A DNA stretch of 63,568 nucleotides, counting the filler, from Lenisia limosa (Eukaryota > Protista > Breviatea), in assembly GCA_001655205.1 (NCBI GenBank). It is 10 parts of 10 records of this genome, joined end to end, with 100 filler letters (N's around TTAATTAATTAA, not from the genome) between each part and the next. Parts side by side here need not be neighbours in the genome. Positions count along the whole stretch, not along the records: positions 57,409 to 59,676 come from LPNZ01003190.1; positions 59,777 to 61,971 come from LPNZ01006260.1; 8 more parts are not named here. One strand, given 5' to 3'. A model generated the notes under the pieces. It was not told the DNA's origin and did no database searches. It worked only from the letters and a program-made list of their open reading frames with translations. Position numbers and translations under genes: made by a program. Of the stretch, positions 1-63,568 are shown piece after piece. Numbering within the stretch: position 1 is the stretch's first letter; each line of letters opens with the position of its first letter.

Positions 1-1
1 G

Positions 2-3000
2 GTGCACGCATTGAACTGTTTGACAGCATTGATGCGGTGCGCCGAAGTCGGCACGGAGGGCCGTTCGTACCTCGAGGCGGCTGTCATTGTGAGGATCTGA
101 GGAGCTCTTGGTTGTTGCGTCCTGTTGTTACTGTTACCTTCCGCCAATACTTGTGCCTCATGACGATAGTCTAACATCGTACTTCGGCCTAATTCAATCT
201 TTATTCTGCTGTGTACTAAGACTAGTATTATTCTGTTATCCAATTTTATTTTATTTCTCATTTCTTCATACTACCACATGTTTGTTCAGTAACGCATCAG
301 TTGGCGGTTCATGGTTTCGAGAGTCCCGACTGGCGCATCCGCAACTCCTGCATGATGCTCTACGGCGCCTGTGTTGACAGGTTGGCTGCCTAATGACTGC
401 GTGACTATAATAATCAGTATGGCGTATTAAAAATCGCAACAGGCGTCTGAGTATCTGCTGGATTCTTGTGTAGTCAACCGCTGGATCCTTATGATCCTAG
501 ATTCAATAGAGACTTTACTGCAGAAAAACAATATTCACATTACTATTCTAGGGGCCTTGGTACTAAGACGGTTTCGGCTGATGGCGATGAACGAAACGCC
601 TTTACTGCAACTGAGTTCTTCAACAGATACAAGGTGGGGTATTTCTTGGGGGGTTTTCTCATGGTGAAGNNNNNNNNNNNNNNNNNNNNNNNNNNNNNNN
701 NNNNNNNNNNNNNNNNNNNNNNNNNNNNNNNNNNNNNNNNNNNNNNNNNNNNNNNNNNNNNNNNNNNNTTCCTCAAAAAAGAGTTTGCACTGGGTTTTCT
801 CATTCAAAATAGCCAGAAACTATTACTATGTCAATGTGCGTCAGCTCCACGTTAGAATATTATAAAAATATATACAAGTACACCAGTATATTGAGAAACA
901 GGCTATCTTTTCTCGCAGTGGAGAAATGTAGGCTTTTGAATTTTTTCTAAGAGCCTGGTGGTTCGTGGGTAATTATTTCCTGATTTACAAACGCGTTTTG
1001 AATGAACCTTGTTGAATGCTTTCTCTTCTTAAAATAAAGCTTTACTAAGTCAAAAACTAACCTTAGCTGTGCTTAGGGTCATTGTCCTGTTGAAAGATGG
1101 CGTTCCTGAGGTTGAGGTGGCCACAGCACATCTGAAGAAAATGGTCAAGATTATGAAAGTTCAAAACAAACTAAGACAATGAACCCCATATCTACATACA
1201 GTTTAATGTTACATTCCATTAGAAATAAAAAGAAGATTTAACAACAAAACATTCTGTCAACCATCACCTAACATCACCCCTCACCTTTAAAGAAGGTTTA
1301 ACTTGTCGATGAAGGAGATTGCGGAGGTAGTTGACCTTTAGAAAGGTGCCATTCTTTGGNNNNNNNNNNNNNNNNNNNNNNNNNNNNNNNNNNNNNNNNN
1401 NNNNNNNNNNNNNNNNGAAAAAGTGCAGTTAGAAAAAACCACAAATGGGTCAAAAATGCCATTTTTTATTTGTGAACCCAACTTGCCTAATATGGAAGGT
1501 TGAATTTGGTGAATGGCAAAAATCAAAATGTATGTCAAAAATAAGAATTTTGGTGCAATTCAGACTTAAAAAGGCCTATTTTGCGAAAAATATTAACAAA
1601 AAACTTTTTGCCATTACTTATGTAACTCACTGTATGTTCAATATTTGCTGTTGGGAAATCAGACAATAGAAAACAGTAGCCTACGGAAAAGAAGTTTAAC
1701 TAGAAGGGATGCGTAAGAACGCATTTTTTTGAACACTTTCGAGGCTTCAACTTCCACTAGCGCGAAGATTATTTCTAATTTACTAATCATATTCATAAAA
1801 ATTGGAAAATTGTATTGAAGAATTAATCATTGTTTCAATTTTCAAACTGGTATGAAAAGAGATGGTTGGTTGATGTTCTCAAGACCAATGTACATAGGGG
1901 GATAGAAGCCGGCTTAATGGTGTAATCTGTTGATTGTGTTTCTTAAAGGGTAAATGTTAAACAATAAAGCTCCGAGACATACTTGTTAGGCTGTCTTTCC
2001 TTAACAGGCAATGCCTTCTAGATTCCCCTCTCATGATACACACCAGTTCAGTGAAGAGAATTTTTGCAGAAACTATATTTGTACCTAATGCCGAAACGAA
2101 ACTTGACAGCCTAGTCTGCTAACTAAGGAATCTCATTTTGTTTCCCTCTTTGGCTATATAATATTGAATTTTGAGAGAAAAATGTTCAAATTAGTGCTTT
2201 AAGGTCAAACTTTCCCGGATAGTTGCCAATTATTCCTTGAATGTGGCCGATTATAAAGGTTTTGGTTGTTTGTGGCAGTTGCCGCAAACGGATAGCCAAG
2301 TGACTTAATTTGGGTTTGAGCCAAGAATGTGTAAAAATCGCANNNNNNNNNNNNNNNNNNNNNNNNNNNNNNNNNNNNNNNNNNNNNNNNNNNNNNNNNN
2401 NNNNNNNNNNNNNNNNNNNNNNNNNNNNNNNNNNNNNNNNNNNNNNNNNNNNNNNNNNNNNNNNNNNNNNNNNNNNNNNNNNNNNNNNNNNNNNNNNNNN
2501 TGTTTTGTTGTTCTCAAATCTAGTGTGTTGCCAACAGAGTTAATTTGGGCTTTTTTATATTAAATTCTACCCCCCCCCCTGACACACCCAGAAACTCCAC
2601 GGCTTCCTGTTGTCCCGTTTGGACCATGCCACGTCACTGCAGGAGAAGCTTGGTGGCGGCGCGGTGCACCCCGCTCTTTACCCTGTTCTCATGTTGATCT
2701 CGCGTCTTCGTCCGGCCGCGCATGACGTGGGGGGTTACTGTAAATTGACAGTATTAAAACATCGTTTTGTGTGTGTATATATGAAGTGCTTCATTAACTT
2801 TACGTTTTTTTTATGGTTTATCTCCTTCCCCTAACACACATAGACCAATTCGGAGTTTGGCCTTCTCCCCTTCGCTCCCCTTCTCCTGCGTTGCAGCGTC
2901 GTAGCTAATATGCTGTGTAGAGACATGGCCGCAAATGCTCTCGCTGCAGCCTGCTCTGCTGATGTTGGGTGCGGATTTTACATACTCTACCTTGTACTCG

Positions 3001-6000
3001 TTTCATAGCGGTTGAACATTTGATCTCGATCTTCTTGGTATTATTTAGATCTAATATCCAGCAATAATTCACCATCATCTTTGATAATCTTGCTGACGTC
3101 TTCAGAATGTGTCATTCACCATTGCGGCGATTGGCAACGAAATGGCCGGCTTGGGGCGGAAGATGTAGGCAAAATTCTCTTTGTCCATTGTTCAGCACAG
3201 ATTTCATCCATCACAATGTATTAATAATTAATAAATGTACAACATTTTGTATATATCTGACACTCCAGTCTGACGAAGCAAAACTGGCTACATGGCCAAC
3301 TACTCATTATCGCGTCCACACTTCGCGCCTTGCCCCAAGCCTGTGACAAGGAGGTGTGTGTTGTTTCATTTCTTCTGTGCTCCTATTTTGATTTTTTAAA
3401 AAAAACGTGATACCCCCCGCCTCCCTCTTGTTGGTCCTTTCGGTTTCATAAATTTGCCCATTTGTACGCTGGAGTGATGGGATGCGGTGCTGNNNNNNNN
3501 NNNNNNNNNNNNNNNNNNNNNNNNNNNNNNNNNNNNNNNNNNNNNNNNNNNNNNNNNNNNNNNNNNNNNNNNNNNNNNNNNNNNNNNNNNNNNNNNNNNN
3601 NNNNNNNNNNNNNNNNNNNNNNNNNNNNNNNNNNNNNNNNNNNNNNNNNNNNNNNNNNNNNNNNNNNNNNNNNNNNNNNNNNNNNNNNNNNNNNNNNNNN
3701 NNNNNNNNNNNNNNNNNNNNNNNNNTAAACGCGTAGAATCACGTCATGAATAGAATATCGTCGGATAGGCCTTCTTTTGAATAGTACCAGAGGATGATAC
3801 TGATACGAAACTATTTGATAGTAACAATACTCAAATGTGACACCCTGCAGTCTTTTTACAAATCAGGTCAAAACCACGGAACAGAGCCGAACTGCCGCCA
3901 GTCTGACCCAGACGGCAGTGATCTCGGCTCTGGCACCCGGGTGTGAATCCGAGGCTCCCGGGTCTAGTCTCATGCGTGTGGCGGCTGTGGATGCGTTTGG
4001 GGGGAGAGCGTTGCGTCGCAATGATCGTCAATTATGCCAGCTTGTCTTGGAATCACATTAATCAATTTTATTTGAGGCTTTATTGTGTCTTTAAGCTTTG
4101 TTGTTCCGTCCACTCAATTTCCCGTTCAGGGTGCTGGCGACAATGAAGGTGACTGCATCGTCAGACCTCTGGCAAAAAACCCTGCTCATGGCCATTGAGC
4201 ACGATGACTTTGGCGTGAGGGAAAGAGCACTGGGTCGTATGGTCAAGGTGGGCGGTACTCACATTAGCCCCTTTTAACCACATGGTACAACAGTACTCAA
4301 ACCAATACCTGTCGTCCACCCCCCCCCCCTTGCTAAAATGTCAATTGATACCCCAATGAATAAGCTATTTAAGATGCTCTCAACTATTCCTCGACTCCAG
4401 CTTTACAATGCACGCGTGACCCCCCTCCCCCCCAGGCTATTGAAACTGAAGCGCACGGCAGCCTCGCTAAATTCGCTCTCAGCCAGGCCCCCCTACTCAT
4501 TCAGCAAATTAGTGGGGGGGGGGGGGNNNNNNNNNNNNNNNNNNNNNNNNNNNNNNNNNNNNNNNNNNNNNNNNNNNNNNNNNNNNNNNNNNNNNNNNNN
4601 NNNNNNNNNNNNNNNNNNNNNNNNNNNNNNNNNNNNNNNNNNNNNNNNNNNNNNNNNNNNNNNNNNNNNNNNNNNNNNNNNNNNNNNNNNNNNNNNNNNN
4701 NNNNNNNNNNNNNNNNNNNNNNNNNNNNNNNNNNNNNNNNNNNNNNNNNNNNNNNNNNNNNNNNNNNNNNNNNNNNNNNNNNNNNNNNNNNNNNNNNNNN
4801 NNNNNNNNNNNNNNNNNNNNNNNNNNNNTAATGTTGGATTGTTACCTTAGTGCTGAGATGGCACGCAGAAAGCTGAGTGTACAGTTAATGCAAATGATTA
4901 TGGAAATTACTATTAATCTATCATTCAATATCTGATGGCAACCAGATACAACCTTTAATATTTCTCATCTTTGACATAAATTATATCGGGTGAACATTTT
5001 TGTACAGCGATGGCAATGGACATTATGAGTCTTTCATGACTGACCTCATAGGTGACATGAAGAACCCTGTTTCCGACCCTGTTGTCAGACATCTTGGTAG
5101 GTTCCCCTGTTCTCTTGATAATACCCCCCCCCNNNNNNNNNNNNNNNNNNNNNNNNNNNNNNNNNNNNNNNNNNNNNNNNNNNNNNNNNNNNNNNNNNNN
5201 NNNNNNNNNNNNNNNNNNNNNNNNNNNNNNNNNNNNNNNNNNNNNNNNNNNNNNNNNAGCATCCCCCTATTGGACAAGTCTTATTCTGTAGCACTCGAGA
5301 TTATTGCCCACTCCGACACACCCCTTCTCTTATCTCGTCTCCACCCCGACCGCAAGAGTATTGTTCGAGGGGCTATTTCATTCTCTTATCCCTAGGGCTT
5401 CACTTCGGTTCGAAAAAGGCCGGTAAAATATCGATGGTTTTCGAGGATTTATCAAGAAATTCAGTCTTTTTTCGAACCGAACTGAAGCCCTACTTAACCA
5501 GTCTTCATCCCGACCGTTAGAGTATTGTCTGGGGGATATTATTCAACTGGTTATGTGATTTGATTTTGTCGCGAGAAAAAAGGGGGGCAGGCGAGAGGGG
5601 GGCATGGCACATTCATATCTTTTACCCTACAGCCTTTCCCCCCCTGACCCCGCAGGTCAGCGTCATTGACAAGCTCCTCTCCGGCACGCGCGACATTCGG
5701 CTGCAGACGGCTGGTCTGAAGGTGCTGGGACGAGCCGCTGGCGAGGCTGACGAGAAGCAGGCCGCCTCTGTGCCCCAAATGCTTGCTACTGAAATCTCGG
5801 TTTGTCAGTTTCCCATGACACCGACAACTTTGTGTCACCAGATTGTTCCGAATGGAAACAACACGGCAATTCAGCTAACTCATGACTTAGAATGCACGTG
5901 AGGCGTGGACGTATCATTGCACAGAATACGCACGTGACTGCCACCCCGCCACTGTGAGCAAATAATATTACCGTCAAAAAATTTTCACTATTCTATTATT

Positions 6001-7572
6001 TTCATGAATCATGGTAGTGTGTTTCATCATCTTTTGTTATTCTTATCACGAATAGGTCTATGATTCATCCTTAATGTCATGTTCTTCATTGTCACATTTC
6101 AGGTCCGGGCCGGGGCGCTGGAGTCAATTGCTCGCAGGGGCCTCTTGAGACCTGAAGATGAAGTGGATATTGAGGCAAGTCGCGCCGCCATTGGACCATG
6201 GAAGGTNNNNNNNNNNNNNNNNNNNNNNNNNNNNNNNNNNNNNNNNNNNNNNNNNNNNNNNNNNNNNNNNNNNNNNNNNNNNNNNNNNNNNNNNNNNNNN
6301 NNNNNNNNNNNNNNNNNNNNNNNNNNNNNNNNNNNNNNNNNNNNNNNNNNNNNNNNNNNNNNNNNNNNNNNNNNNNNNNNNNNNNNNNNNNNNNNNNNGT
6401 GAGGGGGGGGGGGTCCTTAACGGAGCTTCCCTGATTTTTACTATCCTTCGTGAGCTTCCCTTTGAGCTTCACTGATTTTAAAAATCCTTCGTGAGCTTCC
6501 CTGATTTTGCAGTGCAAAGAGCGCTGGACGTGGCGTGGGAGGTGGTTGCCACCCTCATTGACAGGGTAGAAGGCCCCCAAGCCTTGGCCGACCATTTGCT
6601 CTCCTATCTGAAGGCGAAGAAGGAAGGTTTGTTCGGAATCAGATTAACTGGAAATTAGGGCTTCACTTCGGTTCGAAAAGGATTGATACAATATCGATAT
6701 TTATCGAAGATTCATCGAGAAATTCAGTCTTTTTTGAACCGAAGTGAAACCCTGCAGGCAATGTTCAATGGTTGTATTATAAGAACAATCGATAAGTTGT
6801 CAAGAAAGCAATGATGGTTTTGATCAGCAGCCCTTGTTTCAACTCAGTGCTCTCGATTTTCACCTCGTCAGCCTCGGCAGTTCTCCACGAAACCAGTGCG
6901 GACCGTTCAGCCATGTTTGGCCGCGATATGGACAACCTGTGTGCCGAGCAGTGTCAGGAGATCCAGCAGGCTGCAAGACTTCTCTGCCAACTGGCGCAGN
7001 NNNNNNNNNNNNNNNNNNNNNNNNNNNNNNNNNNNNNNNNNNNNNNNNNNNNNNNNNNNNNNNNNNNNNNNNNNNNNNNNNNNNNNNNNNNNNNNNNNNN
7101 NNNNNNNNNNNNNNNNNNNNNNNNNNNNNNNNNNNNNNNNNAGCAGTCGACACGGTCAAAGCCATGGCCGAGCGCCTCTTCGCCTTGCCTGACGCTGAGC
7201 CCCTTTGTGCGTCGTACCATCCCCAGGTTCGTGAGGAGGGGGGGATGTTTCTCTAAAATTTGTGCTATTCAATGCATGTGAGTACATATGATATTATATT
7301 ATGTAAATGTTCGCATTTGTTCCATCAATCACCCGTGACTTAATTCTGTCCCTTGCTTTATCCCTTGTCTTTCCCCTTACTTTGTCTGCTTTGTCCCTTG
7401 CCTAGCAGTGATACGTACATTTCCTTACCCCTTCAGCCGTTTGTTGTGATGTATACTCACCTTATTGTGACCGTTGCGCTGAGGTCCGTCATCAGCCCCG
7501 AGAAGATGGAAGGTAAGGCCTTGTGATAAGACGTCAATATTGGCAGTTTGCATGACAGGCGTAGGAGTCTGA
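2..7572 (+). CDS. THADA: THADA/Trm732-like armadillo-repeat protein (DUF2428 region to C-terminus), multi-exon, 5' truncated
   Basis: Spliced exons read VHALNCLTALMRCAEVGTEGRSYLEAAVI (2-88), QLAVHGFESPDWRIRNSCMMLYGACVDR (~290-379), AFTATEFFNRYK (~598-633), LHGFLLSRL..VHPALYPVLMLISRL (~2591-2726), PFAPLLLRCSVVANMLCRDMAANAL (~2845-2968), QNWLHGQLL (~3270-3352) and AMFGRDMDNLCAE (~6820-6999). These are collinear with recalled THADA motifs VHALNILRALF, GFTSPVWAVRNSSTLLF, MTGREFFSRFP, HPSMFLLLLVLERL, REMAARAL and QNHIHGTLL. The stop (GV*) at 7570-7572 is tentative and several exons are lost in N gaps. Confidence 0.9.
1062..1131 (-). mobile_element. Degenerate Tc1/mariner (IS630) transposase fragment, antisense within a THADA intron
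   Basis: Minus strand reads MCCGHLNLRNAIFQQDNDPKHS* (FQQDNDPKH at 1069-1095), the conserved second-Asp motif of DDE_3 transposases. CACAGCTAAG looks like CAC ACA GCT AAG (HTAK) with a 2-nt deletion. Flanked by a cttcag acceptor and a gttagt donor. Confidence 0.65.
2501..2567. repeat. Dispersed repeat family C (~110 bp)
   Basis: GGCCTGGGCTTTGTTTGTTTTGTTGTTCTCAACCCTTGTGTG..CCAACAGAGTTRATTTGGGCTTTTT recurs at ~2501-2567, 11180-11232 (rc), 30170-30240 (rc), 33428-33466, 50627-50652 (rc), 51395-51480 (rc) and 62543-62612. Confidence 0.75.
5393..5492. mobile_element. MITE family A (hAT-like, ~100 bp)
   Basis: TIR TAGGGCTTCACTTCGGTTCGAAAA ... TTTTCGAACCGAACTGAAGCCCTA; flanks CTTATCCC / CTTAACCA (6/8 match, degenerate 8-bp TSD). 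Confidence 0.85.
6656..6754. mobile_element. MITE family A copy
   Basis: TAGGGCTTCACTTCGGTTCGAAAA...TTTTGAACCGAAGTGAAACCCTG; flanks CTGGAAAT / CAGGCAAT (6/8); intronic in THADA. Confidence 0.85.
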
Positions 7573-7648
7573 ATGTGGTGAGGATAGGGGATTTAGAGTG
7601 TACCCCTCTCCACTTCCTCCAGACGCTGGAGGTGTGTGTATGGGGATA

Positions 7649-7748
7649 NNNNNNNNNNNNNNNNNNNNNNNNNNNNNNNNNNNNNNNNNNNNTTAATTAA
7701 TTAANNNNNNNNNNNNNNNNNNNNNNNNNNNNNNNNNNNNNNNNNNNN
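7649..7748. other. Artificial contig linker (44 N + TTAATTAATTAA + 44 N)
   Basis: Identical 100-nt structure at 7649-7748, 12451-12550, 28052-28151, 33467-33566, 50527-50626, 52761-52860, 57309-57408, 59677-59776 and 61972-62071; the 12-mer has stops in all six frames. Confidence 0.98.
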
Positions 7749-7810
7749 TGTGCCACGTCCATTCAGGGTAAACTGATAAACTGCATTCCACTGATTGTGG
7801 ACTGATTATT

Positions 7811-10410
7811 ATGAGGAGTGATGCCTATGTTTCTTTCTTTCGGAGGGGTTCACAACTCAGGGGTTTAGCTGATACCCTATTTCAGCTTCATTTAGCTGGG
7901 ATAGTCACACTCTTTGTGTCCACGTTCTTTTTTGAAGTATCATTGGCTTGGAGCTGTGTCACAATTCCTGCTCCTGTTTTGTAAGCGGCAACTTGTCTTC
8001 TATTCTTGGATTCATTTGCATAGTTTATCTTATTTGGTATCCTTGTCCTCTCGTTAGAAAACTGATAAACAGTGATAGCGTGATTTTTCTCTAACTTCCC
8101 TTTAGATGAATTTTATTATGTAGGTGTATCTTGGTATTTTTCATCTGGTTTAAAGATACAAAAGGTTGGTGGCTTCTTATCATACAACTACAAGATTATT
8201 ATGGAAAGAACTAATGTTTCAGCTACTAAGCCCCTTGTCATTGCCAACTCTGAGATTGAAAGTGTTGTTAATGACACCACTCGACGCGTAAGGGGATAGG
8301 ATATCTCTTGTGCATTTGTGACATTTTTATTACATATCATTGTAGTATATTAACATTTTGTATGAATTTACATTTTTATTCAACAGCAATTTCTTGTACA
8401 TTACTGAAAACCAAGGTTGGATACTTTGAGCCTTCTTTCCTGATGTCCCTCGGTGTTTTGCAAACATTGCTTGGATTGTTACGAAAAGTTCCAAGTCCTC
8501 ATTATTACCGCTTTCTCTTCACGTTTGCGAGTGTTTTTATTCCACATAAAATAAGTTGGTGCTTTTTACATTTAGGATTACAGAACCCTATGGTGAATCT
8601 GCAGTAGATGTAAACGGGCGTTATGCTGCTGAAGTCCTTAAGAAGTCTCAATATGTTGGTTTTGAAACGAATACTTTATAAATTGCATCTCTATCTAATA
8701 TCGGGCCGTATTTATTCTGTAGTTTACGCATACTGAGCATCCGAAGAACAAGAGTTTCCCCAAAGAGCAAACTTCTCTAATACCCCCTCGTGCTATTGCC
8801 ATTTTGCTTCATGGCCTCACTGGTGAAGGGCTCTTTCTGTTTTATTGATGGCTGTGTTTGAAACGATTACAAGGGGTTTTCTTTATTACTATCGCAGGAG
8901 GAAGTCACGAAGGATATATGAAAGGAATCAGTTCAGAACTGGCTAAGCATAACATTCAGACGGTTTCAATAATTGCTCGTGGATGCTGCCACACAAAACT
9001 CGCCTCTCACACCCGTATGTAAACGGTGATGTCCTAGAAAGAGTTACAGCTCTCTTATTTCTCAGCCTTTTCCTTGAGCTTCACTGAGGACCTTCGAGAG
9101 TTGGTGAGGTTTCTTCATCTTGAGTTTCCTGATACTCCTCTCTTCGCTATTGGCCATTCATTGGGTTCAGTACAGGTGGGTCAAAATTGGAAGTTTTTTT
9201 TATCCTGCTTTGGCTTCTATTCATATCTCATTATCTACTTATTAGGTTCCCCTCATATCACTTTTTGAGTCATTCTCATATACTATGTGAACTATCCTTT
9301 TCCACGCAGTGATATGACGCTCATATCCACTCGTATGATAATTGACTGACAAGTCTAAATGAACTCTGATGCACTCGGATTGAACCCTCGTGTTATCTTT
9401 GTTCATCATTTCGACACGAAAGTCAGTCATATGATCATGGATATGGATCAACACCTCTATCACTACCTAGCTTGCAAAGTATCTTTCTGAAGGCCCAACT
9501 GGGCTCAAGGCAGCGGTGTGTGTTTCCAACCCAATGGTATCAGTGTTGCCGCATTTTTGTTTTGTTTTACTCTTGAACGGGTCACTTCTATTGTTTGCAC
9601 TTTTTTCACCTTTCAGAGCCCAATGAGCACCGATAAGAAGCTTGAAGAAGGCTTTCTTAATCGACATTTAATTCTCCCCAAGCTAAATCAAAGACTCTGG
9701 GGATTTATGAAGATTCACAAGGATATGGTGGGTGAATTGGCTCTTCTTGAACAGAATTTACATGCTTAGTTGTCCCAAAATAAGGAAGTAGACGTGAGCT
9801 TTTTGAAAGGAAATGTGGTAAGTGAGATTTTTTTTGTTTTATTGACATATTTAGAAAGAATACAATATGAAGTTTATGGAGGAAGCAGTCATTTGTCCAA
9901 ACTTTGGGTCTGCTGGTTGTTACAATTCAATAAAGTTGTCATCTACCACAAAATTTTATTGAACAGATATTGTGATAGAGAAGAGTATTATAAAGATGCT
10001 TCAACAATAGGACGTTTCTCAAGACTCGACAAAGCCACCCCTGCCATCTTTCTCCTTGCTCGAGGTAAATTTTGTTATTTTTAATCATAAAGTCATTCAT
10101 AATCATTAGTCTTTTATGGTTAGAAATTTTAACAATCTCATTGTTTACACTCACAATCATTTAGATGACCCATATGTTGAACATTCTGTTATTTTAAATG
10201 CAATTGAAGAGTCTGAAAAAGTGGAGAACTCCCCTGCCTCTTTCATTATTACTCCCTGCGGTTGGGTCACTTCTACCACCAATGATATTGATATTTATAG
10301 GCGGGCATTTAGGCTGGCTTTCTCAGCTCTCCTTAGAGTCCACAGCCTGGTCAGAGCAGTTTTTGGCTACGTTTCTTGACAGCTTTCTTCAAGATGAAAC
10401 TGAAGAGTAG
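7811..10410 (+). CDS. Alpha/beta hydrolase of the ABHD1/2/3 (YheT) family, multi-exon
   Basis: Spliced exons: ILLHGLTG|GSHEGY..IARGCC, SFTEDLRELVRFLHLEFPDTPLFAIGHSLG (GxSxG, ~9160-9170), LKAAVCVSNPM, EEYYKDAS..PAIFLLAR|DDP (catalytic Asp), ITPC|GGHLGW (catalytic His), ending DETEE* at TAG 10408-10410. The 5' exons and start are tentative. Confidence 0.88.
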
Positions 10411-11344
10411 ATTCTTGTTTTTTTAGTTCTGATGGGAACATTATTTTTGGCTGTTGCTGGGTTCCGAAATTGTTTTTGTTAATTGTTCTAGACACCATGG
10501 GGTGGGTAATACGAAAAGAAAATGTGTATAATATACTATAATATACCATATATCATGGTATGTGTTATACGTGAAGAAACTTTTTCTTCTCTTTAAGCAA
10601 CATGGGTGTATAACGTCAACGCATTCTAGAATACTGGTGGAAACCACAGTGGGAGGGGCAGGTCTCATCTAAGCAGCATCCAAGGCGGTTGCACTACAAG
10701 ATCCCACCCCCCCCCCTACNNNNNNNNNNNNNNNNNNNNNNNNGAACACAACTAATACGCGAATTCTACACTCAAGTCAGGGAGGGTGGGAAGAGCAACT
10801 GTGTCTGGAAGGCCATATAGGTCTCTGGGCCTGGGGAGGGGATTAAACTACTGTTGTTGAATCAATAGACAAACGAGAAAAACACAACACTGAGCTAACA
10901 TAACAGTACAGAGGAGGGGGGGGGGGGNNNNNNNNNNNNNNNNNNNNNNNNNNNNNNNNNNNNNNNNNNNNNNNNNNNNNNNNNNNNNNNNNNNNNNNNN
11001 NNNNNNNNNNNNNNNNNNNNNNNNNNNNNNACTCGTTGACTGACAACACACAAAGGAAGCAAAGCACCGTCACTCCAGCATACGGGAAAACGAAGGAAAC
11101 TTTGATAACATTGGCGTGAGGGGGGAAGAAAGAAAAAAGTAACAAAACCCCTAAGAATCAACTCTGTTAGCTAAGCATTTAGGAAACACACAAGGGTTAA
11201 AAACAACAAAACTAGCAAAGCCCAGGCCAATCACTTCTGTAGTACTGTATCCAAACACTGAAATATTGATGAAACAAAAATCACTAGGGTCCCCTTTTTC
11301 ATCAATTTATTCTCATAATTTCCTTATTCCCCCCTCCCCCCATC

Positions 11345-11998
11345 CACCTGAGGCCATGGGAGTCATTAGAGGGCCACGGCGCGCTGGCGCCACGTTCTTT
11401 AGCCATATGGCGCTCCCGGTCATATTTGGGCTGGAGAGGGGGTAAAAAAAGATCACAAAACAAAAGAAGGAAACAAGGAAAATTTAAAAACAAAACAAGG
11501 TAAACTGTTGACTAGGAATTAATTATTATATTGAGGGGGGAGGGGTAGGTAATGAAAAGAATGATACTTTTTTTTTTTGATGAACATGATATTTTAAGCT
11601 ACCCCCCCCCCCCNNNNNNNNNNNNNNNNNNNNNNNNNNNNNNNNNNNNNNNNNNNNNNNNNNNNNNNNNNNNNNNNNNNNNNNNNNNNNNNNCGATCAG
11701 CAGCGTCGGACCGGGACTGGAGAGCAGGGCCGAAAATATTGTGTGACTTTGCAAGATCTCGGATTTCCGTTTTGATATCCCTCACACAAAGCTTGGCTGC
11801 CACACATCTGAGGGGTGGGGAGTAAAGTAGGAAATTTATGAAACAAAAACAAGGGTGGCATGGAATGTAAGAAAATTGACAAGGAGGGGGGGGGGAATGA
11901 ATAATATATATGATAATACAGCTGCAACATACTTGGAGTGAGCAGAGCGGAACAATTGGGCTACTTCACAGTCTTCTTCAAGATCATCTTGGATCTAC
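11345..11998 (-). CDS. Probable exons of an unidentified protein (partial)
   Basis: Phase-compatible GT-AG exons give IQDDLEEDCEVAQLFRSAHSK|CVAAKLCVRDIKTEIRDLAKSHNIFGPALQSRSDAAD and PKYDRERHMAKERGASAPWPSNDSHGL; no family recognised. Confidence 0.4.
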
Positions 11999-12654
11999 AA
12001 TCGGTTAAAATACTTAAACATATTTTGATTTGAAGTGTGATCAGGCAAATACTAAATCTTCCCACTTATCATAGTACATGCTTTATGTAGTATAGTATAT
12101 CATATGATATAACATGGTAGAAGAAGATAGGAAATGCGGCCGTGAGTATTTTTTGTGATTATTATCAAGTATATTTCCTTAGAATTCCTATTAATCAACA
12201 AATAGGCTTCAAATGGGATTCACAGTTTCAAAATTTGGGCTTCTTATTTAGAGCTCTATGTATCCCAAATATTGTACCTTGACAAGAATTTGAAACCGAC
12301 TTTTGAAATGAAGCAGAAAACAAACACCCCGAAAATGAAGGGTAACCAAAGTCAAGATTATACTCGTAATTTGGCGAAATAAACACAATATCATACAGTA
12401 TACCTATTGACTTGTTTTTCTTAAAAAATGAATATCGTAAAAAAAAAGAGNNNNNNNNNNNNNNNNNNNNNNNNNNNNNNNNNNNNNNNNNNNNTTAATT
12501 AATTAANNNNNNNNNNNNNNNNNNNNNNNNNNNNNNNNNNNNNNNNNNNNTTTCACAGATAGAGGAAAATTCACAGATATATGGACGGTGTGATATGTAG
12601 AACTAGTAATACCTTGTCCAGCATAACAGTATTCAAATTGTAGTCACCATGTAG

Positions 12655-15377
12655 TTGGTGTCTCTCATTGCACTCATGCCCCTTCTGACACCTCTTCCTT
12701 ACATTGTTCTTGCCGCGATCATCGTTGTCAGCTGCAGAACTGCAATTGACTACAACCGGGCCATTGTAAGAGGGTCAAAAGAGAAAATAGCTCAATATTA
12801 ATCGTGTTATTGTAAAAGAAGGAGGGGGGTCTCGGAACAACATGCCAATTGAAGCATTGTTTGGTAACTTTTTCACGGTTTAGCTTCTATTCCGCACCAA
12901 CAAGCCCGACTTTTTGGTGTGGATCGCAACATTCACAGCATGCCTCATTTTCGGTGCTTCTACTGGGCTAATGATTGGTGGGAGGCTTGTAACTTTATAC
13001 CCGTAATATGGTGCTGGTCTTTCTTTGTGATACAAAATGAAGTACTGGGTTAGCAAATATATAGTATATGACATTCTACCTCTATTATACATGGTAGATA
13101 AAAAGAATACAATTTCCCCCGTATTTCGACCTGGAACAGCCACTGAACATCACACCGCGTGAATAAAACAAATAATTAAACTGCGGGGCCATTGACTCTC
13201 TAGGAGTGGTTGTTTCCTTCTTTGTGTATCTTCGTCTTGCGGCCACGCCATTGGCCTGGGTTGTCAAACCCATCGCATTAGCTAAAGATGACGACCCCGT
13301 TATCCCAGGTATGATCATTGATATTCTACTTCTCAAATATTCGATTGCTTACAATAGCGTTTTTCTGTAATGCTCCAAAACATATCAGATAACAAACTTT
13401 TAATCGGCTTCATTTTAACCAATCACCCTCTTTAGCCTTGTCTCCTGACGCCCCTGTGGTCATTTCTCCGTCAATGGGTCAGACCATCTCTGGTTTGGGG
13501 AATATGATTGCTATCAGTAAAATCTTCTCTCATCTAAAGCCTGTTTTTTTTTTTTTTTTTTTTTNNNNNNNNNNNNNNNNNNNNNNNNNNNNNNNNNNNN
13601 NNNNNNNNNNNNNNNNNACTATTTTACTGATACCCTAGTTGACCGTTATTCCTCCGATATCAGACCAACAACTGCTGTCCCGGACACAGTGGTATACAAA
13701 ACAAAGTCCAAAGCAAGAGGTTGGTCCGAGTTCTAATGTTGTGTCATTTGTATCATCCAAGTTCTAATGTTGTGTCATTGTATCATCCAAGTTCTAATGT
13801 GTCATCTGTATCATCCAAGTTCTATGTTGTGTCATTTGTATTATCCAATATTCGCACGTTTCATCTCGTTGTTTTATTGATTGGAAAATGAATGAAGTGA
13901 CTGTCCAGGTACAGGTAATGCGGAAGTTATGCGGAACAGTATCAACGCAGGATCTGATGAGGTGTTTAATGACGGGATTATGAGTGTTGTCGAGGCTCTA
14001 CCTGGTGTCATCATACTCAAATGGGACGCACCCCTCTACTTCGTCAACTGGTTTGCAAGGATATCTGCCACCATATTTATAAATGGCCTGGTTGACTTGA
14101 GTTGTGTTTGATTTAATCTTGAAACATCGTGTGCAGCAAGTTAACTGCCTTTAGTGACCAATTCGTATCCACAGTGTCTCATCTCTTATCGCTCAACAAA
14201 GTTGGTGTGGACTAACTGCTTTTGTCAGCACCGGCCAATTTCCTTCACCACTCCCCACTCCCCCGCACTCAGACTGGCCTTGGCCCTGTTTTCTGTTATT
14301 TTCAGCCATTTAATTTTGCCTTCTTTATTTTACCCCCCAGCACCCCCTCATTTCCTTCACTGTGGATATGACGTCGGTGTCGCTCATCGATTCGTCAGGG
14401 ACAGATGCCCTCCACAAGGCGGCCAAATTCGTCAACAAAGTGAGGAGGGGGGGGGTAATTTCAAGTCATCCTTATTGTAGTTCAAAGACTTGGGTCAAAA
14501 ATACTGTTTTTCGTGACCAAGTGGTAACCTTATTACTCTTATCTGGCTATTTACCATAATCCACAATTTTATGATACTGATTATCTCCAGCAAAACGGTG
14601 CCTGCCTCCTCTTGGTATCGCCCCCTCTCGAGGCGTTACAGGTTTGCCATCTTCATCTCTCTTAAAATTGAAACACCCATACCAAATCAGTTATTACGCC
14701 AACATGTCCACACTGGTCACACTGTAGGTGATAGGAAAGTCTGGTCTCTTAGGCTCCTCCAACGCGGTGATGTTTCACTTTGATGACAAGGATACAATGT
14801 GCTCTAGTTCCTCCGGATGTCTTTCAAACGTCGTGGATGAGGTAAGTTCTCTACTTGTCTTTCACAAATGGACAAGAAGGAAGTGGTTTCGGACAATAGT
14901 TTTGACTTTGTAGTCTCAATCATCGCCATTCCACATTCCACCGCTGACCGATATGGCCGATCCCCTTGACCACGAAAGCCACCGACTGGCCCACATTCTG
15001 GTCAAGCACTGGAGCCAGGGTGGCGGCGTGTTTGTTGTGCAGACCGTTGATATTGCCGTCAGAGTGGGGAGGGGAGAGTATGGCGTTTTGCCAAAGACTG
15101 AATTCCTCAATGTTGCCCTATTTAGTCGGAAATAATTTTTGTTTATTTGTAGTTTTCTATTNNNNNNNNNNNNNNNNNNNNNNNNNNNNNNNNNNNNNNN
15201 NNNNNNNNNNNNNNNNNNNNNNNNNNNNNNNNNNNNNNNNNNNNNNNNNNNNNNNNNNNNNNNNNNNNNNNNNNNNNNNNNNNNNNNNNNNNNNNNNNNN
15301 NTTAGACGTCGTCTGTCATGATCAACGCGTTCAAAGAAACAGCCTTCAAGTGCTCCCTACCAAGGTTTAGCGGCTGA
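12655..15377 (+). CDS. SLC26/SulP anion (sulfate) transporter, C-terminal TM segments plus STAS domain, 5' truncated
   Basis: Exons: LMPLLTPLPYIVLAAIIVV, LFRTNKPDFLVWIATFTACLIFGASTGLMI|GVVVS, EALPGVIILKWDAPLYFVN, VDMTSVSLIDSSGTDALHK (STAS signature), QNGACLLLVSPPLEALQ|VIGKSGLL; likely stop TGA 15375-15377. Confidence 0.9.
13735..13850. repeat. Intronic minisatellite, ~30-nt unit, ~4 copies
   Basis: TCTAATGTTGTGTCATTTGTATCATCCAAGT repeated with variants. Confidence 0.85.
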
Positions 15378-15872
15378 GCTTCCAACTCTCTCCTTAAATA
15401 CGAGACAATTTTGTTTTTACCACTACCTTTAGTCTTAAAGTCTTCATTCTCTTGACAATTTAGGGGTATGAGTGGATTGTTTACAGAGCAGTGCAATTTA
15501 CTGAACTCTGAAAGCAGTCAGGTATAAATGTCTTTTATCGGCCATTCTAAAGCATATGGCTGTTATGGTATTGTTAGATGAAATGCATAGTTATATTGTA
15601 TCTTGAGAATGCGCTCTTTTTTTGGTGTTATTATTCCAACACAAATGGACTGTGTGGGAGAAGTGCCAATGTTTTTATTTTCTGGGGAGGAGCAAAAAGT
15701 TATACGAGCAAAAAAAAGTGTTTTTTTCATTGTAAAACGTGGATAGTCTAGTTGTTGCTTACAAAAAAAGACTGGTGTTTCTGATGAAACAGTTTATTAA
15801 AAACATAAAAAAAAACAGAATCAGTGAAAAACTGACAGCCTCTTCGAGGACTTAAAACGAACGAACAACTGA

Positions 15873-18453
15873 TCAAAGCTTGGCTCGTAGCAACTTCGGT
15901 ATTGACATTTGACTAACGGGAGGTTCCGGCGTGGATATGGCGGAAAGATCGTCATGAGCCGCAGCCGCGGGGGAGGGCGAGTTTGAGGCTTCGCGAGCCG
16001 CCTTTTCGGACTGATTCGCCACCTCCATCAGACGCTTCATTTCAGGCTGAATGTCAGAGGTGCAAACAGGGGCAGAATAGTGTCTGTCACATGGCTCGTA
16101 GACTGAATTGGTTCAAAGCACGGGAGCCTAGGGATCTCACATTCTCCCCACCATACCCGAAGCTTGAAGCTCCGTTCGTCATCGCCCTCAACTGTCCTGC
16201 TTGATATTGAGGGGCCACTGGCGGCTGAAGCGAATCAAAAGATATCATATCATATGCATAATGATGAGGCAATGTAAGTCACAAAGTTTGTCTGACTGAA
16301 TTTTGTTATCATACCTGCAGTGACACTGGAACCATGCTCGGATGTACCCTCCCCGCTGTCGGTATTCAAATGACAGGCGTGGTATAGGAGGGGAGGAGCA
16401 TAGCCGCTACGACTGCCTCCAAGCACAACTGAGTCCAATCCACTGTAATGCCCTGTTCGGTTAGCGAAAGCAAAATGATAACACAGTATAAAGAGAATGT
16501 GAATAACACATAAAAAAAATCCGCTCCCCACCTCTAATATGCTGCACACAAATGTGGTGACCAATGGCACCAAGGGTTTTGAAGGAACCCAGGGCTTCAA
16601 ACTCCTCCAACGGCATCCACTGACACGCCTTGATTTCAATCTACTCGTGTCACGAAAGGAAAAAAACCACAATATTAGATCGAGCCCAAGCTATCCACCT
16701 CATTATATTGTCTGTTGCTCGTAAGATAAATTTAAAAAGAAGAATAAGATTGAATTTGAAAAAAGGGCATGGCTACTGCCCTTTGATTATCTCCACATTA
16801 CCACACTACTATTTCATCCACCTACCGGATCCATTGAGGCATGACTGTCAATAGGGTTCAAGCGGAAGGCAAAATAGATATCCGACTGGTTAAATCGGAA
16901 TCCGTGAAGCTGGCGGAGAAAGAGGCATGGTCCTATCAGTGTCATAATGGACATACAAAGAGTATTAGCGATAGCAATTCCACAACATTCGCTGTATATC
17001 GATACGAAATCCAGTTTTACCAAACAAAAAGACAATGGGAATCATTTACCTGGGGTGGTTCGGATTCCTGTCTCCTCAAAAACCTCTCTGACCGCCTGGT
17101 TTGTCAGATGAACAAAAAATATTAATCCTGTCAAGGCGTTTCAAAATAATGACAATAGCTAATCGAAAAATACAAGGCACTACGAATATGAATCGGATGA
17201 TCAACAATCACACTACAAGATGTGAAAGTTTGAACAACGCCTAGCCGGCACCCAGCATACAGCGTCCGATAGGGATTCTCCAACATTGGCAGCACCACCA
17301 GGTAACTTCCAGGAGCCTTTGAGCCCTCCAAATCTCTCTTGGATAACAAGTACCTCGTTCTTTTGGTTCACCACAAGACCTCCCACTCCTAAATAATTCA
17401 ATACATGTAACTTAAATATATCAACAGTATATTTTACCCACCACATGCACACAACTTGTAACACAAATACTTCTTCAAGTGTTAGTGTAAACCCTTTTTA
17501 GTACATATCAGATAAAATCACCTGTAATAATATCCATTAATCACATTGCATTGTGTCCAAAGTCTCTGCGCGTGAATTGCAGCATACCGACATAATTTGA
17601 GGCATAAGCTGGGAGTTTACTTGGGGTTGCAGGGAGCCATTTACAGAGCATTACGTATTCCTAATGGTAATAAAAGAGAAATGGGTCAATGTCTCGAAAA
17701 TTTATTTGTATTGTGTAAGTCATTGTACCAATGGAGATAGCCATCGAGCAATTTATCCAAATTTATTTGAGATAAAACACTTGAATATTGTCCATATGCA
17801 GCTCACATTGGCAAAATAAAAAATTTGTCTTTTTGAACCAAAGTGTAACCCAGTAATATTCCACACAAACCTTTTGGGCGTGGTGGAGCTCAAATAGATG
17901 CTAAAAGGATTACAATTAGGCTTGGTTTTTAAAGCGTGGGTGAAGAGCTGTAATAATACTGTTTTAGGGGATTCTATGAATTACATACATGTATGTGAAT
18001 CAACAGTCGGAGTAGGAAGACCAGTCAATATATTTCGAAATAGAACCCCCGACCTTGAGTGCATGCGGTAAAAGGTGGGTCTTCATCACTGGCAGGCAGA
18101 GCCAAATTCCAGCCCTTCCGGTGTCCCGCCATAATCTCAGGGAATCTGGGGGGAGGGGGAGGTGAACAGAAAACAGCCTTGTTGTATAAATGCGGTTGAT
18201 TCAAAGCTAAATATTTGGGTACACACAAAACAGTTGAGATGATATCAAGTAGCAAATTGACAAGAGAAAGGTTGTATTTGCTGTCGTATAATACCCAGCG
18301 ATGAATGGTTTTGCTGAAGAGCAATTTTGATTTAGCCNNNNNNNNNNNNNNNNNNNNNNNNNNNNNNNNNNNNNNNNNNNNNNNNNNNNNNNNNNNNNNN
18401 NNNNNNNNNNNNNNNNNNNNNNNNNNNNCATCGATGTGCACTGAACCATAGTG
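15873..18453 (-). CDS. NUDT6: NUDT6-like Nudix hydrolase, multi-exon, 5' end unresolved
   Basis: Spliced: SLRLWRDTGRAGIWLCLPV..|FELHHAQK|EYVMLCKWLPATPSKLPAYASNYV|GVGGLVVNQKNEVLVIQER..WKLPGGAANVGESLSDA|AVREVFEETGI (Nudix box)|LRQLHGFRFNQSDIYFAFRLNP|EIKACQWMPLEEF, collinear with NUDT6; ends LLRAKL* (TGA 15873-15875). Confidence 0.88.
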
Positions 18454-19279
18454 CTGGGTAAAAATAAGACAAGAAGAGAAGACAGGAATTGGATCAATAT
18501 TATCGAGGGTTTTTATGTGGTATTACTGCCCTGAATGGAATTTCTTTTCATTATTAGTAATTTATGAAATGAGTATCGACCTTGATTACTGAAAGTAACA
18601 GTTCTTTTTGATGCGAGCTTTTGGAGAGTTATTCACTTTTCCAAGACTTTTTCACAATTAATCAAAAAACTGGGGCCATTTTTGAGATCCAACTTAATTC
18701 CTGATTATGACAGTTCCATGGCGCATGGTTTGCCAAAAACAGCAACAACGGAAGCCACCAAGGGGGAAAACACCCACACCTGAGACACAACCACCCAGTA
18801 GTCTTGCTAAAAATAGGGATCTATTTAAGGTATTATAGAGTATCTGCTGACCGTAAAGGGCTTACCTTATCGACTTTATGGCTGAGAACTTGGTTGACCA
18901 TGATGAAGTATCGGTTAGGGTAGGTTGGCGTCAGGTGCTCTTCAAGTGATTATATAATTATATAAGAAAGACTACACAGCTGAATACAGGACGGCATGAG
19001 CTGTTGGTAACGTTTTGGCAAAAGGAAAGTGAATCGACAAAATTAAATCGTGAATAAATTGCTGAATTTATGAATGTATATGAAAAATTGATTGACTGAT
19101 GCAGATATAGTGTGATATGAAGGCTTGTTTTCCTCTGGTTTTCCTTTCTTCCTTCGTTCCATAAGCCATTCTAGAACAATCTATCTAAATTCCATTACAT
19201 CCCCAGAATATATTTCTTCATATAATTTGCGCCAAAAACCGCTCAAAACTTAATCACCTATTACGTACTTGCTGCTATT

Positions 19280-20977
19280 ATGCACCCTAAATTAGCTAGT
19301 TTAATATTCTGGCCAACTTTGGGCTTCAACTATGTTCGCCACAAAATGATGCCAAGAAGATTCCCTTGGTACTCAAGAGTTGATGACAACGTTGTTCTTG
19401 GTGCTTTCCCCTTCAAGAAGACAGTAATGAAGCTCTATGGTTTGCAACTATCATGGAAAATAATATTTAACATGTGAAAATGGAAGGATTGTCTTGAAAT
19501 TACATATTATTATCATTTGTATGGGGTTACCAAATATGTATCTTTTTTGTTATAATCATGAAACAATAGAAAATCTGAAATGTGACGATAAAGCTGATAA
19601 TTCACTCTTGTAGATGAAGAGAATGTTTCAGCTGTACTCAACATGTGTGGAGAAAAGGAGGGTCCCGTCGGACTGTACGACACCTTAGGTTTGTTTGTGT
19701 CTTGATTCAAGGGGTTCTAATCTAGCTTTTCATTTATCCTTTCGACTGTGACGCAATACTGACCTTACTTCAGAGTTTTTTTGATCACTTTTTTAGGGAT
19801 GAGACATTTGCATATTGTCACCCCTGATTTCACAGAATTGGTAGGTGTATGCCCTTGTTTTATTTCTCGGTAATGTCGTACAAGCTGTGATCTAAGCCTG
19901 ATAAAATACCACTCAATATCTCTGTGAGACTTCTTAAGATTGTTCATAGTCAAAGAGTAACAAACCAGCCATTGAATCTATTGGAGGAAGGCTACGAGTT
20001 CTTGAATGCTCAAATTCTTGAAGGTCGAACTGTTTATGGTTGGTCACGGTGACACTGTTCTTTGAAAGCTCATCCTATTATTAACTTATTATAGTATACT
20101 TATAAATGATATAGGATATCATATCATATGATAATGATGTAAAATTGTATAATACTTGTTTATATCCTGTATGCTGGGGAGGCACCCAAGATAGCTGTGT
20201 GCACAGAGTTGTAAGGCAAATGATTGGGTGAATTTATATGATATTATATTATAATCCAATATCTCTCATAAGCGTGGNNNNNNNNNNNNNNNNNNNNNNN
20301 NNNNNNNNNNNNNNNNNNNNNNNNNNNNNNNNNNNNNNNNNNNNNNNNNNNNNNNNNNNNNNNNNGGTACGGATAGTATATGTATGTATAATACATGTTT
20401 CAAGTACATAAAGCGACTCAATGTCACATTTCCTCTTATAAATATGATTTAAATTATATCGCTGATTTAAGCTAATCACCCTCTTATCACAGCAAATGAA
20501 TTCTCAACTTTCCTCACCCTCCAGTCCACTGTAAGGCAGGACGGGCTCGATCTGCATCAATAGCCCTTCTTCATTTAATGGCAAAAAACAATTTCTGCCT
20601 TCCTGGTAGGCTGTTCTTGGGGAGTTTTTCTCTCACTAGATTGGCCTTTTGGTGAATATTAGGCCATCTAACTAATGTAAGCACCACTTTACGCTTTCAG
20701 ATGAAGCACACCGTGATTTGATTCGAGCGAGGTCCTTTGTCAACAAGGACTTGCCAAACAGAGAAGGCATCAGACAGTGGTGGAGAAGACATAGTAGGCT
20801 TAAACCGACTTTTTGTTGGAGGAGGATGACACTGTTATTATCGTGAGCTCTTGTAGATTTTATATTAATATCAGAGAACTAATGCGTATCGCTTGTTTTC
20901 CTGACTGTTCTTTGATTCAAACATTTGACAAAACAGCTGGTGACGCTGACGCTTCTGTTGCTGCTGTGGATGTCTGA
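19280..20977 (+). CDS. PTPMT1: PTPMT1-like dual-specificity phosphatase (phosphatidylglycerophosphatase)
   Basis: MHPKLASLIFWPTLGFNY..WYSRVDDNVVLGAFPF..AVLNMCGE..HIVTPDFT..GRTVY|VHCKAGRARSAS (HCKAGR P-loop, ~20525-20560); six GT-AG introns; stop TGA 20975-20977. Confidence 0.92.
20191..20277. repeat. Dispersed repeat family B (~130 bp, probable non-autonomous element)
   Basis: AGCTGTGTGCACAGAGTTGTAAGGCAAATGATTGGGTGAATT..CTCTTATAAGCGTGATGGTGTGGACGACTTCGGCCAGATACAACC..TTCTCATTGCTA; copies or fragments at 20191-20277, 26661-26783 (rc), 33567-33620, 50915-50995 (rc), 53946-54070, 54830-54895 (rc), 56268-56394, 58285-58340 (rc) and 58389-58520. Confidence 0.85.
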
Positions 20978-21261
20978 AAAGAGTCCCAAAGCCACCAGTT
21001 ACGTTTAGCCATACAACTCTATCCAGTTCAGAGTTCTCATTCGGCTTTTTCCCGATAGTCTCTTTTTTTTTTTGTATTTATGGTAGTTATAGGTGAGTTA
21101 TGGATGATGGAAATTTGATGTTGGTAAGCATAAACGACAAACTATGGATGCACCTACAAGTAAGCTTAAAGATCATAATCCAAGATATCGTCGTATCATA
21201 TAATTGACACAATAAAACTACAAAACGTCTATTTTACAAATTAGCAAATAAGTGTATACCT

Positions 21262-23134
21262 TTACTTAATCCAAATGTAATGAAGAGTGTTTCCGTTGTA
21301 GCCGTCAATTGGTCCGTAGTCGTCACACTCCCATCGGCCTCCAATCGCGATGTTCCAATGTGAGTTGCTGGCCACATACACAAGATGGTTATTGAGTGGG
21401 TCGTCTCTGACAGTAATTGCCGTGTTCGAGGAGGGCAACTCAGCAGCGTGGTCGTCAAAGGGGATGAAGGTGGTCTGGCCAAATGAAATAATCAGCATTG
21501 AACAGCAACAACTGCAGTATGTTGAAAATGTAAATATAAAAAAACGTTAGATAGACTTCTCCCACTCACCGCTAATGCTGTAGTCGGGTACACTCCGGAG
21601 TTGAAGAACAAATATTTGAGAACAGTGGTGTCTTTGTACCTAGATTTGTGAATAAACCCCAAAATAATGGATATCTCTCTTCAAATCAAGCCTCTCTCAA
21701 ACAGCACTCAAAAATATGGAATGTAAAAATACAAGTTTTGCCCTCTGAGATACATAAAATCCGCATCCTGAACCCCCCTCAAGGTTCTGCTGATGAATCC
21801 TTGAATCATATGGGTTTGACCTTAATACTATTTTTAGTCACCAAAACCCTTAGCTCTACAGCCCTTTCCACTATCAATGAAGCTCACCCCCCTACATGAC
21901 ATGCAGAGGACGGTTGACGGTTGAGCTTTTGCAGTAGAGGCGAACAGCAGTGGGGTTGAACTTGGCAATGTTTGTGCTGTTGGCTTGGCCCCAATCCGAC
22001 TGACCATAGGAAGAATCGCCTGTAATGTGGATGAAGTGAGAAGAAGCAAAAAAACTGTGACATAAAGAGGAACACAATACTCACCCAGACTTCTTTCGGT
22101 GAAGGTGGGGAATCCGGAAAGTTCCTCATACGCCACATCCAAATTGGGCTAGGTGGGTGATTATTCCTCAAAAATACACTGAAATGGGGCTCAAAGTCTG
22201 AAAGTAACTGTGTTATATTATCTCACATTTGCATATGCCAAGATGAGCATCCAGGGACCATTGACTGAATCCAAATCGCAGTAAACCTCAAAAGTCTCCA
22301 TAGAGTCGGTGGTCACGTTGTAGAGCCCTGATTTGCCTATTGTGTGAGTTAGGGTTTCAGTCTACACCCAAAAAAAGACCGTCAAAATATAATTCAAATT
22401 CTAACATTTCTGACTAAAACAGTTTTTTACAAGTCACGACCACTGAAGCTTACAGTTGCCATTTGCCGCTGCATCAGCACATGATTTGATCTGAGTCTTA
22501 TCCACACAGTTCAACTGAGAAGAAATGAGAAAAACTTCACGCAGTTGCTTTTATACTATTCCATGAAGAGATGAAGAAGAATATTTCGTGTATATGGATG
22601 ATTTAAGTCGTTTAACCTCTCTCGACATTTAATTTAATTTATAATATTTTTGAAAACAATAACAACGTGCCACCTTACCCTATCAATTTCAGCTTGCATT
22701 GCGTCCATTTGATTCTAGACATCATAAGTCAGAGTTGAGGGGAAAACACTTTGAGAGTATGCTCATTCACTTTATCAAAAAAGTTCAAGGTCATGTAATT
22801 ATGTTTGGTTTTTTTTAAGGTCACCTTGGGGCGGCCAATTCAATGACAATCGACCAACCTTCATGTCGTAAACAATGCCACCAATCAGGGTGTCGACATA
22901 CTCCTTAGTTGCGGGTGATGAGCTGACCGTCGGTGTGGGCACCCCAAGACCATTGGGAGTGAGGAACCTAAGCTGTTAGATTTGTATTGTGATCTAGCTG
23001 CTTGTCAGAGATGTGACACTGACTTCAAAATGAATTATTCATGAATTAATAACAAGAACACCTCCCGCATACGCATTCTGTTGAGCGAGACAAACTATCA
23101 ACGAAGTCAGGAGAGTTAATAAAAAAAACTTCAT
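21262..23134 (-). CDS. Secreted protein with a fibrinogen-like (YCD-motif) domain, complete, 9 exons
   Basis: Phase-consistent splice: MKFFLLTLLTSLIVCLAQQNA|FLTPNGLGVPTPTVSSSPATKEYVDTLIGGIVYDMK|NQMDAMQAEIDR|LNCVDKTQIKSCADAAANGN|CKSGLYNVTTDSMETFEVYCDLDSVNGPWMLILAYAN|PNLD..|..|..HWNIAIGGRWECDDYGPIDGYNGNTLHYIWIK* (TAA 21262-21264). Has a signal peptide and the SC..SGLY..VYCD..GPWML FReD N-terminal motif. Confidence 0.85.
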
Positions 23135-23286
23135 GCCTTTCGATTAATATATCAATATGAGAACAGAAGAACAGCTGGCAGTGGAGGGGCAGAAAGAGTG
23201 GTGTCTCTTCTATTTGTTGTCTTGTTGCTTGTTGGCCACTTGAAGGCAGGGTTTGTGTAGAGGAGCCTCCTACTCCTTGGTGGTAA

Positions 23287-23479
23287 GGACTCCAGGACCC
23301 AGGATTGTGGCGATCCTGAGATCCTGACCTGATCCTGGCGATCCTGACAATCCTGGCCGATCCTGGGCACAATAAAAACAAACCCTAGTGCGGATCATTT
23401 ACTGGTGATTCTACGCTGATCCTGGGCCCGATCCTGACCGATCCTGAAAAATCTTGGGTGATCCTGGGTCCTGGAGTCC
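23287..23479. mobile_element. Putative 193-bp MITE with perfect 19-bp terminal inverted repeat
   Basis: GGACTCCAGGACCCAGGAT (23287-23305) is the exact reverse complement of ATCCTGGGTCCTGGAGTCC (23461-23479); the interior carries many GATCCTG subrepeats; no clear TSD. Confidence 0.7.
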
Positions 23480-23849
23480 CCTGTTGAGATGTTAATTGAG
23501 AGACCGAAAGACAGAAGAGCCAAGGAGGCGTAGAGGAAGATTCCCAGATTATTCCATTACCCGACATTCCGACATCCGATGCACAAACGTCATCCTCCCA
23601 CAAGCCTCTCACTGCAGTCTTAAATACCTGATGTGGTTCATTGAATCATATTATGATTATTGAGCTGTCTTACTCATGTCTTACTTAGCTATACCACTGC
23701 TATCGGTTGTTACAATTATATTATTTTCACAAGGTTGTGGGTGCGAGCCGTAGGTCCGCTGCTCTCGTCTTTTAGCCACTCCCAACTCTTTAAAAGCACG
23801 AAAATATTCTCTATTTGTTTATTTGTACAACAAAGAAGGTCGAGTTGAA

Positions 23850-25414
23850 ATGAATGTCTCCTTCCTTTTTGCAGTCCTTCTGGCGCTCTTCACAACCGCC
23901 TTCGCGAAGCATGAGTACTCCCAAGACCTTCTCCATCTCGCTGAGATGTCACAGGGCGAGCTTGACGAAATCTATGGCCAGGTACGCGTGATGGACCGAC
24001 CTTTCTTCCTTTCTTCGATCTTCGGGTTCTTCTTGCTTGTGGTCTTTCAAACCTTCTTGTACAATTCACATCAACAATGTCCCACATTTTTGTTTGATTT
24101 ACGTCAGATTTACGTTAACTATATGAGTTTGTTGCCAGAAATATTACGCACTTTTTGGAATTACTTTCATTAGTGATTTTTTTGCTGTCATATTCTCACC
24201 TTGATTCCAGTGCACCTCCGGCAGCATTCCCGATGGAAAGACCTTTGGCCTTGCCCAGTTCTTCCCATCTGTGGGTGTTTGTTTGTGATTAATGATTTGT
24301 TTCAAGGATTATCATATGGTTGGCAGATACATCAAACCAGATCTGTATTGCAGTATTTCTATCATTTATTCATTTCTTGCGCTTGTGATATCATTAAATA
24401 ATCGCTTGTTTCATTATTCCTAGGATACTGAAGCTAATGAAGTCATTATGAACATGGCCGAGTTTATCTGGGAGGGCAAGACCTTTTCCAAGGTATGAAC
24501 AGTTGATCTTTTTTGATGTATTCATATTCACATTACATTTACGTAATAGCGTACCTTCGACTCATAAACAGCAACGTTGTAAATCTCCATTTCACATTAC
24601 TTTATTAACCCAGGTTAACGAAACCTACGCCACTCTTGTGAATCGCATCTTCCACATGCCCTTCGTCCACGCTAACGTCTACTTCGGGTTAGCGATGGGG
24701 TGGTTTTATATGATTTAAGACATGAATATCAAAATATTTTATTTTTTATTTTTGATTCATTGAGTCCTGTTTCGTCTGTAATTTGATTCATTGAGTCCTG
24801 TTTCGTTTGTAATTATTTTTATTTTTGATTCATTGATGTTTCGTCTGTAATTATTTTTATTTTTGATTCATTGAGTCCTGTTTCGTCTGTAATTATTTGA
24901 GACCCTTTACATGACTCTTTTCTCCTTTTAATTTTGATTGATCTCTTTTGTGTTAAAGTTATGAATTGCTGCTATCAGTGATTTGTGACTCTCCCGTCTT
25001 AATCATTTCACAACATATTTGTTGTATGACACATAAATTAGCTGACACCCTCAGAGAGAGTCTATTTCCTGTTTCAACTGCTCTTTATTTCTGACACCCT
25101 CAGCGAGTCCTGGTATGACGGCAAGGAGGCCATCATTTTCGATTACTCGCAGCGCAACAACGACGCTTTTGGGTAGGGTTAACCGTGTTGGGCTGTATTG
25201 TTTTAGGGAACATATTTTTTGATATGTTTGGTTTGAAGGTTTTTAGTGGCTAGTGAACGTATCAGCGGGTTTACTTTGTTGTTGTATTGCATCTCACTCT
25301 TGCAGTCTGATCCGTGACGAAGTTCGTGAGTTTGCTCCCAACAAGTGGCTTGGCCGCGTCTACCTCTTCACCTCCAACAAGCCCTTCGTCATCAATTTTG
25401 CCCTGGAGTTGTAA
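23850..25414 (+). CDS. Secreted ~165-aa protein resembling a bacterial hypothetical-protein family, complete, 6 exons
   Basis: MNVSFLFAVLLALFTTAFAKHEYSQDLLHLAEMSQGELDEIYGQ|CTSGSIPDGKTFGLAQFFPS|DTEANEVIMNMAEFIWEGKTFSK|VNETYATLVNRIFHMPFVHANVYFG|ESWYDGKEAIIFDYSQRNNDAFG|LIRDEVREFAPNKWLGRVYLFTSNKPFVINFALEL*; all introns GT-AG and phase-consistent; TAA 25412-25414. Confidence 0.88.
24750..24898. repeat. Intronic minisatellite (~4 copies)
   Basis: TTTGATTCATTGAGTCCTGTTTCGTCTGTAATTATTTT repeated with indels. Confidence 0.85.
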
Positions 25415-25761
25415 CGTGTTTGGATTTCGGTTCAATAGCTATTCTCTCTATATACTCAACGAGTCAACAAGCTTCAGAACCCATTTTGTTTTGTTATGTT
25501 GTTTGGTTCTCAATACTACATTGTGCTCTACTCCATGAGCTTGAGCCCCAGATCTATAACGCGTAGATATAATACAACCTATGCCACCGCGACTTGCATT
25601 GCAGATGGAGATGATGCGTCGTATTTGGTCTCCCGCAAACATAATCACATAATCAGATATTCAAGAGGTAATCTAACCTTATCGATGTACCAAATACACA
25701 GACCAAGAGAAGCGAGAATATGTATCGAACCGTTCCGCCACCATCCCAAGATTAGACTTGT

Positions 25762-27414
25762 TTACAGAAGCTCGAAACCGACAGCCATTGACTCAATAGC
25801 AGGTTCATCAGCCACCGGATACGGAAGTATCCACCCTCCCAAGGAAGTGCCTGAGGTGGTGAATTGACAAAAGTTTTCCAGTGGCATGCAACTGGCAACA
25901 TAATCACCAAAATCAGGGGGAATTAAAAGACTGTAAACATGATCCACAAATCTCAACGTATAATTACCAACCCCAGTAGTTTGCAAGCCAAGGAGACGCC
26001 GTTTTCTTCGCCTCATCTGACGATAACAATAATGTGGTTCGATTCCTGGCATGTTAGGAAAAAATGGAATTATAAAGTTGCGTCATGAACAGCTTTGCTA
26101 GTTACATCACCAACCTCGAAGAAAGTGACCGTAGTCTTAAGGCCTTCTGGTTCAATGTAAACACCACCGCGATACTGAAATCATAAGGTCGTGCGCTCCA
26201 AGGAAATGTAAAAGCAGGCATAATGTCAATCATACATAGAAAGAATATGTGCACTCAATCAAAATTCTGTTGTAAATGCGACGCACATGCATGAAGTTAT
26301 CGGTGACTTCAAAAGAAATAGCAATCGGGCCTCTGGAGTGGATCTCCTCCATCATGGTTTCCCTCCAAGACAAGTAAGAGAAAAAATGATGTGATTTACA
26401 AGAGGAAATCGCCAAATAATCTTAGTTTAGAGTGTCGTCAACACAGATCTTAGCTTGTGACTACATTGGAATTCACAGTCAATTATTGTCCGCAAAAGAG
26501 CCTAATGTAGTAGTTGTCATTGACAGCAGACATAAATATTGAACCATTGAACCAACCCCAATCCAAGGCATATCGATGTAGTAATAGTAGTCATTGGTAA
26601 ATAAAAGCCATATCGAATGAACAATAGAAAATACCTGAATCTTCAATTCGAGACATATTATAGCAGTGAGAAATTAAAAATAAGGTTATCTACCGAAGCC
26701 GTCCACACCTTCGCGCTTATAAGAGATATTGGATAGTATAATATTAATTCACCCAATCATTTGCCTTACAACTCTGTGCACATACCAATGCAACAATAGT
26801 CATTGACATAATCCTTGACATAATCCTTGACATACCGGTGAAACAGTCATTGATGAAGGTCTTCTTGCATCAGGTGTATTCACAAGGTTTGTCGGCAGCC
26901 TGGTAGGGAAACAAGACTCGGGGTCGAGACCAAAATCCTGGGGGTGTCAACTACGACTTTATATGATGATGGAAGGTGACATATCATTAATCTGTGTTAG
27001 TCATAGAAAATAGAATGGTCACTAAATGGTCCAAATACTAAACAAACTACCCTCCTTCAATCTCCTTTAACACAGTTTAAGTGAGTGTTCATGATACAAT
27101 TATTACAATTATTATGACATTGCATTCGGTCCCCTACTCTAACGTTACGTCCGACGAGGGGAATCCACGATCACAGCCTTGGAACAATCTGCTGCGAGGT
27201 GAACATGGTGTTTTTCTAAGGGGGTGATATCTAATACTTAAAAACACAAGTACACAGCTTCCCCTAATTTACAAATCTCAGAAAAAGGAAAATATAAAAC
27301 ACGTATCACCAAATTATCAAGTCAAGTCCAAGTCAATCACAACACCCTCAAACCTTGTAGAAGAACTTGACGCGATCAGCCAGGGCTGAGGTTGAACCGT
27401 AGGTGCAGCAAGAA
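25762..27414 (-). pseudogene. Cathepsin C-like (papain C1A) pseudogene, intron-containing, 5' part missing
   Basis: GSCCTYGSTSALADRVK, QGCDRGFP, DFGLDPESCFPYQAADKPCEYT*CKK (TGA 26870-26872), MMEEIHSRGPIAISFEVTDNFMH|YRGGVY..FFE|ESNHIIVIVR*GEENGV (TGA 26013-26015 at the conserved GW), frameshift in the W..NYWG segment, and GYFRIR out of frame with ADEPAIESMAV*. Confidence 0.85.
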
Positions 27415-27480
27415 CTACAATATTGTGAATGGATACATAGCGTATTGAATTAAATGAAAAATTGAAATATACACACCCAT

Positions 27481-27668
27481 AATAATAATAATAATATAAT
27501 AATAATAAGAAGAATAAGAATAAGAATAAGAATAAGAATAAGAATAAGAATAAGAATAAGAATAAGAATAATAATATGAATAAGAATAAGAATAAGAATA
27601 AGAATAAGAATAATAAGAATAATAAGAATAATAAGAATAATAAGAATAATAAGAATAATAAGAATAAT
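27481..27668. repeat. (AAT)n/(AATAAG)n microsatellite
   Basis: Direct reading; gives the spurious poly-I/L ORF 27450-27698. Confidence 0.97.
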
Positions 27669-28151
27669 CGGTCTCAAGTCAGCCCTATATTTTGCCAAGC
27701 AGCATATTTGTTAAAGATGTAAACGCTATTATGAACACAAAAGATTACAAGAAANNNNNNNNNNNNNNNNNNNNNNNNNNNNNNNNNNNNNNNNNNNNNN
27801 NNNNNNNNNNNNNNNNNNNNNNNNNNNNNNNNNNNNNNNNNNNNNNNNNNNNNNNNNNNNNNNNNNNNNNNNNNNNNNNNNNNNNNNNNNNNGAGTATTA
27901 AAAGGTTGATTGGAATTGGTTTAAGATTACATTTCACGCAGGTTCTTTTAAGTTCGATCCCGTGTTTGTTCTGATGTCTGCAGAACCGGTTTTTACATAG
28001 TATATAATATATGATATACATACATACATATAATTATATATATATATCACANNNNNNNNNNNNNNNNNNNNNNNNNNNNNNNNNNNNNNNNNNNNTTAAT
28101 TAATTAANNNNNNNNNNNNNNNNNNNNNNNNNNNNNNNNNNNNNNNNNNNN

Positions 28152-28234
28152 TCCCAAAAAAGATTGAATTTTTTAGATAAATCCTGGATAAATATCGAGA
28201 TTTTGCCGGCCTTTTTCGGACTGTAGGGAACCTT
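28152..28234. mobile_element. Truncated or diverged MITE family A copy at a contig edge
   Basis: GATAAATCCTGGATAAATATCGAGATTTT..CTTTTTCGGACTGTAGGGAACC is the reverse complement of the 57479-type subfamily. Confidence 0.55.
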
Positions 28235-28589
28235 CAAAAAATATCCTAAAACATCTCCTTCTCATCATATCCTACCCTCTATCCCAACTTTTATCGGAAC
28301 TTTTATCGGAATCATCCTTCTCACTCTTTAGTGTCCGTTCTTGGTTGTAGTGTAGTTGGAGTAATGTAGTGTTGTACTGTTAGAAGTTTCAGCGTTTAGT
28401 CAAAGTCTAATTCTGTGGAATGCGATTATATCCATATCCATTTGTCAAACATTGAGAACAATATTTATGAAATTTACATTGTGTTATCTGTAAATAATGC
28501 ATGTTAAAATTACATCATACATTACAATAAATAATAAAAAAAAACAATAACATAGAAATAGAAAAATCATCTTAAAATTCAGAACCTGG

Positions 28590-31500
28590 GGGTAGGACGG
28601 GGGACTGTGTCTTTGGCGGTTCAACCAGACTAAAGAATCAGCCATAACTCTGGAAAAGTCGAGTTGTAGCTCATAAACTGACAACGCATGATAAGCATAA
28701 ACGATCTCTTTCATGAACGAAAAATAGCGAAAATGGCGGATAGACCATAACCTTGTTGATAAGAACAAGGATGCTGGTCTGACCGTCCTTGGTGTTTGGC
28801 CTTCTCATAATGGGCAAGTCTGAGTGGTTTTTTTTTTGTTTTTTGTCTCTGTCTTAATTGTAACTGGAAATTGGGACGGGGCCCCATTTATATTTCAGAC
28901 AGCCTTCGAGCGTAATCAAATATAATCTGGGGGCTCACCTTCGCACGTTCTCTACGGAGTATTTCTGGATCATTGTGATCGGACCCACAGCCTGCACCGA
29001 CACGGACAGAACATTTGTCCACTCTGGCTGTCCGGATATATCGCTAACCTGGGGTGTAAAATTGTAATTTATGAAACAACAAAGGATTTAACTGAGGGGG
29101 GGGGGGGNNNNNNNNNNNNNNNNNNNNNNNNNNNNNNNNNNNNNNNNNNNNNNNNNNNNNNNNNNNNNNNNNNNNNNNNNNNNNNNNNNNNNNNNNNNNN
29201 NNNNNNNNNNNNNNNNNNNNNNNNNNNNNNNNNNNNNNNNNNNNNNNNNNNNNAGTAAGAGACTATGTCACGTTTTGGTTTTGCTGAGGGAGACCGAATA
29301 AGACCAAAGAAATCTAGAAGCGGCTGCCATACTCCCTCCAACCCCTCGCTCATAGCATTCTCCCCGCATTCACACTAAAGTTATTGGTGGTATTGCCTGC
29401 GGTATATAGTTCTATTCCTTCCTGATCGATTCGTTAAGATTCCGGAGAGAATGACCGACCTCCTCCTCAAGCTGCATCGGTGCAAGAACATGCTCCACAC
29501 TCCCGTGAATCTAAAACGGTCAAACAGGTCTTGGCCTATGAAGGGAATCTAAAACGGTCAGACAGGTCTGGGCCTAGGTCTGGGCCTATGGAGGGAATCT
29601 GAATGCCTTCCTGCATGGTACCACCCTACTATATTGCTAGTCAGAAGGCTCCTGAAGTAATGGAAATGTAGCAATGCCCCAGTGAGCGGTATAGACTGTC
29701 CGTTGGAAATGACCACAAACGCCTGGCGAAATGTTAACAATAACATAAAAAGGTCTAATGGCGATAAGTTGAAATGCAAAAAGTCTGTGGCAACAAGTCA
29801 AATTAATAATATTACTGAATAAAACAACATAGAATATAATAGTAGTATGTATCTAGTAAACCTAATTTCTTTAGAACAGAAAGACAAAACAGNNNNNNNN
29901 NNNNNNNNNNNNNNNNNNNNNNNNNNNNNNNNNNNNNNNNNNNNNNNNNNNNNNNNNNNNNCTGCTTGCACCAAAAACCTCCAAAACAACCCCCCTGTGG
30001 CCAAAACTTCCAAAACAACCCAGAGATACCCCAAACCACCCTACATGCGACACCTTCTCTATCCAGCGGTCGAGGGTTCGGAGGGACAGCGGGTGGCCTT
30101 GAAGGGTGCCAAACACACAGTCATGGGGTAGACAGGCCCGGCCCTCCGCACGCCCCCAATTCCTGGAAGAGTTAAATTGGAACATTTTTGAAACAAAAAA
30201 GCCCAAATCAACTCTGTAGGCTGGGGGTTATAACAACAATTCCTCGGGGATAGGGATACCAAAGCAATAGACAGCAAAATCCCTTCGTGGCAAAGTCCAT
30301 TTTTGGCCGAACCTAAGGAGAGCTGCTAGGTTTGCAGGGACTGCGGAGTTGAAGATTTTAATATTCCCTAAAAGTGTTAGAGACTTTCCTATTGTCCTAA
30401 AAAGGCAAGTAAAATAGCACTGGACAGAATGGTAAGTTCTAAAATAGTTGAAATTCATTTGGTGTTCCATTTATGGTAACCACCCATTAAGGCAAGTTCC
30501 TCCCACCTAAAAACGAGGCATTTGTTGGAAGTTTGAACGTATCAATGTGTCGGAACTTGAGGTCGGGAAGGGAGGCTCGGATGATTCCGGTGGAGATCAT
30601 GACACAGACCAACAGGCACGGGGCAACCTGAAGCGAATTAAAATTTAACAGAAAAAAAAAAAAAAGTAACAGATTTGAAATATTCTCTCACCCATTCGTT
30701 AGATGATATTGATTCAAGTTTAACATGAAGATTCTGGGTGCCCACCAAGGCAACAGCATTTGTCTGAAGAAACTCAACGGCTGTGGAGAAGAGAACAGAA
30801 TAAGTGTTATCAGGAAGGGACACCTGGCTGGCGACTGAGAGCTGAAAGCGTCAAAACAAAGAGGTGCAGATAGAAAAGATATTGAAATCCGGGGCTACAA
30901 AACAATATATTTCATATAGATTATATGTTATCTTATGATACGATGGTGTGCCAATTTTGGAACATTTTCTATTGCACTGGGTGATTATCTTATCTTGGTA
31001 CAAATTCCCAGCCGCATATCCCCCTTCAAGTGACATTTTTTGTGCTTTTATGCACTATAACACAGCCAGATACAACACTGATAGTAACAACATCAAGGAA
31101 AGCACAAACACAATAAGATTTCATAATATTAAACCTTTTGTGATAAAAACTCCCCATGAATAACAAGAAAGGCATCTTAACCCGCTCGTGTTATGCTACC
31201 TCTTCCATGCCCCCCTCTCCCCACCTTCGAAAGATAGTGAGAAAGAGTGGAAGGCGGCAGAAGGGCCCCTGTAAGTCGTGGGGGGGACAAATTGACCGAC
31301 CCAGGTGGACGGAGGCTTTTCACCTCTGACGTGTCCCATTTGAGAGTTTTCGCTATGAGGCCTGATAGGTACTAAAATGGTTGGAAGTGACACAGGTAAA
31401 AGCAAAATCTCAGTCTTTCGAAGTGCATATGCATATCAGAATGTATACCTGTTAAATTGACTCGGAAGTAAATATAAAAATTGAACTCACCAACCTTGAG

Positions 31501-32325
31501 CGCTTTTGCCCTTCGTATTTTGTGCTTGTAAGTTTCCTAAAAAGGAAACAAGGAAGTTTTGATGATTTGGAGCATTTTGGAGAAAAATAAAAATAAGGGT
31601 AAATATTCCCTTTTGGTTTGCTTTATTGATCACTTTCTAAAGTATACATGTACATAGCTATATCAATACGTAAGTACACGGATTCGGCCCATTTTTATTT
31701 CTCATCTCTACATTATTCATGTATTTACGGGTATGTTCTCATAAAAGTTACAGAGCCAAAAGAAGCAAAAGGAAATGAGGGTATATTTAACATTATTTCC
31801 CTCTCTAAACGTCACAAAAACGATATCAGAAAAGTTTCCTCCACTTCTCACATTTACAAAAAGTTGCACAGACTTGAGAAACTGTTCCCTGAGTGCCTCT
31901 TCGTTAATCTGAACAAATTATCTGAAGATAACGAAAAGACAAAATTTCTCGATAAATCCTCTGAACTCCGCGAAATGTTACCCGTCTTCGGTCAGAGTGA
32001 TACCCTATCTACACCCAGAAGATTTTATCTTCTTTCTTATCACGGCTTGTTTTTGATTTTGTCAAGTTTGAGCGTTGCTCGTGTTTGTAATTGCTTGTTG
32101 TTTTTTTTTGTTTGTTTGGAGTTTCAGATTATTCGGTTCGTGATTATTANNNNNNNNNNNNNNNNNNNNNNNNNNNNNNNNNNNNNNNNNNNNNNNNNNN
32201 NNNNNNNNNNNNNNNNNNNNNNNNNNNNNNNNNNNNTCAAAGAAGCCAGAACGGATGGAGCCGCCAGCATCTTGTCGACACACGCTTTCCGACTCAAAGA
32301 AGCCCCGGTGCGCAGTTGGTCCGCC
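28590..32325 (-). CDS. Multi-exon gene of unknown function (partial)
   Basis: Series of GT-AG exons, several phase-compatible: ADQLRTGASLSRKACVDKMLAAPSVL; INEEALREQFLKSVQLF; YLSGLIAKTLKWDTSEVKSLRPPG; AVEFLQTNAVALVGTQNLHVKLESISSNEW; GCPVPVGLCHDLHRNHPSLPSDLKFRHIDTF; AFVVISNGQSIPLTGALLHFHYFRSLLTSNI|IHGSVEHVLAPMQLEEE; VSDISGQPEW..ENVRR|LAHYEKAKH..YQQ|VYELQLDFSRVMADSLVWLNRQRH. Family not recognised. Confidence 0.6.
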
Positions 32326-34817
32326 TGGGGGGATGGGTGAAAAGGGTCAGATTGGAGATACTTGACTATCAACACAAATCGGCGGTTGATTGTATTACAC
32401 TATCGAAAAGGAAAACAAAGATATCTAATATGTAGAAATAACACCGACTTTATCATTCAGTTACTTTTCTAAGGGTGTGTTGAAATGTATTCCTAGTTTT
32501 GAATATTTAACGTGTATCTTGTTCTAAATTTGGACTTTACCGCAAAATAATAATAATACGGCACCTGCCCTCCCATCATAAAGATATAGCCCACTCAAAA
32601 GCAACTGCATAAGATACCCCTCCACTCAGGATGCCATTATACAAGGGCAAAATAGAAACCCCCACACTAAGGATGCCATTATACAAGGGCAAAATAGGAC
32701 TTTCAGTGCGTCATACAGCCTTGGCAGCTTAGAATCTTGACTTATTCTTGGTAATATAACAAGTGTACCCCCCCCCCCCAAGAGGAATTGCAGAGGGAAN
32801 NNNNNNNNNNNNNNNNNNNNNNNNNNNNNNNNNNNNNNNNNNNNNNNNNNNNNNNNNNNNNNNNNNNNNNAGGGAACAGTGAGAGACTTTTCGCGGAATT
32901 GCAGTGGGAACAGCGAGAGACTTTTCTGAATAAAAGCAAAATAATAAACAAATAAAGAAATAAACAACAAAGGATGAATCATGGAAGAATTTTGAATGTG
33001 TATATCCTTACATCAGTTACACTAGTCACATTAATTGTCGACGTATATTTTTTTTGTTCAAAATTGCTTGGTTTTCATTTAAAATGGTGCAGTCAACAAA
33101 GGAAGTGAAAAAACAGGAGGAAAGGTGGGCAAGGGTGGAAAGCGGGATGGGATATCCCATATTTTGTCGTTTATCTTTGGTTTAAGAAGGCTTCCATGTC
33201 TATTCTACTCTCTTCTCAAACTGTTAATTAGAATTCAATAAGTCAATGATGATACTCCCACTAAATTCACTTTCCTTTGTGAGTTTTGTTTAATATGTAT
33301 GTTGTATTGTTCACTCACCACCACCCCTCCCCACGCACACAGCGTTGCTTAGCTCATTCTCAACCCCCCTTCTCCCCCCCCCGGTACGCCGCCGGAGTGA
33401 TGGAATGCCTGTGCAGCAGAGGCAACTGGCCTGGGCATTGTTTGTTTTGTTGTTATCAACCCTTGTNNNNNNNNNNNNNNNNNNNNNNNNNNNNNNNNNN
33501 NNNNNNNNNNTTAATTAATTAANNNNNNNNNNNNNNNNNNNNNNNNNNNNNNNNNNNNNNNNNNNNGTGATGGTGTGGACGACTTCGGCCAGATACTTCC
33601 TTATTTTTATTTTCCATTGCTATACGTATATAATACCAATACTTCGGAAATGAGGAAGACGTTACAATATCTATATGGGTAAGGCTAATAATATATACAT
33701 TTACGTAATTGAGTATACTGTGGGAATTTTTTAAAACAATTTTATGTACAAGATGATCTAACATAGGGCTGCGAATATGAGTGATCAGAAAAAGGACTAT
33801 AGAATTTGATTAGTTTTCAACTAATAGGTTTGGATTCAAGTCATTGGTTCATTTCAGAATATTCATTTCATCTACTTGATTCTCGGCTGCTGTGGTTATA
33901 TTGGGGAAATTGGCATAATTATTTAATTTTTGGGGAATTCATATAGTATATATAGTATATTACAATGGAAGACTATGAACTTTGGAACCACCATCTTCAG
34001 AGGACATAATACGCACCCCGTCGAATTCCTCTTTCTCACTTGTATGTGGATCTCCATGGTATATACAGATAAACTTGCCAAGTAAAGCCTACAAGATCCA
34101 TTCAATCAAAAAACGAAACTGGAGTTAAAAGGGTCTTCGGTAGCGGAATGTGATGACGTCATCGATCAAAAAGGGTACGTTGGGTCTTTACTTTGGAAGA
34201 GTGCAATTTGGAGTTTTAGTTTTAAATCACGAATACAATTAGAACAAATCCCATTTTTAAAGCAGCCCCGTTGGTCCAAGAAAACGCAGTTGATCACTAC
34301 TTTCCTTAGGAGTCAGGGGGGAAAGTCGCCTCTTTGGTGCACTCATGGGTGTTAAATAGTAGAAATGTGAAAAAAAATAATAAAACAATGCTTTGTATTT
34401 TTTTCTTTTCCTCCATTTTAATGAACTACCACCTTAAGATGACTGTCAAGGTTCATATCATATATGATATGAGTATATTTTCAAAATTTATACAAATTCA
34501 AATTGCATGCCAACTGGAAGGAGGCTTACAATGACGAACTCAGCGTAGCACTTCGTGCTAANNNNNNNNNNNNNNNNNNNNNNNNNNNNNNNNNNNNNNN
34601 NNNNNNNNNNNNNNNNNNNNNNNNNNNNNNNNNNNNNNNNNNNNNNNNNNNNNNNNNNNNNNNNNNNNNNNNNNNNNNNNNNNNNNNNNNNNNNNNNNNN
34701 NNNNNNNNNNNNNNNNNNNNNNNNNNNNNNCTTCAATAGTGCCTATTTTCAAAACATAACATCTTCTTCTTCACTCTTCTGTTTGCTGTTACAATATTTA
34801 CGTATATTGTTAACAGA

Positions 34818-36234
34818 ATGGAAGCTCTAGTTTCCCTTTTGTTCTTACATGATCAGGTGGAAACTGAGAAAACTCCTCGTCCCTTTCTCACCCCTCTCGC
34901 GACTCTCGATCCTCTTGTCTTCAAGTCTCCTTCGATTGTGAGAAGCCACAAATCGCGTTGTGCTGCTGTCGTCTCCTCTCCACTCCAACCAGTACCTCTG
35001 TGAGAAGCTCAGTATCGAAGCCACCCCACTCTCAAGGTATGAATGATTTTGACTGTAAAGTTCTCTTTGTATTGTTTTACAATGTTGCGTAAGGTTACGT
35101 TGTTTGTTTTGTGTTTATTTTCAAAGACATTGGGTAAGCACTCTTGATACTGTTCTCCCGGTACACCTGTGAAGGCTACTGCACTTGGCAACATTTGCCA
35201 TCCTGCTGACAAGATCACCGGAGAGCACGATGAACCGCATAATCAAGGATGAGTTTCTCCCAGCTTCGAGAAGAATATGACAGTTTGTGTTTTATCCAAT
35301 CTCACAGTATCGATATTTATTACTTTGTATTGGGGGGGGGGTGCCTATTAACCTTACAACACTACGACCAACAGTTTCCTCAAAGGCCTCCGAAAGGAGC
35401 TACGAGCTTAAGGATGGCAAGATCATCATCAGTGCTTCAACGCACTACTCCAAGGTATGAAAGCGAAAGCGAGAACTAGTTGATTGGGTTGTTTATTTCG
35501 GCTCATGCAAATATATTCTATTCTTTTCTATGCTGTATTTAAAACAAGAAAAAGAAATCGCCCATGGGCTACAACAGCCTCAATACCACCACTTTCGTCT
35601 TCCATACCAACATGGATCTCCAAGAAGGTGCCAAGGACTCTGCCAACATCGCTACCACCAAGCTCTCCGCTAAGGGACTAGACGCTCTCGGGCTGAACTG
35701 TGTTTTGCTGATCTTGTTGACTACGGCTTTTGACCCTGTGTTTTCGTAAGTATCGTGAATTCTGAGTTCGAATTTTACGTGTGTGGTGTTGTTGGCCCCT
35801 TCGTGCTCCATGACAATGACTCCTGCTCTTTCGCTCACGTTGCGACTATTGTCCTTACCGTTTACGACTAGAAGGACATCACTGACGTCGCTGACCTCCA
35901 GGAGTTTCTCTGCATCCAGCATTGTGCTCGCAACATCTAAAAAGCCGCCGTCATCCTCTTTAAGAACACCGACATCAAGAAGAAGAGTATGCTGCTTTTG
36001 CTTTTTAATTTCTTGGAGCTTTATCAAGAAAACCTGGAAATCAGCAAAACCAGTCCACTTCCTCCCCCAGTTTGCCATGACCTGGATTCACTCATTTCTC
36101 TAGTCACGACTCCAGTCCGTAGCCCCCCTTCATCGCCGCAAGCACGCGCAAAAAAGTGCGTTGACTATCTGCTGCGACGACCTGATGGCCGTATGGCGTC
36201 ACAGTACACCAAACGAAGTAAGCTGGATAAGTAA
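34818..36234 (+). pseudogene. Copine-like tandem C2-domain pseudogene
   Basis: NNC-biased exons: CEGYCT(fs)GNI (cf. copine xCTLGxIV), DGKIIISAS, TKLSAKGLD, FEFY..IVLTVYD*KDITDVADLQEFL..ARNI*KAAVILFKNTDIKKK with in-frame TAG 35869-35871 and TAA 35938-35940. No vWA domain seen; family call from motif recall. Confidence 0.5.
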
Positions 36235-36317
36235 TAAACAATGAGGCCCGCCAATCCCCCCAGAAGTGACTGGTCTGGGCTTTGTTTATTGTGGTATTTC
36301 CAAACCCTCACGGCGTC

Positions 36318-37960
36318 TCAAAATATGAGCCCCCCTGGCTTCACGTCAGTCCACAAAGGAATTTCTTCGACATTTTCCCTGTTTTTGTTCCTAAATAGCC
36401 CCATGTTTGACAGATTCAGGTTGGGGCAAGCGGCATGACAGACATTTGGCCCTTCTCCACACATTTGGCCCTTCTCCTCACCACTGGCGTTGTGGCATGG
36501 GGCAAGTCGCAGTGCGAGGCCATGGCCAGTGAGTTCATTGCAAAGTGCCTTGTTTGACCGATAAGGCCGAAACCGTCGAATTGCCTCTGTCTTGGGATTC
36601 AACTCCGAGCCGAAATTGGCCACAGGAGATGATGTTCGGGGCTTGCATTTTCTATCACTGTGGGGCGGGGGTTGAAACCACCTTGATATTAAAAAAAAGG
36701 TTAGAATAACACAAGTTGGGGTTAGGTGGAGTAAATATTGTGACAATTCAGGTTAGGTTCCTGGAACCATTTTCATCACCTGCAGATGACGAAGGTATTG
36801 AGGGGCCATAGGAGTGATAATCATTGACAAAAAACGAAAGAAGAAAAAAAAATCCTCGTTTTAAGTACAACAGGAATAATGAAATTGACATTAACGATGA
36901 CAAAGATCAGTAGTAAAATCATGATAGCGTATAATGTCACTATAAATCCCTCCCAACGCTGACGATGAGGCCAAGTATTCGGATGATGAAGAAATCGAAG
37001 AAACAGAAGGAGCTTGGAACACCGACAAAAGCGACACTGACTATGACGTCGAGGAGAAGGATTACATGAAGAGTTGCTGTTCGTTCCGCTATCAATATAA
37101 TTACACACAACAGATTTTTTTTTTTTTGCAACCCCAAAAATGGAAAATATTTCGTAATTATTCCAGCGGAAATGGGTAAGAAGATAGCAGATGATTCATC
37201 AGAGTACAGAATGCGAACATATTCTAATAGTGCACCTCCCATTTTTGCCAACCCCAAAATTGAAATTTTCTTGTTTTACCTCCCTTTTATTGCTATAATG
37301 AAAATTATTAAACCAAGCATAAAATGAGAGATTGTAGGCGACTCAATAAGCGTCTTTTTACCAATGGAGGCATTGTCTCCTCATCACCTCCACAGCGCTG
37401 AGGCTGTTGAGGCTGTTGGTATAACTGCTTTGGAGGAGGAATTGGGCCACCACATTAGAGGAATGCGTAAGTGGGAGCATAATCTGGTTTTGAGTGACAT
37501 TTCCTCATTGAAACCCTCGATTTTACAGCATTAAAGTGCTAATGCTGTATGGTACATCATATTTACTTCTTTAATTGACTCTCATTTTCGCTCCCTTCTG
37601 AATACTCTTCCACCAAGCTTCTCTAGGGTTGGTTTACTCATTCAATAAATATGGTTTAAGTTTCACTCATTGAAAGAATCTCTCTTTTTGCTGCTTGAGC
37701 TGTCGATTCTTTAGGATTGGTTCCGTAACCATGGACGAAGACCACTCCTGGACCAACTTGGAGAGGAGCTTTGTCACCTACAGGGAGCTGTTGTTTTGGG
37801 TGTTGTGGACCAGCGTGTCATGCTTACAAAATGAGAACTCAATGCTTCAACCTGGATATTGCTTTTCTCCGCTGATATGGAAAGTGCTTTCAGCCTGCTT
37901 CTCTTCAAGTCGAACCAAAGATGGATACACTGCAAGACCCCGGATGGTCAGCTTTTCTTT
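36318..37960 (-). CDS. Probable multi-exon gene of unknown function
   Basis: Candidate exons HPGLAVYPSLVRLEEKQAESTFHISGEKQYP; GDKAPLQVGPGVVFVHGYGTNPKEST (VFVHG resembles a hydrolase motif); ORF 36318-36746 ending NVEEIPLWTDVKPGGLIF*. Full splicing not resolved. Confidence 0.35.
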
Positions 37961-38653
37961 GGGTTTAATAATGCAGCATTGTATTACGGTAAGCGAACTT
38001 CAAAAAAAAAGACACAAATCTTTTGAACCGAACACACCCGAGAAGAATTCACCAAGTAAGGTTGCTTTATCAACGACCAAACAGCGTTCGAAAAACCTAC
38101 ATTTAAAACTTGAAAGGAGGAATTCAAAAAGAAAAACAATACATCAATAGTTTTTTTTTACTGATTTTGCTTGTCTTCAAATTGGGCAAAATTTACAGAA
38201 TACAATAATTATCAACACTTTCTAGTAATCTAGAGGGTAAACAGATGAATCAAATGATCATGGGAGGGGATGTAGATACCATGAAGCCCTCCATTGCCAA
38301 CCTTGACAGAAAAATGGGTTTACTGTTTTTGACAAATGACAATTATGTAGAAATGGCTCCAAAATGACAGTCCGTGTGAAAATGATGCCTCTCAATCCCT
38401 TAGATATATGATCGCCCATTTACACGTGGGACTCGGGATGGGGTTGACTTTTTGTTGGGTCCTTTCTCGGGATCCCCTCGATCAAAGGGAACACTGTTTA
38501 CACTGGATCTAAAACACTTCAGTTGTTCAAGAAAAAAGCAAGGAAAGTAACTTTTTGAAAAATTGATTTTTTGATATCAGCAAGTGATCGAGGAAGTGTC
38601 TTTTTACAAAATTTTCCTTTTTTCCCCTTTCTTCCAAAATTAATATGTACATA

Positions 38654-40102
38654 AGGTACGTCACCTGACCGTGAACATCGGCCCTTTTTTCTAATTTTTT
38701 CAATATTACTTGATATTGCCTTCGATTTTGTCAAAATAAGTATGATACAACAAAAAATTTTATTGTCATATACATATATCGATATGTATTTATGATATAT
38801 TGAAGAAATAGCAGTTAACAGTACCAAGGTCAATTCCAAATGAAGTATTAAAAAGAAAAACCCGAGTTTTTTTTCCTGGGAGTGGTTTTCTGCTTTTTTT
38901 TACTGGAGATTTCTGGCCGGAAAACACAAGTTTACGGCCTCAGTTGAAAAAATGGAGGCAGGCGTCAAAAAAATTGCTTCATTTCTTAAGTAATGAGTGT
39001 TTTCCTCAGAAAACTCCGAGGAACAAAGGAAGACAACCATGAAGAAAACGAGGAGCAATTCGAATGGAGTAGGGATGGAGTAGGGATTTTTTCACTTTTA
39101 CAGTGGTTTTCCTCTAAGAAAACCCTTTTTTTTTTTTCCCTGAGAGTGGTTTTCTGATTTTTTACAAGGAGTTTTCCTCAACAGAAAACTCCGAGTAANN
39201 NNNNNNNNNNNNNNNNNNNNNNNNNNNNNNNNNNNNNNNNNNNNNNNNNNNNNNNNNNNNNNNNNNNNNNNNNNNNNNNNNNNNNNNNNNNTGCTGGGAA
39301 AATACAAAATTTTCAAGAGCAAATTTGTTCCAAAATATTTATATACTTCAATTCTTCGTAGCACTTCATCTCTATTTTTGATTTGCTTAATACTGGAATC
39401 ATCAAGAGTCTTACTTTTCGGGGTTCGTCAAAAGTCTACAGTTAGTTGCTGTACAACAACGTCATGCCTAATACTGCTGATTCGTCGCGGAGAATTCTGA
39501 AAATAGTGTTTTTTATTTCGATTGGCTGTAATCGGTACAAAATTTCAACGTAACAGACTCATCTGAACCTTCTAGACCCAGAAACTCCAGTGTTCTGGTG
39601 TTTGTGTTTAACTTAATACAAAGATTTTCTTCGAGGTGTCACCAAGAGTTTCAAACCTATCAAAAAAATTGTTCCGCTTAAAACAGTATCTGGTTTGAAG
39701 AATGACCTTTCCAATATTCTAAAAACTATTTCAAATTATCTTGACATCGCCTTTATGGATAACAAAACAAAAGAGAACCAAGTTTTGTTGAACCAGGAGT
39801 TGAAGGGGAAACATTTGCGTTTGCCAATTCCACCACTCCCAACGTTTTTTCAAAAGAGAAATCTAGATCGAGTCTACATAAATGGAATAAGTTCAGTTCA
39901 GTTCAGTTCAGTGATTTTTTTGTGTGTTTTATTATCCCAAGAAATTTTCTTCTCTTATTTAACCGCCATTGTTAAATAAAACTGGGCAATTTTTGAGAAA
40001 TATATCGCAATTATGATGAAATAAGCGAAAAAAAAAAGTCTGATGTTCACGGTCAGGTAATGTTCACGGTCAGGTTAGTGTTCACGGTCAGGTGACGTAC
40101 CT
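38654..40102. mobile_element. ~1.45-kb non-autonomous DNA transposon with 24-bp TIR and TA flanks
   Basis: AGGTACGTCACCTGACCGTGAACA at 38654-38677 is the reverse complement of 40079-40102; TA on both sides (38652-53, 40103-04); TGTTCACGGTCAGGT occurs three times in tandem at the right end (40043-40093); no transposase ORF recognised inside. Confidence 0.78.
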
Positions 40103-40272
40103 TATAGCTATATACTATATGATCTAGTATACCATATTATGATTTACTATGTATGATATGAATATTACTCATATACTACATAGAGTATTATATAACATAC
40201 TATAGCAACTGTTTATAGCTATTAATTGTGTACTATTGTATTTTGACGGGTTAATAATCACATTTTGTTCAG

Positions 40273-43200
40273 AAAATCGAGAAATTAGAGACTGAAGGGA
40301 ACCTTGACAGACTATTGTATTGAGGGTATCGTTTTCACCTATTCAGCCACCATTGAAGCAACAAAGAAGAAATATTCAAAAATTTCACTGAAGCTGCCGA
40401 CGCTGGAGCACCAAGACGCCATCTTTGAGATGGTGCGGGACCATCGTGTCACAATTATAACTGGAGATACAGGATCTGGAAAGTCCACTCAGAGTAGGTT
40501 GGGTCATTGCTCTCCTGAGTCTCAATTCATCCTTTACAAAATAATGATGTTCATAACTAATTTACCTTGTTAAAACATAATTATCCTCAATCACCATCCA
40601 TTTCGATAGTATGTATTATAACCCCCCCCCCCAGTTCCGCAGTACATTCTTGACAAATACCCGGGCCGTCTTCGGATGGTTATGTCGCAGCCACGCAGAA
40701 TTGGCGCCACGTCTGTCGCCACTTTCATTTCCAGGGTAGGCTGCCACTCAGTTGATTGGACTTATCTCTATGGTTGCAGATGGAGTAGCCCGATATAATA
40801 ATTGAGCTCAACTGTGTAGCAACGAGGCCACCCCCTGGGGAGAGAGGTCGGCTACCATATCGGAGGACGCGCCGTCACGAGCGCTTTGACGCAGTTGACA
40901 GTCGTCACCTTAGGTGGGCGAATTGTTGCGTTGTTACACTCCATTACACTGCGAGTAATGGCACAGGAGTCTTGCGGCAAATGATTATGCATGACAAGGA
41001 CCTTTCCCGCTTCGATGTTGTTGTCATTGATGAGGTGCACGAAAGAGACATTGATGCTGATGTGGTTCTGACAATGCTTCGCTACCTTGTGTTCTCCCCC
41101 CAATGCAGGTGAGTGTAGTGTTTGATGTAATACCTGTCAAAAAGCTTTGTTTGCCTCATTTTCTCTGTCAAAAAGCTTTGTTTGCCTCGTTATCTCTGTC
41201 CCTCAGACCGCAATTCCGTCTGGTCCTCATGTCTGCCACTTGCGATACCTCTCTCCTAGCCAAGTGGGTGCGAGTCTTTCTTCTTCTCTTTACATCCGCA
41301 TTTGGTTGTGGTAACAGTTTAGCTACTTCAAAGACCCCCACGGAGACCTTTGCCCCATGTTCCGAATCCGCTGCCGCCTCTACCCTATTTCGGTGCGTTC
41401 ATTTCCCCATTGGCGTAACACTTCAGGAACTGTTTTTGGACGACATCAAGGAGCATTTGAAGGACAAAATGGAGAGCAATGACCACTCTGATGTAGGCGT
41501 TAAACATGACCATTTAACCGTTCTCTTACACCGGACATGTCTGATCCCCAGTGTTACGAGGATCACACGTCCCGACCTGAGTTTGAAGGCAGTCGTTTCT
41601 CTGCCGCCCTCGCGGTTCTTCATTATCTTGGTTGGCACTTTTCTTGTTCTAATTCAATGAGTACATCATTTTTGTTTTTTATCGCTTCTCAACATGGCTC
41701 CTTTACTCCTTCTGACCCCTAGGTGACGAGGAGTCCTGTAATGGTATATTGGTGTTCCTTCCTGGCTTCGCCGCTATCCAGAATCTCTTTGACGAGCTTT
41801 CAAGTGAGTGTTTCTCGCGTTGTAAACGAGCCTCATCCCCCAGACGATCCCCGCTTCTCTATCCGAACACTCCATAGTAGCAATGCGGTTGATGAGCAAG
41901 AAGCCAATATGAACAGGCCCCCTGGTGAGTAACTTCTGTTTATTCTTGCACTATTAGGGTTTAGTCATATCTTATTGGGCATTCTCCTTGAAAACACTGC
42001 TGATCACTAAGAGCTCGGAAGAAAGCTTCTCATTCTATCAACAAACATCGCGGAGAGTACCGTTACCATCCCCGCGGTGTCGCACGTCATAGACAGCTGC
42101 CTCACGAAAACCCCCGTCTGGGACCCTGTCACTAAGTGCTCGCAGCTTGTGGAGGTTGGACAGCCTTGCTTTTTGGAGCGTCTAATATCGTAGACGTGGG
42201 TTGCAATGAGTCAGTCAGTTCAACGAGCAGGTCGCTGCGGTCGCGTGGCTCCGGGTGTCGTAGGAGGGGCGGGGTGTCTTCCTGACAATTTGGACAAAAA
42301 AGACCGATAAAATATTGTCCAGGAAATGCCCTTGGCTTAACGTCTGCGCCTAAACCGTTTTACGGACATTTTTACACGTAATTCATGTGGGCTTTTTCAG
42401 GTACAGACGTTAAGCAACTTGAAGGGGTCAACAACATCATGAATGAGTTATCGGCGGATAACAGTAAATCGTCTTTTCTTCTGGTGGTAGCATTCTCAGT
42501 TATAGGAAGCTTTGCTGATAATGGCCCGATCTTACCACTAGGTCATCCGTCTTGTTCTGCGTGACGAATATGAGCAACTTGCGCCAAACCCCATTCCTGA
42601 GATGGAGAGAGCGTCTTTGGAGGAGGTTGTGTTGAGACTCATTAACGTTGGAGTTGATCCCGAGAAGTTCCTTAAGTAAGTTGACCGTGGTTAGGATGGG
42701 ATAACGTTTTAGGGAAGTTCCGTGTAAGCCGCAGACCAACCACTTGCTCAGCGCTCTTGTCACTCTCAAGGAAATGAGTGGGAAGGGCCTCCTAGAAATT
42801 AGTATTCCAATCTCGTGGAATACTAATTTGAGCGGAGGCCCCTTGGGTCTAATTATGCTCTTTATCTTTTCCACCCAACATATGTTTCGCTAATTANNNN
42901 NNNNNNNNNNNNNNNNNNNNNNNNNNNNNNNNNNNNNNNNNNNNNNNNNNNNNNNNNNNNNNNNNNNNNNNNNNNNNNNNNNNNNNNNNNNNNNNNNNNN
43001 NNNNNNNNNNNNNNNNNTTGATTTGGGTGATTTGTTTCATAAATTTTCCAACTCCCCCCCTCCCCCCGTAGAAGCCGTCTGCGAGCCTCGCTCTCAATTC
43101 GAGGTCGAAAACGAGTGGAATGCCTCTCAACGACACTACAACGCCAAGATCCTCCCCCCCTCACACTACTGCCTCACCCCCCTCGGAGGCTTCCTTGCCG

Positions 43201-46200
43201 CTTTGCCAGTGGACATCCATATCGGCTCTTTTCTGGCCCTGGCTGAAATGTTCGGCATTACGTCCTATGCCTTGCCCTACGCTGCCATCGCTTCAAAGTG
43301 GGGATATTACAAGAGTTGAGATTGTTTTTTTGGAAATGGAAAGATTTCGTGGCACTTCGACCCGATCAGTCATGTGGATCATGGCGGGAGATACGTGTCT
43401 CGAGATCAACCCCTGGGAATGACAATTGTCACACATTAGAAGGAAAACTGGTGGTATTTCAATCACAGTCCTGGGGATATAAACAATTTTCGCGACAGAA
43501 TGACTTTAATTTAAATGTTTGATTTTGTGCCCATGAAAAAATACGGGGGAAATTATCTTTTTTTCTATTACCTCCTCCAGACAATCCCCGATCATCAACA
43601 ACACCCATCGTCCTGTTGCCAATCATGAGGCGAGAGTCAAATATGCAGGCACAGTCAAAAGGTATGTCACACACAACTGACCCATCCAATATTGCTCATC
43701 CAATATGCTCATCCAGTGGCATCATCTTTTTCAGTGACTTGCATGCGGCATTCAGAGCCTTCTCCGAATGGAAGTTCTATCGAGTTCAAAACCCCCGAGT
43801 CACCAAGAAGATGGTGGGATGGGATGTACCAAGGGCCTCACTTCGGTTCGAAAAAACCTCACTTCGGTTCGAAAAAACTGGGGAAATATAGATTAGTCTT
43901 TTTTCGAACGGAAGTGATGCACTAGATGTGCCCTATCTAGGCAGCATCTATTGGTAGTTCTCGCAACGAGCTCGGTCATGAGCTTTTGATCCCCTGGTTT
44001 ATCTTTTTGTAACTCTCACACAGGAAAACAAATGGTGTGAACAACATTGGTTGTCGCGCAGTAGACTTATGGAAATTGACAACTTCCTCATTCAGCTGCA
44101 CCAGATCTTCAGAGGCATGGGAGTATGCTGGGTTGATTGTAGTCAAGGAGTAAATGCTTACGAACTCATTGGGAGTCCATTCAGTATCGGGGGGTTGATG
44201 GCTCATTGGGAGTCCATTCAGTATTGGCTCATTGGGAGTCCATTCAGTATTGGGGTTGATGGCTCATTGGGAGTCCATTCAGTATCGGGGTTGATGGCTC
44301 AGGTGGACCTCCCGGAAAAGCGTTGGACCGATCCGAAGACTGAGGCCTCGAGAAGGGAACAAAGTGTCGAAATTAAAACAAAGAACTGGACTGACAGACT
44401 TTTGTGGGGGGGGGGGGTAAAATAATACCAACTTTGTCTGAACGCACCTCACACCATCAGAAATGAAGCACTTGGAGACAGCTCCCAGGTGAGTGTACTG
44501 GATTAGGCCTTGTGGTAGTTGTTGTTAATAACTGTTTGTAGGTTATTATGGAGCCTAATTCCAATGCTGCGGTTCGAATGAAGGCAGAGAAGGAGCAAAA
44601 ACAGAGTCAGAATGGAAAGGACAAATTATACGTTATTGCTGATTTTATTGCCTTTTAACTTAATAGGACAAGCCCTGTCAGATCGCAATGAAAAGGCCCC
44701 TGAAATTGGCATGGACGAGAGCGATTGGGTCCAACAACTCATAGATGAAATGAACACTTCAGTGGGCCGGGATCCTGCCAATTGGATCAAATAGATCGTT
44801 TCAGTAGCGCTTACCTATCATAGAATGACACGAGTGACTTCGAAGTAACCTCCAAAACAAAGAATCCGCTTCAGTGGTCTTGTGGGGGGTCAGATTAGCT
44901 TTTCTGAGGGGGAGGGATTGGTACGGTTTTCACAATTTAGTCGATCAATACGAAGACGCGGAACAGCACATTCCATCCGGGCAAGACCACATCACCAATT
45001 GGGACATTACTGATCAAGAGCTCATGATTCTCACGCTCCTTGCGGCCGCCTACATCCCCGAGTGGCTTCATGTACCTGGGGATGTCACATGTTCTGTTTT
45101 ATTTGATTTTCTCATCCTTTCAGCCAGTCCCCCCGTCGGATCACTGCTTTGAGGGCTTCAAGCCTCCAATGGGAGAATGCCACACTCATTACGTGGAAAT
45201 GGTAGGCAAATCAGAGTCCTTCTGACTTCAGGTTGCCAATGACGCGAAGTTCAAAGAACAGCTCCCGGCTTTCTGCAAAAGATGGGATATTGGCCAACCT
45301 GAACATTCGGTAACCACCATTTGATTATTGCCACACTTACCCTGCAGGCAATCCCCCAGGAAAATTATGTTGACGGCGAAGTCGGCCTTCAGAGAATGTT
45401 TGTGAAGTTCAAGTCCAACTGCACTGACTGGAGAGTGGGAGGGCCGTTCTGCTTCATGCATCATTTCGTTGTATCGTTCCGAGTTTACCACCCAGAGTTT
45501 GCCAAATGAACTAATGCGCTTGGCCAAGTTCAGAACCCGCAAGGACCTCACACAGGTTGGACCATCTTTGTCGTGGCTCAATCTCAAAGTGTTTTGTTTT
45601 GGGATTTATGGCGTAGAAATCGCTCCTGCCCTGCCTGCCTCTTGCCGACCTCCAGTTCCACCCTGCCATTGCCGCTGTGGTGTCACCTTGCTTCAAGTGT
45701 GTCCTTCACAATAAATTCAGTAGTTTGACACGTATATATCCCCGTGACCGCTCTTAACCCCTTCAGACCTGTGGGATGTAGGGCCCATCTCGATCGGTCT
45801 TCGATCTGCCATCCCGTCATCTTCCCTCCAAATACCAACAAGGATACCCTCGTTTGTATGCTAATTTCACTTGTACCTAACAGACCAACTATCAATATTT
45901 TGGGAATGGTTTGGCCCCCAAATGGAGCTCTAATCAGAGTACATCTTACCCACTCTAGTGTTTGGCACACATACGCAATCGACTAAGCACAAAAGTGACA
46001 TGTCAACCTCAACCACATTCGTCTCTCAAGTGGGTGAGGGGCCTGCTTCCTCTTGTTTCTATGTGCGTGTATCCGTCATTCGACATGGCACATTCCAACT
46101 TCCTCCCCAGGTGTCAATGTTACCGCCATCCCTCCCAGCATCACGGCAAATCATCTCCCTGATCTTTGGTGTAGGTTGTGTGATTCTCAGTTGATAATGC

Positions 46201-46887
46201 ATTGCAATACACTTACCCTGCAGATGAAGGAGGACCAGCGCTACGTCTTAGAAGACTACTTCAACTCCGCTCGAATCGAGGAGACCTGCCATATGGCGTT
46301 CAGAGGTAGACGGCTTCAGTACCCATGTTGTCTTACTCCCTAGGGCAAACATGCTCTCTGACAATGCACATTCCCAAAGAGGAGTTCAACAAAATCAGGT
46401 ACGTTACCACTGCGGTTGCGTCTTATTATTTGTAGACATCTGTGGAACTTCATTGACAAACGTATGGAGGCCCTTCCTCGTCGCTCCTATGACCAGCATC
46501 TCAAGGCAACGGTTGGATCCTAACGCATGGCATGGCCTTGAACACTGACCATCTAGTCCACCAACCAAGGTATAATCGACAAGAAGCAAATCCACAGCAC
46601 TTGCTATCAGCTTTGCAAGTGAGCAAGAATTCCATGTCTCCTGTTGTGCACCAGAGAACACTATTGGGTATTGTTAATGCTTGTAGAATGATGAGAAACA
46701 CCAGTGTCAGGTCACTCAACTTCTCCTATTGTGGCAAATACAAGAAAAATGACGTTAAGCCCTTGGAAAAGAGATGGGGAAGGTGGGTGTCTTGTCCTTG
46801 TGTCGTCCTTCACCCTCCAGAGCTGGCGGCCGCTATAAGAACACTCTCAATCAGCTGGAAGCCCTCACAAACACTTACCAACTCTAA
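40273..46887 (+). CDS. DExH-box RNA helicase, TDRD9/Spindle-E-like, ~30 exons, 5' end unresolved
   Basis: Motif I ITGDTGSGKSTQ|IPQYILD, SQPRRIGATSVA, EVGYHIG, motif II VVIDEVHERDID, motif III LMSAT, ILVFLPG, LHSS, STNIAESTVTIP, motif VI QRAGRCGRV, PEMERASLEEVVL, HA2 LTPLGGFLAALPVD; then SDLHAAFRAFSEW, ENKWCEQHWLSRSRLMEI, MILTLLAAAYIPEW, RMFVKFKSN..SLP and MLPPSLPASRQIISLIF, resembling TDRD9-specific blocks; likely stop TAA 46885-46887. Confidence 0.88.
43831..43923. mobile_element. MITE family A copy with duplicated left TIR
   Basis: AAGGGCCTCACTTCGGTTCGAAAAAA followed by a second CCTCACTTCGGTTCGAAAAAA, ending TTTTCGAACGGAAGTGATGCACTA; intronic. Confidence 0.7.
44163..44300. repeat. Intronic minisatellite (~4 copies of a 30-37-nt unit)
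   Basis: CTCATTGGGAGTCCATTCAGTATYGGGGTTGATGG repeated. Confidence 0.9.
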
Positions 46888-47061
46888 ATAATGCAATACA
46901 CACCTTATTAGAATGATATCGTTCCATCTCTTAATATACATTACACACCCACACCCTGTCATGATACTAATATACAAGAAACAACATAGACCATAGAAAA
47001 ACCCGCACAGCTCAGCTGTCATGAAGACTCTCGATTGAGTTGGCCCATGAGTCTGCCCAAC

Positions 47062-50000
47062 TTAGATTGTCATCCGATAATGACGGTCTGCATGGATAAG
47101 TGCGTCAATAATACCGGCTTTGCTCAACCGAGCCTCCCTTCAAACACTTCAACCGAGCCTATTCTTCTCATCTTGCCATCATCTTGAGGGGCTTTGTCAG
47201 CCTCCCTTTTCAAAGGTTTACGTCGGGTGATCTGCCAAAGTAAGCCCTATCAAATTGGTCCGTTTCAGATGTGATAAAGCTTTTTGGAACAGATGATATC
47301 TAAAAAAGTGTATCAGCTCTCACGTTAGTAACGATGGGCTCAACTCTTGGCGCAAAGTGTTGCGGGGTGTGACCTTCCAAGGGGGGCGATAAACTGATAC
47401 GGAAGGCACCCTGTCACCATGAGGTTCGGGAGGTCAAAAATTGCTAGGATTATGAAACCACATTACTAACATCAGTGTTATTGGAAGCCCAGGAAGGCAT
47501 TCGCTCTCCAAACCCTTCTGAAGACTCAACACTGCTCTCTTTAATTGAGCCGGAACCTAAAAGAAATATGTCAGTCGCTGTATTCACATGATTACGTAAC
47601 CTTCACCACTACTCACTCATTGTCAGAGTACCGCCAATGCTCTCGCTGGTGTCCTTTTTACTTGAGGCAGAGGGGCACATGTTCGGCGCTTGGAGATCAG
47701 TACATGAAATTACACAATCTCTTGTACTCACATGGAGCAAAAGTGATACTTGAGGGGGATGGAGCTGTGTGGGCAGCAAGAGGCTCGGGAGTGGGGGAAA
47801 TCTTGAAAGTTAGAAATATCGATACTTGGCATCTCATCAACCACAACATCATTGTAGCAAGCCCCCCCCCCCACGATGTGTGGTGAGGTTGGCCCAATGG
47901 GGGAAGAATTGGATGGAAGACTCGGCGGAGTTTCCATTGTCACTAACTCCAAGGGGTCCTGGAAATTAGAAAAGGAGGTGTGAAATAGTTCCACAGTGTC
48001 GATTACTTATTACCACAAGCCCCACATCCCACAAAGTCTGCTTTGCCCGTCACTTCATTCCGACACCAAGGGCATGTCAGGGAGCATTTTATGACTTTAA
48101 CAGCACATTCGCTACAGAGTTTGTGCTGGCATGGCAGCAGTCCTGTATAACGTTATTCTCTTGCATTCTTTGATTCATTGTTCAGTTCAACTCTGAATAT
48201 AACCTACTGCAGTTGATGTTGTCGATATAACAAAGGGTACAGACAGGAGGTATTTTTGCTTGTGGTGTTTGAGGGGACTCGGTAGATGCAAATTCAGCTT
48301 CCTGGACAAGAAATGTTGTGAGTTCAGTATTGATGGTATTTCAGACAAGTATATCTCATTTCTGCATATAAGCCAGGCGTTAAATATTTTAAAGATATTA
48401 ACGGATATTCAGATTCACCTTTCCTTTAAAAAGCTGGCTCAAACTAAAGGTAATAGATATAATAGTGATGACTTCCCAATGGGGAAAAAGACGAAACTCT
48501 CTTACAATTTCTTTCACCTTTCTCTTGTTCAAGTTTTCTGCAGTGAGAACCTCTTTCAAATAGATCCTCTCCAGTTCCTGAACATCCGTTACAATGGTTC
48601 AGTAACGGCAATGAAGATTGTTAAATGCTTTCACATACTTTTACCTTCTCCATGTGTGTTTTTTTGAGTTTATCAAGCGTCATCCTGAGGGTATTATTTA
48701 AACGTATCTGACAGATAAGGAACAAAAGCACCCCCCCAAACTCATGCTCCTGATTTCTGGCTTTGATTTTCTCTCGTTTCTTTGTTGAGGGACTGTCGCT
48801 GTCAGTTTTTTGGAGAGTGGTCCCTTTGGATGCCCCAGAGCCTGAGAGATGAGAAAGACACAACGCGTCAATTCCACCGCCTACATGTTCCGGCACAAGA
48901 AAGACCCTTAGCGATTTCACTGGTTCTGGCATCAGGGTTCAAAGCGAATTGCACGGACACAACGCCGGAGCGCTTGTCGAAAAGGTGACAGATCTACGGA
49001 GTTAAGAGCCTTGAAGAACTCACAATGACGCTACTGAAGCTCAGTTCCTTGATAGTGGGTGAGGAAGCGAAGGGAGCTGGGAACATCAAAGTCACATTCT
49101 GGAGGGGGGGGGGTAGTGAAACGAAGGAAATTTCGATNNNNNNNNNNNNNNNNNNNNNNNNNNNNNNNNNNNNNNNNNNNNNNNNNNNNNNNNNNNNNNN
49201 NNNNNNNNNAACAAAATATAACAAACACGAGCAACTAACGCTAAAGCTAGACAAAAGCCAGATGACAAAAACACAACAAAAACAAGGGGGGGTGAAAGGT
49301 TCAAAGAAACAATGTACATATTTCGCAGCTTACATTGTAAGATTCTGAGGGATTCAGATATGACATTTCATCTTTTGGCTCGCCTCTTCTCATCAGAAAT
49401 GATCCAGTCCAGAAGAGACCTTTTCCAGGTCCTAGTATATAGAGTGTCCCTGGGCCAAGCTCAACCTATGTTGTAACCAATGATACGTTTGCTCACTCTT
49501 CAACAGAAAACACATTCCAATGTTTTTCCTTGATACCCCCCACGAAAGACACAGCCAGGCGACAATCCACCTCGGCAACAGCTGTTGGAACTGGCTCTGT
49601 GCATACCCAAGGGGAGAGAAGATTCAGAGCATATGACAAGCTCTGGACTGGTCATCAACAACATTGTCCAAACCTCTTCTCGTGAAGTTGGAAGGTCACA
49701 ATCTGCTATCTTGCCCTTCGTCGCAATCTGACAAAAGTGAATATTCAAACATATGATATGATACAAAATAATAGAGAGTTTTGCCCACAAAATCCTGTTC
49801 TGTCAAGAAGCTGTCGGTGAAGCTTCCGAAGCCATAGTCCTCAGCCTCTAAACGGGAAGCCGCAGGGACTTGCGACTACAGTGTTGAAACGGAAGGAATC
49901 TATCTATCCATGCTGTGTTCTATGGCATTATCCTTTGGGTTGACCTGAGATAATATAAACACGTTTTTGAGTTTACCATTTACCACAGTTCACATTAAAC

Positions 50001-50170
50001 AAGGAACATAAGAAACACAAACATGAAGAATGGTGGCCTCGGGTCTTCTCAAAGTGTCTTGATTTGGCCTGGAATGTGGCACAACAGGTCCGGTGGTTTG
50101 GAAAGAAAGCGATCCTGTTGATGACACCGGGCTGTGGAACTGAGAAGCTGACCTTGGTTTGGTGTCCTGC
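47062..50170 (-). CDS. Multi-exon RING-HC (C3HC4) finger protein, probable E3 ligase, partial
   Basis: Spliced exons ~48298-48208 and ~48143-48030 give VCTLCYIDNINC|xLLPCQHKLCSECAVKVIKCSLTCPWCRNEV; preceded by coiled-coil-like exons IRLNNTLRMTLDKLKKTHMEK|ELERIYLKEVLTAENLNKRK. Both ends tentative. Confidence 0.65.
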
Positions 50171-50686
50171 GGGTTAACAAATGCGAATGTTATCACTAAA
50201 CGTATCACTACTTCAACATCATAATCCGCATCATTGCATAATTAAAAATGGTCAAGGCTGAAGAACATCACCACCACTTATCATCACCCACTTTGTCAAA
50301 GAAAGTGGCGCCAAATCCAAGACCTGTCATCTGACTCCTCTGATCAGTCCTGTTTCTTCACCATCAACATGGCATGGAGATTGTGTAAGATTGGGTAATT
50401 TGTAAGTTGTTGTAGCAGTAAAGATGGTAAGCTTGCTTGATACGTTGAAGAAACAGTTATTACTCGCTCGCACGTTTTTCTGTTTCTTCCTTCCTTTCTC
50501 CTTTTTCTCCTGATTCCTTTTTTTTCNNNNNNNNNNNNNNNNNNNNNNNNNNNNNNNNNNNNNNNNNNNNTTAATTAATTAANNNNNNNNNNNNNNNNNN
50601 NNNNNNNNNNNNNNNNNNNNNNNNNNTAACAAAACAAACAAAGCCCAGGCCAGTAGCTTTTGCAGTACCACATTCCATCACTCCAG

Positions 50687-50786
50687 CAGGGCTTCATTTC
50701 GGTTCGAAAAAGACTGGTACAATACATAGTGATGTTGAACATTTATTGAGAAATTCAGTCTTTTTTCAAACCGAAGTGAAACCCTA
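50687..50786. mobile_element. MITE family A copy
   Basis: CAGGGCTTCATTTCGGTTCGAAAAAG...TTTTCAAACCGAAGTGAAACCCTA, 100 bp; no TSD match. Confidence 0.8.
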
Positions 50787-50798
50787 CCAATACCCCAC

Positions 50799-51855
50799 TC
50801 TGATAGCGGTCTTCTTCGGCTTCAATTCGTCCCATCTCGCCTTCAGTTTTCCAGCAGCAAGAACAAACTGGTTAATCTGGAAATATGTTAAAAAAAATTG
50901 ATTAATATTACAGTTGAGGTTGTTCCCGGCCGAAGCCGTCCACAATCAAGCTTGAATAGCAATGAAAAATTAAACAAGGTCGTATCGGGCAAACTCTCAA
51001 TTTACCCTTCATAAAAGTAATAATCTAATGGAATACCCCCCACTCTCTCATCAACCTTCTCCTTAAGTACGATGGTTTGATCTCGGATCATCATCTCGTG
51101 GCCCTAAGAGGGTGAAGAAATAATCTCGTGACCCTAAGAGGGTGAAGAAATAATCTCGTGGCCCTAAGAGGGTGGAAAATTAATTGTTTTTAAACAGCTA
51201 CATATATTTTAGTAATTGTATTATTACAGTTTACTATTTGTTTGGGAGAAATGTTAATTTGTTGTTTGCATACGAACAAACATTCCCAACATCCCTACCT
51301 GTAGAGTTAGCTCCAACTTCTCCCATCGGGTGTTGAGGCCCGGAAGGTCCACACCTCCTCCAGCCGTAACCCTGGTAGTTTATTAGATCGGGGGGAGTAG
51401 TAAAATTGGAACATTCATGAAACAAAAAAGCCCAAATCAATCTGTTGGCTGAACACACAAGGGTTGAGAACAACAAAACANNNNNNNNNNNNNNNNNNNN
51501 NNNNNNNNNNNNNNNNNNNNNNNNNNNNNNNNNNNNNNNNNNNNNNNNNNNNNNNNNNNNNNNNNNNNNNNNNNNNNNNNNNNNNNNNNNNNNNNNNNNC
51601 TCCTCGGCAATTTTACGAAGAGACATGAAGGACTAAAACAATAAGCAAGTTGGCAGAGGAATAGAGCTGGCAATAATATCGATTGGTTTGTGAAAATAAA
51701 ACAGCCTATTGGTAATTAAAAAAGCTCATAAAACCGAGTAAAACTAGGCAAAACTCCCTTGCCACCTTTCTTCCAGCATCAAGCTCCCTGTACAGAGTAT
51801 TAGCCTCGGCAATTTCGTCAGCTGACTGTGGCCGCGTCTGGAGCTTTTCCATTGA
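50799..51855 (-). CDS. DYNC2H1: Cytoplasmic dynein 2 (IFT) heavy chain, internal tail fragment, 5 exons
   Basis: SMEKLQTRPQSADEIAEANTLYRELDAGRK|SFMSLRKIAE..|VTAGGGVDLPGLNTRWEKLELTLQ|GHEMMIRDQTIVLKEKVDER|INQFVLAAGKLKARWDELKPKK, collinear with recalled DYNC2H1 PQSVEEIGDAN..VAGGG..WDKFELMMESHQLMIKDQIEVMK..KARWDQLKP. Confidence 0.85.
51107..51175. repeat. 30-nt tandem repeat, ~2.5 copies
   Basis: ATCTCGTGRCCCTAAGAGGGTGAAGAAATA repeated. Confidence 0.9.
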
Positions 51856-51861
51856 CTGGGG

Positions 51862-52395
51862 GGTATTATTTGCTATTATTATTTGCTATTGTTTGCTATT
51901 GTTTGCAATTATTTGCTACTATTTGCTTATTATTTGCTATTGTTTGCTATTATTTGCTATTGTTTGCAATTATTTGCTATTATTTGCTTATTATTTTATT
52001 GTTTGCAATTATTTGCAATTATTTGCAATTATTTACTATTATTTGCTATTATTTGCTATTATTTGCTATTGTTTGCAATTATTTGCTCTTATTTACTATT
52101 ATTTGCTGTTGTTTACAATTATTTATTTGCTATTATTTGCTATTGTTTGCAATTATTTGCTATTATTTCCTATTGTTTGCAATTATTTGCTATTATTTAC
52201 TATTATTTGCTATTGTTTGCAATTATTTGCTCTTATTTACTATTATTTGCTGTTGTTTACAATTATTTATTTGCTATTGTTTGCAATTATTTGCTATTAT
52301 TTGCTATTATTTCCTATTGTTTGCAATTATTTGCAATTATTTGATATTGTTTACAATTATTTGCTATTATTTGCTATTATGTTTGCTATTATTTT
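51862..52395. repeat. ~10-nt satellite (TATTTGCTAT / TGTTTGCAAT variants), ~50 units
   Basis: Direct reading; source of the spurious L/F/A/I/C ORFs 51828-52466. Confidence 0.95.
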
Positions 52396-52989
52396 TATAT
52401 TTTTATATTTTTTTGGTATTTAAGGGCTCCGTGCAATTAACTGAAAAAATAATTTTTAAAATTTGAACTGAGACCTATTGTGATGGGAACGCAATTTCAG
52501 GCACTATATTTTTAAATTTTGTCAATTAATTTCCTCAAAAAATAATTGCACGTGGCCCTAGTATTTGTTTTATTAATTTGATTATTTTAATACTAAGGTG
52601 GGGAGTGGCCAACCTCTTTGATGAACTCGTCAATTTTCTCAATATTGGCCATACAAGACTTCCTAAAATCGTAAATATTCGGGAAAAGACTCAGAATTAA
52701 CTCCGCTGTTTTACTGATATAAAAAAAAATGTAGGATTAAAATATGTTGGGGGGGGGGGGNNNNNNNNNNNNNNNNNNNNNNNNNNNNNNNNNNNNNNNN
52801 NNNNTTAATTAATTAANNNNNNNNNNNNNNNNNNNNNNNNNNNNNNNNNNNNNNNNNNNNTATATTAGAAATCTGGAGAAATTGGGAAATTGAGAGGGGT
52901 AAATATCACAAATAATATATATTATATGATATAATTATATCAAGATATATATAATACTATTTATCATATGCAATGTGTATATGTATATA

Positions 52990-55900
52990 GTATATGACAA
53001 TCATCCCACACATAAGAAGTGTTTTACGAGCAAGGAGATCGTGTAAATTCATCAAGGAATCCTTTTTTGGGGACTTAAATTCACTTTCTTTCCCCAATGG
53101 TTTTTTAGGGACGATTTTTCATAGGGACGCCACACACCCCCAGATTATAAATCATTGATATTCAAGTTCACCTTTTCAGGGAGAGATCCATGGACACCTT
53201 TCGGTCCAATGAAGTGGGTGCTGGACTTCTGGAGATTTGGGTTTTGTTTTTTAATTCGAGTGTTCTTTTTTTGGGGTTTATTTACTTTTCTGTCTCTGGC
53301 CAGATCTGTTTTATCAGTTCATGAGAAACGGATTCATAAATTTTCCAATTTTACCCCATTTTCCATATTCCATCTCCCCCCCCCCGTTTTTTTTTNNNNN
53401 NNNNNNNNNNNNNNNNNNNNNNNNNNNNNNNNNNNNNNNNNNNNNNNNNNNNNNNNNNNNNNNNNNNNNNNNNNNNNNNNNNNGTGGGGGGGATTATTAT
53501 TATTATTATTATTATTATGATGATGATGATGTTGTTGATGTTGAAAAATGATGATGATGATGATGTTGATAATGATAATGATGATGTTGAAAAATGATGA
53601 TGATGATCTGAAAAAGGGAGGGGTTCATAGCTAGTGAGCTCCATTTTGACCTAATTCAGGTATTAAGTGGGGAGACTTTGAAAATGATTGTCGCTATTAG
53701 GACGACCCCCACCTCCACCCCATATTTAATTTATTTAAGGTTGTATTGTTAGGTTTAGTAGTATTTATTATCAGTTTCAGTTTCCTCTAGGATGTATAAT
53801 TTATTGATGTTCTCTCTGAATTGTGAGCTCCCTGTATATATTTTTCCAAATACATCAAAGTTAGCATTCTTACAAAAATGAAAAATAAAACAAAGTTGTG
53901 TATTCTGTTTACACCATATTTCAATTACTAAGGGAGGCACGCAGAAAGCGGTGTGCACAGAGTTGTAAGGCAAATGTTTAGGTGAATTATTATATCTTCT
54001 AATCCAATATCTCTTATAAGCGTGATGGTATGGACAAGATACATCCTTATTTTTTATTTCTCATTGCTATTTTTTTAGTATATCATATAATATGATATGA
54101 TGATATATAGAGAGAACGTTATCTGACCGAAGCTCTTCAGACACGCATCAGAGATTATTCTCACCCAATCATTGGCCATACAACTTGCATAGCTTTCTAC
54201 GTGCCTCCTGTAAATAATCATAATGATTCACACATAAGAGATATTGGAGTTACGTTCATAATGTAAAATACTATGGGTACTATGATTGCCCAGAACTAAA
54301 GGGGTTGAAACTGGATTGTCGAATTGTATTCAATAAAGGATAGGAAAACGGGTCGAAATAGTAACGATCTTGTCGACACACCCCAAATACACGGTCTTCA
54401 CACTCTGCAGTAAGTTACTCCCTGAATTTTGTGAGTCCATGGAAAAGGATCATCGTAATTTGGTCTTTGTATTTCTTTCCTCCAATGAATGCAAATTCTT
54501 CTATCTAAAATAAATCATCCAAAAGTCATACCAGATCCCCCTCCCCCTACAGGTGAATTTCTCTTTAAGCAAACAGGCGATCTTATTCATCTTCGTGTTC
54601 CTTATCTTGGTGTATTCCTTGTGCCGACTACGATGGTGATTTGGGGGGGGGGGGATTGNNNNNNNNNNNNNNNNNNNNNNNNNNNNNNNNNNNNNNNNNN
54701 NNNNNNNNNNNNNNNNNNNNNNNNNNNNNNNNNNNNNNNNNNNNNNNNNNNNNNNNNNNNNNNNNNNNNNNNNNNNNNGGACCTTAAGGAAGCCCTAGTC
54801 ATAAATGGAAAACGCAATGTCGATATAGCATAGCAATGAGAAATAAAACACAAGGTTGTATCCGTCCACATCATCATCCTTATAAGAGATATTGAATTTT
54901 CATACAAGAGTTAGAGATTAACTATGACAATTCGACTTGGGATTCCAATAAATTTCTTCAGATTTGATTTCCATGTAAATAGTGGGAATTGCAACTTGAA
55001 ATAAAATCAAAACAAAGAAATCCAGTATAGATGTGCAAAAACAGCCACTTCCCTCTCTCAATAAATCCCCCCCCCCCCCNNNNNNNNNNNNNNNNNNNNN
55101 NNNNNNNNNNNNNNNNNNNNNNNNNNNNNNNNNNNNNNNNNNNNNNNNNNNNNNNNNNNNNNNNNNNNNNNNNNNNNNNNNNNNNNNNNNNNNNNNNNNN
55201 NNNNNNNNNNNNNNNNNNNNNNNNNNNNNNNNNNNNNNNNGCAAAACAATAATAATACAAATTTATATTATGCCTAATTGTACATGTGTAATATCCTAGT
55301 GTGTTCCGGGCGGGGGCGACAAGGTGTGGGCGAAGTATTACATGGTATAATTTGTTCATGGTATCCCTATGTATTTATCTGTTTCCCAAATTTTTTTTCT
55401 AATGTACTATATTATTCCTCTTGCTCAAAAAAAGGGATATCACATAGAAATAAAATAAAACTTGTACTAACTAACTCTAACTAACAGCCTCAAACCCACC
55501 TGCGCTGCCTGTCCACCGGCAAATACAAAATTCCTAAAATAATAATGTGACAAAAAAAATAAAATCAAAAAAAACCTAAAATAGTAAATACGGCAAAAAA
55601 ACAGAAGAAAAGTCATAAATATGGAAAAACTAAGTACCAAATTTGACAAAAGAAAGAGTAATAAATAGAGTTATATTCATATACAATTGACCCCCCCCAA
55701 CTCTTTCATTGAGAACCTCTTGCCGTCGTTATGTTGCTTCTCAGGCTGTTCCAAATAAAACACCTCGGTTACTGGCTTATCCGCTACAATAGGGTGAAAT
55801 GGTGTGAACGGTGCGTGAGTGTGTGTAATATATGTCAGTATCTGGGAGAAAAGTAGTATGAAGGAGAGCAAAATTGGATTATGAAATGCTGTGAAAGGAA

Positions 55901-56640
55901 TGGGGCGATGGTCCGATTGTGAGGGGCTGGTACATTTTAGGCTTTTTTGCAGTATTTTTGGGCTTCATCCGCTTACCCTGGAGAGAAGACAAATGATCGA
56001 GTTGATTAAAGTTCGGCTGCCGACTCCTAGTCGGCATATTGGGCGGAATGTTCATTCTGGTGATGGTAAGAGGAATTACGTGCTGAATAGCAATGAGAAA
56101 TAAACAAGATAATAAATTATGCATTAAATGGTGCTGTATGAGTAGAGTGGGTTTTCTTAGTATGAAACAAAAACAGTTGTGTTGGGAAGATGGATTAGTA
56201 TTATATTCTGTGGAATGTCATGTTGTTTCTCCAAAAGAAATGTGCTATACCAATCATAGACAAGCAAAAGCTGTGTACACAGAGTTGTAAGGCAAATGAT
56301 TGGGTGAATTAATATTATACTATATCTCTTATAAGCGTGGTGGTGCTTACGGCTTAGATCAGATACAACCTTATTTTATATTTCCCATTGCTATATCACC
56401 TTAATACACCATTTCACTCCTTTCTGAACCCTTTTTCTCATACACACAGTCACACACATACACTTACTCTCACCAACCTGTTTCCTGTATGCGTGTCTAT
56501 CAAGACTGATCGTAAGGGTAGCTCTTTCGACAAGGACACGGATCAAAGCTTACAGAAAAGGTGCTTCGGATCACCCCGTGCCAGGGGGTAAATAAAACTT
56601 GTACCTTATCCCCAAGGGTCTGACGTGGTTGAAGAAGCCT
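52990..56640 (-). CDS. Scattered probable exons of unidentified gene(s)
   Basis: Candidate GT-AG exons: RMNIPPNMPTRSRQPNFNQLDHLSSLQ; ADKPVTEVFYLEQPEKQHNDGKRFSMKEL; YESVSHELIKQIWPETEK; KSSTHFIGPKGVHGSLPEK; DSLMNLHDLLARKTLL. Not joined into one model. Confidence 0.35.
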
Positions 56641-57230
56641 CGATCAAGAAGGAAGGAAAGGAGGAGGGGGGGGGGGGTTCTNNNNNNNNNNNNNNNNNNN
56701 NNNNNNNNNNNNNNNNNNNNNNNNNNNNNNNNNNNNNNNNNNNNNNNNNNNNNNNNNNNNNNNNNNNNNNNNNNNNNNNNNNNNNNNNNNNNNNTTTGGC
56801 GCTAAAGTGGTTCAAAAGGGACTAAAAAGGAGAAAACCAAATTGAAATGTAGCGCGACCGCAATCACTGGCTATCTTCCTTTTCGCCCCTTTCTCCTCCA
56901 TTAACACTTCAATACCGTTATCTTACCTAGTAGATCGGTAGAAGAGCCCCATTTCAACTTTCCTTTCTTTATCCTCCCGAACCTTCCCACGTCTCCAATA
57001 TCCCTGCACCCCTCCCCTCCCCTCAAGCTCAATCGAATGTTTACATATTGACAAAAAAACAGCCCCAAGTTAAGCATTAATTAATCCCGACTTCAACTGC
57101 CTTTTGGCACACCACAACGAATCAGGTTTGGTATTATTGGATTAGAGTCTCTAACTCGACAATATTCATTCATAATATGCATATTAGTACACTATCTAAT
57201 CTTAAATGGCTGACACTAACGCCGTTTAGT

Positions 57231-57308
57231 ATGCCGCGACTACACGATGCTGTGAGGGCAGGCGACTATTATTCAGCTGAAATCTGCATGAAGAGTGGTG
57301 ACGACTCA
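57231..57308 (+). CDS. 5' end of an ankyrin-repeat protein, cut by a linker
   Basis: MPRLHDAVRAGDYYSAEICMKSGDDS fits the ankyrin consensus LHxAxxxGxxxxxxxLxxGAD. Confidence 0.55.
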
Positions 57309-57478
57309 NNNNNNNNNNNNNNNNNNNNNNNNNNNNNNNNNNNNNNNNNNNNTTAATTAATTAANNNNNNNNNNNNNNNNNNNNNNNNNNNNNNNNNNNN
57401 NNNNNNNNCTCTTTTTGAGTTCGAAAAAGTCCTGATACACACGTCTCACCAGGACTTCGTAGGCGGAAGGGGAGTTTA

Positions 57479-57577
57479 TAAGGCTTCCCAACGGTCCGAA
57501 AAAGAACGGTAAAATATCGATATTTATCGAGGATTTATCAAAAAAATCCGTCTCTTTGGGACGGTAGGGAAGCCCTA
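57479..57577. mobile_element. MITE family A, variant subfamily
   Basis: TAAGGCTTCCCAACGGTCCGAAAAAG...CTTTGGGACGGTAGGGAAGCCCTA, 99 bp; interior shared with the 5393 copy. Further degenerate copies at ~57761-57850, 59287-59308 (half), 62099-62248 and 62362-62425. Confidence 0.75.
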
Positions 57578-57984
57578 AGTATCAGATTAAACACGATTGT
57601 ATATGGCGATAAATCATCAATTTCTATCTTGATAGTTTACTTATTCGTAGTCAAGTGAAGCTTAATCACATAATATCGCAAACAGTTTCATCTCACCTTT
57701 TCAGACCTACATTCCCACTCGCGAGAATGGAGTCAAGTAAGGAATATGGGTAGTTTTTACTAGAGTTTCATTTCGGTTCCAAAAAAGACTGAATTCTCGA
57801 TTCATCCTCGATAACTATCAATATTCATGTCTTTTGGAACCGAAAATGACGATTTGTTTTTGAATTGTCCAAGTGACCTTGATTTTTTATATTTTGAGAG
57901 CCAGAATAATAGACATTATAAACTTAGTGAAACAAATATAGATACCATAAAAAAAACTCATAGTCATGATTCGGGGATACCATT

Positions 57985-59500
57985 TTAACACCACAGTACT
58001 CTGTCAATGTCATCATCTGCTCTCTTGTTCAGTACCTCTCCAGCCTCGGCGAAAGTCATCGATATTCTCGGGTAAATGAACAGCGGGAATCATGATGCTG
58101 GGTGTACTGATTCCTCAATTCTGATCCATTCAGCTTGATGGCAAAAGGACCAGTTGTCGACAGTTACATTGTGGCCCCAAGCCTCTCAGCCCCGGATAGC
58201 CTCAAGGATACTGTCAAAGTGGGGGGGGGGGGGCTTGACATTCAACTTCTCCTCAAATATTCCTCTAGGTCACCCAGTACAAATAGTAATGAGAAATAAA
58301 ATTAAGGTTGTATCTGGCCGATGCCGTCCACACCATCACGTTTGTACCTTATTTTGTATTTCTAATTCTATGTGACATATCAATATAAAAGCTGTGTGAA
58401 CAGAGTTGAAGGCAAATGATTGGGTGAATTAATATTATTCTATAATCTAATAGATCTTATAAGCTTGATGGTGTGGACGACTTCGGCCAGATACAACCTA
58501 ATTTTATTTCTCATTGCTATATCATATATATACTAATATATAAATATTGCAGTATTAACTTCTATCCGATCCTTACCCAGCATCCTCTGTAGTATTCCTC
58601 GGAGGACTCTTTAGCCGCTGCATATCATGCCGATGCTGCACTGCAAAGCGTTAAAAAGAGCATGGTTGGGGGGAAGGCGTCACGTGTATTGTTTTGCGTA
58701 TATCGAAATATCATATACATGTATATAGTGACCGATGTGTTGTCCTATTTTCCATGGGAAGTCACATAGCAAATCGGTCAAGACTTATCCTGGTCACTTC
58801 TATATCACTTATCATATCATATAATATAGTATAAGACCGCTGAAATGAATAAAAATAACCTTTTACCTGCTCAACAATGGACCTTTCTCCACTTCCTAAG
58901 TCTCTCTTGGTATTTCATTTATCTAAAACTTCAACCACCTCTCTGTTTTTTAATATGGTAACCCATATCCAGTGATATGATTATATGATCGACTTTCAAG
59001 TCGAAATGATGATAACCAATATTCACGAGCGATATGATCATATAACCGACTTTGAGGGTTCATTCCGAGTGTATCAGAGTATCATTGAGATGTGTTTGTC
59101 AATTATCATACAAGTGGATATGAGGTCACTGCGTGGAAAATGATAGTTCACAGGTGTGAAAATGATCCAGAAAGTGTTAATGTATAGTGTACATATAAAT
59201 GTATATAACTCTAGATGGAAAATGATTGACTACATTTCTGCTATACTATCTATCGATATTTTACATATATATGCATATATATCTATTTCGAACCGAAGTG
59301 AAGCCCTAACTATACGAATACTCGTGACCACCCCAGAAATGTATATATGTAGTCTTTTCACCCCCCAGAAATGGACACATCCAGACAGCGGATTGCCTCA
59401 TCCCATTCGGTCGGATACTGTACCAGCCGCACCATATGTCAGAGAGATCTTCGGCGATCTTACCAACTCCTTCCTGTAAGCTTCTCAGTTAGAAACGTTC
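57985..59500 (-). CDS. Probable exons of an unidentified gene (partial)
   Basis: Candidate exons YPTEWDEAIRCLD, AAKESSEEYYRGCW, ILEAIRAERLGAT and IMIPAVHLPENIDDFRRGWR bounded by AG/GT. Confidence 0.35.
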
Positions 59501-59826
59501 TCAGCAACAAAGTTCGATGACTTTTCTTGTTTCTTCGTACAATCCCGTTCAATTAGCCTCCTTTAACTCCTGTTTTTGAAAAGTCGTCAAATTTTTTTCT
59601 GTTCCCCCGCTGTTTCATCTCTAAGCAACATTCCTCTTATAGCAACATCCTCTTATAGCAACACCCCCCCCCCCCGNNNNNNNNNNNNNNNNNNNNNNNN
59701 NNNNNNNNNNNNNNNNNNNNTTAATTAATTAANNNNNNNNNNNNNNNNNNNNNNNNNNNNNNNNNNNNNNNNNNNNAAGTAGTAATTAGGAGACAAAATA
59801 TACCTTATCTTGAAGTTTTAACAAAA

Positions 59827-60117
59827 ATGAAAAATAAATATATTCCATCCCATATAATTGATCATCCTTTAATAATGTTTCCTCCCAGCCTAAGGAGAGA
59901 AGAAATTGTTAAAGCTATTGATAATAGAAAAGGAAATCAACCAACCCATTGGATTAATACAATTAATATGGAAGAATTTTTTGATGATCAATATGTTGAG
60001 TTGGATAAAGAGTCTCCAGACTATAATGAAGAAATAATTCAATATTTAAAGAATGAAGAGACCTATGAAAAAGAATGGGGGAATTATTGGAAAAAGTTAT
60101 ATCCAAATTCCTCTAAA
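59827..60117 (+). CDS. Intronless AT-rich hypothetical ORF A (virus-like), copy 1, cut by an N gap
   Basis: MKNKYIPSHIIDHPLIMFPPSLRREEIVKAIDNRKG..WGNYWKKLYPNS; with copy 2 gives a ~116-aa protein ending RILYENFEE*. Confidence 0.65.
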
Positions 60118-60367
60118 TNNNNNNNNNNNNNNNNNNNNNNNNNNNNNNNNNNNNNNNNNNNNNNNNNNNNNNNNNNNNNNNNNNNTAAATTTATTTTTTA
60201 TCGATTAATTTATATATGTATATAGATTTATTTCTAATTAGTAAATGTATATCCCACCTTTCTGATCACTTCATATTATACTATGTATATATATATATAT
60301 ATATCGATTTATATATCAATTTATATAAAATATTTATTCGTGAACAATGAACATGAANNNNNNNNNN

Positions 60368-60611
60368 TAAAAATCCATTACACTGGATTAATACAATTAA
60401 TATGGATGAATTCTTTAATGATCAATATGTTGAGATGGATAAAGAGTCTCCAGACTATAATGAAGAAATAATTCAATATTTAAAGAATGAAAAGACCTAT
60501 GAAAAAGAATGGGGAAATTATTGGAAAAAGTTATATCCAAACTCCCCTAAATTAGTTGATGAGGTTAAGAAACAAAGATATAGAATTCTTTATGAGAATT
60601 TTGAAGAATAG
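60368..60611 (+). CDS. ORF A copy 2 (3' part), diverged duplicate
   Basis: HWINTINMDEFFNDQYVEMDKESPDYNEEIIQYLKNEKTYEKEWGNYWKKLYPNSPKLVDEVKKQRYRILYENFEE*; differs from copy 1 at several codons. Confidence 0.65.
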
Positions 60612-60940
60612 AGGTAGAGGTGTATAAAAAATATAAATTTATTTTTTGTCGATTAATTTATATATGTATATAGATTTATTTCTAATTAGTAAATGTACAT
60701 CCCACCTTTCTGATCACTTCATATTATACTATGTATATATCGATTTATATATCAATTTATATAAAATATTTATTCGTGAACAATGAACATGAACATATAT
60801 AAGGATATAATATTTCTATAAACTTTATTTCAAATCATAGAATGTAGAATTTAGAAATGTTAGGATCTTCCTATAGGAAATAATTAAATTATTATTTGTT
60901 CTCAACTAGTAAATGAATATTCCATTCTTCTGTTCACTCC

Positions 60941-61276
60941 CTAAACATGAACTATCTTCATAATACTACTTAATTCCTCATCCAACTCCTTAAGTTTTTC
61001 TTCTTTCAATGTCTTATACTGATTTTTTAGTTCAGTGTCTTGTCTAAAGATACATAACAGTCTTTTTAAGTCATCACCTTTAATCATCTTATAATTCCCA
61101 TCTACTGATATGCAATAATCTAAATAAGTCTTATTAAATTCATTTTCAAATCGTTTTATCTTCCTGATTGCTTTTACCTTTGACCTATACATTTTAAATT
61201 TTCCATATCCATTTATTACAGGGGTTGATATTGTGTTCAAAATTACAACTATAATTAAAATTGTTAATGGTTCCAT
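60941..61276 (-). CDS. Intronless 111-aa ORF B with a hydrophobic N-terminus (virus-like)
   Basis: MEPLTILIIVVILNTISTPVINGYGKFKMYRSKVKAIRKIKRFENEF..ELKNQYKTLKEEKLKELDEELSSIMKIVHV*; complete ORF, divergent from ORF C. Confidence 0.65.
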   Translation of the reverse strand: MEPLTILIIVVILNTISTPVINGYGKFKMYRSKVKAIRKIKRFENEFNKTYLDYCISVDGNYKMIKGDDLKRLLCIFRQDTELKNQYKTLKEEKLKELDEELSSIMKIVHV

Positions 61277-61354
61277 CTTTAGAACTTAAAAAATAATTGT
61301 CGTGTTTGTTAAAACTTTTTCATAAATATTTTTTCATTATTTTATTTTTCATAA

Positions 61355-61627
61355 ATGACTACCAAGATTTGTAAGACATGTCAAGAGGAAAAAGATATTT
61401 CAAACTATTACGCCAATAATAAAGAGAAAACAATTTTCAAACCAAATTGTAAAACATGTATCAAAAATAAAATTATTGTTCCTAAGGATTTGGATAATAA
61501 GAAATGTAAAACCTGCCAAACCATTCTTCCAGTTGAAGATTTCTATTTCAATAGTAAAGCTAAGAACACTCGTAAACCAAATTGTAAAAAGTGTATGAAA
61601 TCACTGAGGAAGAAGAAGAAGAAATAA
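61355..61627 (+). CDS. Intronless 90-aa ORF C with two CxxC..CKxC zinc-ribbon repeats and a basic tail (virus-like)
   Basis: KICKTCQEEKDISNYY..KPNCKTC and KKCKTCQTILPVEDFY..KPNCKKC, then KKKKK*; the repeat type is common in small ORFs and HNH/EndoVII N-termini of phages, Polinton-like viruses and giant viruses (recalled). Confidence 0.75.
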   Translation: MTTKICKTCQEEKDISNYYANNKEKTIFKPNCKTCIKNKIIVPKDLDNKKCKTCQTILPVEDFYFNSKAKNTRKPNCKKCMKSLRKKKKK

Positions 61628-61744
61628 ATGAATGAAAATTTAAGATGAAAAAAATATGGCTGTTTTTTAAAAAGTTTATGAAAAAATTTTTTCATTATTN
61701 NNNNNNNNNTCATAAATATTTTTTCATTATTTTATTTTTCATAA

Positions 61745-61971
61745 ATGACTACCAAGATTTGTAAGACATGTCAAGAGGAAAAAGATATTTCAAACTATTA
61801 CGCCAATAATAAAGAGAAAACAATTTTCAAACCAAATTGTAAAACTTGTATCAAAAATAAAATTATTGTTCCTAAGGATTTGGATAATAAGAAATGTAAA
61901 ACCTGTCAAATCATTCTTCCAGTTGAAGATTTCTATTTCAATAGTAAAGCTAAGAACACTCGTAAACCAAA
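61745..61971 (+). CDS. ORF C copy 2, truncated by a linker
   Basis: Near-identical to 61355-61581 with a few substitutions (e.g. QTIL vs QIIL) and the same upstream AT-rich leader. Confidence 0.7.
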
Positions 61972-62705
61972 NNNNNNNNNNNNNNNNNNNNNNNNNNNNN
62001 NNNNNNNNNNNNNNNTTAATTAATTAANNNNNNNNNNNNNNNNNNNNNNNNNNNNNNNNNNNNNNNNNNNNATAATAAGGGGAGTGGATTAAGGGGGGAG
62101 CTTCATTCACTTCGGTACGAAAAGACCGGTAAACCATCGAAACATATCGATGATTTATCTAGACTATGGAAAGAGAATTTTTCGAAATACATGTATATAT
62201 CAATAATTTATCGAGAAATTCAGTGTTTTTCTGGTCGGAGTGAAGCACAAGAAGTGAGATTAGAGGGTGTGATTGCCGTGATGTCGCGGGGGGGAGGGTG
62301 TATTCGGTTCGAAAAGATCGGAAATATGATTAGCACCATTAAAACTCTAATTATTGGGACTTGGGCTTCACTTCGGTACGAAAAAATCAGTAGACTTTCG
62401 GAATATTTCGATGATTTATCTAAGTGACCGGTAATCTTGATCGATTGAGAAAAAAAACATTTTTTTGGAATGTTGTTGGGGGTGGGGGTGAAAAGTAGTG
62501 GTAAAATGGAGGAAGGGGGGTTCCAGCATTGATTGTTTTAATTTGGCCTGGGCTTTGTTTGTTTTGCTGCTATCAACCCTCGTGTGCTGTCAGCCAACAG
62601 AGTTGATTTGGGGGGGGGTTNNNNNNNNNNNNNNNNNNNNNNNNNNNNNNNNNNNNNNNNNNNNNNNNNNNNNNNNNNNNNNNNNNNNNNNNNNNNNNNN
62701 NNNCG

Positions 62706-62855
62706 TTCCGCGCCACCAACGTCTTGCCTGAGGGCTGGGAGTTTGGTGACAGTTCTGACTCTGAAATCCCCGATAACTCCGATAACGAGGATGAGGATGA
62801 TGAGGAGGACAAGGAATCAGAGGGAAACCCTGGAGGAACCTCTCCCCAATCATGA
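62706..62855 (+). CDS. Probable terminal exon of an unidentified gene (acidic tail)
   Basis: FRATNVLPEGWEFGDSSDSEIPDNSDNEDEDDEEDKESEGNPGGTSPQS* (TGA 62853-62855); upstream part lies in an N gap. Confidence 0.45.
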   Translation, partial: FRATNVLPEGWEFGDSSDSEIPDNSDNEDEDDEEDKESEGNPGGTSPQS

Positions 62856-63568
62856 ATCTGCCCAACTTATGCATTCTCTTTTGTTTCTTTTTTTTGTATT
62901 TCTAGTTTATTTGCTGTGTGTTTTTTATTATTATTATTGTCTGCTATTAAACCTTCATCATTTCGAAATGTGTCTGTTTTGGGCTTACGTGTGCGGGGGA
63001 GGGGACAGTGTTTTTAGAAACGTGTTGGTGAGGAGACAGCACATCACCTCATCGACTTGGGATTCCCAATATGGGAATTCCATCGTTCTCAAAAGAATCC
63101 CAAGTCAATAGGCCGTAGTGTTCATAAGAATCCCGATGTGAGACATACATTTTTTTCTGGCTGAAGCTGTCCAAACCATTCCGCTTTGAGATAGAGTATC
63201 TGGCAAAAGTTCCACAACGAGAGGATTATTAATGGTGTTCATTCTCCCACAATGCACACACGATCCTGACACGGATACGAGCTTGATATTTTTTCAATCG
63301 TCATTCGCGACCAGTGAAAGGAATATTGAGAATCGGGCTTTACTGTAAAAAAATGTTTCATATAATCATTTATCACAAGTAAAACAAAACACATAAATAC
63401 TTAGACAGTAAAAACCTCTACTTCAGGCCTGATCCATCTGAAGTGTTATTATTGAGCAAAATTATCATCATTTCCTCATATTACCCCCCTCAATCCCATA
63501 TAAGATAAGCTCGGATTTCATACTTTGTATAAGATCAGATTCCATACTTTAAGCTCGGATTTCTTATC

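Follow-up and report, generated by a model that had tools for sequence, protein, structure and literature searches.

A short AT-rich scaffold of Lenisia limosa that probably derives from a Polinton/Maverick-type virus-like element

Introduction

The 2.2-kb, AT-rich scaffold LPNZ01006260.1 of Lenisia limosa spans positions 59777–61971 of the window, the whole 63,568-nt stretch of DNA. A first-pass annotation had taken it for part of an uncharacterised endogenous viral element, with Polinton-like and giant viruses as candidates, and, seeing no hallmark gene, had left the class open. The locus thus raises the question of which class of element such a scaffold of small genes comes from. Polintons/Mavericks are defined by an integrase together with a protein-primed DNA polymerase. 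Their morphogenetic module comprises a DJR major capsid protein (MCP), a penton protein, an A32-type ATPase, and an adenain-like protease. They have terminal inverted repeats and a target-site duplication and integrate into the host chromosome; protein-primed replication and integration by a DDE integrase are established for them.

The scaffold carries three distinct genes

GC content is 24.3% across the scaffold, 26–28% in its ORFs, and 15–22% in its spacers, in line with the AT richness noted at first reading. The gap-free block 60368–61699 holds ATG-initiated ORFs of 111, 90, and 69 residues. Among 1000 dinucleotide-preserving shuffles of this block, 0.1% attained 111 residues and none gave a second ORF of at least 90 residues. 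The ORFs exceed chance; all three are genuine, intact genes. Apart from assembly gaps and the scaffold end, nothing interrupts them, and no internal stop or frameshift was found (0 breaks). As TAA, TAG, and TGA all serve as stops, each ending conserved ORFs, the genetic code is the standard one. Alternative codes were rejected on the same ground; the ciliate code merely extends frames into low-complexity sequence.

All three assembly gaps are bordered by redundant sequence of 95–99% identity. ORF A copy 1 (59827–60118, plus strand) comprises the first 97 codons and is cut by gap 1. Copy 2 (60368–60611, plus strand) comprises the last 80 codons and a TAG stop, its 5′ part missing at gap 2. By colinearity with the second copy, full-length ORF A has ~116 residues. 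Over 57 shared codons the copies are 95% identical, with four synonymous and five non-synonymous codon differences. Both flanks of gap 1 are colinear with the second copy, which has 81 nt where the gap was estimated at 67 N. A 132-residue ORF A frame spanning this gap is an artefact, because the equivalent 81 nt hold the ORF A stop. Gaps 2 and 3 connect non-colinear positions. Across gap 2, the 3′ spacer of copy 1 is followed by the middle of ORF A copy 2; across gap 3, the spacer downstream of ORF C (61628–61699) is followed by sequence from upstream of a further copy of ORF C. This copy (61710–61971, plus strand) is 99% identical to 61320–61581 and covers the ORF C upstream region and the first 75 codons, where the scaffold end cuts it. 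Between gaps 1 and 2, a small redundant contig (60186–60357) is a 95–98% copy of the noncoding sequence at 60634–60793, with a 12-nt (TA)n length change.

Sequence similarity extends to the edge of every gap, as expected for redundant variant contigs, and the scaffold therefore has three distinct genes, not five. Because the gap flanks are redundant and gaps 2 and 3 are non-colinear, ORF A and ORF C most likely occur twice as a result of scaffolding, which would have joined variant contigs from an element present in several copies. A genuine tandem duplication of both genes is less likely, given the similarity up to all gap edges and the course of the metagenomic contig L002 described below: its spacer downstream of ORF C leads into a different gene, unlike the join at gap 3, and the join into 61710–61971 is not colinear with it. 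Hence, of the compact gene layout described in the first-pass annotation, the uninterrupted ORFs stand, their lengths being far above chance, and the apparent gene density is partly scaffold redundancy.

The convergent ORFs A and B are separated by a noncoding AT-rich spacer of 329 nt (60612–60940, 22% GC), which was rejected as coding since it has no open frame on either strand. A motif of ~45–50 nt occurs at 60674–60723 and 60894–60943, with a further copy at 60226–60275 in the redundant contig. No inverted copy of the spacer was found in any locus compared, and Rfam and tRNA scans found no RNA family, tRNA, or rRNA.

A near-identical metagenomic contig links the scaffold to an integrase and a protein-primed polymerase

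The ENA metagenome ERZ3820729, for which we found no paper in the literature, contains contigs 96.6–98.7% identical to 60851–61699. The 554-nt contig L001 matches 60851–61404 with 98.7% identity. Positions 1–342 of L002 match 61350–61699 with 96.6% identity and are colinear with it, intergenic spacer included. The spacer 61628–61699 corresponds to L002 279–342 and stops 20 nt short of the position where a 174-residue ORF begins in L002. In L002, ORF C is followed by this ORF, then by the gene for an rve integrase, and then by that for a protein-primed PolB (pPolB). The integrase (956–2158) matches PF00665 above the cut-off (2.5e-11), and its conserved acidic residues align with those of its relatives. 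The pPolB, of more than 1270 residues, matches PF03175 (8.9e-51) and a PHROG DNA polymerase (1.7e-31). The scaffold itself (59777–61971) has no hallmark gene, as first reported; walking outward via the near-identical L002 gave the integrase and pPolB, a linkage that depends on ~350 nt of colinear sequence shared with a metagenomic contig of a different sample.

Among 1.84 billion representatives, none exceeds 39% identity to the L002 integrase, and its closest relatives are encoded in loci that also have a DJR capsid protein, an A32 ATPase, and pPolB. One such locus (L007) encodes an A32 ATPase, a DJR MCP (PF21738, 7e-42), and an rve integrase with a chromodomain, followed by pPolB; the integrase-to-pPolB order is common to L007 and L002. 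L025 has an A32-like ATPase, rve, and pPolB, the 16.2-kb L088 has a DJR MCP, a PLA2-like protein, rve, and pPolB, and L005 has rve beside a faint match to an adenain-like protease. The DJR MCP, A32 ATPase, and adenain-like protease are seen only beside these distant integrase relatives. Because L002 carries an integrase and a pPolB, and the integrase relatives lie in DJR/A32/pPolB loci, the class left open before can be assigned as Polinton/Maverick-type. The scaffold 59777–61971, short and in part redundant, probably comes from the accessory-gene arm of a virus-like element of Polinton/Maverick type that is present in multiple copies, which gives substance to the fragment of a Polinton-kind element first suspected here.

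Upstream motifs and the virophage alternative

Of the 12 occurrences of the motif ATTATTTT, 8 lie 12–27 nt upstream of an ATG, and the motif is found ahead of six distinct genes. The divergent intergenic region of ORFs B and C (61277–61354, 78 nt) has a motif of this type on each strand, 14–20 nt before the ATGs of ORF B and ORF C. Each small gene would be its own compact transcription unit, with the AT-rich upstream motif as the putative driver. In three of eight genes (ORF B, the L002 integrase, and a DUF4116 gene in locus L003), the AT-rich motif is combined with TCTA directly before the ATG.

Mavirus-like elements likewise have rve and pPolB and are AT-rich. A mavirus-type virophage is recognised by virophage-type capsid genes and by a giant-virus-type promoter motif upstream of most genes. 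We therefore weighed whether the scaffold could come from such a virophage, free or integrated, which would have the same integrase and pPolB module together with capsid genes of virophage type and gene promoters recognised by a giant virus. The TCTA-containing motif would fit, yet its presence in three of eight short AT-rich upstream regions is only weakly above chance. The shared module and AT richness would fit as well, but the loci of the closest integrase relatives carry a Pfam DJR-like MCP and pPolB, which is typical of Polintons. Searching IMG/VR with ORFs A, B, and C gave no relatives apart from a phage HNH endonuclease (L004) that matches ORF C. Even with the high k-mer coverage in ERZ3820729 (113–168x), which would also suit a virophage, this reading is unlikely.

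ORFs A and B

ORF A is acidic (pI ~5) and rich in W and Y. No family, known domain, structure, or homologue was found for it, and there is no relative in 185,579 prokaryotic genomes (GTDB). Matches to flap endonuclease, DUF6161, and DUF5677 were rejected (all E >0.05). Because no ORF A counterpart was found in ERZ3820729, the metagenome holding ORFs B and C, ORF A could be outside the element. Its composition and domain resemblance would fit an acidic, lineage-specific accessory protein.

ORF B (61276–60941, minus strand) encodes 111 residues. Its N-terminus was described at first reading as hydrophobic, and residues 3–21 indeed form a hydrophobic helix with a mean Kyte-Doolittle value of 2.18, followed by a basic, predicted helical region. 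The predicted model is helical, but its confidence is low (pLDDT 44), too poor for fold search. A match to the PBCV-1 capsid protein P15 (8H2I) was not significant (E 0.5), and no relatives were found in JGI metagenomes. Two homologues in ERZ3820729 are 100% and 73% identical. Ka/Ks is 0.16 against the latter, and L001 differs by four synonymous and no non-synonymous changes; ORF B is, by these substitutions, under purifying selection. Composition, domain resemblance, and the low-confidence model suggest a small membrane-anchored helical protein.

Judged by these searches, ORFs A and B are orphans. That both lack viral relatives and that the 2.2-kb scaffold is separate, with no host link, would also fit genes of cellular or plasmid origin, from an organelle or an AT-rich contaminant, in place of a virus-like element. 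Linear mitochondrial or cytoplasmic plasmids, for instance, are AT-rich and compact and encode pPolB; they have no integrase and no kinship to capsid-encoding elements. In L002, however, a DDE rve integrase lies directly upstream of pPolB and groups with integrases of capsid-encoding elements. ORFs A–C have no NCBIfam matches, and the scaffold's lack of detected tRNA or rRNA and the absence of ORF A relatives from the prokaryotic genomes likewise speak against such a source, which is highly unlikely.

The ORF C zinc-ribbon protein

ORF C (61355–61627, plus strand) encodes a basic protein of 90 residues (pI 9.8). The first-pass annotation had pointed to two Cys units and a poly-Lys tail; both units (8 Cys) and a K-rich tail are present. 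The two K-x-C-x-x-C…(F/Y)…P-x-C-K-x-C units can be aligned with each other, a pattern that shows ORF C to be a tandem zinc ribbon. A homologue (P0001) in ERZ3820729 is 97% identical. Profile comparison with PHROG matched endonuclease VII/HNH N-terminal modules (1e-11 to 7e-9), the matches being confined to the zinc-ribbon parts of these profiles. ORF C has no His-Me (beta-beta-alpha-Me) nuclease domain, and its 90 residues leave no room for one. The phage HNH endonuclease in L004, its sole match in IMG/VR, carries the same unit at the N-terminus. Matches in BFVD (6e-5 to 1e-3) are giant-virus proteins, from pithoviruses, marseilleviruses, medusaviruses, and klosneuviruses; they comprise HNH endonucleases, at ~30% identity, and Zn-finger proteins. 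The connection of the CxxC repeats with viral proteins made at first reading thus holds, the match being to modules at the N-terminus of HNH endonucleases from phages and giant viruses. ORF C is a stand-alone form of this zinc-ribbon module.

The top PDB match of ORF C in Foldseek is Stc1 (2LUY, E 0.018), and a further match is Hpy99I. Many Polinton-like loci have a DUF5679 ribbon ahead of the integrase; homology of the ORF C units to this ribbon was rejected (hhalign probability 3%). No ORF C-like motifs were found in the N-terminal half of the L002 pPolB. The corresponding half of the L025 pPolB has a true His-Me motif, which is unrelated to ORF C. Basic and nuclease-less, ORF C may be a zinc-dependent DNA-binding accessory protein, as its composition and domain resemblance suggest, and its origin may lie in the module with which viral HNH endonucleases target DNA.

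Nucleocytoviricota core genes include a polymerase that is not protein-primed, and the pair of pPolB and rve integrase is a signature of Polintons and virophages, not of giant viruses. A giant-virus (Nucleocytoviricota) genome fragment or integrated segment, the other possibility raised at first, is extremely unlikely: the best structural matches of ORF C, the DUF4116 repeat gene adjoining an ORF B paralogue in L003 (the DUF4116 literature is uninformative), and the AT-rich, compact, intronless sequence agree with it, but the linked polymerase is protein-primed (PF03175) and stands beside an rve integrase, the zinc-ribbon module is no class indicator because it is equally common in phages, and no giant-virus core gene was found in the scaffold or L001–L003.

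Discussion

For the Polinton/Maverick-type element, the likely real order is ORF A in forward orientation, the 329-nt spacer, ORF B in reverse, the 78-nt divergent promoter region, and ORF C in forward orientation. Beyond gap 3, ORF C would be followed by the 174-residue gene, the rve integrase, and pPolB. The extra ORF A and ORF C copies would come from other copies of the element, strung together by the scaffolder as variant contigs. By analogy with Polintons, the element may replicate by protein-primed synthesis and integrate via its DDE integrase. Neither element ends nor host flanks are present in the scaffold or in L001–L003.

A more far-reaching reading would be a deep unsampled mavirus- or Polinton-like lineage whose genes have their own AT-rich promoter (ATTATTTT…TCTA), of a type that a co-infecting giant virus recognises, and with an accessory arm of ORFs A–C that includes a nuclease-less DNA-binding zinc-ribbon protein co-opted from homing-endonuclease targeting modules; we regard it as improbable. 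Read as Polinton/Maverick-type, the element is a new but ordinary member of the known group. A class is thereby given to a virus-like scaffold that has no visible hallmark gene, and the group gains a divergent lineage with four lineage-specific small genes, while knowledge of how such elements work is unchanged. For annotation of the source genome, it matters that what look like tandem gene copies beside the assembly gaps most likely reflect redundancy in the scaffolding of a multi-copy element.

ORF C resembles viral HNH/endonuclease VII-type nucleases in its two CxxC…CxxC units and central aromatic residue, and differs from them in consisting solely of the tandem ribbon and a lysine tail. 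The tandem zinc finger of Stc1 ranks first in the fold search, yet the match of ORF C to Pfam Stc1 (PF12898, 23.4 bits, E 8.9e-5) is below the gathering cut-off of 24.8 bits. With mavirus and EMALEs, the element shares the rve and pPolB module and an AT-rich genome; the short AT-rich promoter-like motif before start codons, sometimes with TCTA, is a weak resemblance, and the lack of sequence relatives in IMG/VR is a difference. The element departs from known Polintons/Mavericks in the low identity of its integrase (at most 39%), in ORFs A, B, and C and the 174-residue gene, for which 80+ Polinton-like loci gave no counterparts, and in the absence of the DUF5679 zinc ribbon plus PLA2-like gene found ahead of the integrase in at least 25 of 80 loci. 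No capsid gene, terminal inverted repeat, target-site duplication, or host junction was seen for this lineage. What the element has in common with them is an rve integrase immediately upstream of a large pPolB in the linked L002, the same gene order as in the capsid-encoding metagenomic locus L007, compact intronless genes, and multiple sequence-variant copies.

Three genes in the AT-rich piece

The AT-rich piece at 59777–61971 spans 2195 nt, of which 87 are N, spread over three gaps. Overall GC is 24.3%, with 26–28% in the coding parts and 15–22% in the spacers. The piece contains three small genes. ORF A starts at the ATG at 59827 on the plus strand and reads through 97 codons of the standard code into gap 1; its second copy, at 60368–60611 on the same strand, comprises the last 80 codons and a TAG stop. 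ORF B (61276..60941, minus strand) encodes 111 aa and ORF C (61355..61627, plus strand) encodes 90 aa, and the first 75 codons of a second ORF C copy occupy 61745–61971. Neither tRNAs nor Rfam families were present in scans of the piece. In the gap-free block 60368–61699, the ATG-initiated ORFs measure 111, 90, and 69 aa. Among 1000 dinucleotide-preserving shuffles of this block, 0.1% attained 111 aa and none had a second ORF of at least 90 aa. The Ka/Ks of ORF B against its homologue P0003 is 0.16. All four changes in ORF B relative to the metagenomic contig L001 are synonymous, and so are most differences between the ORF C copies. ORFs A, B, and C have no internal stops or frameshifts; where they are interrupted, the cause is an assembly gap or the point at which the piece ends. 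The three ORFs are real genes. Hence, the AT-rich contig with compact ORFs described in the first-pass annotation is borne out by base composition, by ORF lengths beyond shuffled expectation, and by Ka/Ks. Conserved ORFs of the piece and of the related contig L002 use each of TAA, TAG, and TGA as a stop; the standard code therefore applies and a ciliate-type code is ruled out.

We also inspected the three gaps. The two flanks of gap 1 (67 N) are colinear with the second copy, in which the matching stretch is 81 nt long and includes the ORF A stop, so that the 132-aa ORF A frame read through the N is artefactual. Gap 2 (10 N) sets the end of the 3' spacer against sequence from mid-ORF A. Across gap 3 (10 N), the spacer that follows ORF C meets a point 35 nt before the start of a further ORF C. 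The similarity between copies, 95–99%, extends fully to the edge of each gap. In L002, the spacer preceding gap 3 leads to a different gene, without a second ORF C. A real tandem duplication is the less likely source of the repeated genes. In the simplest reading, the scaffold strings together variant contigs from a multi-copy element, giving three genes rather than five; a 13-nt AT-rich string common to both flanks of gap 3 is a plausible false path in the assembly graph. The redundant spacer copies at 60273–60327 and 60734–60763 differ by a 12-nt length change in a (TA)n microsatellite, as would fit separate genomic copies or alleles.

Linkage to integrase and polymerase genes

A word-based protein search for relatives of ORFs A–C matched ORF B to P0002 (100% identical) and P0003 (73%), and ORF C to P0001 (97%), all from a single ENA metagenome assembly, ERZ3820729. 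ORF A, whose two copies were used as separate, unmodified queries, had no match in this search. A sequence comparison of the kind proposed in the first-pass annotation thus yielded relatives for ORFs B and C, not for ORF A. Of the three genes, ORF A is the one least securely assigned to the element, since it was not seen in the metagenome that holds the other two. At the DNA level, L001 (554 nt) is 98.7% identical to 60851–61404, and positions 1–342 of L002 are 96.6% identical to 61350–61699, intergenic spacer included. L002 has 6036 nt and 28% GC. [quoted passage not shown] Followed along this near-identical metagenomic contig, the walk outward to hallmark genes suggested earlier arrives at integrase and pPolB.

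The C-terminal tail of ORF C is variable. A lysine run followed by TAA at 61600–61627 corresponds to a shorter K/E tail and TGA at 255–278 of L002, where the aligned DNA shows two small indels. A further contig of the assembly, L003, is a second, related element variant. Its positions 1–738 hold a diverged ORF C/ORF B paralogue pair (ORF B 73% identical in amino acids), followed by a DUF4116-repeat gene (PF13475, 6.7e-17) in place of the ORF A spacer. L003 is covered 22x, versus 113–168x for L001 and L002.

Noncoding motifs

Counting both strands, the piece, L002, and L003 together hold 12 occurrences of the octamer ATTATTTT, 8 of which lie 12–27 nt upstream of an ORF start. It precedes ORF B, ORF C, and the genes for the 174-aa protein, the integrase, pPolB, and the DUF4116 protein; in three of these six, TCTA is directly 5' of the ATG. 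Found at window 61277–61354, at 330–360, 930–955, and 2200–2226 of L002, and at 500–528 of L003, ATTATTTT(T/A) looks like a putative element-specific promoter. The noncoding spacer between ORFs A and B repeats a motif of ~45–50 nt (60226–60275, 60674–60723, and 60894–60943), whose two non-redundant copies are 74% identical; it has neither coding potential nor Rfam matches.

Protein features

ORF C (pI 9.8, 8 Cys, 26 K+R) is built of two homologous zinc-ribbon units and a lysine-rich tail, as the first-pass annotation had described. It matches zinc modules at the N-termini of PHROG endonuclease VII/HNH families (1e-11 to 7e-9). Pfam Stc1 scores 8.9e-5, under the gathering cut-off, and weak PDB matches are to Hpy99I and Stc1. 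For the AlphaFold model (pLDDT 70), the best PDB match is the Stc1 tandem zinc finger (E 0.018). In BFVD, the model resembles viral HNH endonucleases and Zn-finger proteins (6e-5 to 1e-3, ~30% identity) of pithoviruses, Tunisvirus, Bodo saltans virus, medusaviruses, and Clandestinovirus. In HNH/endonuclease VII proteins the zinc module precedes a nuclease domain, whereas ORF C, too short to hold one, consists of zinc units without it. We infer that it is a candidate zinc-dependent DNA-binding accessory protein.

ORF B (pI 9.3) has the hydrophobic N-terminus noticed earlier, a helix at residues 3–21, and is otherwise predicted to be helical; its structure model is unreliable (pLDDT 44). It is a putative small membrane-anchored protein. 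ORF A has a pI of about 5, and no relatives or domains were detectable.

Integrase relatives and classification

The L002 integrase has only distant relatives in a full HMMER search of 1.84 billion representatives, with 280 matches below 1e-10, the best being 39% identical (E 1e-27). The genomic contexts of these relatives are typical. Specifically, L007 encodes an A32 ATPase, a double jelly-roll (DJR) major capsid protein (MCP; PF21738, 7e-42), a DUF5679 plus PLA2-like gene, and an rve integrase with chromodomain, then pPolB, the same integrase–pPolB order as in L002. L025 combines an A32-like ATPase with rve and pPolB; on L088 (16.2 kb), rve and pPolB accompany a DJR MCP and a PLA2-like protein; and in L005 a faint adenain-like protease match adjoins the integrase. 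No relatives of ORFs A, B, and C or the 174-aa gene were found in these loci or in IMG/VR, nor of ORF B in JGI metagenomes or of ORF A in GTDB genomes, the sole exception being a phage HNH endonuclease (L004) whose N-terminus is like one ORF C unit.

Other features of these loci were observed. Many of the metagenomic Polinton-like loci, at least 25 among L007–L086, have a conserved gene of 170–200 aa adjoining the integrase on its upstream side (4608–5204 in L007). Its product couples a DUF5679 zinc ribbon at the N-terminus with a phospholipase A2-like domain, and has no detectable relation to ORF C. The Polinton-like locus L025 also encodes a TATA-binding-protein domain (2175–2621; PF00352, 2.3e-17). 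The N-terminal halves of pPolB in L007 (6648–10424) and L025 (9122–12526, minus strand) give weak Endonuclease_7 matches; that of L025 has a His-Me finger-like C/H motif, of which the L002 polymerase showed no counterpart.

The rve–pPolB linkage, like the genes around the integrase relatives, contradicts three alternatives: a giant virus, a linear plasmid, and a cellular contaminant. Of the earlier virus-like call, the Polinton-like part thus stands and the giant virus part is not supported. None of the available sequences includes a host flank, and integrated copies are a possibility. A mavirus-type virophage, which has the rve–pPolB module in common with the element, is a less likely alternative. 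Polintons are defined by the pair of pPolB and a retrovirus-like integrase (PMC5499653). Both genes are read on L002, the contig colinear with 61350–61699, and by them the element belongs with the Polintons/Mavericks. Its gene content predicts that it would work like them, and it is a divergent addition to this already known group.
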